From: an uncultured cyanobacterium
GTDB lineage: Bacteria > Cyanobacteriota > Cyanobacteriia > Cyanobacteriales > Nostocaceae
Length of the DNA: 64,000 nucleotides
NCBI GenBank assembly: GCA_963706595.1
Contig: OY970166.1
Span: 3,360,001 to 3,424,000, forward strand
Reading direction: 5' to 3'
This document shows positions 1 to 64,000 of this stretch, piece by piece. Both the position numbers and the translations under genes were made by a program. Position 1 is the first letter of the stretch. The number at the start of each line of letters is the position of its first letter. The notes beneath the pieces were generated by a model, which was not told where the DNA came from, did no database searches, and saw only the letters and a program-made list of their open reading frames with translations.

Positions 1-2322
1 GGCACAAAGGTGCAGAATGGTCAGGTTGTGGCTGAGTTGATTGATGAGCGCTACCGCACCAACACCGGGGGCTTCTTGAAGTTTGGCGGTGTGGAAGTTC
101 AGAAAAAAGGCAAAGCCAAGCTGGGTTATGAAGTGGTCCAGGGGGGAACTTTGCTGTGGATTCCCGAAGAAACCCACGAAGTGAATAAAGATATCTCCTT
201 GCTGTTGGTGGAAGATGGGCAGTTTGTGGAAGCCGGCACGGAAGTTGTCAAGGATATCTTCTGCCAAAACAGTGGTGTGATTGAAGTTACCCAGAAAAAC
301 GACATCCTTCGGGAAGTAGTGGTGAAGCCTGGGGAACTGTTGATGGTGGATGATCCAGAAGCAGTCATGGGCAGAGATAACACCTTTGTCCAACCTGGGG
401 AAGAATTCCAAGGAACTGTGGTGACGGAGTTACGCTACATCCAATATATTGAATCGACTGAAGGTCCGGCATTGTTGAGCCGTCCGGTGGTGGAGTTTGC
501 TGTACCCAATAACCCAGATGTGCCTTCGACTACATCTATTAGTCAACAAACGGGACGTTCAATTCAAATGCGGGCTGTGCAACGTCTGCCTTATAAGGAT
601 TCCGAACGGGTGAAGTCTGTTGAAGGTGTGGAATTACTGCGGACTCAGCTAGTGCTGGAAATTGAACAGGATGGGGAACAAGACCATTCTGCTTCTCCTT
701 TGGCTGCGGATATTGAACTGGTGGAGGATACGGAAAATCCCGAAGTTCAACGCTTGCAACTGGTGATTTTGGAATCTTTGGTAATTCGCCGAGATATTAC
801 CGCCGATGCCACCCAAGGCAGCACTCAGACGAGTTTGCAGGTGGAGGATGGAGACAGCATTGCCCCTGGTTCTGTGGTTGCCAGTACCCAAATTTTGGGT
901 AAAGAGGGGGGTATAGTGCGGGGTGTGCGAGCCGGTACGGAAGCGGTGCGTCGTTGTTTGGTGTTGCGTGATAGCGACAAAATCACTATGACTACTAGCG
1001 CCCAACCCAAGGTGAAGAAGGGTGATTTGTTGGTAGAAGGGGCAGAAATTGCTCCGGGGGTGTTCGCTGAGGATTCTGGGCAAGTATTGGAAGTAGTAGA
1101 TAATACTGCTGCATCTGCTACTGGGGAATCGGCGCTGACTGCCCAACAGTATGCCATCAATATCCGTGTTGGTCGTCCCTATCGAGTCAGCCCTGGGGCT
1201 GTGTTGCAGATAGAAGATGGGGATTTGGTGCAACGGGGCGATAATTTGGTGCTGTTGGTGTTTGAACGGGCGAAAACTGGAGACATTATTCAAGGTTTGC
1301 CTCGGATTGAAGAGTTGCTGGAAGCCCGTAAACCCAAGGAAGCTTGTATTTTAGCCAAGCGCTCTGGTGAACTGAAGGTGGTTTATGCTGAGGGTAGTGA
1401 TGAAGCGATCGCTGCTAAAGTCATAGAACCCAATGGTGTAGTTACAGATTATCCTCTCGGACCTGGACAGAATTTAATGATGCCAGATGGCTCAATGATT
1501 TCCGCCGGTGAACCGTTGAGTGATGGACCATCTAACCCCCATGAGATTTTGGAGGTATTCTTTAGCCTGGGTTCTGAGGATGGGGTTTATGCTTGTGCCA
1601 GTCATGCTTTGCAGAAGGTGCAGACATTTTTGGTGAATGAAGTGCAGATGGTGTATCAGTCCCAGGGGATTGAGATTTCTGACAAGCACATTGAGGTAAT
1701 TGTCCGCCAGATGACCAACAAAGTCAGGATTGATGATGGTGGAGACACTACCATGCTGCCTGGGGAGTTGGTGGAACTGCGCCAAGTGGAACAGGTGAAT
1801 GAAGCCATGGCCATTACTGGCGGGGCGCGGGCGCAATATACGCCGGTGCTGTTGGGGATTACTAAGGCATCGTTGAACACCGACAGCTTCATTTCGGCGG
1901 CATCTTTCCAAGAGACTACGCGGGTACTCACCGAAGCAGCGATTGAAGGTAAATCTGACTGGCTGCGAGGACTGAAGGAAAACGTGATTATCGGGCGTTT
2001 GATTCCGGCTGGTACTGGTTACAATACCTATGAGGAACCAGGGGCGATTGATGAATATGCGATCGCTGATACCAATGCGGTGTTGGATGAAATTGATGAT
2101 CCTCTGGATATGGTGCTAGATGACCGCACAGCGCGTACCTACAACTTAGAATCTGCTGGGTTGGCGGAAACTGGATTTGGCAAACGACGTGCCGAAAGAC
2201 CTATTTTGGATGAAGAAGATGAGTTGATTGCTGATGAAGTGAGCGACTTGGTAGAAGAAGAAGATGATGATGAGGATGATTACGAAGAAGTAGATGACGA
2301 TGAAGATGATTACGATAGCTAG
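1..2322 (+). CDS. rpoC2: RNA polymerase beta'' subunit, 3' part (start lies upstream of the window)
   Basis: Motifs [63 protein letters not shown]; acidic tail. Confidence 0.98.
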
Positions 2323-2362
2323 TGTGGCGTAGCCATAGATTAAAGCTAAAACTTCAACAGAT

Positions 2363-2396
2363 AAAAGGCAAAAGAAGTCATTCTTTTGCCTTTTTA
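2363..2396 (+). terminator. Intrinsic terminator after rpoC2
   Basis: AAAAGGCAAAAGAA-gtca-TTCTTTTGCCTTTT hairpin followed by T-run. Confidence 0.65.
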
Positions 2397-2424
2397 CTTT
2401 TGACTTGTTTCGGAAAATCTGCTC

Positions 2425-2562
2425 CAATCCAGTTCAGTTAAGCAATTCTTTCCTTCTCTTTCTTTTCTTGATCAGTCTTCTGCACCTTTGTGGTATACAC
2501 TGCACGAATGTTAAAAAAAATGACTTTAACCAAGAGTTTGGTTCCTTAACTGAACCGTATTG
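2425..2562. mobile_element. MITE-like element, 138 bp, 18-bp terminal inverted repeats
   Basis: CAATCCAGTTCAGTTAAG (2425-2442) vs CTTAACTGAACCGTATTG (2545-2562), 16/18 complementary; no clear target duplication. Confidence 0.7.
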
Positions 2563-2611
2563 TGTAAAATGCTGGAATTCTATCTGCAAAAATAAACTCC
2601 CTATACACAAA

Positions 2612-2935
2612 ATGCCTTTTAAAATTATTCAAAACTTTGATACCAGTTTCACTCTACAAGCACAAGCACAAGAAACTTTATTCCAATTGTTGCAAAGTGA
2701 ATCTTTTTTACAACAAATTTGCCAACAGTCCAAATTTGAAAAAGTTGAATTTACAGAACTACTTTTTCAGCCAGTTCCTTACAGCTTATCTACTCCTAAA
2801 GGAATGCCAGCAGAATTGGAAAAATATAATGAGTCTGACGAGTATGTAATTATCAACGTACCGCCAAATTTTATGTTCACCGCCAAGATTTTCCAACCCA
2901 GTCGCCTTTGTGCAATTTATCAAAAAATTGGTTGA
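2612..2935 (+). CDS. Hypothetical protein, 107 aa
   Basis: ATG at 2612 after the MITE; the ORF-track extension upstream runs through repeat DNA. Confidence 0.65.
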   Translation: MPFKIIQNFDTSFTLQAQAQETLFQLLQSESFLQQICQQSKFEKVEFTELLFQPVPYSLSTPKGMPAELEKYNESDEYVIINVPPNFMFTAKIFQPSRLCAIYQKIG

Positions 2936-2979
2936 TGATCTCGCAATTATCAAGGCATAGCAAGTTTTAGGTTTTATAT

Positions 2980-3525
2980 ATGACTAATGAAATAAATATT
3001 CCGGCTTTAGCAAATTTGGAGTATTTTCCTTACATTGACGAGCATGGGCAATTACCTGAAATTTATCAGGGAAAAATAGGAGTTTATGCCATCTTTAACC
3101 AAGAGCAGGTGCTGCAATTTGTAGGGTATTCCCGCGATGTTTACCTGAGTCTAAAGCAGCATTTAGTCCGTCAGCCTCAAGAATGTTATTGGGTGAAAGT
3201 TCAAACTATCTCCCGCCCTAGCCGCACAATTTTAGAAAATATTGAAAATGCTTGGATTGCTGAAAATGGTAGTGTTCCTTTAGGAAATGCAGATAATCAG
3301 GAAATCTGGACACAGCCGATAAATGTTAAACCGTTAATGACTTCTGAAGAACAAGAGAAATATCACCATCCAGCTAATGATGAATTGGCAGAAATCAAAA
3401 TCATTAAAAATGTGGCTAGGCGAGTAGAAGCAGAAATTTTATTGGTGTTGAAGGAACGGGGTTTGCAGGAACAATTTCGTTTTAGTCCTAAGTTGAAGGA
3501 GGAGGGGTTGTTGGATTTGAAGTGA
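2980..3525 (+). CDS. GIY-YIG nuclease-like protein (cyanobacterial/plant GrxS16 N-terminal type)
   Basis: GVYAIF...QFVGYSRDVYLSLKQHL motif. Confidence 0.85.
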   Translation: MTNEINIPALANLEYFPYIDEHGQLPEIYQGKIGVYAIFNQEQVLQFVGYSRDVYLSLKQHLVRQPQECYWVKVQTISRPSRTILENIENAWIAENGSVPLGNADNQEIWTQPINVKPLMTSEEQEKYHHPANDELAEIKIIKNVARRVEAEILLVLKERGLQEQFRFSPKLKEEGLLDLK

Positions 3526-3609
3526 ATTGAGGTGGGGAGTTTAAACGCAAAGGGGCGCGGAGTGAAGCGCAAAGGTACGCAGAGGTTTGATGTGGGTGAA
3601 GGACCATTT

Positions 3610-5013
3610 ATGCAAATACTGCTAAACAACCGTTATCAAGTAATTCGGACTTTGGGAAGTGGTGGATTTGGGGAAACTTTTCTGGCGGAGGATACTCAAA
3701 TGCCTTCTAGCCGTTCTTGTGTGATTAAACAGCTCAGACCAATTCAGAATAATCCCCAAATTTATCAGTTGGTACAGGAACGGTTTCAACGAGAAGCGGC
3801 AATTTTAGAAGAGTTGGGTGGATGTATTGACCAAATACCGACGCTATATGCTTACTTTCAGTCGCAGGGGCAATTTTATTTAGTTCAAGAGTGGGTTTCA
3901 GGTGATACTTTAACGGCAAAACTGCAAAAGCAGGGGTTGTTTAGTGAAACTGCTGTGGGGGAAATTTTACTGGATTTGTTACCAGTGCTGGAGTATGTTC
4001 ATTCGCAGCGTATTATTCACCGTGATATCAAGCCGGATAACATTATGCTGCGTCATCGTGACGGTAAATCGGTGTTAATTGATTTCGGTGCGGTGCGGGA
4101 ATCAATGGGAACGGTGGTTAATTCTCAAGGTCTTCCTACCAGTTCGATTGTGATTGGTACGCCGGGATATATGCCGAGTGAGCAAGCAGCCGGCAGACCA
4201 GTTTATTCTAGTGATTTATATAGTTTGGGATTGACAGCGATTTATTTACTGACGGGGAAACAACCACAACAGTTAGAGTCAGATTCTCAGACAGGTGAAA
4301 TTGTCTGGCGACACTATGCTAGCCACATTAATCATACATTAGCAGGGGTGATAGACCGAGCGATCGCCTATCACCCACGAGATCGCTTTCCCACTGCCAG
4401 AGCTATGTTAGATGCATTACATCCCGTAGCAAATCCGATTCCACCGACACAACCGATTTTTGCACCACCACCAACTGTTCCTGTTAATCAGCAGACTGTA
4501 ACTCAAAGCAATAATCACCGTAGTATCCTCATGGGTGGTGTGATTGCAGGTGGGTTAATCGGTGCATCTGTAATTCTTAGTCAGGTATTGAAACCTTCCC
4601 CTCAACCTGTAGTTAACCAAGAAGTCACACCCACAGTTACAGAAACTCCTGTTGTCTCTTCATCTCCAGTCATCCAGAAAAATATTACATCTCCAGTCAT
4701 CCCACAAACTATATTGCCATCTACTACAACAAACAGTTATTTGTGGCTGTCGGAAAGAGCCGTAATTGATGCTGATTTGGAGGAAAAAGACGGTTTGGAG
4801 CTAGATATTATGCGAAATTCAATTTATGCTCGTCACGGTCGTCGCTTTGATACTCCTGGATTACAACAATATTTTAATAATCAAACTTGGTATAATCCGG
4901 TATACTCACCAAAAGCATTTCCTCCTAAATTACTGTCAAATTTAGAGCAGCGTAATGCTGAATATATTAGTAAATTTCAAGACCGTTATCAAAGAAGACA
5001 TTTTCCGAAATAA
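3610..5013 (+). CDS. Membrane Hanks-type Ser/Thr kinase with C-terminal YARHG domain
   Basis: LGSGGFG, HRDIKPDN, DFG, GTPGY; TM helix; RNSIYARHGRRF. Confidence 0.93.
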   Translation: MQILLNNRYQVIRTLGSGGFGETFLAEDTQMPSSRSCVIKQLRPIQNNPQIYQLVQERFQREAAILEELGGCIDQIPTLYAYFQSQGQFYLVQEWVSGDTLTAKLQKQGLFSETAVGEILLDLLPVLEYVHSQRIIHRDIKPDNIMLRHRDGKSVLIDFGAVRESMGTVVNSQGLPTSSIVIGTPGYMPSEQAAGRPVYSSDLYSLGLTAIYLLTGKQPQQLESDSQTGEIVWRHYASHINHTLAGVIDRAIAYHPRDRFPTARAMLDALHPVANPIPPTQPIFAPPPTVPVNQQTVTQSNNHRSILMGGVIAGGLIGASVILSQVLKPSPQPVVNQEVTPTVTETPVVSSSPVIQKNITSPVIPQTILPSTTTNSYLWLSERAVIDADLEEKDGLELDIMRNSIYARHGRRFDTPGLQQYFNNQTWYNPVYSPKAFPPKLLSNLEQRNAEYISKFQDRYQRRHFPK

Positions 5014-5090
5014 TTAGGAGTTTAAACGCAAAGGGGCGCGGAGTGAAGCGCAAAGGTACGCAGAGGTTTGATGTGGGTGAAGGACCATTT

Positions 5091-6662
5091 ATGCAAATAC
5101 TGCTAAACAACCGTTATCAAGTAATTCGGACTTTGGGAAGTGGTGGATTTGGGGAAACTTTTCTGGCGGAGGATACTCAAATGCCTTCTAGCCGTTCTTG
5201 TGTAATTAAACAGCTTAGGCCAATTCAGAATAATCCCCAAATTTATCAGTTGGTACAGGAACGGTTTCAACGAGAAGCGGCAATTTTAGAAGAGTTGGGT
5301 GGATGTATTGACCAAATACCGACGCTGTATGCTTACTTTCAGTCGGAGGGGCAATTTTATTTAGTTCAAGAGTGGGTTTCAGGTGATACTTTAACGGCAA
5401 AACTGCAAAAGCAGGGGTTGTTTAGTGAAACTGCTGTGGGGGAAATTTTACTGGATTTGTTACCAGTGCTGGAGTATGTCCATTCGCAGCGTATTATTCA
5501 CCGTGATATCAAGCCGGATAACATTATGCTGCGTCATCGTGACGGTAAATCGGTGTTAATTGATTTCGGTGCGGTGCGGGAATCAATGGGAACGGTGGTT
5601 AATTCCCAAGGTCTTCCTACCAGTTCGATTGTGATTGGTACGCCGGGATATATGCCGAGTGAGCAAGCAGCCGGCAGACCAGTTTATTCTAGTGATTTAT
5701 ATAGTTTGGGATTGACAGCGATTTATTTACTGACTGGAAAACAACCACAACAGTTAGAGTCAGATTCTCAGACAGGTGAAATTGTCTGGCGACAGTATGC
5801 TAGCCACATTAATCATACATTAGCAGGGGTGATAGACCGAGCGATCGCCTATCATCCACGCGATCGCTTTCCCACTGCCAGAGCGATGTTAGAGGCATTA
5901 CAATTAGGGTCAACAAGTTTCCCTTCTACAGTCGCTTATCAACATCCAGTAGTAGCCACAGCACCGCCTCAAATCCCATCTCAACACACAGTTGCGGTTA
6001 GCCCAGGAGCGACTATTTCCCAGCCTCCTGAGCCAGCTAGGGGAAAAAAAGGAATTTTTCTCGGCAGTTTAATTGTCGGTGGTTTAATAGGCGCTTCTAT
6101 CATTATTGGTTTTGCCCTTAATAGACCTCCGCAACCAGTTACCCAATTAACGGACTCATTTAAAGAACCTGCGCCCAATCGAAATGAAGTGCCGAATATT
6201 ACAGAACCTGCACCAAATCCTATTGAACCACCAGAAGTTATACCACCTGTAAATTCTCTACCTCCTGCAAGAGTTATTTCTCAACCCCCATCTTCTCCAC
6301 CTCCTGCGGTAACACAGCCAGAAATTAATCGACCAACTCCTACCGAAGCTGTACAAAATTATTATGTCAATATTAATCAGGGTGAATATGAAAATGCGTG
6401 GAATCAACTAGCTCCCAGTCTACAAAGTAATCAACGTCTTCATCCCGATGGTTATCTTTCTTACATCGACTGGTGGGGAGGAAAGGTTGAAAGCGTCAAT
6501 GTTGAACAAGTTAGTTTGTTAGAAGCCAGTACAGAAACAGCCACCGTCAATGCTAAGTTTAAATACTTGATGAAAAATGGTAGACAAGTTCCTGGTGCTG
6601 TGAGCTTTTCCCTTTTATGGGATGCTGAAAATAGCCGATGGGTCGTTAGTCAAGTTAAATAG
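5091..6662 (+). CDS. Membrane Ser/Thr kinase; kinase domain nearly identical to the upstream gene, different (NTF2-like?) C-terminal domain
   Basis: Same kinase motifs; TM helix; Pro-rich linker; C-terminal PTEAVQNYY..INQGEYENAWNQL domain. Confidence 0.92.
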   Translation: MQILLNNRYQVIRTLGSGGFGETFLAEDTQMPSSRSCVIKQLRPIQNNPQIYQLVQERFQREAAILEELGGCIDQIPTLYAYFQSEGQFYLVQEWVSGDTLTAKLQKQGLFSETAVGEILLDLLPVLEYVHSQRIIHRDIKPDNIMLRHRDGKSVLIDFGAVRESMGTVVNSQGLPTSSIVIGTPGYMPSEQAAGRPVYSSDLYSLGLTAIYLLTGKQPQQLESDSQTGEIVWRQYASHINHTLAGVIDRAIAYHPRDRFPTARAMLEALQLGSTSFPSTVAYQHPVVATAPPQIPSQHTVAVSPGATISQPPEPARGKKGIFLGSLIVGGLIGASIIIGFALNRPPQPVTQLTDSFKEPAPNRNEVPNITEPAPNPIEPPEVIPPVNSLPPARVISQPPSSPPPAVTQPEINRPTPTEAVQNYYVNINQGEYENAWNQLAPSLQSNQRLHPDGYLSYIDWWGGKVESVNVEQVSLLEASTETATVNAKFKYLMKNGRQVPGAVSFSLLWDAENSRWVVSQVK

Positions 6663-6798
6663 TTCTGCCACAACGGAAAAATTTGGATTTATCGGCGGTT
6701 AATTATGATGATTTGAACCATATTGGGATATAACCTGTCTGAAACTCGTCTCTTGTATCTGATGTACATTTGGAAAAGGCGATCGCTTGTAAATTTTC

Positions 6799-8604
6799 AT
6801 GACAATAACGCTGCTGAACAATCGCTATCAAGTAATTAAAGTACTCGGCGCAGGTGGATTTGGGGAAACCTTTCTGGCCGAAGACACACATATCCCTTCG
6901 CGCCGGCGCTGTGTCATCAAGCAACTTAGACCGATAGCCAATGACCCAAAAACCTACCAAATGATTCAACAGCGCTTTGAGAGGGAAGCTGCAACTTTGG
7001 AGTATCTGGGTGACAGTTGTAACCAAATTCCTAAGTTATTTGCCTACTTTTCGGAGAATGAACTGTTTTTCTTGGTTCAAGAATGGATTGAAGGGCCAAC
7101 TTTGACAAATATTGTCGAGGAAAAAGGCTATGAGAAGGAAACTACTGTTCGAGAAATTCTTTTAAGTCTGTTATCAGTTTTAGATTATGTCCACAGTAAA
7201 GGTATTATTCACCGGGATATCAAACCCGATAACATTATTCTGCGCGCGACAGATAATAAGCCATTTTTGATTGATTTTGGTGCAGTCAAGGAAACTATAC
7301 GTTCAGTGGTTAGTCCCTCCAATCATCCTACGCGATCGCTTGTCATTGGCACACCTGGGTATATGCCCACAGAACAAGCCATCGGACGACCAGTTTACGC
7401 CACTGATATCTATAGTTTAGGCTTGACGGCGATTTATTTACTGACAGGTAAACACCCACCAGAACTACAGACACACCTGCAAACTGGGGAAATTATCTGG
7501 CAAGAATTCGTCCCGGATATCTCGCCACATCTAGCAAAAGTCATTAATCAGGCAATTCAGCCCCATGTGAGCGATCGCTATAGCACTGCCAGTAAAATGC
7601 TATATGCTTTAAAATCCGCCACTGATATATCTCTACAATCTTCTATCACTAACGCCACAGTCAGCCTCAGTCCAGCCAAAGCTGCATCAACTCAGGCCAC
7701 CCAGGCCATAATATCTCCTGCTGCGCCAACTATTTCTCCCAGCAACTGGCAAAAACCCGCTTTAATTATCGGTAGTTTAGTTTTGGGGGGCTTAATTGGT
7801 GGGGTAGCAATTTCTAGCGTCACTCGTCAACCACAGTCTGAAGAATCTATCATTACATCATCTACACCCACACCATCATCCAACTCAAATACTTTAGATC
7901 CCACTTCTTCATCAAAATCCTCACCTGACGAACCTGACGAACTACCAGTAGCTGTACAACCTCGTTCAGAGAGAGAAGTACCTGTACAACCGCAGCCACA
8001 AGTAACGCCCACATTTGTACCAGAACCGGATATCTCCATACCATCACCGCCGCCAGAAGATGCATTAATACCAGAAACGCCACCGCAGCCAGAAACTCCA
8101 GAAACCCCACCACAGCCAGAAACTCCAGAAACGCCACCGCAGCCAGAAACGCCAGAACCACCACCGCAGCGAAATCAAGATGCTGCTCCCAGCAACACCA
8201 GAAGTTCCAATGTGCCGGCATTTACCACTGGAACTTCTCAAGATGCGGTCAAAGCAGCATTAGGTAAGCCCAGCAAAACTTCCAAAGGCTTATGGAATAC
8301 TCGTGCGGTGCTTTATCGGTTAGAAGGTAATGTTGACCTTGGTTACTTATTTGACCAAAAAACCGGAGTCCTGCGCCAAACCGAAGTATCCTTTGCCGAA
8401 TCTATCCCGCCAGAAGTAATGCAAAGAACATTACAGGGAATGCTTGGTGGTAATGCTAATAGTGATATTAAACAAGGACTCCAAAAAGTAAGCGATCGCC
8501 AAACTAGGCGATACTCATTTAATGTCGGCGGATTAAAAGGTGTAATTGAACGCAATCAGCAAGATCGAATTTACATCGGTGTCTGGGACGCTGATTTGCA
8601 TTAA
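6799..8604 (+). CDS. Membrane Ser/Thr kinase with Pro-rich linker and conserved C-terminal domain
   Basis: LGAGGFG, HRDIKPDN, DFG, GTPGY; TM helix; ends IYIGVWDADLH. Confidence 0.93.
   Translation: MTITLLNNRYQVIKVLGAGGFGETFLAEDTHIPSRRRCVIKQLRPIANDPKTYQMIQQRFEREAATLEYLGDSCNQIPKLFAYFSENELFFLVQEWIEGPTLTNIVEEKGYEKETTVREILLSLLSVLDYVHSKGIIHRDIKPDNIILRATDNKPFLIDFGAVKETIRSVVSPSNHPTRSLVIGTPGYMPTEQAIGRPVYATDIYSLGLTAIYLLTGKHPPELQTHLQTGEIIWQEFVPDISPHLAKVINQAIQPHVSDRYSTASKMLYALKSATDISLQSSITNATVSLSPAKAASTQATQAIISPAAPTISPSNWQKPALIIGSLVLGGLIGGVAISSVTRQPQSEESIITSSTPTPSSNSNTLDPTSSSKSSPDEPDELPVAVQPRSEREVPVQPQPQVTPTFVPEPDISIPSPPPEDALIPETPPQPETPETPPQPETPETPPQPETPEPPPQRNQDAAPSNTRSSNVPAFTTGTSQDAVKAALGKPSKTSKGLWNTRAVLYRLEGNVDLGYLFDQKTGVLRQTEVSFAESIPPEVMQRTLQGMLGGNANSDIKQGLQKVSDRQTRRYSFNVGGLKGVIERNQQDRIYIGVWDADLH
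8071..8169 (+). repeat. In-frame 27-bp tandem repeat (PETPPQPET x about 3.7)
   Basis: CCAGAAACNCCACCRCAGCCAGAAACN units at 8071, 8098, 8125 and partial at 8152. Confidence 0.9.
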
Positions 8605-8632
8605 AAAAAAAGCCTGCACAAGCAGGCTTTTT
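8603..8632. terminator. Bidirectional terminator between the convergent kinase and rplL
   Basis: A-run AGCCTGC-acaa-GCAGGCT T-run. Confidence 0.85.
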
Positions 8633-8671
8633 CTGATAGTCCCTAAACTACAAGTCTATGGGCAATCCTAA

Positions 8672-9061
8672 TTACTTGATAGTTACCTTACCGCCAGCTT
8701 CTTCGATGCGCTTCTTGGCATCTTCAGCCGCGTCCTTAGTAATACCTTCCTTGACTGCTTTAGGCGCAGCTTCCACCATATCTTTGGCTTCTTTGAGACC
8801 TAAACCAGTCAATTCGCGGACAATCTTCAGAACAGCAATCTTCTTGTCAGCTGGAACTGAATCTAGTACCACATCAAACTCAGTTTTTTCTTCAACTGGT
8901 TCAGCAGCAGCAGCAGCACCAGGAGCCATCATCATCATTCCACCAGCAGGTGCAGCAGCACTTACGCCGAAAGCTTCTTCAATTTGCTTAACTAATTCAG
9001 ATGCTTCCAGCAAAGAGAGGGTTTTCAATTGTTCGAGAATTTGATCAGTTGTAGCAGACAT
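8672..9061 (-). CDS. rplL: 50S ribosomal protein L7/L12
   Basis: [13 protein letters not shown]...EEKTEFDV...GLGLKEAK. Confidence 0.98.
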
Positions 9062-9159
9062 TGATATAACTCCTGTAATGTAAATTTTGTTGTTGCCTAC
9101 CAAAAGCTGCAATTAACAGTAAACTCCAGCAGGCAGACTTGGTTGTAATTTGGCGAATT

Positions 9160-9738
9160 TTATTCAGCCGCACTTTCGGTACTCGGTTCTGCACTTTCGG
9201 TACTCTCACCTTGTTCTTGCTCTTTCTCAGCCACAGCTTGCAAAGCACGAGCCAAAGAACTGGGAACTTCGTTGATACCAACAGCCACTTTGGTAGCCAA
9301 GGCGTTGATAGCTCCGGCAATTTGCGCCATGAGTTGTTCCTTGGATGGCAAGTCTCCTAGAGCCTTGACATCAGTCTCCTTCAGCAGGCGACCTTCCATA
9401 ACGCCACCACGAAGTTCTGTCTTCTTGGTAACTTTCTGGAACTCTTGATAAGCCTTAATTGCTGAAGAAAAATCTTCTTTAACCAACAAAAAGGCCGAAG
9501 CACCTTGGAGCAATTCCGAAAGTGGTTTCCAGTTCTCGTCACCATCAATGGCAATGCCCATTAAGGTGTTTTTCGTTACCTTACAGACAGCGCCACTCGG
9601 ACGCAGCTTTTGCCGTAAGTCAGTGATTTGAGCAACTGTTAAACCCTGATAATCAATTACCAGTGCCAAAGTTGACTCACTCAGAGTGTTTTTGAGATCA
9701 GCTACAATCTCTTTTTTATTTTCTAGCGTTCTACCCAT
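9160..9738 (-). CDS. rplJ: 50S ribosomal protein L10
   Basis: [16 protein letters not shown]...DYQGLTV...VTKNTL. Confidence 0.97.
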
Positions 9739-9929
9739 GTTTAGTTTTACCTCCAAGGGCAAAATCATTATTTTTCATCAAGTAAAACTTTCAGAACATC
9801 TACTTATGAGACTAAATTCGGTTTTACTTCGGTGCTTTAACTAAATCTGTCGCTGGGTTTTTGTTTATCGGTGTTAATTCGAGAGCCAATAGATTACCTG
9901 AAAGGGTTTTACTATCAGCCAGTAAAAAC

Positions 9930-10075
9930 AATTAACCCCAGCTATCCGAGCCGGGGTTTCATAGGAAAACTCATACTACGTTAGTACTCACACCTCAATC
10001 GGTGGCACTTCAGGCAATTAGAGCTTTAACCTCGGCAGGATATTTGAGCTTTTGGCTCCTGCTGTCTCCGGCTTG
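9930..10075 (-). promoter_or_regulatory. L10 leader (ribosomal protein autoregulatory RNA)
   Basis: Minus strand reads GGAGACAGCAGGAG...CCTGCCGAGG, then an AACCCC..GGGGTT hairpin, between rplA and rplJ. Confidence 0.75.
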
Positions 10076-10168
10076 GCTTATTTAGTTTTGGGGCATGAGT
10101 TCAGTAGGTACTCAGAAAAAAATTGATTACTCAAAGAATATTTTCTAGTCTCTATTCCCTCATCTTCG

Positions 10169-10885
10169 TTAAGCTAATTCGCTTAGTTTTAAATCCCGGA
10201 GAGCGTTGATATCGACTTTAATTGATGGCCCCATAGTTGAGGTGACATAAATTGTCCGCCAATAACGGCCTTTGGCTCCTGAAGGACGGTTGCGATCAAT
10301 CGTCTCTTGCAATGCCTTCAAGTTTACCAACAAATCTTCAGGCGAGAAAGATGCCTTACCAAACATAACATGGACAATACCTGTCCGATCAGCCCGGAAT
10401 TCTAATTTACCAGCTTTGAATTCAGCGATCGCACTGGCTACGTCAAATGTCACCGTTCCACCCTTGGGTGATGGCATCAAACCACGGGGACCGAGTAACT
10501 TACCCAGTTTCGCTACCTGTGGCATTACATCCGGTGTCGCAATCAGCTTATCGAAATCCATCATCCCTTGTTGAATTTCGTTAATCAGCTCATCAGAGCC
10601 AACTATATCAGCACCAGCATTACTAGCTTCGGTAACTTTTTCACCCCTGGCAATTACTGCCACCCGCACAATTTGTCCTGTACCTTTGGGTAGAGTTACC
10701 GTTGTCCGCAACTGTTGGTCTGTATACTTAGGGTCAATCCCTAATCTGATATGCGCTTCTGCGGCTTCAGCAAACTTAGCCGTTGCCGTTTCTTTTAGCA
10801 GATTTAAAGCGTCTAGGGGCGTATAGTCCCTATCTTCGACTTTTTCTAGCAGCCCCTGCAAGCGGCGTGATACTTTTTTGCCCAT
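10169..10885 (-). CDS. rplA: 50S ribosomal protein L1
   Basis: [35 protein letters not shown]. Confidence 0.98.
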
Positions 10886-10896
10886 TTTTTTCTCCT

Positions 10897-10926
10897 GGGG
10901 TAATTACGAGAATTTACCTCTCCCCC
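10897..10926 (-). promoter_or_regulatory. Putative L1-binding hairpin before the rplA ribosome-binding site
   Basis: GGGGGAGAG-gtaaatt-CTCGTAATTACCCC then AGGAG; resembles GGGAG..CG.TA.ACC L1 sites. Confidence 0.55.
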
Positions 10927-10972
10927 GAATAATTTTTTTCTTTTGTCCTTTGCCAGTTGTATTTTTATCTAC

Positions 10973-11013
10973 AAATGACTAATGACCAATGACCAATGAC
11001 CAATGACTAATGG
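10973..11013. repeat. STRR heptamer array (AATGAC[C/T])n
   Basis: About 5-6 tandem heptamers between rplK and rplA. Confidence 0.85.
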
Positions 11014-11441
11014 CTAATCCGAGATGGTTACGCCCATATTTTTGGCAGTACCTGCCACAATCTTCATCGCCGCTTCGATATCATTGGCGTTGAGATCAGG
11101 CATTTTGGTTTGGGCAATTTCTTGCAATTGAGCTTTTGTAATTGATCCAACTTTATTTTTGTTGGGTTCACTAGAGCCTCTTTCGATTTTCGCTGCCTTG
11201 CGAATCAGGTACCTGATGCTGGTGGTGTCTTGAGTACAAATGTAAAACTCCGGTCTTCAAATACCGAAATTTCTACAGGGATTACCATTCCAGCTTGGTC
11301 TGCTGTTTTGGCATTGTACTCTTTGCAGAACATCATAATGTTCACACCATGTTGACCCAATGCGGGTCCCACTGGTGGTGCTGGGTTGGCTTTTCCAGCA
11401 TTCAGGGCCAGTTTAATGACCGCTACTACTTTCTTCGCCAT
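11014..11441 (-). pseudogene. rplK: 50S ribosomal protein L11 with an apparent +2 frameshift at about 11204-11217 (possible sequencing error)
   Basis: N-terminal half ends TPPASGT*; C-terminal half [12 protein letters not shown]...NMGVTISD* is intact in another frame; total 428 nt = 426 + 2. Confidence 0.85.
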
Positions 11442-11447
11442 TTTGTG

Positions 11448-12080
11448 TTAACTCTGTTTTTCTACCTGATTAAATTCCAATTCTACTGGTGTATCTCGTC
11501 CAAAAATCGAAAGCAAGGCTTTTAATTTGCTTCGCTCTGGACTGACTTCAATCACCTCGCCTTCAAAGTCTTTAAAAGGACCTGAAAGCACAACTATCTT
11601 ATCACCAGCAGCCATGTCAATTTTGACAATTGGCTCCTGTTCGCTAGTCTGTTTGAAGATCCGTTCTACTTCTGATGGACCTAAAGGTACTGGTTTTACG
11701 TGACCTCGGCTTTTGCTACCGCCACGTTTTTGTTCCGCTCCCACGAAATTAATTACATGGGAGGTGTTTCGCACCACTTGCCAAGTGTCATCTTCCATCA
11801 CCATTCGTACTAGCACATAACCAGGAAAAACTTTTTCCTCTGTTTGCTGACGACTGCCATCTTTGCGAATTTTCACTGCTGGCGTGTGGGGGATTTCCAC
11901 TTGCACAATTTTGTCGGATACATCAAAGGTTTGGATACGCTGCTCCAAGTTTGTCTTGACGCGTTTTTCACAGCCTGAAGCTACTTGGACTGCATACCAG
12001 CGTACTTCATTGAGGGCTGTTTCTGCTCCTTCTTCAGAATGCAAAGCTGAGTTATATGGTTCGTCTGTTGCAGAAGTCAT
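11448..12080 (-). CDS. nusG: Transcription factor NusG
   Basis: WYAVQVASGCEKRV, FPGYVLV, KOW motif GPFKDFEG; ATG overlaps the secE stop (TGATG). Confidence 0.97.
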   Translation of the reverse strand: MTSATDEPYNSALHSEEGAETALNEVRWYAVQVASGCEKRVKTNLEQRIQTFDVSDKIVQVEIPHTPAVKIRKDGSRQQTEEKVFPGYVLVRMVMEDDTWQVVRNTSHVINFVGAEQKRGGSKSRGHVKPVPLGPSEVERIFKQTSEQEPIVKIDMAAGDKIVVLSGPFKDFEGEVIEVSPERSKLKALLSIFGRDTPVELEFNQVEKQS

Positions 12081-12301
12081 CAGAATACCTGTTGTGCTAC
12101 CCAACCGAACAATCCATCGACCAAATATATCAAAGATGCGGAGAGTGTCACCATTAGCAGCACACCTGCTGATTCGCTCACTAGCTGCTTTCGACTTGGC
12201 CAAACCACTTTTTCCAGTTCTTCTTTCGTCCCCTGAAAGAAGTTGCCTAAACTGAATCCATTGGTGTTTGCTGGCATTTCTGCTTCATTTTTTTTGGCCA
12301 C
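12080..12301 (-). CDS. secE: Preprotein translocase SecE
   Basis: EELEKVVWPSRKQL plus TM helix; lies between trnW and nusG. Confidence 0.95.
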   Translation of the reverse strand: MAKKNEAEMPANTNGFSLGNFFQGTKEELEKVVWPSRKQLVSESAGVLLMVTLSASLIYLVDGLFGWVAQQVF

Positions 12302-12491
12302 TGTCGTTTCCCCCTTTCTTAAATAAAGCTATACCCTGCTAATTTTCATTCAGGCTCACAGCTTTAATGGCATCATACTTAATGAAAGCAAAAAAGCTGT
12401 AAATGCAAAATATTCACACCCGAAAGCACCAGGGATATCTGCTATGTTAGCAGGCGTGCTGTTGTTTCGGGATAGGTTTTTTGCTTTTAAG

Positions 12492-12564
12492 CGCGCCCTG
12501 GAGGACTTGAACCCCCGACATCAGGTTTTGGAGACCTGCGTTCTACCAACTGAACTAAGAGCGC
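12492..12564 (-). tRNA. trnW: tRNA-Trp (CCA)
   Basis: GCGCTCT acceptor stem, anticodon arm CAGGT-CTCCAAA-ACCTG, GGTTCAAGTCC T-arm; 3' CCA not encoded. Confidence 0.97.
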
Positions 12565-12713
12565 ACGAAGTGCGTTGGATTCAGTTATTTATTCTGAACC
12601 TTTTTTAGTATAACGCATTTCGAGTCTTATTTCAAGTTATTTTTGTCGGGGTCACAAATCAGGGGCAAGTTCAGGTTGCTAGTAGAAATTTCTCCCATAC
12701 TTTGAACCGAAAT

Positions 12714-13076
12714 TTACAAGGCGCGGTCAAACCGTTGCTTGATCCGGGTGGCTTTACCTACACGTCCGCGTAAATAATAGAGTTTAGCACGTCGGACTTT
12801 ACCTCGACGCAGGATTTTAATGTTGTCGATGCGGGGAGAATGCAGCAAAAATACCCGCTCAACACCAATGCCTTGAAACACGCGGCGGACTGTAATAGTT
12901 TCGTTAATGCCACCATTACGTTTGGCAATCACTACGCCTTCGTAGGGTTGGATGCGAAACTTTTCTCCTTCTTTAATCTTGACCCCGACTTTTACGGTGT
13001 CGCCCACATAGATGATGGGCAGATCCGATTTTAGTTGTTCCGCTTCAATGGAGCGGATAATCTCTTGAGCGCTCAT
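12714..13076 (-). CDS. rplS: 50S ribosomal protein L19
   Basis: [26 protein letters not shown]. Confidence 0.98.
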
Positions 13077-13231
13077 AGTCTTTCTACTTTAAAAACTCAC
13101 AATCACTAATGATAAATCGATAATCCTATTTCAGTCTACTTATTTAAAGCAAAAGATCAATAATTTTACTGATTCCAATGACCTGCACACAAAAGCTATA
13201 TTACAGTAATCTGGGCTACAGGCATCGGATT

Positions 13232-14176
13232 ATGAGATTTAGCATCGTGATTACTACTTACAATCGCTTAAATTGGCTAAAGCGAGCTATTCACTCGGCT
13301 CTTAACCAGACAGTACCTTGTGAAGTAGTTGTTGCCGATGACTGTTCATCTGATGAAACTGAAGAATACATCAAAAGCTTAGGTAATTCTGTTGTTTATC
13401 ATCGCAATGGGGTTAACAAAGGTCACTCGGCTACGGTAAATGCTGGGGTGCAACAAGCAACCGGCGAATGGATTAAGTTTTTGGATGATGATGACTATTT
13501 GGCTCCCAATTGTATAGCAGAAATGACTAGAGCGATCGCTTTATGTCCTGGTGCTGTGATCTGTTCCTGTATAGCGGCTCAGGTGGATAGCCATGAAACT
13601 GAACTCAGTCGTACCCCGAAAATTGGACCTGGTTTAGCTTTTTATATCCCACAAGCTGATATTCACTACGGTATGTTGCTAGAACTTGTACCCTTTGGTA
13701 CGCCTGTTCAGGTAGCTTGCAGCCGCGATGCTTTCTGGAAAACTTATGGTTGGGACTCCCAACTCGATGCTAACTGTGATGACATTGATTCTTGGATTCG
13801 TATCGCTCAGTTTGGTCATGCGGTTTTCCTCAATCAGTGTTTGGCTTACCGGACTATTTGGACTGGTGCTTACAATCACAAGTTTTCCTTGTCTCGGCGG
13901 CTAAATACAAATATTTTAATTAAAGAGAAAATTTACGCGTTAGTTAATATCAAACACCACTCTCATATCCCGACGCTTCAAAATATAAAAAATTACCTAA
14001 AACTACATTGGATTTTAGCGGCTCTCAAGCAAAGGAACTGCCAAAACTTGCTGTTGATGTTAGATAAAACCGTGTTTTGCCCTAGTGCTTGGCAAATTCT
14101 GTTAACAGCTATTTTATCGCGGCACTTTCATTTCTACAATTCTCATTTACGTAAATTCATTTTGATTAAATCCTAA
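13232..14176 (+). CDS. Glycosyltransferase family 2
   Basis: FSIVITTYNR, VADDCSSD, KFLDDDD. Confidence 0.9.
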   Translation: MRFSIVITTYNRLNWLKRAIHSALNQTVPCEVVVADDCSSDETEEYIKSLGNSVVYHRNGVNKGHSATVNAGVQQATGEWIKFLDDDDYLAPNCIAEMTRAIALCPGAVICSCIAAQVDSHETELSRTPKIGPGLAFYIPQADIHYGMLLELVPFGTPVQVACSRDAFWKTYGWDSQLDANCDDIDSWIRIAQFGHAVFLNQCLAYRTIWTGAYNHKFSLSRRLNTNILIKEKIYALVNIKHHSHIPTLQNIKNYLKLHWILAALKQRNCQNLLLMLDKTVFCPSAWQILLTAILSRHFHFYNSHLRKFILIKS

Positions 14177-14265
14177 TTATTACATAAGTTCGTGAGCAAA
14201 ACTTCGGCGTAAGCGCTCAATGGAAGCATACCCACAACACCATAAATTTTGGGATATATATTTTT

Positions 14266-16383
14266 TTAAATATGAGATATTTTTAACTTAGTTTCCTGTT
14301 TTAAAGGAATTTCAATCACAAATTGTGTACCCTGGCCTGAAGATGAAATACAGTAAAATCTACCACCGTGATTTTTGGTAATAATCTGGTAGCTAATAGA
14401 CATACCCATTCCTGTTCCTTTACCAATTGGTTTGGTGGTGAAGAAAGGGTTAAAAATTAGTTGTTTAATTTTTTCGGGTATACCCATGCCATTGTCGCTA
14501 ATTTTAATCATAATTTTATCCTCGTTGAGCATTTGTGTGGAAATCCGAATGATGCTAGGAGATTCCTCTATTTTCTCCTGCAAACGTTTTTTGTCTCGTT
14601 CTTCTAAGACATCTATGGCATTAGTTAAAATGTTGATAAATACCTGATTTAATTGACCAGCGTAGCACTCTACCAGTGGTAAATCACCATATTCTTTGAT
14701 AACTTGAATGGCGGGATATCCTGGTTGACCTTTGAGACGACTTTTTAAAATTAGCAAAGAGCTATCAATTCCTTCGTGGATATCAACTGCTTTATATTCA
14801 GCTTCATCTAATCGGGAAAAATTTCTTAGTGAAAGCACAATTTGGCGAATGCGTTCGGCTCCCATTTTCATTGAGGACAGCAATTTAGGTAAATCTTGCA
14901 TCAAAAATTCTATGTCTATTACCTTATTTGCTGCCTGAATAATCGCTACAGGTTGGGGATAATATTCGTGATATAAGCTAATGAGTTTCAGTAAATCTTG
15001 AATATAGTCATTGGCTGGCGTAATATTGCCATAGATAAAATTAACTGGGTTGTTAATTTCGTGGGCTACACCTGCTACTAACTGACCAAGAGAAGACATT
15101 TTTGCACTCTGGATCATTTGAGTTTGAGTACGTTGTAATTCCTCTAGTGCCTTTTCGAGTGTTTGGGTTTGTTGGCGGAGTTGAACTTCTGATTGGCGCA
15201 AAGCTTTTTCAGCAGTTTTGCGATCGCTAATATTACTCATTGTCCCAGCTATGCAGCTAGTTCCTGTGATCTTATTCACTAAAAATTTGCCCCGATCTTC
15301 TACATAGATATAGGAACCATCTTTTTTCTGTAGACGATATTCCATTTGATACTGGCTTTTACTTTGGATTACAGATGCCCATACAAACGTAACCCTTGGG
15401 CGATCTTCATGTTGAATATGTGCTTGCCAAGTAGCTAGGTCAAATTGTTGCCATTCATCAACAGAGTATCCCGTAATTTCCTCAATTGCTCCTGCCCAAT
15501 GAATGTGACTTTGGGCAAGTTCATAAACATAAATCAATTGTCCAGTTTGCTCAACGACTAAACGAAACTGATTTTTGCTGACAGCTAAAGCTGCTTCTAC
15601 AGATTTGCGATCGCTTGATTCAATTACTAGGCGGACAAATTCAGTAATCGAGCTGATAAAGTTTTCTTCTTCTAAAGTCCACTGACGCAGACTACCCAAA
15701 TGTTCACAACATACTACACCAATCACCTTTCCTCTAGACCAAATCCTGACATCCAGCATTGAGGTAATGCCTAGCGGAATTGTATAAGTTGCAGAAAATT
15801 CTGAAGTGCGAGGATCTTGATGAACATCAACAACTGCTAGAATTTGTTCTTCTTTCAAAGCTTGAAAATAGCTAGGATAGTCACAGACGAACAATTCCGA
15901 ACCAGAACTGTGAGCATTACTAGAACGTTCATATAAATCAGCACATTGAATTTTGCTATAATCTTTACTGTATAACCAAACACTTACACGGTCTATATCT
16001 AGACCAAGACTAGCCACTTTTGTGACATATTTTATAGCAGTGGGAAAATCATCGTATTGTAGTGACTCACTTTGCACAAGTAACTGTAGAGCAGTGTTGT
16101 GTCTGCGAAAGCTTTGTTCAGTTTGCTGCTTTAATGCTTCAGCTTTCTTGTATTCATTAATCTCTTGTTGTAAATGATTGATTGTTTGATTTAACGGTGC
16201 GGTTCGTGCTTGTATTTCTTGCTCTACTTTTCCACTGATTTCCTGCAAAAGAATTTCTAATTGTTGCTCTTTATTTACATAATTAACGGTATTTTTTACC
16301 AGAATACTCCGCAGAGACATTTTAAAATCTGGTGGTAAATTTTCTTGATTGTTAGAAGTAGAAACCTGGTTTAAAAATTCCAT
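14266..16383 (-). CDS. GAF-PAS sensor histidine kinase
   Basis: GAF (ITSMLDV..GVVCCEH), PAS/PAC, VAHEINNP H-box, FNPFFTTK, GTGMGMSI. Confidence 0.92.
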   Translation of the reverse strand: MEFLNQVSTSNNQENLPPDFKMSLRSILVKNTVNYVNKEQQLEILLQEISGKVEQEIQARTAPLNQTINHLQQEINEYKKAEALKQQTEQSFRRHNTALQLLVQSESLQYDDFPTAIKYVTKVASLGLDIDRVSVWLYSKDYSKIQCADLYERSSNAHSSGSELFVCDYPSYFQALKEEQILAVVDVHQDPRTSEFSATYTIPLGITSMLDVRIWSRGKVIGVVCCEHLGSLRQWTLEEENFISSITEFVRLVIESSDRKSVEAALAVSKNQFRLVVEQTGQLIYVYELAQSHIHWAGAIEEITGYSVDEWQQFDLATWQAHIQHEDRPRVTFVWASVIQSKSQYQMEYRLQKKDGSYIYVEDRGKFLVNKITGTSCIAGTMSNISDRKTAEKALRQSEVQLRQQTQTLEKALEELQRTQTQMIQSAKMSSLGQLVAGVAHEINNPVNFIYGNITPANDYIQDLLKLISLYHEYYPQPVAIIQAANKVIDIEFLMQDLPKLLSSMKMGAERIRQIVLSLRNFSRLDEAEYKAVDIHEGIDSSLLILKSRLKGQPGYPAIQVIKEYGDLPLVECYAGQLNQVFINILTNAIDVLEERDKKRLQEKIEESPSIIRISTQMLNEDKIMIKISDNGMGIPEKIKQLIFNPFFTTKPIGKGTGMGMSISYQIITKNHGGRFYCISSSGQGTQFVIEIPLKQETKLKISHI

Positions 16384-16887
16384 CTTCCTTTATCCTGCAA
16401 GGTATTAAATTTATATATTTCCGGCATATTCTCTCAAACTTTTGCCATGGGTAAATCTAAAAAAAATATATGCATAATACTGGCATGAAAATAATGTAGT
16501 CTGATTGTTCAGCAGTGGCAATCAAAAGAGCAACCGCGTTGAGGTTTTATATCATGTTCGCCTAATTAGTTCTAATTCCCATCTCTGTGCAAAAAACGTA
16601 AATCCTCTTTCCCCCCTGCTCCCTGCTCCCTGCTCCCCTGCGGCCTTAATGATAAGTCTTTCACAGAACACGATATTAGCGGGGTTTTCAGGATTTTGCT
16701 GAATCCATAGAGCTACAATGCAGAGATTAGTTTGGTTGAAACATATTATAAGGGTGCAAAACCTTACACCCCTAAGAAAGTTTTCTATTCTACACAATTA
16801 CAAAGAGCTATAGGCTAGTCACATCTCCTACACTGAATCGAAACTGTGTTTTCGCGTAGAGCAACGGACTATCCTAGATTATCGTTG

Positions 16888-19800
16888 TTAATCGAACTTT
16901 TTCTTCCATCCACCCATACGGATTAAAATTGGCTTCGCCCAACGCCAATGTAATAAATCGTGCAGCATAGTATAAAAACAGGGAATGATAAACAGCGTCA
17001 GCAATGTGGCTAAAGATAAACCCGAAAATACTACCACACCCAATGGTTGCAGGAATTCTGAACCTTCACCAATTCCCAAAGCCAGGGGAAACATACCTAG
17101 AACTGTAGTAATGGTGGTCATCAATATTGGACGTAAGCGTTGAGGAGCAGCTTGCAAAATGGCAGTTTTTCGATTAACTTTGTCTCGTTCACGAATTTGA
17201 TTTGCTAGTTCTACCATAATGATGGCATTGTTGACTACAATACCCACCAATAAAACTGCTCCGACGATGACAGTCGCACCAATGGCGGTATTGGTAATGT
17301 AAAGCCCAAAAATTCCGCCAGCTATTGCCAGAGGAATGGTCAACATAATTACCAAGGGGTCAATGAGTGAATTGTACTGCACTGCCATGACTACGAAAAC
17401 GAGAAAGCTTGCTAATCCACCTAATAGTTTCAGGGAGTTTTGCAGTTCCTGATTAGATGCAGCGGCCGAACTGGGTAACACACTCACACCTTCAGGTAAA
17501 TTTAAACTAGCTAATATGGCATCTACCTCGGTAAAAGCATCACTGAGGTTAGCTCCTTCAATCAAATTACCTGCAAATATGACTACCTGACGCTGATTAA
17601 TTCTCTGAATTTCCCCAGGCGCTTGTCCTGGAGTAATTGTCGCCACATCGCTCAGGCGGACTTGGCGATTATTGTCAACGAACAAAGGTAATCTCTCTAA
17701 TTGAGAAACCTCTTGCAGTGATGATTGATTCAACTGCACTCTGACATCGACTAAACGGTTACTACGTTGTAGTCGGGTGGGTACACTACCTTGGATAGCG
17801 GTTTGAATTGTTTCGCCAATATCTTGAGTAGTTAAGCCAAAATTGGCTACTCTGTCCCAGTCAGGAATGATTTGGAGTTCGGGTTGACGGTCATCAGCAT
17901 CAGGACGGAATCTGACTAAGGTGGCGCGGTCTTCTAAGGCTGTGAGGACTTCTCGACCAGCTTGTTCTAAGTTTTGTGTATCGTTACCCTGAAGGATGAT
18001 ATCAACATCAGCACCACGGGCTGGAGAGTTACTGAGAATTAAACCCCGCACTTCGCCAGGAGAAAGGCGCAGGCGAATTCCCACTAAATTTAGCTGATTA
18101 AACTCTTGGGTGACTCGTTCTACGTAAGCTTCGGTATCAGTCCCTGGTTTGAGGGTAATAGTGCTACTACCTCTGAGAGGATTAGCATTGACATTTGTGC
18201 CGAAAAGTGAGCCGCCTGCTGTGGTGAAGACATATTCTGTTTCGGGTTGCTTGAGGAGGATGTCATCTACCATCGCCATGACTTTGCGGTTGGTTTCTAG
18301 GGGCGTACCAGGAGGAAACTGAGCATTTAATCGAGCTTGTCCTGTGCTAATTCGCGGCAGGATTTCTTGGGGAATTTGCGGAGCTATCCATAAACTACCA
18401 CCACCGAATATGATCAGAGCGATCGCCACTGTTAAAAATCGCCAGCGTAATATATCAGTCAAAAACCGCCTATACCTGTTTGTCGCGGTCTCAAAGCGCC
18501 GGTTAAATTCTTGTAGCAGCCAAAACTTACTCAACCCACTAGAAAACTTCCATGCCAAGGTGCGGGAAGTGAGCATAGGTATAATTGTCACCGCAATCAA
18601 AATGGAAGCGGCGACGGAAAAGCTGATAGTGAGAATTAACTCATTAAACAGCAGTGAAATAAAGCCCCCAATCAGCAAAAATGGCATCACCGCCACTAAG
18701 TTGGTACTCGTAGAAGCAATTAAGGCTGATTCTACTTCCCGACTACTTTGTTCCGCTTGTTGAATTAGTTGTTGGGAATTGAGGCGAGTTTTAGTATCTT
18801 TACCGGGAGTCATCCCTGCACCCTCGGCGATGTTCTCCAACATGACGATAGAGTTATCTACGACAATACCCACACCTAAAGCTAAACCACCCAAACTGAA
18901 GACGTTTAGGGATAAGCCAAAGATTCCCATTAAAATGATGGCGGCTAAACTGGCTAAAGGAATAGCAATGACAATAATAAAAGTTTGTCGCAGGGAACCC
19001 AGGAAGAGTAAAACCGCAAACGCAGCTAGTCCCGTACCAATTAACCCGGAAGTGACAACATTAGAAATGGAATTGCGGATAAACTTTGACTCATCCAAGG
19101 TAGCTGTAAGTATTGTTCCTTCAGGAACTACACCCGATGATTGGAGTTCTGCTAAACGTTTTTTTACACCATCAACAACATTAACTGTATTAGCATCTGG
19201 CTGCTTTTGAATGCTGATTTTAACAGATGCTTCCCCGTTAAGTAAAACGTAGATGCGCTGTTGTTCAGAACCATCAATAACTTCGGCAAAATCTCGCAAA
19301 TAAACGCGGCGATTCAAAATTGGGGGCGAGGTATTGGCATCAGGGTCAGAATTGACCTCAAAAGACAAATTTTTAATTTCATCTGCACTTTGGAAACGTC
19401 CCACAGTCCGAGTTAATGGCTCATAATTTTGTCCTAACAGCCGACCACCAGAAACATCTTGATTGCGGTCTCTAAGTTCATCCAAAACATCAGTCAAACC
19501 CACACCCAAGGCTTGCAAACGATCCAAATCTAGATTGACTCTAACTTCTTCTTTGACTCCTCCTGATACGTCTACCGATGCGACTCCAGGGACAACGCCG
19601 AGTTCGCGAACTAGTTCTTCTTCAGCAAAAACCCGCAAATCCAGGCTATCTAAGGAGGGCGAAGTTAAGGCAAATTCGTAAACTGGTAACTGGGAAGGAT
19701 CAAATTTGAATAAGCGTGGTGTTTCAATAGTATCTGGTAATCTGCCTCTAGCTCGATTAAAGGAAGCTGTAGCATCGTTTAAGGCTTGGTCAATATCGCC

Positions 19801-20121
19801 CCCTGGTTGAAAGTACAAATCCAAACTGACCTGTCCTTCACGAGTTTGGGAAAAAATCTGTAGCACACCTTCAGTGGCTGAAAAGGCTGATTCTAAAGGT
19901 CTTGTGACTTCATCAATTGCTACCTCTGGAGAAATTCCTGGTGCGGCTATTCGCACACCAATTCGGGGGTAGGTAATTGATGGGAGTAAATCTACAGGTA
20001 TTTTGATGATAAAAAATACACCCATTACCACTACTGCTAAAGCCAGCATGAGTGTGCCGATATGTCGGCGGATGGAAATAGTACTAATACTAAATCCGCC
20101 GCCCTTCTGTACTTCCTGCAT
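16888..20121 (-). CDS. RND efflux permease, AcrB/AcrD/AcrF family
   Basis: 1077 aa; GIVVDNSIVMLENI, GIVVNNAII, RLRPILMTT. Confidence 0.95.
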   Translation of the reverse strand: MQEVQKGGGFSISTISIRRHIGTLMLALAVVVMGVFFIIKIPVDLLPSITYPRIGVRIAAPGISPEVAIDEVTRPLESAFSATEGVLQIFSQTREGQVSLDLYFQPGGDIDQALNDATASFNRARGRLPDTIETPRLFKFDPSQLPVYEFALTSPSLDSLDLRVFAEEELVRELGVVPGVASVDVSGGVKEEVRVNLDLDRLQALGVGLTDVLDELRDRNQDVSGGRLLGQNYEPLTRTVGRFQSADEIKNLSFEVNSDPDANTSPPILNRRVYLRDFAEVIDGSEQQRIYVLLNGEASVKISIQKQPDANTVNVVDGVKKRLAELQSSGVVPEGTILTATLDESKFIRNSISNVVTSGLIGTGLAAFAVLLFLGSLRQTFIIVIAIPLASLAAIILMGIFGLSLNVFSLGGLALGVGIVVDNSIVMLENIAEGAGMTPGKDTKTRLNSQQLIQQAEQSSREVESALIASTSTNLVAVMPFLLIGGFISLLFNELILTISFSVAASILIAVTIIPMLTSRTLAWKFSSGLSKFWLLQEFNRRFETATNRYRRFLTDILRWRFLTVAIALIIFGGGSLWIAPQIPQEILPRISTGQARLNAQFPPGTPLETNRKVMAMVDDILLKQPETEYVFTTAGGSLFGTNVNANPLRGSSTITLKPGTDTEAYVERVTQEFNQLNLVGIRLRLSPGEVRGLILSNSPARGADVDIILQGNDTQNLEQAGREVLTALEDRATLVRFRPDADDRQPELQIIPDWDRVANFGLTTQDIGETIQTAIQGSVPTRLQRSNRLVDVRVQLNQSSLQEVSQLERLPLFVDNNRQVRLSDVATITPGQAPGEIQRINQRQVVIFAGNLIEGANLSDAFTEVDAILASLNLPEGVSVLPSSAAASNQELQNSLKLLGGLASFLVFVVMAVQYNSLIDPLVIMLTIPLAIAGGIFGLYITNTAIGATVIVGAVLLVGIVVNNAIIMVELANQIRERDKVNRKTAILQAAPQRLRPILMTTITTVLGMFPLALGIGEGSEFLQPLGVVVFSGLSLATLLTLFIIPCFYTMLHDLLHWRWAKPILIRMGGWKKKFD

Positions 20122-20180
20122 CTATTGCTAATCTCCAATAAAAGGGCTAAATAAACGCCTCAAAAAGTGATTTTTAAGTT

Positions 20181-21629
20181 TTACTTTGCTGTTTCTGACA
20201 AAACTGAAAGAACTACAACGTCACCCTCTTTTAAAGGTCTACCACTACGAGCAACATAGGTTTCCCCGGCTTGCAAGCCAGATAAAATTTCTACGTTGCC
20301 ATCAGCTTTTTTCCCTAAAGTTACAGCACGGGTGGTTACTTTGGTTTTACCTTCTCTGTCTGTAATTACGAAGACTTTACCATTGCGGTCTTCTGACTCG
20401 CTCTGATCTTTTGTAGAGTCAGCAGAATTATTATTTTTTGCTTGTTTTTGAATCGCGGCTTGGGACACCACTACTTGCTGTGATGTCTGGGATTCAAATT
20501 TGACTCTTGCTAAAAGTCCACTGCTAATTTTGTTTTCGCTATTGGGAATTACTACTTCTACTGGGATTAAACGCGCTGTAGCATCGGCTACTGGAGAGAT
20601 GCGTGTAACTCTGCCAATTAATGATTCATTGGGGAAAGCATCTAAGCTGACTTGCACAGATTGTCCGACTTGAATTTGCGACAGTTCTAATTCGGAAACT
20701 TGCACTACGACTTTGATACGGCTAAAGTCGGCAATCTGCAAGACTTCATTTCCTGGTTGGAGAAGATTACCTGGTTCTGTGACTCTTTGGGTAATTACAC
20801 CAGTGATGGGGGAGATTAAACGCGCGTAGGATCGGCGTTCTTTCAACTGAGCAACTACGGCTTGTTGAGCTATGACTCTGCCTTGGGCGGCGGCGACGGC
20901 TTGCTGTTCTGTACGCACGCTGTCTTCGGATGCTCGTAGTGATTGGGCTGCTGTTTTTGCTTGAGTGCGGGCTTGTTCGGCGGTTTGTTGCGCGATCGCA
21001 CCGGCTTGGAACAGTTCCTGTTGTCGTTTAGAATCTGCCTGTGCCTGCACTAATTCTAATCGCGCTCTTTCCACTTCTGCACGGGCATTACTGACCTGAG
21101 TTTTTGCCCTGGCGACTTCTGAACCCAAGGCTGCTAGTTCGGCTTCTGATTGTTTTAATGATGTTAACAGGATGGCATCATCTAACAGTCCGACGTTCTG
21201 CCCCTGGTTAACTTTATCACCTACATCTAAGTTCAAAGCCAATAGTCTGGCTTCTACTTGCGATCGCAATGAAACAGTCCGAAATGGCGTAGTATTCCCT
21301 GTATAAATTGGTTGTACCCGCAATACGCCAGTGCGAGCGATCGCCACATCTACAGGTATGGCATTGTTACCGCGCCTTCCCTCACCACCTTGCTGAGATT
21401 GCGCTTTCGCAGACTCCTTTGGCATCGACCCACAACTTGCCGTCAACAGTCCCATACCTAGCAAAGAAGTAATAAATAAGATAGATAGAGGTAAAGGACG
21501 ATGCCCTGCTTTTGCTCTATCTCTGGTTTCAAAAATTGAATGCAATTGGGGATTAATTACCTGGTTTATGGAGCCGTTATCAGTTGGCAATTTTGCCTGT
21601 TTCTTAGGCATTTTTTTCTCCAAAATCAT
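20181..21629 (-). CDS. RND efflux periplasmic adaptor (MFP), probable lipoprotein; start uncertain
   Basis: LTASC lipobox, coiled coil, ISPITGVI; AGGAG before the ATG at 21629. Confidence 0.9.
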   Translation of the reverse strand: MILEKKMPKKQAKLPTDNGSINQVINPQLHSIFETRDRAKAGHRPLPLSILFITSLLGMGLLTASCGSMPKESAKAQSQQGGEGRRGNNAIPVDVAIARTGVLRVQPIYTGNTTPFRTVSLRSQVEARLLALNLDVGDKVNQGQNVGLLDDAILLTSLKQSEAELAALGSEVARAKTQVSNARAEVERARLELVQAQADSKRQQELFQAGAIAQQTAEQARTQAKTAAQSLRASEDSVRTEQQAVAAAQGRVIAQQAVVAQLKERRSYARLISPITGVITQRVTEPGNLLQPGNEVLQIADFSRIKVVVQVSELELSQIQVGQSVQVSLDAFPNESLIGRVTRISPVADATARLIPVEVVIPNSENKISSGLLARVKFESQTSQQVVVSQAAIQKQAKNNNSADSTKDQSESEDRNGKVFVITDREGKTKVTTRAVTLGKKADGNVEILSGLQAGETYVARSGRPLKEGDVVVLSVLSETAK

Positions 21630-21998
21630 GTATCTTGCTCCTAAAATGGAGTTTTTCACGGTAACTGCCTGTATATTTTCAAGTAATTTCAGAAGGATAT
21701 TACTAACTTGTCAGAAGGGTGAATATATAAGCGATCTGACAGCTTTTTTGGCTTGAGTGTTTCGTTTCACGCACTAAAATATTTACCATTATGCTGCCTA
21801 GTAAAAGTCAATATTTTTTAGCCCCTGAGAAAATGATGATTTTAGGAGAAATATTTGGACATTATTTGCTTGTTGCTCCAAAATGGATCAATTTTAAATA
21901 GTCATTTCCAGGAGTTTTTTTAATCTCAGACTGTATTTCGAGATCACCGAATTATTATACTTAATTTTACATAAATATACATAATGTTGCAAATCAAG

Positions 21999-22104
21999 TA
22001 TAGCGGTTATCAGTTAAGTGAGATACAAGAACCCCACCCCCAACCCCCTCCCCGCAAGCGAGGAGGGGGCTATGATGTACTTCATTCAAGTGGATAACGC
22101 TATA
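21999..22104. mobile_element. MITE-like shell (TATAGC ends) enclosing a GC hairpin repeat
   Basis: TATAGCGGTTATCAGTTAAGTGAG... vs ...TTCATTCAAGTGGATAACGCTATA, imperfect inverted ends. Confidence 0.6.
22030..22069 (-). repeat. CCCCTCCTCGCTTGCGGGGAGGGG-type hairpin repeat, copy 1
   Basis: Reverse complement of the copies at 24581, 25346 and 52862. Confidence 0.85.
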
Positions 22105-22206
22105 GTATTCCTCGACGTGTATTAAAATTTTTAACTAAGAATTGCGTTTTGTCTCAATGTATTATATGAGTAATGCCAATTTTTGCTTAAGCGAGGACGA
22201 TTCAGA

Positions 22207-22743
22207 GTGACATCACCGCTAAAACTTGCACAAACTGCTGACGAAACCCAGATTGCAGAATTTTTCCAAGAATCAGTAGGTCAGTGGCGATCCGAAAGAC
22301 GCTACTATACTTTGCCAGAGGGTGAAACTAAGGAAATGGAGAGTTTGATCAGCATCCGGTTTTTAGAACCAGGATGTGATGAATTGCAAAATCTGGGACA
22401 GAGGCACGATTTGCCCAATTCCGTGAGTTTAATTTGTGGTGCGGAAGTCACTTGGGACAGTACAGATGTGTTAAAAGCCAGAAAGGAGTCTCAAGGTTCC
22501 ACATTATTTGGAGTTATGGGAAATATCTTATATCGCGATCGCGGTTTTGCCACATCCAAGCCAGTAACCGCCAAATATTATTTCCCCAATCCTAAAACAT
22601 TATGTTTACGAACCGAGTACAACGGCTCGGTATTTGAGGAAGAATTAAAACTTATTGGTAGCAGATACCGCACCAGACAGACAATTATCTCTCGTGCTGG
22701 TGAGCAGTTGATGATTGGTCAATATTTAGAAAAGAGAATGTAA
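22207..22743 (+). CDS. Phycobiliprotein lyase, CpcS/CpeS family (CpcV-like)
   Basis: FFQESVGQWRSERRYY, LYRDRGFA, EEELKL..RTRQTI..YLEKR. Confidence 0.85.
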   Translation: MTSPLKLAQTADETQIAEFFQESVGQWRSERRYYTLPEGETKEMESLISIRFLEPGCDELQNLGQRHDLPNSVSLICGAEVTWDSTDVLKARKESQGSTLFGVMGNILYRDRGFATSKPVTAKYYFPNPKTLCLRTEYNGSVFEEELKLIGSRYRTRQTIISRAGEQLMIGQYLEKRM

Positions 22744-22756
22744 AATTTTCTGGTTT

Positions 22757-22788
22757 GTAGTTGCGCTTTAGCGCTAAAGCGCAACTAC
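22757..22788. repeat. Perfect 32-bp GTAG-ended palindrome between convergent genes
   Basis: GTAGTTGCGCTTTAGCGCTAAAGCGCAACTAC is its own reverse complement. Confidence 0.85.
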
Positions 22789-22822
22789 GAGCAGTCAAGA
22801 AATAATTAAATTCGGCTAATGT

Positions 22823-24535
22823 CTAATAATGACTTGCCGTTTTACGTTGATGCACAGCAGTCACACCATCTTTATTTAAGACTTTGCCATTATCTACCGT
22901 GGCATATACCAGCCAATGATCACCCGATTCTAAGCGACCTTGTACGGAACATTCCAAATATGCCAAAGCATCAGTGAGGATAGGACAACCACTTTCGCTG
23001 TCCTGGGTAGCGACATCACCAAATCGGTCTTGTCCTGGGGCAAAAGGTTTGAGAAAATGTTTCATTAAGCCTATATGCTTACCTTCAGGGAGAATATTGA
23101 GGACAAATTTATTTCCTGAGTGCATCAGCGCTTCTAAAGCCCGGTCTTTGGCTACAGCTATGGTTAAACCAGGAGGATTAAAGCTGGCTTGAGACACCCA
23201 AGAGGCTAACATGGCGCTGGAGATATCGCCTTCTTTGGCTGTAACGACGCTCAGAGAACCCACAATGCGCCCCACCGCTTGTTCTACATTTGTGGCTGGT
23301 TGGCTGGGAACCCGCACTTTTTTAGCTTTTTTCAACGCTTGGGCAAAATCGGTTCCGGCTTCTTCACACAATTGTAAGGTGACATCATTGGGTTTGAATT
23401 TGACCCGAATGGCATCAAAACCGAATCTGTAACCCGCGTCTTTGAGTTTGTTTTCAATTAAATCGACAGCTTCACCACTCCAACCAAAAGAACCAAACAC
23501 CCCAGCCAGTTTATTATTTGTGGCGGTGGAGAGGACAATTCCTAACGCTGTTTGCACTGGTGTGGGTGCGTGACCGCCCAGGGTAGGTGAACCGATGACG
23601 AAACCGGCAGATTTTTCCACAGCAGCGCGGATTTCTTCGGGTTCTGTAAATTCACAGTTAATTGATTCGACGGCTACGCCAGCTTTAGTAATACCACGAG
23701 CGATCGCCTGAGCTAATGTAGCTGTATTTCCATAGGCTGAAGCATAAATCATCGCCACTGTCAAGTCAGAAGATGCTTGTTGTTGCAGCCATTGCCGATA
23801 AGCTTTAGTCAGTTCGATTAAGCCATAACGGACTATGGGGCCATGTCCAGTGGCGTACATTCTTGTCGGTAAATCAGCCAGTTTATCTAATGCTGTTTCC
23901 ACTTGACGCGCATGGGGAGCCATCAGACAATCAAAATAATAGCGTCGGTCTTCGTTGATTGTCTCCCAGCCTTCATCAAATACCTGATCACCACAAATAT
24001 GCGCCCCAAATAGCTTATCTGAGTAAAGAATTTCTGTTTGTGGGTCATAAGTGCAGAGTTGGTCTGCATAACGGGGGTTAGGGGTGGGAATGAACTGTAA
24101 ATCATGTCCTTTACCTAAATTCAGGGTTTCTTCGCCCCGCATGACGATAATTGGTAAATCCTGATTTTCTAAAATATCCCGTAAATTTTTGGCTCCAGGA
24201 TTAGAACAGACAAAGGTAATCTGTGGTGCTAGCTCTAATAAAGCTTTGATGGTGGCGGCGCGGTTGGGATTAATATGACCCAGAATTACATAATCAATGG
24301 TGGTTAAATCCATCCGTTGCTGCAATGCTTCCAGGTAACTTTGAGTGAATGTTTCTCCTGGAGGGTCAATTAAAGCAATTTTATCACCTTGAATTTTATA
24401 AGAATTAGCCGTTGTACCCTTAGCTAAAGCATATTCAATTTCAAATCTCAGTCTTGACCAACTGCGCGATCGCATAACTGTGGTATCTGTACCAATGGGA
24501 AGAACTTGAACGTCACGGGGTTTATTTTCTGACAT
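22823..24535 (-). CDS. flv1: Flavodiiron protein Flv1 (Flv1A-type)
   Basis: PRDVQVLPI, RLRFEIEY, non-canonical GHINPNR, flavodoxin YASAYGNT, flavin reductase GDHW. Confidence 0.88.
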   Translation of the reverse strand: MSENKPRDVQVLPIGTDTTVMRSRSWSRLRFEIEYALAKGTTANSYKIQGDKIALIDPPGETFTQSYLEALQQRMDLTTIDYVILGHINPNRAATIKALLELAPQITFVCSNPGAKNLRDILENQDLPIIVMRGEETLNLGKGHDLQFIPTPNPRYADQLCTYDPQTEILYSDKLFGAHICGDQVFDEGWETINEDRRYYFDCLMAPHARQVETALDKLADLPTRMYATGHGPIVRYGLIELTKAYRQWLQQQASSDLTVAMIYASAYGNTATLAQAIARGITKAGVAVESINCEFTEPEEIRAAVEKSAGFVIGSPTLGGHAPTPVQTALGIVLSTATNNKLAGVFGSFGWSGEAVDLIENKLKDAGYRFGFDAIRVKFKPNDVTLQLCEEAGTDFAQALKKAKKVRVPSQPATNVEQAVGRIVGSLSVVTAKEGDISSAMLASWVSQASFNPPGLTIAVAKDRALEALMHSGNKFVLNILPEGKHIGLMKHFLKPFAPGQDRFGDVATQDSESGCPILTDALAYLECSVQGRLESGDHWLVYATVDNGKVLNKDGVTAVHQRKTASHY

Positions 24536-24570
24536 AGCTTTTGTTTTTTATTTCTAATTTCTTATTTCTA

Positions 24571-24622
24571 ATAATTCTTGTCCCCCTCCTCGCTTGCGGG
24601 GAGGGGCTAGGGGTGGGGTCTT
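24571..24622 (+). repeat. GC hairpin repeat, copy 2 (inverted arm abutting the DUF559 stop)
   Basis: ATAATTCTTGTCCCCCTCCTCGCTTGCGGGGAGGGGCTAGGGGTGGGGTCTT. Confidence 0.9.
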
Positions 24623-25169
24623 ATTCCAACCAACGCGCAATTTCCTCTAAAACACTCTCCATCCTCAACAAAACATCCTCATTCTTAAACCTCACCACCC
24701 GCAAACCCAAAGATTCTAAAAACTCTTGTCGAATAGCATCTTCTACTTGAGTGTAATTGTGAACCTCTCCATCCACCTCAATCACTAATTTGATTTCGTG
24801 GCAATAAAAGTCAACGATAAATCTATCAATAATCTGCTGACGACGAAACTTAAAACCTCGCAGTTGCTGATTTTTTAATCTTTGCCAAAGTTGCTTTTCT
24901 GCTGATGTGGGTTCAGTCCGCATCTGTCGGGCTAGAGGTTTAAGTTGTTTCCAGAGGTCTGGTGGGCTTTGCCAAGAGACCCCACCCCCTAGCCCCCTCC
25001 CCGCAAGCGAGGAGGGGGGACAGGAGTTATTTGACTCTGTAAGCGAGGAGGGGGGACCGGAGTTGTTTGACTCTGTAAGTGTGGAGGGGGGATTGGAGTT
25101 GTTTGACTCTGTAAGCGAGGAGGGGGGATTGGAATGAGGATTACTGGTGATGTGTTGATTTTGCATCAT
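24621..25169 (-). CDS. DUF559 (Vsr-like/PD-(D/E)xK-fold) putative endonuclease with repeat-derived N-terminus
   Basis: ARQMRTEPTSAEKQLWQRL, KFRRQ, IVDFYC, LVIEVDGEVH, D..R..FLESLGLRVVRFKN. Confidence 0.9.
   Translation of the reverse strand: MMQNQHITSNPHSNPPSSLTESNNSNPPSTLTESNNSGPPSSLTESNNSCPPSSLAGRGLGGGVSWQSPPDLWKQLKPLARQMRTEPTSAEKQLWQRLKNQQLRGFKFRRQQIIDRFIVDFYCHEIKLVIEVDGEVHNYTQVEDAIRQEFLESLGLRVVRFKNEDVLLRMESVLEEIARWLE
24977..25133 (-). repeat. GC hairpin repeat, copy 3, plus 36-bp tandem repeat (x about 3.6) inside the DUF559 ORF
   Basis: Inverted copy at 24977-25030; units AAGCGAGGAGGGGGGANNGGAGTTRTTTGACTCTGT at 25005, 25041, 25077 and partial at 25113. Confidence 0.9.
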
Positions 25170-25345
25170 TTCATATTGCTATTTAAGTATTTAGCAAAGG
25201 CGGCGTGGGTTTCTTCACAACGCTTTCACTTGAGGTTGAGACTATTAAACTCTATGGTTTTCCCCCTACTCCCTACTCCCTGTCTTCATAGCTAGGGTGT
25301 ACACAATCCTGATTCATAAATAAAGGATTTAACCGGAAATCCAGT

Positions 25346-25386
25346 TCCCCTCCTCGCTTGCGGGGAGGGGTTAGGGGTGGGGTCTT
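25346..25386 (+). repeat. GC hairpin repeat, copy 4
   Basis: TCCCCTCCTCGCTTGCGGGGAGGGGTTAGGGGTGGGGTCTT. Confidence 0.88.
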
Positions 25387-25420
25387 ATGTCAGAAAAAAA
25401 CGATTTCCCCACTACCTCAC

Positions 25421-27145
25421 TTAATAATGGTTCCCGACTTTGCGATGATGGACGGCTGTGAGTGCTTCTGGTTTAGAAACTCGTCCTTCGTAAACGTTGC
25501 TATATACTGCCCAGTGGTCGCCGCAGTCCATCCGACTGACAACTTCACACTCCATATAAGCTAAGGCATCGGCGAGGATGGGAGCGCCGTTTTGGGCGGG
25601 CTGAGTTCTCACTCCTTCAAAGCGATCCGCACCAGGGGCGAACCTCTTTAAGAAGTGTCTCATGAGTGTTTGGTAATTGCCTTCTTCTAAGACGTTGAGG
25701 ACAAAGCGATCGCCTACTTGCATCAGTGATTCAATCGCCCTATCCTTAGCCACAGCAATGGATAATCCCATCGGTTTGAAGCTGGCTTGGGAAACCCAGG
25801 AGGCTAACATAGCGCTGGATACATCGCCTTTTTTGGCGGTAATAATATATAGTCCCCCACTGATTCTGCCTAGTGCTTTGTCTAGGTCTGCACCGAGAGA
25901 TTTCATGGCTTTGATGCTGCGATCGCGTGTTACCCATTGTCCCAAGTCTGTACCTGCTTCTTCACAAAGTTGGTAAGTGTTTTCTGTGGGGGTTTGTTTA
26001 ATCCGAATCGCTGGGAAAACTGTTGTTAAACCCAAGTTACGGAATTTACTCAACAGAGGATCTATAGGTTCGTCATCGCCTCCACCTGTTTCAAAGATGC
26101 CGATGGCTTGTTTTTCCTTAGCAGATCCGATAATCGTACTGAGTGCCGCTTGGATATTAGCATTACTTTCTGCCGGCGGCATCCCCACCACAATTCCTGT
26201 GCAACGGCTGACTAATTCTCGCAGTTCTTGTAAATCAACCCCTGCGCCTAAATCCACAATTTCCACAGCGACATCGGTTTTATTAATACCTTTGGCTATG
26301 GCTTGGGCTAGGCGATCGCTATACCCATATTCGGAAACGTAAAATATCCCCACTGCTGTTTCCGCTTTGCTTTGGCTTTGGCTCCAAATGCGATAACGTC
26401 CAGTTAACTCTTCAACATTGTGAGATAATAAGGGACCGTGACCAGTGGCAATCATCTCAATGGTTTTCAGTTCAGCCATCCGCTTCAGAGCAGATAAAAC
26501 TGACCGCGCATTTGGTCCCATTAAGCACTCGTAGTAATATTTAAAATCTGCTTCAATTGCTGCTAAATCTTCATCAAAGGTGCTATCTGAGCAATAATGC
26601 AGCCCAAAAGCATCACAAGTGTAAAGAATTTTCGTTTGATGATCGAAGCTGAATATAGTATCTGGCCAGTGTAAATTAGGAGCAATCACAAATTCAAATT
26701 CGTGACCATTACCTAAATCTAGGCGATCGCCATTTTTAACAATTTGGCGTTTAAACGGCTGATGGACTAAATTTTCCAGAAACTGGATTGCAACTTTAGA
26801 AGCCACAACAGTGATATCTGGAGCCATTTTTAGCAAATCTTTCACTAAGCCGCTATGATCTGGCTCGGTGTGGCTGATAATTAGATAATCAATTTCTGTG
26901 GGATTGATTAATCCGGTGAGGGTGTCAAAATATAACTGGCGAAACTTTTCGTGAGAAGTATCAACTAAGGCAGTTTTTTCACCGCGAACCAGAAACGAGT
27001 TATAGGTTGTACCGTTTTGTAACCCGAACTCAATATCAAAGCGATCGCGATCCCAATCCAAAGACCGAATAGCGATCGTTTCTTGAGCAATCTTCACAGT
27101 CTCTATGGTGAGCCGTTTTTCTGTTCTTTCGGTGAGTGCTACCAT
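25421..27145 (-). CDS. flv3: Flavodiiron protein Flv3 (Flv3A-type)
   Basis: DWDRDRFDIEFGLQNGTTYN, canonical SHTEPDH, HWPD, ends HRKVGNHY. Confidence 0.9.
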   Translation of the reverse strand: MVALTERTEKRLTIETVKIAQETIAIRSLDWDRDRFDIEFGLQNGTTYNSFLVRGEKTALVDTSHEKFRQLYFDTLTGLINPTEIDYLIISHTEPDHSGLVKDLLKMAPDITVVASKVAIQFLENLVHQPFKRQIVKNGDRLDLGNGHEFEFVIAPNLHWPDTIFSFDHQTKILYTCDAFGLHYCSDSTFDEDLAAIEADFKYYYECLMGPNARSVLSALKRMAELKTIEMIATGHGPLLSHNVEELTGRYRIWSQSQSKAETAVGIFYVSEYGYSDRLAQAIAKGINKTDVAVEIVDLGAGVDLQELRELVSRCTGIVVGMPPAESNANIQAALSTIIGSAKEKQAIGIFETGGGDDEPIDPLLSKFRNLGLTTVFPAIRIKQTPTENTYQLCEEAGTDLGQWVTRDRSIKAMKSLGADLDKALGRISGGLYIITAKKGDVSSAMLASWVSQASFKPMGLSIAVAKDRAIESLMQVGDRFVLNVLEEGNYQTLMRHFLKRFAPGADRFEGVRTQPAQNGAPILADALAYMECEVVSRMDCGDHWAVYSNVYEGRVSKPEALTAVHHRKVGNHY

Positions 27146-27256
27146 AGTTGGCCTCCTTGACACAATGAGTATATTTTCCTCTAGTTTTATTGTGACACGC
27201 CTGGATTATTAAGTTTTATTGAAAAATATAATGAATGACTTCAAAAAATTAAAAGT

Positions 27257-28081
27257 GTGAAACCACAGAGGCGCAGAGGACACAGAGAGAATATTTGGTT
27301 AGCGTTAGAAATTGGCAATTCGCGGCTGCACTGGGCGTTATTTACAGGTGAAACCCTTAACTACACTTGGGATACTGACTATTTAACCGAATCCTTAACA
27401 CATAAACTAGCTAAATGTCAAGGAATTGATGATTTACCACCAGAAATTTTTCCTCCCAGTCGCCGTAGGGAAGTAGAAGGTAAAAACTCCTCACATCCCC
27501 CTATTTTTTTAGCCTCTGTCGTTCCTCAGCAAACAGCAATTTGGCAAACTCACCCTTATGTGCGTGTGATTACCTTGGCACAAATCCCCCTGTTAAATAT
27601 GTACCCCACTTTAGGAATTGACCGGGCGCTGGCTTTGTGGGGTGCTGGAAAAACTTGGGGTTTTCCCATCTTAGTAATTGATGCTGGAACTGCATTCACT
27701 TTCACTGGGGCGGATGCTAACGAGTCTTTAGTAGGTGGCGCAATTCTGCCAGGACTGGGTTTACAATTTAGTAGTCTGAGTCAAAACACCGGACAATTAC
27801 CACAGTTAGAAACAGAAATTATCTCTTTACCGCCACGTTTTGCCATAAATACAAAACAGGCTATTCAAAGTGGGATAATTTACACTTTATTAGCTGGGAT
27901 TAAAGATTTTGTTACAGCTTGGTTGCAGTTATTTCCTGACAGTAAAATTGTAATTAAAGGAGGCGATCGCACCTTAATAGTAAACTATATCCAAAATCAA
28001 TTTCCAGACATTGCCGCGCGTTTAATCGTAGAACCAAATTTAATTTTTTGGGGAATACGAGAAATAACCAGAGACTTTTAA
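27257..28081 (+). CDS. coaX: Type III pantothenate kinase
   Basis: [26 protein letters not shown]. Confidence 0.9.
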
Positions 28082-28187
28082 ATTCTCCCCACTCCTAAAT
28101 TCTCCCATCTCATATTCTCCCATCTCATATTCTCCCCTCTCATATTCTCCCCTCTCCTTAATAAGGAGAGGGGCTGGGGGTGAGGTT
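28082..28187 (+). repeat. CCCCTCTCCTTA-A-TAAGGAGAGGGG hairpin with GGGGGTGAGGT tail, preceded by 15-bp tandem copies of its left arm
   Basis: ATTCTCCC[A/C]TCTCAT at 28099, 28114, 28129, leading into the hairpin at 28149-28173. Confidence 0.85.
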
Positions 28188-28215
28188 CTATATTTATCCC
28201 CATGCCTCAAAAACT

Positions 28216-29028
28216 TTAATTAGCCTTGATAAAATTGTGAATATCTCTAGCTACAATTCCAGCACAAGAACTAGGTAAATCACTGCCAGCGTGAGCAATT
28301 ATTTGCAACTCAACTTGAGGAAGCAGTTGAGTATAAGTTTGAGTTTTGACAACAGCATCAAGTAAATCCTGACCGCCTTGCAAAATTAAAACTGGAACTT
28401 CCATCAAGTGTAATCTTTTCTGTAGAAATTCTGCTTCAATTTCTGGTTGCCGCCTTTGGAATAATAACTGACAAGAAGTCGGATATTTTAGTAACTTCTG
28501 ACGCAGATTAAAATCTTTGTCAATTTTTCCCTTTAAACCCCAAATTTTATTTAAAGGTCGAAACCACTGCAATAATTTCGATAATATTGGCGGACTGCTG
28601 ACTAATTTTCGCATTTTCCGCGAATATTTTTCTTGTCCTTCTATGCCTACACCTTCTGGCGCTAGTAATACTAAACCATAAACTTTTTCTGGATACTTTA
28701 AAGCATAACTAGCAGCAACCCAAGCGCCAAGAGAATCGCCGACTAAGTATACTTTTTCTAATTTCACCGCTTGCAAAAACTCAGCAATACACTCCACCTG
28801 TAAATCAATTGAGTGATGAATATTAGGACTTTCTGACTCACCAAACCCTAATAAATCTGGCGAGAGGCAATGGAAATGCTGAGATAGTGAATCGATTACT
28901 GATACCCATTGACTACTATCGTTCCAAGCACCATGTAAAAAAATTACAGCAGTGCCTTCACCAGCTTCGCGCCAAAATAATAGCCCTTGAGAGAGTTTCC
29001 TCCGGGAGTTACGGTATAGGGTATCCAT
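28216..29028 (-). CDS. Alpha/beta fold hydrolase
   Basis: FLHGAW, PDLLGFGES, GDSLG nucleophile elbow. Confidence 0.88.
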   Translation of the reverse strand: MDTLYRNSRRKLSQGLLFWREAGEGTAVIFLHGAWNDSSQWVSVIDSLSQHFHCLSPDLLGFGESESPNIHHSIDLQVECIAEFLQAVKLEKVYLVGDSLGAWVAASYALKYPEKVYGLVLLAPEGVGIEGQEKYSRKMRKLVSSPPILSKLLQWFRPLNKIWGLKGKIDKDFNLRQKLLKYPTSCQLLFQRRQPEIEAEFLQKRLHLMEVPVLILQGGQDLLDAVVKTQTYTQLLPQVELQIIAHAGSDLPSSCAGIVARDIHNFIKAN

Positions 29029-29064
29029 TTTTATTTAACGTTAAATCTCAAATCCAAAATAGCT

Positions 29065-29556
29065 TTACGCCAGTGTTGTCAGACCATTCAAGTAGTCCTC
29101 TAACTGTCGAGTGTGATCGTGAGACATTTTGCCTAGAGGTAAAGCATCCGTAGCAAAAGCCTGGATTTCCATAACCTCCAAAGTATCTTGAATCTCCATT
29201 GTCCCTTGAACTTGTGCTTCAACCACAACACAAATTGAATGAATGCGAGGATCTCTGTCAGGTGCTGAGTAAACTCCTACTAAACGGGTAATTTTCACCA
29301 ACTCCAGTCCAGTTTCTTCTATCAATTCTCGGTCGACTGTTTTAGGAATATCCTCTCCCCAGTCCACCATGCCTCCAGGTAACGCCCAGCAACCATCATC
29401 GCGCCGCTTAATCAGCACAATTCGACCGTCTGGTAATATCGGAATGATACTAGCGCCAGTAATGGGATGACGGAAAATGATCCCCAGTACTGTTTGTCCT
29501 ACACGCCATAAATTACGTGTGGACTGGACAACTGCTGCAATAAAAAGCAAGAACAT
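29065..29556 (-). CDS. NUDIX hydrolase (start uncertain)
   Basis: WALPGGMVDWGE...RELIEETGL. Confidence 0.88.
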   Translation of the reverse strand: MFLLFIAAVVQSTRNLWRVGQTVLGIIFRHPITGASIIPILPDGRIVLIKRRDDGCWALPGGMVDWGEDIPKTVDRELIEETGLELVKITRLVGVYSAPDRDPRIHSICVVVEAQVQGTMEIQDTLEVMEIQAFATDALPLGKMSHDHTRQLEDYLNGLTTLA

Positions 29557-29830
29557 TCAAACTTATGTTGTGTGTGTATTGTGTTCTCTAATTTCCGACA
29601 ATTTACCTAAAATCCAGGAAAATATGGTTAATTTTTGTGTTACACAAATCTGGTTGTAATTGAGGATTTTATTCTTATAACTTCGTATTGTAATCAATCT
29701 TCATTGAGTTTGCCCAGGTGCAGATAGTCCAACAGTTTGATTTGTAACAGAGATGTCTGGCAAAACTAGCTGATCATACCAAGCCTAAATTCTCAACACC
29801 TGAAAACTTTAAAAACGATTCTGGGTACTA

Positions 29831-29860
29831 TTGACATAAATGTATTGAATACGATAGACT
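29831..29860 (+). promoter_or_regulatory. Sigma70-type promoter for the small basic ORF
   Basis: TTGACA-N18-TAGACT. Confidence 0.55.
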
Positions 29861-29984
29861 AGTATACTGTTAAAAGTATGTGGATTAATAAGCTAGGCCA
29901 AAAGTATATCAATAACATAAGTAGCTGATATTGCTTATGTAATGCCTAGTTGCACTTTTTTGTTGTTTATTAAATGAGGTGAAC

Positions 29985-30149
29985 ATGGCCAAGCGCCGTA
30001 ACCCGAAAAAAGAAAAGGCGCTACGGAACCAGGCGTATGCCAGAAAGTTTCGTAAACGGACTACTACAGGCAGAATGCAGAGAAGGTTCCAACAAAGACC
30101 TCCGAAGAGTGAGGAAGAAGAAGGCGCAGCAGCAACTGATACTGATTAA
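29985..30149 (+). CDS. Small Arg/Lys-rich protein, 54 aa, acidic tail (absent from ORF track)
   Basis: GAGGTG SD; MAKRRNPKKEKALRNQAYARKFRKRTTTGRMQRRFQQRPPKSEEEEGAAATDTD; upstream promoter and downstream hairpin. Confidence 0.8.
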   Translation: MAKRRNPKKEKALRNQAYARKFRKRTTTGRMQRRFQQRPPKSEEEEGAAATDTD

Positions 30150-30189
30150 GCCGTCTGTGGAAATCTTTATTACTTGAGTTTTTGAATTT

Positions 30190-30219
30190 TCAGGGCGTAC
30201 ATATATATGTACGCCCTGA
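30190..30219. terminator. Perfect palindrome, probable terminator
   Basis: TCAGGGCGTACATATATATGTACGCCCTGA. Confidence 0.65.
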
Positions 30220-30224
30220 TTTGT

Positions 30225-30377
30225 TAAGGGACTTCCAAGAAATAAATTATCCAAATAAACGTTAGCGTAGCTTGCGCGTAGCGCGTACCACACCAGGCAC
30301 AGAGGACACAGATTCAAGAGGATTTGAGGGGTTTTTTGCGTTCAGTGGTTGAGTGTTTTTTTATTTGGAAATCCTTA
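30225..30377. mobile_element. Degenerate MITE-like shell with internal short repeats
   Basis: TAAGGGACTTCCAAGAAATAAA vs TTTTTTATTTGGAAATCCTTA, imperfect inverted ends. Confidence 0.5.
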
Positions 30378-30435
30378 AACGCCCTGTCCGTTGCTATAAG
30401 TTACAGGAAGAAGGGACAGACAAGGCAAAAACGTT

Positions 30436-30490
<55 letters not shown>

Positions 30491-31876
30491 CTATTCACCA
30501 ATTTGAGCGCGGGCTGTGGCAATTGCCTGATTGACTTGTGTAAAACCTGTACCACCGTAACTGTTGCGGGCTGCTACAACTTGACGGGGCGATATTGCTG
30601 CATAAATATCGGCGGCAAATGCTGGATGTAATTCTTGCCACTCCTCTAAAGTCAAATCTTTTAAAAGTTTACCTGCGGCAATACTGGTTTTTACTACTTT
30701 ACCTACAAGATTATAAGCTTCTCGGAAAGGTACACCCTTTGCAGCTAAATAATCCGCTACATCGGTAGCATTGGAAAAATCTTCAGCTACGGCTGCTGCT
30801 AAACGCTGGGTACGAAATTCTAAGCCTTCCCGCAACAATATTGTCATTGCTTCTAGAGAAGCTTTGATCGTGTTAACGCTGTCAAATAAACCCTCTTTAT
30901 CTTCTTGGAGGTCTTTGTTATATGCCAGGGGTAGCCCTTTCATAATTACCAGCATTCCTTGGAGATGACCAAATACTCGCCCGGTTTTTCCTCGCACTAA
31001 TTCTGGGACATCAGGGTTTTTCTTTTGGGGCATAATGCTCGAACCCGTGGCACAGCTATCTTTGAGGGTGATAAAACGAAATTCTTCAGATGACCACAGA
31101 ATAATTTCTTCTGAAAGTCGGCTGAGGTGAACCATGATTAAGCTAGCCGCACAGAGAAATTCAATGGCAAAGTCGCGATCGCTCACTCCATCCAAGCTAT
31201 TAGCATAAATACTCTCAAAATGCAAGAGTTCGGCTGTGTAATGTCGATCAATGGGGAAAGTTGTTCCCGCCAATGCACCACACCCCAGAGGCGAAATATT
31301 CACCCTTGCAGCAACGTCCTCCAGGCGTTCCCAGTCCCGTTGTGCCATTTGGAAATAGGCCATGAGGTGATGAGCTAAACTCAGGGGTTGGGCGCGTTGT
31401 AGGTGAGTATAGCCAGGAATCAGAGTTTCAACGTGCTGTTCAGCTATATCCAGCAACACACCTTGAAATTCCCGCAAGTGACTGCGAATTTCTTGGATTT
31501 GGTCGCGGAGATAAAGTCTAGTATCGGTTCCAACTTGGTCATTACGCGATCGCGCCGTATGCAGCTTTTTACCCACATCACCCACAATTTCCGTCAATCG
31601 CCGTTCCACAGCAAAATGGACATCCTCCGCATCAATCCCCGGCTGAAATTTGCCCTGGCGGTATTCTTGGCGAATTTGTTCTAAACCCACCACCAGTTCT
31701 TCTCCCTCGCTTGGAGAAATAATCCCTGTGTGAGCCAACATTTTGGCATGAGCTTGAGAACCAGTCAGGTCATATTCGATTAATTCGATATCAAAACCTA
31801 TACTGGCATTAAACCGCGCGATCGCAGGATGCAAGGCTGATTCAAATCGTTGACTCCAGGTTTGTTCTTTGGTCAT
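30491..31876 (-). CDS. argH: Argininosuccinate lyase
   Basis: [31 protein letters not shown]. Confidence 0.97.
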
Positions 31877-32008
31877 AGATGATTAGGCAATTAAGGAGGT
31901 GGTTATTTAGAAATACCACAAGGAATTTATCATAAGAAAATAGCGGAGGGTGTGGAAGCCACTTGACTTGACTGCTGTGAAAGAAACACACCACGAGTGG
32001 TTTTAACC

Positions 32009-32180
32009 TCTACTCCCCACTCCCCAGAAGAAGCAGGGGGTACTGGTGCAGGGAGCAAGGGGGAGTTAGAAATACAAATTACTTTAAAGTTAGTTCTTTA
32101 CTTAACAACCGTTCCTCTTCTCCCCTGCCCCCTGCCCCCTGCACCCGTTCCTCTTCTCCCCACTCCCCACTCCCTACTCA
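32009..32180. repeat. Composite STRR cluster
   Basis: CTCCCCA and CCCCTGC/GCAGGGG heptamers in inverted arrangement. Confidence 0.7.
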
Positions 32181-32182
32181 TC

Positions 32183-32389
32183 TCAACCGTAACTTGTCAG
32201 ACCCCGTAGAATATAGCCAATAATCAGACCAATCAACAGCGCCCACACTTGACCTGTGAGGACAAAGTTATTCCAAGTTTGTTGCATTTGACCTAAAAGG
32301 TCTGGATCGGTAATGTTTTGAGCTAACATGGTCAGATTTACTGGCAGTTGCCAAATTAACTGAGATATTACACCACTGAAGTAGTTCAT
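32183..32389 (-). CDS. Small membrane hypothetical protein
   Basis: 68 aa with C-terminal TM helix GQVWALLIGLIIGY; co-oriented with larB and argH. Confidence 0.7.
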   Translation of the reverse strand: MNYFSGVISQLIWQLPVNLTMLAQNITDPDLLGQMQQTWNNFVLTGQVWALLIGLIIGYILRGLTSYG

Positions 32390-32502
32390 AGCTTGGTAAT
32401 TTATAAGTTATGGACAGCAATTATTTGTAGCCAGTTGTTTGTTTTTGCCCAATCAACACTGACTACGGATTTAAATCCTCAGTATAACTTACGTGTAACC
32501 AT

Positions 32503-33291
32503 TCAAGATCCTGAAGATGCCATCCGTAATTTCTCGGCTGTTCGCAAAATTTGCCCTGCCAGAACAGCAGCACCAAACCCATTATCAATATTTACTACAC
32601 CTATTCCAGATGCACAGGAGTTGAGCATTGTCAAGAGGGGAGCTAAACCGCTAAAACTTGCGCCATAACCGATGCTGGTAGGAACAGCAATCACCGGACA
32701 ATCTGCCAAACCTGCCACAACGCTGGGCAAAGCGCCTTCCATTCCTGCCACAACGATGAGAACTGATGATGATGAAATCAGATGGCGATTATTGAGCAAG
32801 CGGTGAATCCCCGCAACACCCACATCCCAAAGACGCTGTACACGAAAGCCCGAAAGTTCTGCTGTGACAGCCGCCTCTTCAGCTACAGCTAAGTCAGCAG
32901 TGCCGGCGGAGAGAATACCAATTAACCCCTCGATTTTGGGTTCGATGATCGGGGGAGTAATCGCACAAATGCGCGCCAATTCGTAATACTGCAAATCTAT
33001 AATTTTTGCTTGCAGTGCAGTATAAACTGCTGGTTCAATGCGGGTCGCCATGACCACCGAATTACGCCGGCGCATCACTCCCATAATTTGAGCAATCTGT
33101 TCGGGAGTTTTACCAGGTCCCCAAATTACTTCCGGAAAACCAGTTCTGAGTTCGCGATGGTGGTCAATTTTGGCAAACTCACCCACAGATTCATAGGCTA
33201 AATCTTTTAGTGAATCTAACGCCATATCTGGGGTAACTTTACCATTGGCAACTGCTTCGAGGAGCGATCGCAAATTTTCAGGTTGAGTCAC
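32503..33291 (-). CDS. larB: LarB/CpmA family (PurE-like) protein
   Basis: DHHRELRTGFPEVIW, AGTADLAVAEEA, AGMEGALPSVV, VVNIDNGFGAA. Confidence 0.9.
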   Translation of the reverse strand: MTQPENLRSLLEAVANGKVTPDMALDSLKDLAYESVGEFAKIDHHRELRTGFPEVIWGPGKTPEQIAQIMGVMRRRNSVVMATRIEPAVYTALQAKIIDLQYYELARICAITPPIIEPKIEGLIGILSAGTADLAVAEEAAVTAELSGFRVQRLWDVGVAGIHRLLNNRHLISSSSVLIVVAGMEGALPSVVAGLADCPVIAVPTSIGYGASFSGLAPLLTMLNSCASGIGVVNIDNGFGAAVLAGQILRTAEKLRMASSGS

Positions 33292-33368
33292 AATAATTTT
33301 AGATGGGGGGATGAAGAGAATAAGGGCAACGCATAAGTAATAAATAACACCAAGTATTTTATACTCAT

Positions 33369-35159
33369 TTACTCAATAACTTTGATTTCATGAATATTCC
33401 AGAATGGCCCTCCTAAAACCGAGTATTTAATATTGTAAAATTTATTACGCACTGCTGACAACGAGTAAGGATTAACCAAGTAAATAAATGGTAAATTCTC
33501 CTGGGTAATCTTCTGCGTTTCGGCATAAATTTCTTTGCGTTTAGCTTCGTCTAATTCCCTAGCGGCTTGGATATAAAGTTCGCCAATTCTGGCCTCCCAA
33601 GGTGCGACTTCCCAGCCTTCTATGGGCTTTTGTCCCGCTTGGGGTTTTTGATTAAACATATGTAATCCACCTTCAGGGTTCCAGACGTTAGCCCCATTAT
33701 TCGGTTCTAAACCACCACTCAATCCTAGTAAAGAAGCATCCCAGTCAAGAGTATTGGCTAACTTATCTGTATAAGTATTCCATGCCAACGGCGTGAAATC
33801 GACTTGCATCCCAATTTTGCCTAAATCTTGTCCAATTTGCGCCCCCATTGCTTCGCGGATTCTATTTCCGGAATTCGTCAGTAAAGTAAAGCGAACGCGG
33901 TTCCCTTCGGCATCTAATAGCTGCTCTTGGGCATTATATTTAAATCCAGCTTTTTTGAGCAATGCCTTGGATTTTTCAGGATTATAATCATAGGTTTTTA
34001 GTCCTTCTTCAGCCGAAATATAAAAGGGACTCTGGATGGTCAGAGGTGAATTTTGAGTTTGACCCAAGCCACGAAAAGTATTATTAATCATGGTTTGGCG
34101 GTCAATACCATAAGCTACAGCCTGCCGAAATTCTACTGTATTGAACCAACGTGATTTTATGGGATCTACTAGCGGTTTGCCATCTCTTCTACCTTTGTTG
34201 AGATTAAATAAAACAAATGATGTCACGGTAGTGGGACCGCCATTGTAGATTGTGAAGTTACCCTGTTTTTCTTGCTTTTTAAGCAAAGAAAAGTAATCTG
34301 GTGTGACTGCTATAGAATCCAAACTACCAGAACGAAATTGCAACAGTGAAGTATCTGTGGATTCGACAATTGACCATACTATCCGTTCAATATAAGGTTG
34401 AGATTCTCCTTGTGATCCTTTACGCCAATAGTAGGGGTTGCGCTGGAGAATTACGCGTTGACTGGTGTCATAACGCTCTAATTTGTAAGGGCCATTGACG
34501 ATAATTTGCTCCACTGGAGTATCAACGCCCCACTTGGTGAGAAATAGGGGCTTACCTTCTTGGTCTTTTGTTTTGATAGATTCTGCAAGGACATGGGCAG
34601 GTAAAATTGGTAGTCCTAGAATTTGTAAAAATGGTGCAAATGGTTCTGGAGTCGTAAATTTAACCCGCCGAGTATCGATTTTTTGGACATTAGGTAATGC
34701 CCGACTTTCACCAATCCGCAAAACGTCTCTAGTATCTGTGGGAATTTCTTCGTTCAGGTAAATCTCGTTATAAGTAAAAACTACATCCTCTACTGTTAAT
34801 GGTTGACCGTCAGACCATTTCAAACCTTCTCTGAGAGTAAAAATAAATCCCAAGTTATCATCGGTATTTTCCCATGATTCTGCTAAGTTTGGCTCTATTT
34901 CACCAGTTATCGGGTTTTGGGTGGTTAATCCCTCGTAAGTCAATCCCAGCAGACTTGATGTTGATGAATCTTGATTGAGAGGATAATTAAAGGTTTGGGG
35001 GTCACTCAGAATACTGTTTACTAACTGTGGTACTTGAGCCGCTGTACTTTTAAAATTAGATGGGTTACAAGCCGCAACTGTCATGGCGACTAATGAGGCT
35101 AGAATTATTGGGAACCAAAAACGTTTAATTTGATTAGAGATTTTTTTAGTTAATATCAT
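33369..35159 (-). CDS. Peptide/nickel ABC transporter substrate-binding lipoprotein (family 5)
   Basis: VAAC lipobox, SDPQTFN, LKWSDGQPLTVEDVVFT, NGPYKL. Confidence 0.92.
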   Translation of the reverse strand: MILTKKISNQIKRFWFPIILASLVAMTVAACNPSNFKSTAAQVPQLVNSILSDPQTFNYPLNQDSSTSSLLGLTYEGLTTQNPITGEIEPNLAESWENTDDNLGFIFTLREGLKWSDGQPLTVEDVVFTYNEIYLNEEIPTDTRDVLRIGESRALPNVQKIDTRRVKFTTPEPFAPFLQILGLPILPAHVLAESIKTKDQEGKPLFLTKWGVDTPVEQIIVNGPYKLERYDTSQRVILQRNPYYWRKGSQGESQPYIERIVWSIVESTDTSLLQFRSGSLDSIAVTPDYFSLLKKQEKQGNFTIYNGGPTTVTSFVLFNLNKGRRDGKPLVDPIKSRWFNTVEFRQAVAYGIDRQTMINNTFRGLGQTQNSPLTIQSPFYISAEEGLKTYDYNPEKSKALLKKAGFKYNAQEQLLDAEGNRVRFTLLTNSGNRIREAMGAQIGQDLGKIGMQVDFTPLAWNTYTDKLANTLDWDASLLGLSGGLEPNNGANVWNPEGGLHMFNQKPQAGQKPIEGWEVAPWEARIGELYIQAARELDEAKRKEIYAETQKITQENLPFIYLVNPYSLSAVRNKFYNIKYSVLGGPFWNIHEIKVIE

Positions 35160-35362
35160 AATTTCTCGTTTAGTTTGATGACGTAGAAGTAAACCAGTCA
35201 AGAAAATGCTGTGTCATAGTAAAATATCTAATTCCAGCTTGACGTAAAGCCTCTCTTACTTGAGGTGGATCAAAAAAATCCTTAGTGTTATTAGTAATAA
35301 ATACTTTCTCATATCTACAGTTACTGGCATTTTATCACTTATATTTAGTTGATAATAAATGA

Positions 35363-35833
35363 TTATTTGTAATAATCATTTTGCGAATAAGTATCTCCTT
35401 CTTGTATCATATCTAACAACCCAATTGTTGCTAACTCTTCTGACGCTAGTGGTTTTACTGATTTCCAGTGATAGGCTAGATCCCGTAACCAAGCTTCTAA
35501 AAGCGTTATCAAATATAACTCAAATATTTTTTTTACAGGAAATTCTTCATCATAATACTTTAATATATCGACAGTTTTTAATGAAAGAATTTTTTCAAAG
35601 TCATTTTCATTATTTACTTTAAAAATTTCGATTTCTTCTAAATCTGCTAACATAGCAAAAGCATTATTTGCTTGTAGCGTATTCAAGGAGAGTTTTAATT
35701 GTGCAATAGACCTATAATTAGTTTGATGTTTTTGAGCTTTGGCTTCAACTATTAAGACAATTTCACCATGTTTGTCTGTGGCAATAATATCCACTTCCTT
35801 GTGACGAATTGGCAATTTTACAGCTTCCATCAT
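35363..35833 (-). CDS. Hypothetical protein with PD-(D/E)xK-like motif
   Basis: EVDIIA...LIVEAKA; AT-rich. Confidence 0.65.
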   Translation of the reverse strand: MMEAVKLPIRHKEVDIIATDKHGEIVLIVEAKAQKHQTNYRSIAQLKLSLNTLQANNAFAMLADLEEIEIFKVNNENDFEKILSLKTVDILKYYDEEFPVKKIFELYLITLLEAWLRDLAYHWKSVKPLASEELATIGLLDMIQEGDTYSQNDYYK

Positions 35834-35869
35834 CTTAATTATCCCAGCTAATTGAGTATGTTGACTTTA

Positions 35870-36041
35870 GAGGTTGTTTGAAAAGTCTAATTTATTACAG
35901 CCCTGGCGACTAGAAGTCGCGGCTATACAAACGAAACCCGCCTGCGCGGGTTAAAAATACCATTTTTTCATTAGTCCACGGAGGTGGACTTTGCCTGTGT
36001 AGTAGCGAATTATATTCGCCCAAAACTTTTCAAACATCCTC
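35870..36041. mobile_element. MITE, 172 bp, with TTA target duplication and an internal REP doublet
   Basis: TTA|GAGGTTGTTTGAAAAGT...ACTTTTCAAACATCCTC|TTA (16/17 complementary). Confidence 0.8.
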
Positions 36042-36075
36042 TTAGACCTGAGTTTAGTTATATGGTAACAATTTA

Positions 36076-36558
36076 CTAATTATTAGCTACTAATAAAATC
36101 ACAGAGTAAGCACATATACCTTCTTCTCTGCCAACAGGGCCTAATTTTTCGTTAGTGGTAGCTTTGATACCAATTTGATTTGGTGGTAATTCTAAAACAG
36201 TCGCTAATTTATTACGCATTTTTTCGATATACGGTTTCAATTTAGGACGTTCTGCTACTACTACTGTGTCAATATTGCCTATCTGCCAACCTTGATCCTT
36301 AATCAGCTGATGTACTTGAGTTAATAGCACTAAGCTATCGGCCCCTGCCCATTGAGGATCAGTAGGGGGAAAATAATGACCAATATCCCCCAGGGATAAT
36401 GCCCCCAACATGGCATCCATAATGGCGTGAGTTAGCACATCAGCGTCACTATGTCCCAATAAACCCAATTCGTGAGGAATTTGGATTCCTCCTAAAATTA
36501 AAGGGCGATCGCTCACTAATCTGTGGATGTCGTAGCCGTTACCAATCCGAATATTCAT
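36076..36558 (-). CDS. ispF: 2-C-methyl-D-erythritol 2,4-cyclodiphosphate synthase
   Basis: [26 protein letters not shown]. Confidence 0.97.
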
Positions 36559-36559
36559 A

Positions 36560-37363
<804 letters not shown>

Positions 37364-37972
37364 AGTAATTCGTATTCGAGAACACTAATCTTAAATTTGA
37401 ATCTCTAGCCAACACAATCAGTCAATGTAGGATAGAACTACAGATAAGTTTAATCAATAGTGACTAAAAGTACCAGAACTATTGATTTTAGGTAGGATAA
37501 AAAGTTTTTCTAATTACTTAATTTGTGTTTAAATATTGTCACAAGTACATTTAAATTAATAATCTGACTAAGTTAACAACTTCCAGTATGCATGGGACTA
37601 ACCTCAAAAAAAGCGTGTTAAGACCTGCTGTCCCCCAATACCAGAGGTAAAACGGACATTTTTTCAATGGGGGAAACCCCGGAACCAAGTGTCAACTCTA
37701 GTATCCCAAGCATGATTTTGCCAGTCTGGAAAAAGTCTACAGGTGAACAACAAGGAACCCTGGCTTTGAGGAACAGCAACGGACGCATGAATATTGAGGC
37801 TTCTCCTGACGGGGACGCTGCGAGAACATGTAGATCAGGCGGGAATTTAAATTGGCAACTTACCCCGATCCTAACTCCAGACAGGTTTCCTCTCAAAAAA
37901 GCAAAGTGCAAAAATCATCAGGCTCCTAAAACCTTGTTAAATTCACCTGAAGTTGTTGACAGGAGAAACATA

Positions 37973-38836
37973 ATGCCGCAATTAAAAGCTAAATCGCTGG
38001 AAATGAGGACACCCCAAGCAACTAAAACCGCCGTTCTAGTTATCGGAGGCGCAGAAGATAAAGTTCATGGACGCGATATCCTTAGAACTTTTGTTGGCCG
38101 TGCTGGCGCTAGTAAGGCCTATATTACAATTATTCCATCGGCTTCTCGCGAACCAGCTATCATCGGTAGTAGGTATATTCGCCTGTTTGAAGAAATGGGT
38201 GCCGAAAAAGTCGAGATTTTAGACATTCGCGAACGGGAACAGTGCGAAACTCCGCAAGTCAAAGAATCTTTGGAAGCCTGTAGTGGAGTATTTCTCACCG
38301 GAGGCGACCAATTACGTCTTTGCGGGGTACTGTCAGATACGCCAGCGATGGAAATTATCCGACAACGGGTGCGCGCCGGACAGTTGACCCTAGCAGGCAC
38401 TAGTGCAGGGGCGGCTGTGATGGGGCATCACATGATTGCTGGCGGTGGTAGTGGTGAAACTCCAAATCGTTCTTTGGTCGATATGGCAACGGGTTTGGGT
38501 TTTATTCCGGAAGTGATTGTTGACCAGCATTTTCACAATCGGAATCGCATGGGTCGCCTAATTAGTGCGATCGCAGCTCATCCCGACCGTTTAGGTATTG
38601 GCATTGATGAAGATACCTGTGCTGTATTTGAACGTGATGGTTGGCTACAAGTTGTGGGTAAAGGCAGTGTCACTATTGTCGATCCCACCGAAGTTACCCA
38701 TACAAATGAACCTCATGTCGGTGCTAACGAACCTCTAACTGTGCATAATTTACGACTGCACATCCTCAGCTATGGCGATCGCTTTCACCTCTACCAGCGG
38801 ACTGTATTGCCTGCTGTGCATCGCATCTCCAACTGA
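37973..38836 (+). CDS. cphB: Cyanophycinase
   Basis: IGGAEDK, TGGDQ, GTSAGAA, DQHF; AGGAG SD; upstream of cphA. Confidence 0.95.
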   Translation: MPQLKAKSLEMRTPQATKTAVLVIGGAEDKVHGRDILRTFVGRAGASKAYITIIPSASREPAIIGSRYIRLFEEMGAEKVEILDIREREQCETPQVKESLEACSGVFLTGGDQLRLCGVLSDTPAMEIIRQRVRAGQLTLAGTSAGAAVMGHHMIAGGGSGETPNRSLVDMATGLGFIPEVIVDQHFHNRNRMGRLISAIAAHPDRLGIGIDEDTCAVFERDGWLQVVGKGSVTIVDPTEVTHTNEPHVGANEPLTVHNLRLHILSYGDRFHLYQRTVLPAVHRISN

Positions 38837-38845
38837 GGAGATAAA

Positions 38846-38859
38846 GTATCCCAAGTTAC
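38846..38859. promoter_or_regulatory. NtcA-binding site upstream of cphA
   Basis: GTA-TCCCAAGT-TAC, a perfect GTA-N8-TAC in the cphB-cphA spacer. Confidence 0.7.
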
Positions 38860-39008
38860 TCTGTATTGATCGCTGACTTGGTTTCTGGCTGTAAAAAAAT
38901 CGTAAGGATACCATGAAAAAAGAAAAAACTGTTCTTCATAAACAGTTTAGCGGTCAATTTCAGTAAGAAACTAGAATTTTGGTTCCGAATCTCCATCTAC
39001 CTATTCCC

Positions 39009-41711
39009 ATGAGAATCCTCAAGATCCAGACCTTACGCGGCCCAAACTACTGGAGCATTCGACGCCACAAGCTAATCGTCATGCGCCTTGATTTAGAAAC
39101 CCTTGCCGAGATGCCCTCGAATGAAATCCCTGGCTTTTATGAAGGATTAGTAGAGGCGCTGCCAAGTCTGGAGGGTCACTATTGCTCGCCTGGCTGTCGC
39201 GGTGGTTTTCTGATGCGGGTCAAAGAAGGCACAATGATGGGCCATATTGTGGAACACGTAGCCTTAGAACTCCAGGAATTAGCCGGAATGCATGTCGGCT
39301 TTGGGCGCACCCGTGAAACTGCCACACCTGGAATTTTCCAGGTAGTGATGGAATACCTGAATGAGGAAGCGGGACGCTACGCTGGACGAGCAGCTGTGCG
39401 GCTGTGCCAAAGTATCGTTGATAGGGGTCGTTATCCAAAAGCCGAACTCGAGCAAGACATCCTCGACCTCAAAGACTTATACCGTGAATCTTCTTTAGGT
39501 CCTTCCACAGAAGCAATTGTCAAAGAAGCTGAAAAAAGGGGTATCCCCTGGACACAGTTGAGCGCGCGCTTTTTGATTCAGATGGGTTACGGCGTGAATC
39601 AGAAGCGGATGCAGGCCACAATGACCAACAACACCGGAATTTTGGGTGTGGAACTAGCTTGCGACAAAGAAGCTACTAAACGCATTCTCGCGGCGGCTGG
39701 CGCTCCAGTCCCCAGAGGTACGGTGATTAACTTTTTAGATGACCTAGAAGAAGCCATTGAATATGTTGGCGGCTATCCCATCGTCATCAAACCAACAGAT
39801 GGTAATCATGGACGTGGTATCACCATTGATATTAGAACCTGGGATGAAGCTGAGGCAGGCTACGAGGCGGCTAGACTTGTTTCTCGGTCAATTATTATTG
39901 AGCGCTATTACGTTGGGCGCGATCATCGGGTACTAGTTGTAGACGGCAAAGTTGTAGCAGTAGCCGAACGCGTGCCAGCTCACGTAGTTGGTAATGGCAG
40001 ATCCAGCATTGCCGACCTAGTTGAAGAAACCAACCAAGACCCCAATCGCGGTGACGGTCATGATAAAATCCTCACCAAAATTGAACTAGACCGCAACAGC
40101 TACCAACTGTTAGAAAGACAAGGTTTCACCATTAATAGCGTACCACCCAAAGGAGTAATTTGTTACCTACGTGCAACAGCTAATTTAAGTACGGGCGGCA
40201 GTGCTATAGATCGGACTGATGAAATCCACCCGGAAAATATTTGGCTGGCACAAAGAATAGTCAAAATTATTGGTTTGGATATCGCGGGACTGGATATTGT
40301 CACTACAGATATCAGTCGTCCTCTGAGAGAAATGGATGCGGTGATTGTGGAAGTGAACGCTGCCCCTGGCTTCAGGATGCACGTTGCCCCAAGTATTGGC
40401 ACTCCCCGCAACGTTGCCGGAGCAGTAATGGATATGCTGTTTCCCAACCAACAATCCGGACTCATTCCCATCTTGAGTGTCACCGGTACTAATGGTAAAA
40501 CCACTACCACTCGATTATTAGCACATATCTACAAACAAACAGGTAAAGTAGTAGGATATACAACTACAGATGGAACTTACATCGGTGAATACTTAGTTGA
40601 ATCTGGAGATAATACAGGGCCGCAAAGCGCTCATGTAATTCTGGAAGACCCAACTGTAGAAGTTGCGGTGCTGGAAACGGCTCGTGGTGGTATTCTCCGG
40701 TCTGGGCTAGGGTTTGAAAATGCCAATGTCGGTGTTGTATTGAATGTAGCTGCTGATCATCTGGGCATAGGCGATATCGATACTATCGATCAGTTAGCTA
40801 ACCTGAAGAGTGTGGTCGCAGAAGCTGTCTTTCCTGATGGCTACGCAGTCCTGAACGCTGATGACCACCGCGTTGCGGCGATGGCAGAAAGAACAAAAGC
40901 TAATATTGCCTACTTCACAATGAATCCTGATTCGGAATTAGTGCGGAAGCACGTTCAAAAGGGAGGAGTCGCGGCAGTTTACGAAAATGGCTATCTGTCA
41001 ATTGTCAAAGGTGATTGGACGCATCGCATCGAAAGAGCAGAAAATATTCCCTTGACGATGGGTGGACGTGCGCCGTTTATGATTGCCAATGCTTTAGCAG
41101 CTAGTTTGGCAGCTTTTGTCCAAAACGTCACCATTGAAGAGATTCGGGCTGGCTTGAAGACCTTCCGGGCTTCGGTAAGTCAAACGCCAGGACGGATGAA
41201 TTTATTTAATTTAGGGAAATACCACGCTTTAGTAGACTATGCTCACAATCCAGCTAGTTACGAAGCTTTGGGTTCCTTTGTGCGGAATTGGACTACAGGA
41301 GAGCGCATAGGCGTAGTTGGTGGACCAGGCGATCGCCGTGATGAAGATTTTGTTACCTTGGGTAAATTGTCAGCAGATATTTTTGACCACATCATTGTCA
41401 AAGAAGATGATGACACCAGGGGACGGTCACGGGGATCAGCTGCGGATTTGATTAGTAAAGGCATCAGCGAAGTTAATCCAAATTGTCGTTATGAGTCGAT
41501 TTTGGATGAAACCGCCGCGATTAATAAAGCTTTAGATATGGCTCCCGATAACAGTCTGGTGGTAATTTTGCCAGAAAGTGTGAATCGAGCGATCAAGTTA
41601 ATCAAGTTGCGCGGTTTAGTAATCGAGGAGGTACAGCCACAAAATACCTCCACCACAATCGTAGACAGCCCAAACGGGGTGACATCTTCTGTGATCAATA
41701 CCTTGCTTTAG
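39009..41711 (+). CDS. cphA: Cyanophycin synthetase
   Basis: MRILKIQTLRGPNYWS, ATP-grasp EVNAAPGFRMH, Mur-ligase VTGTNGKTT, DYAHNP. Confidence 0.97.
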   Translation: MRILKIQTLRGPNYWSIRRHKLIVMRLDLETLAEMPSNEIPGFYEGLVEALPSLEGHYCSPGCRGGFLMRVKEGTMMGHIVEHVALELQELAGMHVGFGRTRETATPGIFQVVMEYLNEEAGRYAGRAAVRLCQSIVDRGRYPKAELEQDILDLKDLYRESSLGPSTEAIVKEAEKRGIPWTQLSARFLIQMGYGVNQKRMQATMTNNTGILGVELACDKEATKRILAAAGAPVPRGTVINFLDDLEEAIEYVGGYPIVIKPTDGNHGRGITIDIRTWDEAEAGYEAARLVSRSIIIERYYVGRDHRVLVVDGKVVAVAERVPAHVVGNGRSSIADLVEETNQDPNRGDGHDKILTKIELDRNSYQLLERQGFTINSVPPKGVICYLRATANLSTGGSAIDRTDEIHPENIWLAQRIVKIIGLDIAGLDIVTTDISRPLREMDAVIVEVNAAPGFRMHVAPSIGTPRNVAGAVMDMLFPNQQSGLIPILSVTGTNGKTTTTRLLAHIYKQTGKVVGYTTTDGTYIGEYLVESGDNTGPQSAHVILEDPTVEVAVLETARGGILRSGLGFENANVGVVLNVAADHLGIGDIDTIDQLANLKSVVAEAVFPDGYAVLNADDHRVAAMAERTKANIAYFTMNPDSELVRKHVQKGGVAAVYENGYLSIVKGDWTHRIERAENIPLTMGGRAPFMIANALAASLAAFVQNVTIEEIRAGLKTFRASVSQTPGRMNLFNLGKYHALVDYAHNPASYEALGSFVRNWTTGERIGVVGGPGDRRDEDFVTLGKLSADIFDHIIVKEDDDTRGRSRGSAADLISKGISEVNPNCRYESILDETAAINKALDMAPDNSLVVILPESVNRAIKLIKLRGLVIEEVQPQNTSTTIVDSPNGVTSSVINTLL

Positions 41712-41718
41712 TCACACA

Positions 41719-41745
41719 GTAGAGACGCGATTAACCCGTCTCTAC
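41719..41745. repeat. GTAGAGACG-type REP-like hairpin
   Basis: GTAGAGACG-cgattaacc-CGTCTCTAC; relatives at about 49662 and 61796. Confidence 0.75.
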
Positions 41746-41751
41746 CATTGG

Positions 41752-41928
41752 CTATTGTTGTTCTTTTTCAGCAGTGGTCTCATGATCATCATGAGAGTTC
41801 AATTCTTCTTTAAAACCTCGTAAGGTTTTACCCAGGGCATTTCCCAATTCTGGAATTTTTTTCGGGCCAAAAATCACAACGGCGACTATGGCAATGATGA
41901 CTACTTCCGGCAATCCCAGTCCAAACAT
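41752..41928 (-). CDS. tatA: Twin-arginine translocase TatA/E, 58 aa (absent from ORF track)
   Basis: MFGLGLPEVVIIAIVAVVIFGPKKIPELGNALGKTLRGFKEELN...EQQ*. Confidence 0.92.
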   Translation of the reverse strand: MFGLGLPEVVIIAIVAVVIFGPKKIPELGNALGKTLRGFKEELNSHDDHETTAEKEQQ

Positions 41929-42290
41929 AATGACATATAAGGCACAATTAGCTGGTATTGAGGTAGTTGTGACTGAAGAAAGTTATACCTCAAAAGCTAG
42001 TGCATTAGATGGCGACAAGTTGCCTGTTTACTTTTCTAAGTGTGATATCAAGCCTGTATTTAGTGGTCAACGTGTTCAGCGTGGTTTATACAGAACTTCC
42101 ACTGGCAGAATAATCAATGCTGATACCAATGGAAGTCTGAATATAGCCAGAAAAGTAATCCCAAACTTTATGGATGGGATAGTGGCACTGCCGTTTGTGC
42201 CTGTGGTTTTAGGACTTTGGACTAAAACTACAAACGTATCTGTCTAGACTTGGTAACTTTTGGGTAACTTTGTCCAGATTTTTATGAGCG
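41929..42290 (+). pseudogene. tnpB: 5'-truncated tnpB remnant (IS200/IS605/IS607 type), probably retaining the right end
   Basis: TYKAQLAGIEVVVTEESYTSKAS...FSGQRVQRGLY...INADTNGSLNIARK (RuvC-III); stop at 42247; right boundary approximate. Confidence 0.85.
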
Positions 42291-42312
42291 GTACATAAAT
42301 ATTAACGTAGCA

Positions 42313-43704
42313 TTATCTGGTGATTTGCATACCTAACCACTCACTTAATTCATGGGCTAACCATTCTAGTTCCGCTTCAGATTGAATGGCACCAGAATTG
42401 ACACCAAGCTGATACTTTTGTACTCCCGCCCAAATTTCCAATTGTGCTGACACTGTAGTTTTATCTCCGTCAGAGTCTTTTGTGATATGTCTGGGAATAT
42501 AAACGAGTTTAGTGATACTTGCTTTGGGCGATGGACGAGGACGATTAATTTTAAATCCCAATAACTCATATCGTAAGGCAATTTGCTGGTCATTTAAGCT
42601 CAGTCTCATCTTGCCAAATAAACCCATTAATAAAGTAGATATCATGAAAAAGCCAGCCCCCCAAAAAGGCAGTGAGAACAAAGCAAAGGGGAGGTTGAGC
42701 GGAAAAGGAGCTGAAAGAGCGCCTATTGTCCAAAAAAGGATAAAAGAGTTCCAGGCGATCGCAAACAAACCTGTAAATACCATCGACGGCTTAAAGCCAA
42801 CTGGTGGAATCAGAATTTCTAGATGATCCCAGTTCTTGGTGAGTTGAATTTTACTCCCAGCAGGTTGAACAACATTTAAAGCATAGGGACTGTTCAATTC
42901 CGACTCATTCAAAGCTTTTAAAGCTGACTCAGCCGAACTTGGCCGCCGTTCCAGGTTGGGTTCAGTCATCCACTGTAACCAGCGAGTTAAGCCGGGACTC
43001 AGATGAGTTAGTTGCTCAAATTGAATGCGAAAATCCTTTTGGGGTAAATCGGCGGGATGATTTCCTGTGATTAAATAAATTAAAGTTGCACCTAAACTAT
43101 AAAGGTCAGAAGCCGGAACAGTTCGCGCCCCAAATTGCTCTGGAGGCATATATCCATAAGTTCCTACCACAGTCCTGGTTCCGCCTTCAGCCGCCAGGAC
43201 AGTTTGTACCGAACCAAAATCGACTAGGTAAACTTGACCAACACTATTCCCAGAACGTTCACCCAATAAAATATTGCTAGGCTTAAGATCACGGTGAATT
43301 ACAGGTGGATGCAGCCCATGTAAGTAAATCAGAATTTCTAAAACTGCTGTGGCTACCTGTTTAATTTCAGCTTCTGTAAAAGTCCGCCCAGTTTGTAAAT
43401 ATTGTTCTAAGGTTTGGGCGGAAATATAACTCTGTACTAGAGCAAATCCTTTAATGTTGGGTGAATTTACTTCAAAATAGTCTAAATAGCGAGGGATAGC
43501 CGGATGGGATAAAGATTTTAATGTTTTGGCTTCACGCTCAAACAGCTTGAGATCATCCCATTCAAAGTCACTATTAAACGAGAGTAACTTGATAACTACC
43601 AATTCCCCGGTTGTCTGATCCTTAGCTAATAGCGATCGCCGCCCGGATTTTTTTCCTAATAGCTGTTGGACTTCGTAGCGGTCGCCTAAAATTTCGCTGA
43701 CCAT
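42313..43704 (-). CDS. Ser/Thr kinase with C-terminal TM helices
   Basis: HRDLKPSN, VDFG, VGTYGYMPPEQ. Confidence 0.9.
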   Translation of the reverse strand: MVSEILGDRYEVQQLLGKKSGRRSLLAKDQTTGELVVIKLLSFNSDFEWDDLKLFEREAKTLKSLSHPAIPRYLDYFEVNSPNIKGFALVQSYISAQTLEQYLQTGRTFTEAEIKQVATAVLEILIYLHGLHPPVIHRDLKPSNILLGERSGNSVGQVYLVDFGSVQTVLAAEGGTRTVVGTYGYMPPEQFGARTVPASDLYSLGATLIYLITGNHPADLPQKDFRIQFEQLTHLSPGLTRWLQWMTEPNLERRPSSAESALKALNESELNSPYALNVVQPAGSKIQLTKNWDHLEILIPPVGFKPSMVFTGLFAIAWNSFILFWTIGALSAPFPLNLPFALFSLPFWGAGFFMISTLLMGLFGKMRLSLNDQQIALRYELLGFKINRPRPSPKASITKLVYIPRHITKDSDGDKTTVSAQLEIWAGVQKYQLGVNSGAIQSEAELEWLAHELSEWLGMQITR

Positions 43705-43798
43705 GATGATTGCTGATAACGCTGTGTTTAAAAGCTTTTCTAGCTGATGGCTTGTCAAATTGGGCAAGCTGATATCTTTACTATAATTGTGTCTTTCT

Positions 43799-44401
43799 AT
43801 GCCCTCCCAACTTTGGCCTTATATTACCCCTGGTATTCCCGATGAATTGTTTGAGCATTTGCCTGGTATTCCCTTCAGCCAGCGAGAAGTTAGGCTGTTA
43901 TTGATTTCTCAACTGCGGCTCAAACCTGATTCAGTATTATGGGATATTGGGGCGGGAACGGGGACAATTCCCGTAGAAGCGGGTTTGTTGTGTCCTCAAG
44001 GAAAGATTATTGCTGTGGAACGGGATGAAGATGTAGCCAAATTAATTAAGCGTAACTGCGATCGCTTTGAAGTCAAAAATGTGGAAATAATTGAAGGTAG
44101 CGCCCCAGAGTGTTTACATGATCTCAAAGTAGCCCCTGACCGCGTTTGTATTGAGGGTGGAAAACCCATACAGGATATTTTGCCCGCAGTATGGGATTAT
44201 TTGCCGCCATCAGGGAGAGTAGTCGCCACAGCCGTTAATCTAGAAGGCTTGTATGCTATTTCTCAAAGCTTCTCTGTGTTGCGCGCCAGAAATATTGAAG
44301 TCGTCCAATCTGCGGCCAACCGCTTGGAGACGCGGGGCTTTTCTCAAACCTTTACATCTGTTGATCCCATTTTTATCCTCAGTGGTGAGAAACTAGACTA
44401 G
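43799..44401 (+). CDS. cbiT: Precorrin-6Y methyltransferase, CbiT subunit
   Basis: PGIPDELF, REVR, WDIGAGTG. Confidence 0.9.
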   Translation: MPSQLWPYITPGIPDELFEHLPGIPFSQREVRLLLISQLRLKPDSVLWDIGAGTGTIPVEAGLLCPQGKIIAVERDEDVAKLIKRNCDRFEVKNVEIIEGSAPECLHDLKVAPDRVCIEGGKPIQDILPAVWDYLPPSGRVVATAVNLEGLYAISQSFSVLRARNIEVVQSAANRLETRGFSQTFTSVDPIFILSGEKLD

Positions 44402-44485
44402 ATTCAAAGGATGACAACTGAGGCAGAAAGGATCAATCACACCTCATACTTCAGACTTCATCCTTTACACTTCATAATTACTTTT

Positions 44486-45376
44486 ATGCCTTGGTCTCGG
44501 ATTATTAGTGGAATTGTTGCGATCGCTCTTGCTCTGGTTGCAACCCTTTTGGGTGGCTGGTATTTTACCATCGCCATTGCGATAGTTGTATTTTTAGGTC
44601 AAGAAGAATATTTTAATTTGGTACGAGCTAGAGGTATTGTTCCTGCTGCTAAAACTACCATATTTGTCAGCCAAGCCTTACTGGTAATTTGTAACGTTAA
44701 CGAAACTTTGGCTGATGCTGTGATGCCAATAGCTGGGACGTTGATTTGTTTTTATCTCCTGTTTCAACCAAAAATGGCCACCATTGCCGATATTTCCGCT
44801 TCCATTATGGGGTTATTTTATGTGGGTTACTTGTCGAGTTACTGGGTGCGGTTACGCACTCTCGGTAGTCTAGCCCAGAGCAATCTCCCTTTTGGTGGTT
44901 ACTGGCCTACAGATTGGACAAATATCTTACAGCAAAAAAGTTTTGCCTCTCTACCACAAGGGTTAACTTTAACAGTGTTGACTTTTTTGTGCATTTGGGC
45001 GGCTGATATTGGTGCTTACATTATTGGCAAATTCTTTGGCAAAACTCCTTTGTCTAACATCAGTCCCAAAAAAACCGTTGAAGGTGCAGTTTTTGGCATC
45101 ACTGCCAGCATTGCCGTAGCCGTAGCCGGAGCTTATTATCTGGATTTGCCCCAATTCCTGTTCACTGGTGTCGCATTGGGCTTACTGATTGGTATTGCCA
45201 GTCTTTTAGGCGATTTAACTGAGTCTATGCTCAAGCGTGATGCTGGGGTTAAGGATTCAGGGCAGTTGATCCCCGGACACGGTGGTATTTTAGATCGCAC
45301 TGATAGTTATATCTTTACAGCTCCCTTGGTTTACTATTTTGTGACTCTCCTATTACCTTTAATCGCCAATATCTGA
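44486..45376 (+). CDS. cdsA: Phosphatidate cytidylyltransferase
   Basis: SPKKTVEG, GDLTESMLKR..GVKDSG.LIPGHGGILDRTD. Confidence 0.95.
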   Translation: MPWSRIISGIVAIALALVATLLGGWYFTIAIAIVVFLGQEEYFNLVRARGIVPAAKTTIFVSQALLVICNVNETLADAVMPIAGTLICFYLLFQPKMATIADISASIMGLFYVGYLSSYWVRLRTLGSLAQSNLPFGGYWPTDWTNILQQKSFASLPQGLTLTVLTFLCIWAADIGAYIIGKFFGKTPLSNISPKKTVEGAVFGITASIAVAVAGAYYLDLPQFLFTGVALGLLIGIASLLGDLTESMLKRDAGVKDSGQLIPGHGGILDRTDSYIFTAPLVYYFVTLLLPLIANI

Positions 45377-45412
45377 GGTGTGGTGACTCCCCATTCCTGA
45401 CTCCCAATTCCC

Positions 45413-46126
45413 TCAAGGATTGACGTTAATTCTGCCTTGGCACACCAGCTTACCAGGAATTAAACTGAGTTCTTGAATATCGACATCTGAACCAAGATCC
45501 AGGTTGTAACTATGTTCATCCTCTAAAAGCGGTAATTCCTTTTGGATGACTTGGATCTTGTCTAGCTTCAATTGATGACTGCCAATTAACTCTAAATTTA
45601 AGTAAATTTCAAGAGGCGTGGGTTCGCTGGCTGGTGATAGAATAGCTTTAAGTATAATTTGACTATTACCAAGTATTATTGTTTGCCAAGAAATTCGCTG
45701 GAGTTTTGAGAAATCTTCTGGTAAGATTTTAAACACTACATCATTTAATGCTGTAGATAATAGTTCAGATGAAAGAGAACTATTGAGATCCTTTTCCTCG
45801 ATGAGCAGATTACCAACTACTGGTACTGTTTCTAATAGTTTGACTGGTTGCCCCTTGAGTATGGCTCCTATATTCACCTGAATATTTTCTGCTACGAGTT
45901 GAATTCGTGTAATACTAAGACCTTGATACACGGCATCACTGGCAATTATAGATACCCAAGGAATACAACCAGAGAGGATTTGGCGATCGCTCGCTTTCAT
46001 CTCCACTTCTAACTGTGATACTTCGCTGACTTGTGATTTTAACCAAAGCTTCAGCGCTGTTGTTAGCACATTTGTAATTATGCGGATTTTGTGTGAATTT
46101 TTAGTTGGGGAATTTTTATTAGGCAT
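45413..46126 (-). CDS. DUF2993/LmeA-like protein
   Basis: LWLKSQV..LEV...QILSG...VYQGL pattern. Confidence 0.7.
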   Translation of the reverse strand: MPNKNSPTKNSHKIRIITNVLTTALKLWLKSQVSEVSQLEVEMKASDRQILSGCIPWVSIIASDAVYQGLSITRIQLVAENIQVNIGAILKGQPVKLLETVPVVGNLLIEEKDLNSSLSSELLSTALNDVVFKILPEDFSKLQRISWQTIILGNSQIILKAILSPASEPTPLEIYLNLELIGSHQLKLDKIQVIQKELPLLEDEHSYNLDLGSDVDIQELSLIPGKLVCQGRINVNP

Positions 46127-46270
46127 TTAACCACTCTGTTGGTCGGAATTTGCTCAACCACTAACTCAACTTAAATAGGCTTTAAATGTAACATTGATGG
46201 CTACTTAGCACAAAACATAAATATTATGTTTACTCTCTAAAAACTTTAGATCATACACAGTAAGTTGAAG

Positions 46271-47065
46271 ATGGAGGCACGGGTACAAAAAATTTTAGCT
46301 CAATGGGGGATCGCCTCACGTCGTGAAGCTGAAGACATGATTCGGCGATCGCGTGTGCAGATCAATGGCTTATTGGCACATCTAGGTCAAAAAGTTGACC
46401 CAGAAAGAGATAAGATTTCAGTAGATGGTCAGCCAGTAACTAATCAGCAGCGGCCGCCTTTAATATATCTATTGCTAAACAAACCAGCCGGAGTAGTTTC
46501 CACTTGCTATGACCCTCAAGGTAGAAAAACAGTTTTGGATTTACTCCCCCTAGAATTACGCGCAGGTTCAGGTTTGCACCCAGTTGGTCGTTTAGATGCA
46601 GAATCCACCGGAATACTAATATTGACAAACGATGGAGACTTGACATTTGGACTCACCCATCCCAGTCACAGTATTCCTAAAACTTATCAGGTTGTGGTCA
46701 AAGGACATCCTTCTCAAGCAGTTCTAGAAATGTGGTGTCAAGGCGTGGTCTTAGACGGGAAAAAAACACGTCCCGCAAAAGTACGCTTGATCGCAACTCT
46801 TGCAAAAAATACCCATTTAGAAATAGTTTTAAAGGAGGGAAGAAACCGACAAATTCGCCGTGTAGCACAACAGTTGGGATATCCAGTCATTGAGCTACAT
46901 CGTAGTTCCATCGGCCCAATTCAATTACAAATGCCAAACATACCCTTTTTAAGTGAGGGTAACTATCGTTCTCTTAAAGATGCCGAAATTCGTTTTTTAA
47001 AAGAGCATATTCAGCATCTACCAATTAAAGATTCAGCTAAGGTCAGGAGATCAGGAAAAGCATGA
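46271..47065 (+). CDS. rRNA pseudouridine synthase, RsuA/RluB family
   Basis: S4 domain, LNKPAG, VGRLD, EGRNRQIRR. Confidence 0.93.
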   Translation: MEARVQKILAQWGIASRREAEDMIRRSRVQINGLLAHLGQKVDPERDKISVDGQPVTNQQRPPLIYLLLNKPAGVVSTCYDPQGRKTVLDLLPLELRAGSGLHPVGRLDAESTGILILTNDGDLTFGLTHPSHSIPKTYQVVVKGHPSQAVLEMWCQGVVLDGKKTRPAKVRLIATLAKNTHLEIVLKEGRNRQIRRVAQQLGYPVIELHRSSIGPIQLQMPNIPFLSEGNYRSLKDAEIRFLKEHIQHLPIKDSAKVRRSGKA

Positions 47066-47868
47066 AATGGCTCAGAAGTAAAGAAAAAGAGCAGCCCAAA
47101 CTGTCATTAGAACAACAGCAAGCGGAAAAATTGGCAGAATTGGGCGATCGCCTCCGGGCTTCTCGTGAAAAACGGGCTTCATCACTTGAAGAAATGGTAG
47201 TTTTAACCAAAATTCCCCGGCGGTTGTTACAGGCCATGGAAGAAGGTAAATTAGATGACCTCCCAGAACCAGTTTATGTTCAAGGTTTAATCAGACAATT
47301 TGCCGACGCATTAGGCTTTAATGGAGTGGAATTTGCCAGCAGTTTTCCTCTCGGTTCTCAACCAGTGAGTGTACCGCCTACCGAGAAATATCAATCAATT
47401 GGTTTACTACGTCCGCTTCACCTTTACTTACTTTACATATTTGTCATTGTATGCTCCGTAAGTAGCTTATCTCAAGTCCTGAATAATAATGCTGTGAGCG
47501 ACAGCAATCAAGATTCACCGAGAGACACTGTTTTCAAACCAGCAGAAAATAACTTAAATTCTCAAGCTTTAACCAAAATAAACCCTATTAACAACAACCT
47601 TAATCGCACCAATAACGATCAATCAGTACATATTGGTGTCACCTTAAAAGCATCATCTTGGATTCGTGTCGTCGCTGATGGCAAAATCGAGTTTGAAGGC
47701 GTTCTCCCAGAAGGATCTCAGCGCACTTGGAAAGCCCAAGAACAACTAACGGTAAAAACCGATAATGCAGGTAGTGTGTTGATGAGTGTCAATCAGCAAC
47801 AAGCGCAACGGATGGGAGAACCAGGAAAAGAGAGAGAAATCAAGATAGCTGCGAAACCGAGGTCTTGA
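47062..47868 (+). CDS. RodZ-like HTH-TM-DUF4115 protein
   Basis: HTH with LPEPVYVQG, TM helix, SWIRVVADG. Confidence 0.85.
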   Translation: MKWLRSKEKEQPKLSLEQQQAEKLAELGDRLRASREKRASSLEEMVVLTKIPRRLLQAMEEGKLDDLPEPVYVQGLIRQFADALGFNGVEFASSFPLGSQPVSVPPTEKYQSIGLLRPLHLYLLYIFVIVCSVSSLSQVLNNNAVSDSNQDSPRDTVFKPAENNLNSQALTKINPINNNLNRTNNDQSVHIGVTLKASSWIRVVADGKIEFEGVLPEGSQRTWKAQEQLTVKTDNAGSVLMSVNQQQAQRMGEPGKEREIKIAAKPRS

Positions 47869-47890
47869 AACAGTTAACAGTTAACAGTGT

Positions 47891-47970
47891 GTAGGGTGTG
47901 TTGTCGCGTAGCGCAACGCACCATCTTCAATTCTCGGTGCGTTAGGACTAGCGTCCATAACGCACCCTAC
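47891..47970. repeat. GTAG-family REP doublet (REPIN-like)
   Basis: GTAGGGTGTGTT..AACGCACC / GGTGCGTT..AACGCACCCTAC inverted pair. Confidence 0.85.
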
Positions 47971-48050
47971 GAGGTTCAAGCTGGAAAGTTTTTCTCCCCT
48001 GCACCCTGCCCCCTGCACCCCTGCCTCTTTCCCCCTGCCCCTCTGCCTCT

Positions 48051-49559
48051 TCACTTCGCCTGGGGTGCGCGTCCATAGAGTTGAGTCAGATTTTTTAGTC
48101 TCTCCCCTAATTCTGGTGTCAACAATGACGGCTGATAACGCCAACCCCAATTACCTTCAGCAGTGCTGGGAAAATTCATCCGCGCCTCGGTTCCCAAACC
48201 TAAAATATCTTGCAAAGGAATAATTGCTTGATTAGCGATAGAACTCAAAGCTAGTCGAATTACATCCCAGTGGATACCTTCAGGACTGATACAACCTAAA
48301 TACAGTAATAAGTTGCGCTTTTCCCAATCGTTAGCTTGATTGAACCAGCCTACAGTTGTGTCATTATCGTGAGTTCCAGTGTAAACTACAGCATTGCGTG
48401 TGTAGTTGAAGGGTAAAAAAGCATTACCGGGATCAGAACCAAAAGCAAACTGCAAGACCTTCATACCGGGAAATTCATACTTATCCCGCAGTGCTTCTAC
48501 TTCTGGGGTAATTACTCCCAAATCTTCCGCTAAAACGGGTAAAGTCCCTAATTTAGCTTTAATCGCATCAAATAATTCATCTCCTGGGGCTTTCATCCAC
48601 ACTCCATTCATGGCTGTGTCTTCTCCTTGTTCTACAGCCCAGTAAGCTTCAAATCCCCGGAAGTGGTCAATGCGAATGACATCTATATAATCCAGCATCG
48701 CTTCAAAGCGACCCAGCCACCACTTAAAGTCTTGTTTTTGTAATTCTTCCCAGTTATAAACCGGATTGCCCCATAATTGACCAGTCTCACTAAAGTAATC
48801 TGGTGGAACTCCCGCCATTAAAGCCGGTTCCATAGTCTCTTCATCTAGACAAAAGATATGAGGATGCGCCCAGACATCAGCGCTATCTTGGGCTACATAG
48901 ATAGGAATATCGCCAATAATATAAATCCCGCTCATGTTGGCATAAGATTTGAGTTCTGACCACTGGCGGAAAAATTCAAATTGGACAAATTTATAATAAT
49001 AAATTTCCGAGGTTAATTTTTCCTTAGCTTGATCTATGGCTGCTGGTTCGCGCTTGACAAGTTCTGATTCCCAAGTATGCCAGCTTGTATTATCATTAGC
49101 ATCTTTAAGCGCCATAAATAAGGCGTAATCGTCCAGCCAATAGGCTTTGCTGTCACAAAAACCGGCAAATTCTTTTTGTTGAAAAGGTGTGGCTTTAACT
49201 TGGAAATTATGGCAAGCTTTTTTGAGTAATGCAATCTTGATTTCGTTTACTTGGTCGTAATCTACCTGAGATTCGTTAAATGCTGGTAAATTAGCAAAGT
49301 CTTCTTCAGCGAGTAAACCTTGTTCTTGCAGTTGTTCTGGACTGATAAGCATGGGGTTTCCCGCCATTGCTGAATATGCAGCATAGGGAGAATTTCCGTA
49401 TCCAGTCGGTCCTAATGGTAAGACTTGCCAATATTGCTGGTAAGTTTCTCTGAGAAAATCAATAAATTTATAGGCTTCTAAGCCTAAGTCCCCAATACCA
49501 AATCGGCTGGGAAAAGATGTAGGATGCAGCAAAATACCACTGGATCTAGGAAAAGGCAT
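48051..49559 (-). CDS. malQ: 4-alpha-glucanotransferase
   Basis: SGILLHPTS, GVPPDYFSETGQLWGNP, RIDHFRGF, YTGTHDN. Confidence 0.97.
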   Translation of the reverse strand: MPFPRSSGILLHPTSFPSRFGIGDLGLEAYKFIDFLRETYQQYWQVLPLGPTGYGNSPYAAYSAMAGNPMLISPEQLQEQGLLAEEDFANLPAFNESQVDYDQVNEIKIALLKKACHNFQVKATPFQQKEFAGFCDSKAYWLDDYALFMALKDANDNTSWHTWESELVKREPAAIDQAKEKLTSEIYYYKFVQFEFFRQWSELKSYANMSGIYIIGDIPIYVAQDSADVWAHPHIFCLDEETMEPALMAGVPPDYFSETGQLWGNPVYNWEELQKQDFKWWLGRFEAMLDYIDVIRIDHFRGFEAYWAVEQGEDTAMNGVWMKAPGDELFDAIKAKLGTLPVLAEDLGVITPEVEALRDKYEFPGMKVLQFAFGSDPGNAFLPFNYTRNAVVYTGTHDNDTTVGWFNQANDWEKRNLLLYLGCISPEGIHWDVIRLALSSIANQAIIPLQDILGLGTEARMNFPSTAEGNWGWRYQPSLLTPELGERLKNLTQLYGRAPQAK

Positions 49560-49786
49560 ATTTAACTTCAAATATAGAAATGAGCGATCCCATAGAATCT
49601 ATCATGCTCAGGTCAACATTGAAAGCTGTCTGAAGATTGAAGGATATGGCGAAATCAGGTTGGAGAGACGCGATAAATTGCCGTCTCTACAGAAAATATA
49701 TCCGGCAATTATTTTTTGACAAAATACTAGATTTATCTGTAGATAGAACCAAAATCTAAAATCTAAAATCTAAAATCCAAAATTGT

Positions 49787-50224
49787 ATGACTTATAGAAA
49801 TCCTGCACCGACGGTTGATATCATCATTGAGTTGGTGGATCGTCCACATCGACCGATTGTGTTAATTGAGCGCCATAATTCACCTTTGGGTTGGGCTATT
49901 CCTGGTGGTTTTGTGGATTATGGTGAGGCGGTGGAAGTGGCGGCGCGGCGGGAGGCGGCTGAGGAAACGGGTTTGCAGGTGGAGTTAATTGAACAGTTTT
50001 TGGTCTATTCTGACCCTGACCGGGATGAGCGTCAGCATACTATCAGTATTGTGTTTTTGGCAACTGCAACGGGGGAACCAATGGCGGGTGATGATGCTAA
50101 GAATGTCGGGGTTTTTGAGTCTTGGCGTGTGCCGAGTAATTTATGTTTTGACCATGACCGGATTTTGCAGGATTATTGGCGGTATCGGCATTATGGGTTG
50201 CGTCCGAGGTTGGGTTTTGATTAA
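49787..50224 (+). CDS. NUDIX hydrolase
   Basis: [24 protein letters not shown]. Confidence 0.92.
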
Positions 50225-50306
50225 CGAACCGCCAAGTCGCCAAGAACGCCAAGAGAAGAGAGAATTTGTGCGATTATACTGAGATAATCGTATTTTAGGG
50301 TGCTTT

Positions 50307-51608
50307 ATGAATGCTGAGACATTGTTGGAGAAATATGCCGCAGGAGAACGCCTATTTCAACAAGTAAATCTGGCGGAAGAAAATCTCAAAGGTGCTGACT
50401 TAAGTGAGATCGACCTCTATGGTACAAACTTGAAGGGAACTGATTTAAGTGAAGCAAATTTAACTAAAGCAATCCTTAATAGTGCAGATTTTACTAAAGC
50501 GTCTCTCAAAAACGCCGATTTACACAGCATTAATGCTCCTTCATCAATATTTATTTGGGCAGACCTGAATGGTGCTGACTTAAGTTGGTCAACCTTGAAA
50601 GATGCTCAATTTAACTATGCAAACTTAGAACAGGCAACTCTAATAGGAGTAAATTTAACCAATGCAAAATTATCATTTGCAAACCTAGATATGGCAAACC
50701 TTAGTGGTGCCAATCTGAGTAATGCAGAACTAAGGGTTGCTTCATTAAGTGGAGCAAATTTGAGTAAGGCTTTGTTCAATAAAGCAGATTTAGAAGGATC
50801 ATACTTAATCGGAGCTAATTTTACTCTGGCAACTTTAATTGAAGCCAAGTTACAAAAGGCCAAAATTCAAGGAGCTAAATTTCAGAGAGCAAATCTATCT
50901 CAAGTTAATTTTTCCGGGATGGATTTAGCTAATTGCGATTTTACAGGGGCAAGTCTAGATGGTACAAATCTGACAAAAGCTATTTTTCAAGGGGCAAATT
51001 TAGAAAGGGCTAAACTGCGATACGCAAATCTTACTAGAGCAAATCTAGATGGTGCAAATCTCAGAAGAGCAGACTTAACAGGAGCAGACATTTACGGTGC
51101 TACCTTTAAAAATGCTGACCTAACTGGTGCGATAATGCCTGATGGGGAAGTTTACCAGCCGACAACCTCTGAGGGGGAAATTGGTCAGCCAGAAACATTA
51201 TTAGAAGAAGTGATATTTATGACTCGTCAAGTAATTCGTACAGATAACGCACCGGCTCCAGTAGGACCATATAATCAAGCGATCGCCGCTTCCGGTAAAA
51301 TGATCTTCGTAGCTGGTCAAATTGCCATTGACCCCCGCCTCGGTGATGTCGTCTACACGGATGACATAAACAAGCAAACGGAGCAGGTAATGGCTAATAT
51401 GGAGGCTATTCTGATTGCATCTGGGGCAACCTTTGAAAGCGTGGTCAAAACCACAGTATTTTTAGCTGATATGAATGATTTTGCCGCAGTCAATGCGATT
51501 TATGCAAAATATTTTCCTGAAGAAACCGCCCCAGCCCGTGCTTGTGTGCAAGTCTCACGTCTCCCAAAGAATGTTTTAGTGGAAATTGATTGTGTTGCAG
51601 TAATTTGA
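50307..51608 (+). CDS. Pentapeptide-repeat / RidA fusion, copy 1
   Basis: A(D/N)Lxx repeats, then PVGPYNQA..VAGQI..PARACVQV..LP..VEIDC. Confidence 0.92.
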   Translation: MNAETLLEKYAAGERLFQQVNLAEENLKGADLSEIDLYGTNLKGTDLSEANLTKAILNSADFTKASLKNADLHSINAPSSIFIWADLNGADLSWSTLKDAQFNYANLEQATLIGVNLTNAKLSFANLDMANLSGANLSNAELRVASLSGANLSKALFNKADLEGSYLIGANFTLATLIEAKLQKAKIQGAKFQRANLSQVNFSGMDLANCDFTGASLDGTNLTKAIFQGANLERAKLRYANLTRANLDGANLRRADLTGADIYGATFKNADLTGAIMPDGEVYQPTTSEGEIGQPETLLEEVIFMTRQVIRTDNAPAPVGPYNQAIAASGKMIFVAGQIAIDPRLGDVVYTDDINKQTEQVMANMEAILIASGATFESVVKTTVFLADMNDFAAVNAIYAKYFPEETAPARACVQVSRLPKNVLVEIDCVAVI

Positions 51609-51708
51609 AAACTTGATTTGGATTAACTAACCGCCAAGTCGCCAAGTACGCCAAGAGAAGAGAGAATTTCTGCGATTATACTGGGTTGGTGTTATTTTAG
51701 GTTGCGTT

Positions 51709-52830
51709 ATGGGTGCTGATGAATTGTTGGAGAAATATGCCGCAGGAGAACGGAAATTTCAAAAAGCAAATTTAAGTGGAGTAGACCTCAAAGGTGCAAA
51801 GTTAAAAGAGATAGACCTATATAAAACAAATTTGAGTGGAGCGGATTTAAGTGAAGCAACACTAAAAAAAGCTAATCTTTGGGAAGCAAGCCTCTCTAGA
51901 GCATCCTTAAAATGTACAAATTTGACACAAATTCAAGGCGGAGGGCTGAATTTGACTTCGGCTGACCTGAGTGGTGCGGATTTAAGCTACGCAAATTTGA
52001 ATGCAGCAAATCTTTTTGGGGCAGATTTAACAAACGTAAACTTGACACAGGCTAATCTCACTAACGCATTAATTGAAAATGCTAATCTCCAAAAAGCTCA
52101 ACTTCGGGGAGTCAGTTTGGAGAAATCTAATTTGTCAGGGGTGAATTTAGCTGAGGCGGATTTAGTTGGGGTATCCCTAGAACAAGCAAATCTTCAAGAA
52201 GCCTGTTTGCAAGGAGCAAATTTAGAAAGAACCAATTTTTCCAGTGCAAATTTAATGCTGGCAAATTTTGATGGTGCAAATCTGAAAAAGGCGAATTTAA
52301 CTGGAGCCAATATTTACGGTGCAACCTTCAAAAATGCAGACCTCACTGGTGCGATAATGCCTAATGGGCAAGTTTACCAGCCAACAACCTCTGAGGGAGA
52401 AACTGGTCAGCCAGAAACATTATTAGAAAAAGTGATATTTATGACTCGTGAAGTAATTCGCACAGATAACGCACCTTCTCCAGTGGGACCATATAATCAG
52501 GCGATCGCCGCTTCCGGTAAAATGATCTTCGTAGCTGGTCAAATTGCCATCGATCCTCGCCTCGGTGATGTCGTCTATACAGATGATGTGAAAAAGCAAA
52601 CCGAGCAGGTAATGGCTAATATGGAAGCCATTCTGACAGCATCTGGTGCGAAGTTTGAAAACGTGGTCAAAACCACAGTATTTTTAGCTGATATGAATGA
52701 CTTTGCCACAGTAAACGCGATTTATGCTCAATATTTCCCTGAAGAAACCGCCCCAGCCCGTGCTTGTGTGCAGGTTTCTCGCCTACCAAAAAATGTTCTA
52801 GTAGAAATAGATTGCATAGCAGTCATCTAA
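51709..52830 (+). CDS. Pentapeptide-repeat / RidA fusion, copy 2
   Basis: Same architecture, 60 aa shorter. Confidence 0.92.
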   Translation: MGADELLEKYAAGERKFQKANLSGVDLKGAKLKEIDLYKTNLSGADLSEATLKKANLWEASLSRASLKCTNLTQIQGGGLNLTSADLSGADLSYANLNAANLFGADLTNVNLTQANLTNALIENANLQKAQLRGVSLEKSNLSGVNLAEADLVGVSLEQANLQEACLQGANLERTNFSSANLMLANFDGANLKKANLTGANIYGATFKNADLTGAIMPNGQVYQPTTSEGETGQPETLLEKVIFMTREVIRTDNAPSPVGPYNQAIAASGKMIFVAGQIAIDPRLGDVVYTDDVKKQTEQVMANMEAILTASGAKFENVVKTTVFLADMNDFATVNAIYAQYFPEETAPARACVQVSRLPKNVLVEIDCIAVI

Positions 52831-52861
52831 AAACTTTTTACTACAGCCATTATACTCTTGC

Positions 52862-52900
52862 TCCCCTCCTCGCTTGCGGGGAGGGGCTGGGGGTGGGGTT
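52862..52900 (+). repeat. GC hairpin repeat, copy 5
   Basis: TCCCCTCCTCGCTTGCGGGGAGGGGCTGGGGGTGGGGTT. Confidence 0.88.
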
Positions 52901-52940
52901 TCCGAGTTAAGCGATCGCCTTCAGAAATATTATCAGATGC

Positions 52941-52998
52941 AGGCGATGGGCAAAGCCCCGCCAAAGGCGATGGGCAAAGCCCCGCCAAAGGCGAACGC
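52941..52998. repeat. 24-bp tandem dimer with HIP1-like ends
   Basis: (AGGCGATGGGCAAAGCCCCGCCAA)x2 + AGGCGAACGC. Confidence 0.75.
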
Positions 52999-53055
52999 AC
53001 ACAATAAATACTTATTAAATTTTCTCAATAAAAAATTACAAAATTCCCAGCAGAT

Positions 53056-53694
53056 TCAGCCCAATTTCCTCTGGCGTATAACTTCCTGCTCTTCTTCCCG
53101 ATTATCGGCAAAGTGCTTGTCCATAATTACAGGAACTTGTGTCGATGGAATACGACTATAGCGGGTTTTATCTGGCATCACTAAATTCGGACCAGCCTTG
53201 CAGTTTTTCATGCAGCCAGTACCTTTAATCGTCACTTGGTCTTCCAAACCGCGATGACTTAAAGCCGCCTCCAATGCTTGACAAACTGCTTTACCACCAC
53301 GTTTCATACAATCAGACTTTTGACACACCAAAATTGTGTGTTTATTCTTAGCTGATTTCGCCTTATTGCTATTCATTGCTGCGGGTTCCTGTACTGGGGT
53401 AGCAGTTGTGACTCTCCCACTCTCAGAACGTGCTGCCATCACACGCTCGGCTTTTAATGTAACTTTATCCTTTTTTATATCATGCTTTTTATAACCAACA
53501 ACTTGCAGCCAAGTTCCCGGCGCTACACGCAAGTCAAACGCCATGCGTAAATGTTTAGCGAGTTTAACATAGCATTCACCATCGGCAGTGCCTAATAACA
53601 AACCTTTGACCTTGTAACCATCTTTAATTACAAAATCGATCAACCTTCCTTCCAAGCAAAATTCTGAGATGTCTGTACTATAAGATGCACTCAT
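53056..53694 (-). CDS. Thioredoxin-like [2Fe-2S] ferredoxin domain protein
   Basis: CQKSDC...GCMKNCKAGPN. Confidence 0.85.
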   Translation of the reverse strand: MSASYSTDISEFCLEGRLIDFVIKDGYKVKGLLLGTADGECYVKLAKHLRMAFDLRVAPGTWLQVVGYKKHDIKKDKVTLKAERVMAARSESGRVTTATPVQEPAAMNSNKAKSAKNKHTILVCQKSDCMKRGGKAVCQALEAALSHRGLEDQVTIKGTGCMKNCKAGPNLVMPDKTRYSRIPSTQVPVIMDKHFADNREEEQEVIRQRKLG

Positions 53695-53750
53695 TTTCCT
53701 TAACCTCCTGTTAACTAACTCAGTCTGAATATCTGTTATACGTCAAAACT

Positions 53751-54014
53751 TCAAAACTTTCGGTAGCGACTCTTCCAGCAATCTTTAAGATGACAAATTA
53801 ACTCTTGTCGAGATGCTGTTAATTGCTGCGTTAGAGACCACAGTTGAACAACTGCTAAAGGGTGGTTAATTTCAACCTGCAATGGCTGGTTAGCCTCACA
53901 GCAACAGGGAATATCTAGCTCCTGTAAGCGTTTATAGACTTGCCATCGGTCAGACCAGTCCACCCCTACGCTGACAACGAAGTTTTTATTGATTTCTGAA
54001 CTTAACGATTTCAA
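53751..54014 (-). CDS. Asr1405/Asl0597-family small protein (TTG start inferred)
   Basis: DRWQVYKRLQELDIPC.C....L.V....QLWS....L..CW. Confidence 0.8.
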   Translation of the reverse strand: MKSLSSEINKNFVVSVGVDWSDRWQVYKRLQELDIPCCCEANQPLQVEINHPLAVVQLWSLTQQLTASRQELICHLKDCWKSRYRKF

Positions 54015-54239
54015 GCGACTAGCCCTCAACGTGCGACTAAATGGCAGTAAGTATTTTGTTTTGACCTCCTAATTCTGAGAATCTTTAGGAGTACCACCTC
54101 TTTAAACCAGCATACCTTAAGTGCAAACAATTCTCAGTTGGATCAATAAAAAATCTCAAAACTTTGTAATAATTTCTGGTTATGAATCGTGAAAGGAGGA
54201 GTAGGGAGTAGTACCGCAAGGCGGAAATCAAGCTATAAC

Positions 54240-55114
54240 CAAGGCTTTTTGGACTTGTGTGTACTGTAATTTCCCCTTGATTAAAGCTGGAAAACAAATT
54301 CCGGCTCCCTCTCCTTACCAAGGAGACGGTTGGGGTGAGGTTTTTTATGGCTTTCTCAAAAAGTTTTGTCGGATCTGTTGTCGCGTAGCGCAATGCACCA
54401 TCCTAGATTATCGGTGCGTTAGGACTAAAGTCCATAACACACCCTACCCAAATCAAAGGTTTTTGGACTTGTGTGTACTGTAATTTCCCCTTGATTAAAG
54501 CTGGAAAACAAATTCCGGCTCCCTCTCCTTACCAAGGAGAGGGTTGGGGTGAGGTTTTTTATGGCTTTCTCAAAAAGTTTTGTCGGGTCTGTTGTCGCGT
54601 AGCGCAATGCACCATCCTAGATTATCGGTGCGTTAGGACTAAAGTCCATAACACACCCTACCCAAATCAAAGGTTTTTGGACTTGTGTGTACTGTAATTT
54701 CCCCTTGATTAAAGCTGGAAAACAAATTCCGGCTCCCTCTCCTTACCAAGGAGAGGGTTGGGGTGAGGTTTTTTATGGCTTTCTCAAAAAGTTTTGTCGG
54801 GTCTGTTGTCGCGTAGCGCAACGCACCATCCTAGATTATCGGTGCGTTAGGACTAAAGTCCATAACGCACCCTACTGGCGTGACAAGGCTAAAATGTTGC
54901 AATAGATTTTTGAGAAAATCGAGATAAATCAATGTTTTCTGCTTTTTACCTAATGCACTATTTTAAGCTTGCCACGCTACTACCCAAATCAAAGGTTTTT
55001 GGACTTGTGTGTACTGTAATTTCCCCTTGATTAAAGCTGGAAAACAAATTCCGGCTCCCTCTCCTTAGTAAGGAGAGGGTTGGGGTGAGGTTTTTTATGG
55101 TTGTCTCAAAAAGT
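54240..55114. repeat. 214-bp composite tandem repeat: three full units and one partial
   Basis: GGACTTGTGTGTACTG at 54251, 54465, 54679 and 55001; units nearly identical. Confidence 0.95.
54876..54979. mobile_element. 104-bp MITE inserted in the tandem array, CTAC duplicated
   Basis: CTAC|TGGCGTGACAAGGCTAAAAT...ATTTTAAGCTTGCCACGCTA|CTAC. Confidence 0.75.
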
Positions 55115-55346
55115 GATCTGCTTGCATTTGGATATTTATAAACTAGTTTCAAATTATTCTCATTAGTAGAAAATAAACATGACATGATGGCAGTCCAAGC
55201 GTCTGACTAAAGAGGAAAAATTGCTATTTTGGACACAGAAAATCATAAATTATTAGATATTAATTAGGGTTGCATTTATTTTTTAAATGTTAATATGTAG
55301 AAGATGAGCATTTCAATGCCATCACTGTTAGAAAGCGAGGAGAACC

Positions 55347-55901
55347 ATGTCTGATACACAAACCTTATTACAAAACTTTGGTCAGGTTTATGACAATCCC
55401 GTATTGCTAGACCGCAGTGTAACTGCTCCAGTCACTGAAGGTTTTAACGTTGTATTAGCTAGCTTTCAAGCACTATACTTGCAATACCAAAAGCATCATT
55501 TTGTAGTGGAAGGTGCAGAATTTTACTCACTGCATGAGTTGTTTAGTGACCACTATGAGCAAGTACAAGATCATATCCATGAAATTGGCGAACGGTTAAA
55601 TGGACTGGGTGGTGTACCAGCTGCTAGTTTCAGCAAATTAGCAGAATTAACCTGTTTTGAACAAGAACCCGATGGCGTATATTCTTGCCGCCAAATGGTA
55701 GAAAATGACTTAGCCGCAGAACAAGCCATCATTAACGTGATTCGTCGTCAAGCTTCTCAGGCTGAGAGTTTGGGCGACCGGGGTACACGCCATCTTTATG
55801 AGCAAATTCTGATAAAAACAGAAGAAAGAGCTTACCATTTAGCTCACTTCCTCGCTAAAGATAGCCTAACTTTAGGATTTGTCCAACCTGCTCAAAATTA
55901 G
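55347..55901 (+). CDS. dpsA: Dps family protein (DpsA-type)
   Basis: [37 protein letters not shown]. Confidence 0.92.
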
Positions 55902-55974
55902 TGCTTTGATAATTTCAATTTATTCAAGTCTATATTGAGGAAAGAGTTGGCAGACTTAAACCTTAAAAAAATCT

Positions 55975-56012
55975 AAAAATGGCAGGGGGATCTGACTACT
56001 CTCTGCCATTTT
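55975..56012 (+). terminator. Terminator after dps
   Basis: AAAAATGGCAG...CTGCCATTTTT. Confidence 0.65.
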
Positions 56013-56321
56013 TAATTTCAACTCTTTGCTGACTATGATGTACTAAATTAGCTTCCGTAAGTAGGCTTTTTGTAATTGGTTACTGCTGGTAAATTAAACA
56101 CAGCCTGAAATCAACTTGGTATAAATAAAAATAAGTGCCAAAAATATGCTCTCGGTCAGCAATAACAATTAGAAAATATTGGCAATTAGCTAGTAAGAAA
56201 ATATTTCTATTAAGTTAAAATCTGCAAATTAAACTGGTATTAAAATTGTGATCAGATAAATAGTTAATTATTTCATCATGTAGTTAGCTATTATTACAAA
56301 TATTGCCCATAAAAAAGCATA

Positions 56322-56503
56322 TATAGGAATCCGATTTGATTATTGAAAATATCTAAGTATATGTAGTATATGTAGGGTGTGTTATGGCTTTAGCCTAACG
56401 CACCGTCTTCTGGGTCTTGGTGCCGTACTCTCCTGGATAACACACCCTACGTGTGTTTCATAAATCAAATATGAGTGTCTACCACCGGCTGCGCCTACGC
56501 CTA
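56322..56503. mobile_element. MITE-like shell enclosing a GTAG REP doublet (56372-56450)
   Basis: TATAGGAATCCGATTTGATT vs AATCAAATATGAGT[..]CCTA; internal GTAGGGTGTGTT...AACACACCCTAC. Confidence 0.6.
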
Positions 56504-56655
56504 CCGCACTGATACACTATAGCTACGTTCCAGATGAGAAACAGGAAGGTCTGTGCTAACTCAAACTTGGAAAACTTAATAATAAATAATATGACCGAGG
56601 GTAAAGACCCTTAAAATAATCAGGATTTGTATTCTCTTACTCTAACCAAATTACT

Positions 56656-59600
56656 ATGCCCCGCCGTCAAGACATCCGTAAAATACTGCTGTTAGGCTCT
56701 GGTCCTATCGTCATCGGACAAGCCTGTGAGTTTGACTATTCTGGGACTCAAGCCTGTAAAGCGCTGCGAGAAGAAGGCTATGAAGTGGTGTTAATCAATT
56801 CTAATCCAGCCACGATTATGACCGATCCAGAAACGGCTGATCGTACTTATATTGAGCCGCTTACACCGGATTTCGTGGAGAAAGTCATTGCTAAAGAACG
56901 TCCTGATGCGCTGCTACCCACGATGGGAGGACAAACTGCGCTGAATTTGGCTGTAGCTTTGGCGAAAAATGGCGCACTAGATAAGTATAACGTTGAGTTA
57001 ATCGGCGCAAAGTTACCAGCGATAGAAAAAGCCGAAGATCGTAAACTGTTTAACGAGGCTATGGCTAAAATAGGCGTGGCTGTGTGTCCTAGTGGTACAG
57101 CTTCATCTTTAGCCGAATCCAAGGCGATCGCAGAACGCATTGGGACTTATCCTTTAATTATCCGTCCTGCCTTTACAATGGGTGGTACTGGTGGGGGTAT
57201 TGCCTACAACAAAGAAGAATTTGAAGAAATGGCACAGGTGGGTATTGATGCTAGCCCTGTTTCTCAAATTCTGATTGACCAATCTTTACTCGGTTGGAAA
57301 GAATACGAATTAGAAGTGATGCGCGATTTGGCAGATAACGTCGTGATTATCTGTTCTATCGAAAACATTGACCCTATGGGTATTCACACAGGCGACTCCA
57401 TTACAGTTGCTCCCGCCCAAACCCTGACTGATAAAGAATATCAGCGCCTGCGGGATATGGCGATTAAAATTATCCGCGAAATTGGGGTCGAAACTGGCGG
57501 TTCTAATATCCAATTTGCTGTAAATCCTGTGAATGGGGATGTGGTAGTCATTGAAATGAATCCTCGCGTTTCCCGCAGTTCGGCTTTGGCTTCTAAAGCA
57601 ACCGGTTTCCCCATTGCGAAAATTGCGGCGAAACTGGCTGTGGGTTATACCCTGGATGAAATTAAAAACGATATCACCAAGCAAACCCCTGCATCCTTTG
57701 AGCCGACTATTGACTATGTAGTTACCAAAATTCCCCGCTTCGCTTTTGAGAAGTTCCCTGGTTCTGATGCTGTGCTGACTACTCAAATGAAGTCGGTGGG
57801 TGAAGCAATGGCGATTGGGCGGACATTTAATGAATCTTTCCAAAAGGCTTTGCGTTCCTTAGAAACTGGTCGCGCTGGTTGGGGTTGCGACCAAGCCGAA
57901 AAATTACCCAGTGGTGAACAAATTCGCGCGCAACTGCGAACCCCTCATCCTGACCGAATTTTCTCGGTGCGTCATGCTTTACAACTGGGAATCAGTACTG
58001 AGGAAATCTACGAACTTACGGCGATTGATCCGTGGTTCTTGGATAAAATGCAGCAAATGCTGGATGTGGAAAAATTCTTGAAGCGGACTCCTTTAAAACA
58101 GTTGACAAAAGAGCAGCTTTATGAAGTCAAACGTGATGGTTTTAGCGATCGCCAAATAGCCTTTGCAACTAAAACCACCGAAGATGAAGTCCGCAGTTAC
58201 CGCAAAGAATTAGGCGTTATCCCCGTTTACAAAACTGTGGATACCTGCGCGGCGGAGTTTGAAGCTTTTACTCCGTATTATTACTCTACCTACGAAGACG
58301 AAACCGAAGTTTTACCGACCAGCAAACCCAAGGTGATGATTTTGGGCGGTGGTCCGAACCGCATTGGACAGGGTATTGAGTTTGACTATTGTTGTTGTCA
58401 CGCTGCTTATGCGTTGAAGAAGGCGGGATTTGAGACCATTATGGTTAACTCTAATCCTGAGACGGTTTCTACAGATTATGATACGAGCGATCGCCTCTAC
58501 TTCGAGCCGTTGACCAAAGAAGATGTGATCAACATTATCGAAGCCGAAAATCCTGTGGGGATAATTATTCAGTTTGGCGGACAAACACCCCTGAAATTGG
58601 CGGTTCCTTTAGAACAATTTCTCAATAATAATCCGTCTCTTCCTACGAAGATTTGGGGAACATCGCCAGATTCTATCGATATGGCGGAAAATCGGGAACG
58701 GTTTGAGAAGATTCTCAATCAGTTAAATATTGCTCAACCGCCTAATGGAATTGCTCGCAGTTACGAAGATGCGCTGATTGTGGCGAAACGCATTGGTTAT
58801 CCGGTGGTTGTGCGTCCTAGTTACGTGTTAGGCGGTCGGGCGATGGAAATCGTCTATTCTGACACAGAGTTGGAACGTTACATGACTTTTGCGGTGTTGG
58901 TAGAACCCGAACATCCAATTTTAATTGATAAGTTCTTGGAAAATGCCATCGAAGTTGATGTGGATGCGATCGCCGACCATACCGGAAGAGTAGTGATTGG
59001 TGGCATCATGGAACACATTGAGCAAGCGGGGATTCACTCAGGAGATTCGGCTTGTTCCTTACCGTCTATTTCTCTTTCTCCCGCAGTTCTGGCTCAAATC
59101 CGCACCTGGACTGTGCAGTTAGCCCAAGCCTTATCAGTTGTGGGATTGATGAATATTCAGTTTGCAGTTGTCGGCGCTCAAGGTTATTCTCCCCAAGTTT
59201 ATATTTTGGAAGCAAACCCCCGCGCCTCGCGCACAGTGCCTTTTGTATCTAAATCTACTGGTGTACCTTTGGCAAAAGTCGCATCTTTGATTATGTCGGG
59301 TAAAACTTTAGCAGAGCTTAACTTTACCGAAGAAGTGATTCCTTCGCATATTGCTGTCAAAGAAGCAGTATTACCGTTTAATAAATTCCCTGGAACTGAT
59401 ACAATCTTAGGACCAGAAATGCGCTCTACTGGTGAAGTGATGGGAATCGACAGCGACTTTGGGCGGGCGTTTGCTAAGGCGGAATTAGCTGCGGGTGAGT
59501 TTTTACCCCTCAAAGGTACTGTATTTGTCTCCATGAGCGATCGCGATAAATCTGATGCGGTGAATGTAGTTAAAGAATTGATCACATTAGGCTTTACGGT

Positions 59601-59922
59601 GATGGCGACATTAGGTACACGCCGTGTCCTGGAGGAAAACGGTTTAGATGTGGAGTTAGTGTTGAAACTTCATGAAGGTCGTCCCCATGTCCTTGATGCA
59701 ATTAAAAATCAGAAAATTCAACTGATTATTAACACACCTTCCGGGGAAGAAGCCCAAACAGATGCGAGATTAATCCGGCGCACAGCTTTAGCTTACAAAA
59801 TTCCCATTATTACTACTATCGCCGGAGCCAGAGCGACTGTAGCCGCTATCCATTCCCTACAAACTACTACTTTAGACGTAAAAGTTATCCAAGATTACTG
59901 CACCGTTTTGGAACTAGGTTAA
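56656..59922 (+). CDS. carB: Carbamoyl-phosphate synthase large subunit
   Basis: [43 protein letters not shown] domain. Confidence 0.98.
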
Positions 59923-60835
59923 AAGCTGGAAGAGTATGAGCAGACTTGGTTTTACTAGGTAAGCCGATGGTTATGGGGGAAATTATTCATAAAAAATTTC
60001 CCCCACTCTGCTTTACTTAATCTGCATTAAGTGGTATTTACAAGGAAAATTAAGCAATTATTATAGAAGCAGGATTATTGTTTCTATTGAGATATGTTAA
60101 GAAATATGAGGAATTATTTTTCTCTGTGTAAAGCAGCATCAAATCTGCTATGAGCATCATCTGCTCAAAAAGGGCGGTGTAAGTACCTTGGTAAAAGTAA
60201 GTGTCTTTTATTGAGAAGTTAGTAGTTGTCGCTCGATTTAATCTCAGTAATAAGACTGATTCTAGTCATGGGTAAAATAAATTATCATCTCTGTCTGTAA
60301 CGCAACCAGTCTTCAGGTGTGATCTGTGTAGGTTTGAGTAGCATAGAGCTATGTTATGAATTTGCAATAGGCGGCTAGATTGATCTTGTTAGCTGACTCG
60401 ATAGCGCTGATGCTGGCAAGTTGAAATAGTCAAAAAACAGGATATATAGTCACTATTTTTACATCTGTAAGAATATCTGCAAAATCCACTCCCCCTGTTT
60501 CGATTCATTATCTCAGCTGAAAAAGCCGAAAAAATCAGGGATCAGGTCTTTCCATTTTTTCTCATAAAGGTTACAATTATTAATAATCGAGAATACATAA
60601 ACTTTTTTGTTTATTACCTTTTATCTCACCTCCGGCACTTGTGAAACATGAAAAACCATTGCAGCGTCTAGCAATTAAGACCTTAAATTTGATTAATATA
60701 AGCAGCCGAGCATATCGGAGGCGTAAATTACAGACCTGAGTATGGGTTCTCAGTTTAACTGGGTAATACCCCCGTAGCAGCATCTATCAGTTAATGATCC
60801 CACCGTCAAATCCATCATTACCACAGAGTAGCGCC

Positions 60836-61792
60836 ATGAAGACCGCTCAGACAGCCACAGACCTCGTGCGGACTTACCTGCGTGAGATTGGCCGTGTGCC
60901 ACTCTTAACCCACGAGGAAGAAATTTGCTTTGGCAAACAGGTGCAATATTCCCGTATTTTGCATGAAGTCAGGGATTCTCTTGTCAACCAGCTGGATCGT
61001 CAACCGAGTCTAGAAGAGTGGGCCATAGCCGCAAATTTAGAAGTTGCACAGTTGAACGATGCGATCGCCGACGGTGAAATCGCGAAACGCAAGATGGTAG
61101 AAGCCAATTTGCGCCTAGTAGTATCCGTTGCCAAAAAGTATATTAAACGTAACGTCGATCTACTGGATTTGATTCAAGAAGGTAGTATCGGGATGCAACG
61201 GGGCGTAGAAAAATTTGACCCCACCAAGGGCTACAGATTTTCGACTTATGCTTATTGGTGGATACGTCAAGCCATCACCAGAGCGATCGCCGAAAAAGCT
61301 CGTACGATCAGATTACCAATTCACATTACGGAAAAACTAAATAAAATTAAAAAGGCACAGCGCCAGTTATCTCAGCAACTAGGACGCGCACCTTCGGCTG
61401 CTGAACTAGCGCAAGAACTAGAATTGACACCAAAACAGGTAAGAGAGTATCTAGAAAGAGCGCGTTTACCTCTATCTTTGGATTTGCGGTTGGGAGATAA
61501 CTACGACACCGAACTGGGAGAAATGTTGGAAGATCCAGGCGCTTCTCCCGAAGAATTTGTCATGCAATCGTCTTTATCTTATGACTTAGAGCGTCTGATG
61601 GACGAACTCACCCCGCAGCAAAAGGAAGTGCTAAAACTGCGCTTTGGGTTACTTGATGGACAGGCTCTAACTCTAGCAAAAATCGGTGATCTCCTGAACA
61701 TCAGCCGCGAACGAGTCCGGCAAATTGAACGGGAAGCCTTAACCAAACTTCGCAAGTCTAAAGCCAACATGAACGAATATTTAGCCAGTTAA
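60836..61792 (+). CDS. sigD: Group 2 sigma-70 factor, SigD-type
   Basis: [49 protein letters not shown]; SigD assignment from recalled similarity and dps-carB-sigD order. Confidence 0.8.
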
Positions 61793-61795
61793 ACA

Positions 61796-61983
61796 GTAGA
61801 GACGCGATTCATCGCGTCTTCTTCCATCTTCTTCTATCCAGATTCATCGCGTCTTATTCCATCCAGATTCATCGCGTCTTCTTCCATCCAGATTCATCGC
61901 GTCTTCTTCCATCCAGATTCATCGCGTCCCATTCCATCGCGTCTTATTGCATCGCGTCTCATCGCGTCTCATCACGTCTCTAC
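61796..61983. repeat. GTAGAGACGCGAT hairpin with its right arm iterated nine times
   Basis: ATCGCGTC at 61811, 61846, 61871, 61896, 61921, 61936, 61951, 61961 and ATCACGTC at 61971. Confidence 0.9.
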
Positions 61984-62193
61984 AAGAAATGCTGATCCCA
62001 AAGCAATACTGTGTTCAGAGGAGAAAATACGCTACTTGAGGTACGGTTCCACCGACTTCAAAGTATGAATGAGGCTGTTACATTAATTGAGAGGAACAGT
62101 TTATAGCCAGTTAAATTTCGTAAAAAACTGGTATTCACTATTCAAGTTGCAAACACTACACTACGCTAGTAGTGATAGTACAGGAGGTACAAC

Positions 62194-62538
62194 ATGAGTA
62201 ACAAATCCAATAGAGTCTCAGAATTCTTTAACGGCGAGTCAGAAACAAGTAACTTGCTATGGCAATACGTTAAATCCCTGAGTCCGGACGCAGTTACCCA
62301 GCTATCCAAACCTACTTCTTCCGAAGTTTTTCAGGTAATGGAGCGCAACATCATCGGATTATTAGGTAACTTACCTTCAGAACACTTCGATATCACCGTC
62401 ACCACCAGCCGGGAAAGTCTTGGTCAGCTACTCGCTTCCGCCATGATTAGTGGTTATTTTCTGCGGAACGCCGAACAGAGAATGAATTTTGAAGCTGTTT
62501 TACAAGGAACCGAAAATAATCATCACGAAATTGACTAA
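62194..62538 (+). CDS. DUF760 family protein
   Basis: NLLWQYVKSL, GLLGNLP, LLASAMISGYFLRNAEQR. Confidence 0.88.
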   Translation: MSNKSNRVSEFFNGESETSNLLWQYVKSLSPDAVTQLSKPTSSEVFQVMERNIIGLLGNLPSEHFDITVTTSRESLGQLLASAMISGYFLRNAEQRMNFEAVLQGTENNHHEID

Positions 62539-62724
62539 CAATTTCAAATTTTCGCGAAAAAATTCTACATTCTTGGGTTTATTTTCGTTACAGTCATGAA
62601 TAAACCCATTAGACTTAACTTCATGGGGAATTTTTATTACATAATTTTCCTAATCATAAATGCAACCTCGGCAGAGACTCAGTTTCCTTTGCCGAATTTG
62701 CTATAGCTTAGTTTTTAGGTTTAT

Positions 62725-63258
62725 ATGAGTGCAACTAGTTCTTTTCTACCTCACAAAATTATTGGTGTGGCTGTAATTTGGAACGACCACGAGCAAATTT
62801 TAATTGATCGTCGTCTTCCAAAAGGTGAAATGGGTGGTTTATGGGAATTTCCCGGTGGCAAAATTGAGCTTGGTGAAACCATCGAAGAGTGTATTCAACG
62901 GGAAATTCAAGAAGAACTAGCAATAGAAATTGAAGTAGGAAAGCATTTGATCACCATTGATCATACTTACACTCACTTGCGCGTCACTCTGACTGTGCAT
63001 CACTGTCGTCTGATTACAGGTATTCCTCAACCCATAGAATGCGATGAAATTTGCTGGGTAAATTTGGATGATTTGGAGAAGTTTACTTTTCCCGCAGCTA
63101 ATAGTCAAATTATCGCCGCATTGAAACGGGGAATGGGGAGTGGGGAGTGGGGAGTAGGGGGGGAAGAGGAAGGGGAGCAGGGAGCAGGGAGCAGGGAGCA
63201 GGGAGCAGGGGAGCAGGGAGCAGGGAGCAGGGGCGAGAAGACGGTAACTTCCCAATAA
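62725..63258 (+). CDS. mutT: 8-oxo-dGTP diphosphatase with STRR-derived C-terminal tail
   Basis: WEFPGGKIE.GET..ECIQREIQEEL, FPAAN. Confidence 0.9.
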   Translation: MSATSSFLPHKIIGVAVIWNDHEQILIDRRLPKGEMGGLWEFPGGKIELGETIEECIQREIQEELAIEIEVGKHLITIDHTYTHLRVTLTVHHCRLITGIPQPIECDEICWVNLDDLEKFTFPAANSQIIAALKRGMGSGEWGVGGEEEGEQGAGSREQGAGEQGAGSRGEKTVTSQ

Positions 63259-63330
63259 CCAATAACTAATGACCAATGACTAATGACTAATGACTAATGA
63301 CCAATAACTAATGACTAATGACTAATGACC
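63128..63330 (+). repeat. Ordered composite STRR cassette
   Basis: (GGGGAGT)n-GAAGAGG-(CAGGGAG)n-AACTTCCCA-(AATRACY)n. Confidence 0.9.
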
Positions 63331-63425
63331 GAAAATCACGTAACAATGTATTAACTGAATCAGGTTGAGTCCCGCAATTTTCTACAATGGTTGGAGAGAC
63401 TTTGATCAAGGGTGTCAGCAAGCAA

Positions 63426-63884
63426 ATGCCTAAAACCGTTACCGACGTGATGACCCGTGACCCAATTGTGTTGCGGACTGAAACTCCACTCAAGGAAGCT
63501 ATCCAAATTCTGGCAGAAAAACGCATCAGTGGTATACCTGTTGTGGATGATGTCGGTAAATTGGTGGGCATTATTTCAGAAACAGATTTAATGTGGCAAG
63601 AAACAGGTGTAACTCCTCCGGCGTACATCATGTTTCTTGATAGCGTGATCTATTTACAAAATCCTGCTACTTACGAACGCGAATTACACAAAGCCTTGGG
63701 TCAAACTGTGGGCGAGGTAATGAGCAAAAATCCTATAACTATTTCTCCAGAAAAAACTGTAAAAGAAGCGGCTCAATTGATGCACGATCGCAGTATTCAC
63801 CGCTTACCTGTAATTGACAGCGAGAGTCAAGTGGTTGGTATCCTTACCCGTGGTGATATTGTTCGGGCAATGGCTGCTAGTTAA
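63426..63884 (+). CDS. CBS domain-pair protein
   Basis: ISGIPVVD..GIISETD; RLPVID..GILTRGD. Confidence 0.92.
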   Translation: MPKTVTDVMTRDPIVLRTETPLKEAIQILAEKRISGIPVVDDVGKLVGIISETDLMWQETGVTPPAYIMFLDSVIYLQNPATYERELHKALGQTVGEVMSKNPITISPEKTVKEAAQLMHDRSIHRLPVIDSESQVVGILTRGDIVRAMAAS

Positions 63885-63974
63885 TATTGGTCATTAGTCA
63901 AGAGCTTTTTTACTGAAGTTTTTGACTATTGAAGATTTAGTTTTTTAAACAATTTTGAAATTTAGGACAAATAA

Positions 63975-64000
63975 ATGAGTATTACTCCTGAGTCGGTAAA
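63975..64000 (+). CDS. Start of a gene running off the window, possibly an NblB-like HEAT-repeat protein
   Basis: AGGA SD then MSITPESV; only 8 codons visible. Confidence 0.4.

Follow-up and report, generated by a model that had tools for sequence, protein, structure and literature searches.

A DUF559 nuclease gene between inverted triplex motifs in a Nostocaceae cyanobacterium: a possible homing-like cassette

Triplex motifs (TMs), which also go by the names PIT elements and BoxC, are a class of bacterial repeat for which we know of no partner protein. DUF559 is a very widespread domain whose function, to our knowledge, is not settled. Passages of Holder et al. (2015, PMC4666352) describe the TM as a GC-rich homopurine-homopyrimidine hairpin with a G-rich third strand that follows it as a mirror image, present in hundreds of mainly intergenic copies, abundant in Anabaena and Nostoc and associated with local rearrangement. 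The same passages report that triplex formation was demonstrated for the Escherichia coli motif, link the motifs to genomic instability, and state that no mobility functions were found near those of E. coli. REP/REPIN repeats are dispersed hairpins that come with RAYT (TnpA-REP), a transposase of the HUH Y1 type; in the parts of Bertels and Rainey (2011, PMC3116915) drawn on here, the single-copy RAYT gene lies between the dispersed hairpins of its genome, and the repeats occur also as inverted doublets. Two nuclease families complete the comparison. Free-standing homing endonuclease genes of the Vsr-like EDxHD type are represented by I-Bth0305I (PDB 3R3P). Caulobacter VsrA is a DUF559 protein described in sections of PMC12907096 as an active nuclease that damages DNA in vivo and whose methyltransferase partner is unlinked; those sections are silent on repeats around vsrA.

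The locus compared here with these systems lies in a 64,000-nucleotide stretch of contig OY970166.1 from an uncultured cyanobacterium of the Nostocaceae, called the window below. A DUF559 ORF is bracketed by inverted copies of a GC hairpin with a G-rich tail, and a third copy lies upstream (Table 1). The preliminary description had reported inward-facing inverted repeats around the DUF559 core, a repeat translated inside the protein, a third copy just upstream and a position between flv3 and flv1, and on all four points it was right. The arms of the inverted pair (24582-24606 and 24994-25018) show 100% complementarity over 25 nt, and the tails (24598-24618 and 24981-25001) add a further 21 nt at 81%. 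The upstream copy (25337-25388) repeats 24573-24624 in direct orientation over 52 nt at 90%, down to the TCTTAT after the tail. The inner copy is translated as PPSSLAGRGLGGG at residues 51-63, provided that the upstream ATG is the start. Both the PPSSLAGRGLGGG part and the 36-bp tandem repeat lie outside the DUF559 domain and are modelled as disordered (pLDDT 47-62), and the copy number of the tandem repeat is 1-5 across orthologous loci. The two flanking ORFs each have the flavodiiron domain set of ODP/Lactamase_B, Flavodoxin_1 and Flavin_Reduct. The DUF559 stop codon (24621-24623) falls within the repeated TCTTAT, the last letters of TM1, so the repeat does touch the stop as described, but this is a general habit of the motif (81 of 3709 proxy genes, see below) and is not special to DUF559.

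Table 1. Features of the cassette, its neighbours and the remaining motifs of the window
Feature	Position	Strand	Remarks
Solo triplex motif, family 1	22032..22069	-	
Flavodiiron gene (flv3 of the preliminary description)	22823..24535	-	570 aa; start 37 nt from TM1
TM1	24573..24624	+	Hairpin 24583-24606, 3-nt turn, mirror tail to 24618, then TCTTAT; tail toward gene
DUF559 ORF	24621..25169	-	182 aa, stop included; Pfam domain residues 75-181 = 24627-24947
TM2	24980..25018	-	Inverted motif copy within DUF559 ORF; tail gene-ward; read as PPSSLAGRGLGGG
36-bp tandem repeat	25005..25133	.	3.6 copies; TM2 outer arm plus 21 nt; in frame (12 codons)
ORF start-codon region and unique upstream spacer	25134..25290	-	
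Worn copy of MITE-like unit (~160 bp)	25290..25415	+	Holds TM3 (25347-25382)
Flavodiiron gene (flv1 of the preliminary description)	25421..27163	-	580 aa; stop adjoins MITE-like unit
Solo triplex motif, family 2	28149..28187	+	AAGGAGAGGGG arm, GGGGTGAGGTT tail
Solo triplex motif, family 1	52863..52898	+	
Four family-2 motifs	54241..55092	+	Three in 214-bp tandem repeat (54241-54875, 3.0 copies), one at 55057-55092

By its sequence, the repeat is a member of the intrastrand triplex motif class already described and is not REP in kind. The assignment rests on the tail, which is a mirror copy of the stem's purine arm, a feature that does not bear out the REP-like nature ascribed to the hairpin in the preliminary description. 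Stems and tails co-vary in two families, GGGGAGGGG occurring with GGGGTGGGG and AAGGAGAGGGG with GGGGTGAGGTT. Variants that had been taken to combine a different stem with the same tail thus differ in their tails, each of which mirrors its own stem. The 24-nt core has five exact occurrences in the window (22045-, 24583+, 24994-, 25347+ and 52863+), and 0 of 100 shuffles matched; the first and last of these place the same element far from the cassette, as had been noted near 22030 and 52862. GGGGTGRGGT is found 10 times in the window against 0.13 expected, including 28177, 54332, 54546, 54760 and 55082. The 3' arm and tail align in 9-11 consecutive purine-motif triplets (12 in one case) in 266 of the 310 hairpin-plus-tail elements of genome G000, compared with at least 9 triplets in 689 of 1550 controls in which tails were dealt to other elements. 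A generic TM finder returned 9 motifs in the window and 329 in G000. For the generic pattern search, the control was the pattern read backward, and because mirror repeats match this control too, that search yields counts only; the totals for motif-rich genomes that come from it are plain counts. Rfam at gathering thresholds matched only tRNA and the L10 leader in the 64-kb window, so the repeat is not a described RNA family.

Like the published TMs, most copies are intergenic. Stop-to-stop proxy ORFs of at least 150 aa contain 33 of the 329 motifs, and just 17 of the 329 are in sense orientation inside any proxy ORF. Unlike the TMs in the cited passages of PMC4666352, the motifs placed in the triplex class by sequence here stand at the two ends of a nuclease gene in inverted orientation. 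The arrangement resembles that of RAYT in having a single-copy nuclease-type gene, the only DUF559 gene of G000, between hairpins dispersed in about 330 copies, and resembles REPINs in the occurrence of inverted doublets, 12 of which lie tail-outward within 200 bp. It departs from REP, as presented in the cited parts of PMC3116915, in its third mirror block, its fixed polarity with tails inward and the predominance of singlets among the 310 elements. One motif subfamily is carried at 39 places in G000 within a unit of about 160 bp that has palindromic ends. Such nesting of short repeats in larger ones is a likeness to the MITEs of Nostocales and to the small dispersed repeats of Nostoc, reportedly treated by Elhai et al. 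in 2008. The sole known link of this MITE-like unit to DUF559 is that two of its copies in G000 retain some 25 nt from the 3' end of DUF559 at the same TM junction, a trace of decay. The cassette has inverted ends, as a TIR transposon or MITE does, but a comparison of filled and empty sites gives no target-site duplication, and a Pfam scan finds no transposase domain within it.

The protein matches Pfam DUF559 (PF04480) with E = 4.5e-37 and 126.7 bits against a cut-off of 20.6, over residues 75-181 only, and is the one DUF559 match in the whole of G000. Pfam matches at E 0.01 or better are DUF559 and MTES_1575 only; the Vsr profile is not matched. Residues E131, D133, G134 and H137 of the E-x-D-G-x-x-H motif are invariant across 25 sequences, and a median dN/dS of 0.27 over 78 pairs indicates purifying selection. 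The structural model has pLDDT 87-96 over the domain, with residues 1-68 modelled as disordered. The best fold match is 3HRL (TM-score 0.84; phmmer E 8e-20), followed by the homing endonuclease I-Bth0305I at 0.77-0.78, and Vsr (1CW0/1VSR) scores 0.48. The model agrees with the Vsr-like alpha/beta nuclease fold and conserved acidic/His motif proposed earlier, and the nearest characterised enzyme by predicted fold is a homing endonuclease. The differences from I-Bth0305I are that no intron or intein is present, that identity is only 21%, and that the presumed target, rather than a unique site split by the insertion, would be a dispersed repeat of many copies left whole on both sides. The protein belongs to the same fold superfamily as Vsr and VsrA; unlike Vsr it has no adjoining cytosine methyltransferase, its neighbours being the two flavodiiron genes, and its fold match to Vsr is the weaker one. 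A Vsr-fold hydrolase of the PD-(D/E)XK type also differs from the HUH Y1 transposase of RAYT (cited parts of PMC3116915). G000 contains 8 Y1_Tnp matches, none with a motif pair within 1.5 kb and one with a single motif 135 nt away, and a RAYT partner for the repeat was rejected on this count (0 of 8). Membership in a listed defence system was likewise rejected, since PADLOC gave only weak, domain-level matches (DpdF, 1e-5; mREase_II, 3e-4). Carriage by phages was rejected too, with just 2 distant matches among 50,697 phage records.

The hairpin family is associated with DUF559 genes specifically and with a fixed polarity, tails inward. The 41 relatives provided 38 non-orthologous DUF559 loci. 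In the 60 nt 3' of the domain, 12 of these loci show an antisense (inward) tail and none a sense tail; within 80 nt 5' of the domain, 6 of the 38 have a sense tail and none an antisense tail. Locally, 279 kb of background contain 21 tails. In the motif-richest genome, an antisense motif lies within 60 nt of the stop in 81 of 3709 proxy genes (2.2%), and the excess at DUF559 genes (12/38, 32%) has P = 1.9e-11. The enrichment near DUF559 relative to other genes that the preliminary description called for is thus found, with an orientation ratio of 12:0. A set of 80 close relatives was analyzed with a sequence-blind TM finder. Tail-inward motifs lie upstream in 41, downstream in 46, on both sides in 31, on either side in 56 and on neither in 24, and wrong-way motifs in 6 upstream and 4 downstream, against a background of 26 TMs in 536 kb. 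The 24 of 80 relatives in which the finder gave no TM are counted against the homing-like reading set out below.

At least one inward motif is present in 9 of the 16 context clusters of this set. Different DUF559 clades are bracketed by different stems that match the motif families of their own genomes, and a nested bracket surrounds DUF559 on a Pseudanabaena plasmid. DUF559 relatives with motifs include Chloroflexota and plasmids, and in-frame copies lie within restriction-modification genes of two phyla, one MmeI-type and one Eco57I-type. The one TM near E. coli ycjD is found 168 nt downstream, facing away from it (n = 1); this too is counted against the homing-like reading set out below, and as support the motif is suggestive at best. 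Among titles, abstracts and passages, a range that leaves subscription journals largely outside, no publication was found that pairs DUF559 with triplex motifs, and DUF559 and ycjD have 0 occurrences in the triplex-motif paper PMC4666352.

Of 10 congeners, 6 carry the cassette at the flv3-flv1 site, as do 5 further genera. The empty sites that the preliminary description proposed to look for among relatives exist, in 4 of the 10 congeners, which are scattered on the tree of the flanks. Beyond the gene ends, nothing in the empty spacers (G002, G005, G007 and G010) aligns with filled ones, so no clean insertion junction or uninterrupted target is definable. A clean insertion junction or target duplication was accordingly rejected, and the family-2 site is a replacement rather than a clean excision. 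The motif-bounded core has dS values of 0.07-0.43, from 342 nt and genome pairs that are not independent; the same pairs give 0.20 to more than 2.5 for the two flanking genes and 0.76-1.38 for other neighbours. Synonymous divergence of the core is 3-10 times below that of its neighbours and the boundary is sharp. The upstream leader and spacer, at 76-78% between genera, are as diverged as the flanking genes, unlike the core. This pattern of divergence suggests that the TM-bounded core is much younger than its flanks at the flv3-flv1 site. In the Nostoc context DUF559 dS equals flank dS, which argues against a built-in synonymous constraint; the cassette there looks vertical at a normal rate and hence is not mobile everywhere. 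Incongruence between the DUF559 and flank trees is not significant (AU p 0.41; genus monophyly not rejected) and was discarded as proof of transfer. The DUF559 branches are compressed, not rearranged, which leaves room for another cause of the low dS.

Core orientation is identical in 13 of 13 flv-context loci. Stop-bearing copies of DUF559 in G005, G010, G011, G016 and G040 mark decay, the gene is absent from 13 of 41 relatives, and it has been lost repeatedly within one genus with the motifs retained. A small, apparently selfish gene, present or absent at a fixed site, with a core that seems younger and with signs of decay and loss, would be like a homing endonuclease gene. In public sequencing runs the best share of the stretch was 0.21, with the motifs piled high. 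Pieces of the core came from a lake metagenome (221 nt, no difference) and a metatranscriptome contig (162 nt, 5 differences). All four runs mapped consist of contigs and contain no joints across the cassette, and neither expression nor excision is shown.

The best explanation of the locus is a selfish, homing-like DUF559 nuclease cassette whose ends are inverted TMs with the G-rich third strands facing inward, a reading built on comparative sequence that we hold tentatively, at somewhat under an even chance. The mechanism would start with the DUF559 nuclease recognizing TM DNA, either from its sequence or from a hairpin or triplex that it extrudes, and nicking or cutting beside it. The break would be repaired through recombination with a cassette-bearing copy. 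Because both ends of the cassette are TMs, the core would be copied or replaced between them, and after DNA uptake the cassette could spread in a homing-like manner to related lineages, here into their flv3-flv1 spacer. Decay and loss would follow. The same breaks would make TMs recombination-prone, which may be why the 36-bp repeat varies and the spacer turns over fast. A tail-to-tail pair of TMs is the expected empty landing site, yet this '+-' pair is the rarest arrangement in G000 (1 of 27 neighbour pairs within 200 bp), which counts against the homing-like reading. We regard as doubtful the broader proposal that DUF559 is the missing TM partner in Cyanobacteria, Chloroflexota and Proteobacteria, a nuclease that would recognize the folded DNA, cut next to it and cause both its own homing between motif pairs and the dispersal and instability of solo motifs through break-induced copying.

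Other explanations share part of this evidence. The preliminary description proposed a REPtron analogue: DUF559 would multiply the solo triplex motifs and scatter them through the genome, its gene lying between two copies of its own substrate as a RAYT gene lies between REPs. The polar association serves this proposal as well as it serves the homing-like reading, and it also fits a single-copy gene facing about 330 motifs, flanking motifs that are letter-identical to the dispersed consensus, and Y1/RAYT genes of which none is flanked by motif pairs. Genome counts, with kinship ignored, point the same way: the motif median is 55 in DUF559-positive genomes vs 14 (one-sided P 0.008) and 32 vs 12 outside the genus (P 0.07), filled flv sites go with more family-1 motifs (P 0.036), and the presence of the family-2 paralog goes with more family-2 motifs (P 0.09). 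Dispersal by DUF559 nevertheless meets motif-rich genomes with no DUF559 match (144 motif matches in G022; 71 each in G019, G026 and G007), a kind of finding that the preliminary description had itself named as refuting, and it is unproven. Family-2 motifs number 113 in G000 and 114 in G003, two genomes that lack the family-2 DUF559 paralog, which in congeners has family-2 ends. The motifs are mostly singlets and not two-ended units, and many ride in the larger MITE-like unit, whose own ends point to other vehicles for their spread. We also know of no strand-transfer chemistry in a hydrolytic PD-(D/E)XK nuclease, and we judge this mode of dispersal unlikely. Passive association would instead have motifs gather in hypervariable spacers and at stops, with DUF559 as an ordinary host repair nuclease of the Vsr-like kind that by chance occupies such places and has brought old motif copies with it through descent. 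Gene 3' ends are indeed favoured in general, with 123 of 329 motifs starting within 60 nt after a proxy-gene stop, antisense to sense 2:1 and many abutting the stop, and the motifs of G000 cluster strongly (27 neighbour pairs within 200 bp vs 3.4 expected). At the site of the congeners' family-2 cassette, G000 has a family-1 motif right after the neighbour's stop, which indicates that spacers turn over regardless of DUF559. Vertical inheritance in the Nostoc context and the Caulobacter protein VsrA, a host nuclease tied to cytosine methylation in the cited sections of PMC12907096, are compatible with this account. Its difficulty is quantitative, since a 2.2% background stands against 32% of the 38 loci and 46/80, the orientations are 12:0 and 46:4 and not 2:1, and brackets enclose 31/80 loci on both sides when sense motifs within proxy ORFs are so few (17/329). 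Distinct DUF559 clades carry motif families matching their own genomes, and no methyltransferase gene adjoins DUF559. Passive descent leaves the younger core unexplained, and the in-frame copies in restriction-modification genes of two phyla are not accounted for either. The passive account is in our estimate improbable.

A host-serving or regulatory role is a further alternative, in which the nuclease clears triplex or hairpin blocks and the motifs at its own gene act as sensor or autoregulator, or the core is an invertible switch. The tie of triplex motifs to genomic instability in the cited passages of PMC4666352, the purifying selection on the protein and its long retention at syntenic sites would suit such a role, as would the report, in the part of PMC9881135 cited here, that DUF559 proteins are 14-fold enriched among predicted inversion targets (genes with inverted repeats), a published hint that also speaks for the homing-like reading. 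The constant orientation of the core at all 13 flv-context loci shows no inversion, and a host function agrees poorly with repeated loss of the gene in one genus while the motifs persist and with its complete absence from 13 of 41 relatives. We consider this role very unlikely. The homing-like cassette thus remains the reading that we prefer, at the tentative strength given above.

The pairing matters because it offers a candidate protein partner for triplex repeats, a repeat class that has had none for decades. Catalogues of these repeats span hundreds of bacterial genomes, and a link to instability has been drawn; we know of no protein or spreading mechanism assigned to them. A specific, polar pairing that crosses phyla turns this into a concrete and cheaply tested hypothesis for both DUF559 and the triplex repeats. 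Should the pairing fail, the strong enrichment would still need a targeting rule of the repeats. If it is true, it would be a second selfish system of enzyme plus repeat beside REP-RAYT, with another enzyme and another DNA structure. One cause of the turnover of cyanobacterial spacers would then be explained, and a nuclease that recognizes DNA structure would become available.

The DUF559 gene lies in the flv3-flv1 spacer, between two flavodiiron genes, of a single-contig genome (G000, 5.57 Mb, 41% G+C). It is the only DUF559 gene in G000, and its coding sequence occurs there once. Residues 75-181 of the 182-aa ORF match Pfam DUF559 (E 4.5e-37). The inverted repeats described around the gene were confirmed as two 25-nt arms of perfect complementarity, as was the copy upstream, which repeats the first directly and includes the TCTTAT that follows its tail. 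The ORF stop codon falls within this repeated TCTTAT. The inverted copy is indeed translated within the ORF, as PPSSLAGRGLGGG, and upstream of it that copy's outer arm is the building block of a tandem repeat with 36-bp units in frame (3.6 copies). The 24-nt repeat core has five exact occurrences in the window versus 0 in 100 shuffles, and the tail occurs 10 times versus 0.13 expected. A 15-nt inverted match between the left flavodiiron gene start and the sequence just past the third motif may be due to chance because its second arm is part of a MITE-like unit.

Locations of features in the window, and in G000 contig C1 or other loci where named
Feature	Location	Strand	Basis or detail
Flanking flavodiiron gene	22823-24535	minus	domain content
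Flanking flavodiiron gene	25421-27163	minus	domain content
DUF559 ORF, 182 aa, between both flavodiiron genes	24621-25169	minus	ORF and Pfam match
Inverted repeat arms	24582-24606, 24994-25018		25 nt each
Third repeat copy	25337-25388		52 nt, 90%
15-nt inverted match	24522-24536, 25386-25400		93%
214-bp tandem unit	54241-54875		3.0 copies, 98% identity
Fourth family-2 motif of the 54-55 kb area	55057-55092		
Intergenic 7-nt tandem repeats	10974-11012, 30437-30489, 36565-36683, 63128-63330		
MITE-like units with ORF 3'-end match	G000:C1 ~2974243, ~4300229		
Inverted motif pairs deep within long ORFs	G000:C1 1013798/1013843, 1601672/1601768		
In-frame cassette within MmeI-type restriction-modification gene	L074 (G028) 1686-5885		
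In-frame cassette within Eco57I-type restriction-modification gene	L145 3138-5660		
In-frame cassette within 4.8-kb plasmid gene	L163 415 onward		two motif families, one bracket nested within another

Genome-wide, 399 tails were found in G000, and a hairpin precedes 310 of them. By the triplex rule for purine motifs, in which G faces G and A faces A or T, the tail is a mirror image of the stem's purine arm, and at least 9 consecutive rule positions occur in 266/310 hairpin-plus-tail elements compared to 689/1550 when tails were dealt to other elements as a control. Stem and tail co-vary in two families, GGGGAGGGG(G) with GGGG(G)TGGGG and AAGGAGAGGGG with GGGGTGAGGTT. The preliminary description of different stems sharing the same tail was mistaken; tails are not constant, each co-varying with its stem as a mirror copy. 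A finder coded with the mirror rule alone, and given no sequences, returned 9 motifs in the window and 329 in G000. Judged by its sequence, the repeat architecture is that of the intrastrand triplex motif (TM) class surveyed by Holder et al. 2015 (PMC4666352). The accessible text of that survey reports large TM numbers in Anabaena and Nostoc, ties TMs to genomic instability, states that mobility functions were never found near the E. coli motifs, and contains no mention of DUF559 or ycjD. Literature searches found no published statement of a DUF559-TM pairing.

The motifs are clustered in G000, with 27 neighbor pairs within 200 bp versus 3.4 expected. One subfamily of 39 copies is carried within a ~160-bp unit with palindromic ends (MITE-like), and the third copy near the DUF559 gene is such a unit. 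In two of these units, the motif tail is followed directly by ~25 nt matching the 3' end of the DUF559 ORF, and both look like relics of former junctions between a motif and the cassette (the DUF559 ORF plus its inverted flanking copies, tails inward). The 214-bp tandem unit contains one family-2 motif per copy (families 1 and 2 differ in stem). Well inside stop-to-stop ORFs of at least 150 aa lie 15/329 motifs. Intergenic 7-nt tandem repeats are also numerous in the window; short tandem repeats of this kind are common in heterocyst-forming cyanobacteria. There are eight Y1_Tnp matches in G000, none of which (0/8) lies within 1.5 kb of a motif pair, and the REP-RAYT explanation is therefore inapplicable and was rejected.

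Motif placement was measured at 38 non-orthologous DUF559 loci from 41 related genomes, with orthologs of the window locus counted once. On the 3' side, an antisense tail was within 60 nt of the domain in 12/38 loci and a sense tail in 0/38; on the 5' side, a sense tail was within 80 nt in 6/38 and an antisense tail in 0/38. The local background more than 1 kb from the gene was 21 tails in 279 kb. Motifs prefer gene ends in general. An antisense motif starts within 60 nt of the stop in 81/3709 G000 proxy genes (2.2%) and a sense motif does so in 42/3709, so the contact with the stop codon, although real at DUF559, is a general habit of the motif and not special to this gene. The motif supplies its own stop triplet. 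Enrichment near DUF559 relative to other genes held against the stricter 2.2% null (12/38, P 1.9e-11). A second sample took 80 loci in species genomes whose proteins are close relatives of this one (59-90% identity). Tail-inward motifs were upstream in 41/80, downstream in 46/80, on both sides in 31/80, on either side in 56/80 and on neither in 24/80; wrong-way motifs numbered 6 upstream and 4 downstream, and the background was 26 motifs in 536 kb. The 80 loci form 16 flank-similarity clusters, 9 of which have a tail-inward motif, and the independent contexts are therefore far fewer than 80. Of the 15 Chloroflexota loci in this sample, 5 are flanked by a motif on one or both sides. A published hint is an available table of PMC9881135 in which DUF559 proteins are 14-fold enriched among predicted inversion targets, which are genes containing inverted repeats. 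The DUF559-TM pairing is real, polar and widespread.

Family-2 motifs bracket DUF559 in three congeners, further families of the order have DUF559 clades enclosed by different stems, and on a Pseudanabaena plasmid DUF559 sits within two brackets, one nested in the other. In-frame cassettes occur within larger genes (table). Residues E131, D133, G134 and H137 are invariant across 25 diverse sequences. The predicted structure is confident over the DUF559 domain and disordered over residues 1-68, and the model matches the DUF559 protein 3HRL (TM-score 0.84) ahead of the homing endonuclease I-Bth0305I (0.77-0.78) and Vsr (0.48). The accessible part of PMC12907096 reports that Caulobacter VsrA, a DUF559 protein, causes a DNA-damage response in cells without a cytosine methylase; thus, DUF559 proteins can be active nucleases in vivo.

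The cassette occupies the flv3-flv1 site in 6/10 congeners. Empty sites, which had been suggested as something to look for in relatives, were found in 4/10 (G002, G005, G007 and G010) as short unrelated spacers with neither motif nor gene. The G007 spacer consists of short tandem repeats of the 7-nt intergenic kind. Empty genomes are scattered on the flanking-gene tree, one being sister to a filled genome at support 99 and another at 93. Five further genera have the cassette in the same spacer, and the 36-bp unit is present in 1 to 5 copies. Purifying selection acts on the protein (median dN/dS 0.27, range 0.10-0.76, 78 pairs). Using the same genome pairs for all regions, dS was 0.07-0.43 for the DUF559 core, 0.20 to over 2.5 for the two flanking genes and 0.76-1.38 for four other neighbor genes. 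In the clearest pair, the core has third-position differences of 0.04-0.14, and the first 25 codons of each flank show a jump to 0.24-0.48. Identity is 85-91% in the motif-to-motif core but 76-78% in the leader, which lies upstream of the inverted motif and is as diverged as the flanks. Within the 114-codon core alignment, codons 26-50 (window 24798-24872) have zero third-position differences versus three other genera, and the remainder has 0.08-0.36. In the large Nostoc context, DUF559 and its neighbor have equal dS (~0.4 versus 0.4 in 30 comparisons, 1.1 versus 1.1 in one) except for a single closer pair (0.09 versus 0.24), and dS between contexts is saturated; therefore, the gene's synonymous sites are under no built-in constraint. 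Most simply read, these alignments indicate that the core at this site has a more recent common ancestor than its surroundings, which would mean that the core was exchanged among lineages. Arguing against this, the core tree is compressed, not rearranged, genus monophyly was not rejected (AU p 0.41), and the divergence estimates come from 342 nt. The cassette was lost from the flv3-flv1 site in some lineages and was probably exchanged among lineages there.

The preliminary description proposed that DUF559 nicks and disperses the hairpin family as a REPtron analogue. The polar, widespread pairing agrees with this analogy, and motif counts trend higher in genomes with DUF559 (P 0.008 across all genomes and 0.07 with the genus excluded; family 1, P 0.036; family 2, P 0.09; kinship being ignored in each). 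The dispersal part fared worse. A DUF559 hit is absent from 13/41 relatives, yet four of these hold 71-144 generic motif matches, evidence of the kind that the preliminary description had named as refuting (hairpin-rich genomes without DUF559). Family-2 motifs number 113 in G000 and 114 in G003, both of which lack the family-2-bracketed DUF559 paralog carried by G001, G002 and G006. At the paralog site, G000 has 112 bp (G000:C1:2331944-2332055) with a single family-1 motif directly after the neighbor's stop; three congeners have a family-2-bracketed cassette of ~650 bp at the matching site. In the E. coli K-12 fabI-ycjD spacer (L160 5205-5240), the sole motif is 168 nt downstream of ycjD in the sense orientation with its tail away from the gene. 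Dispersal of the motifs by DUF559 is accordingly considered unlikely.

A passive association of DUF559 with the motifs is also doubtful, and a host or regulatory role for DUF559 is improbable. The leading reading, held tentatively and with every biochemical step putative, is that DUF559 and its motifs may constitute a homing-like selfish cassette that has the motifs as its ends.
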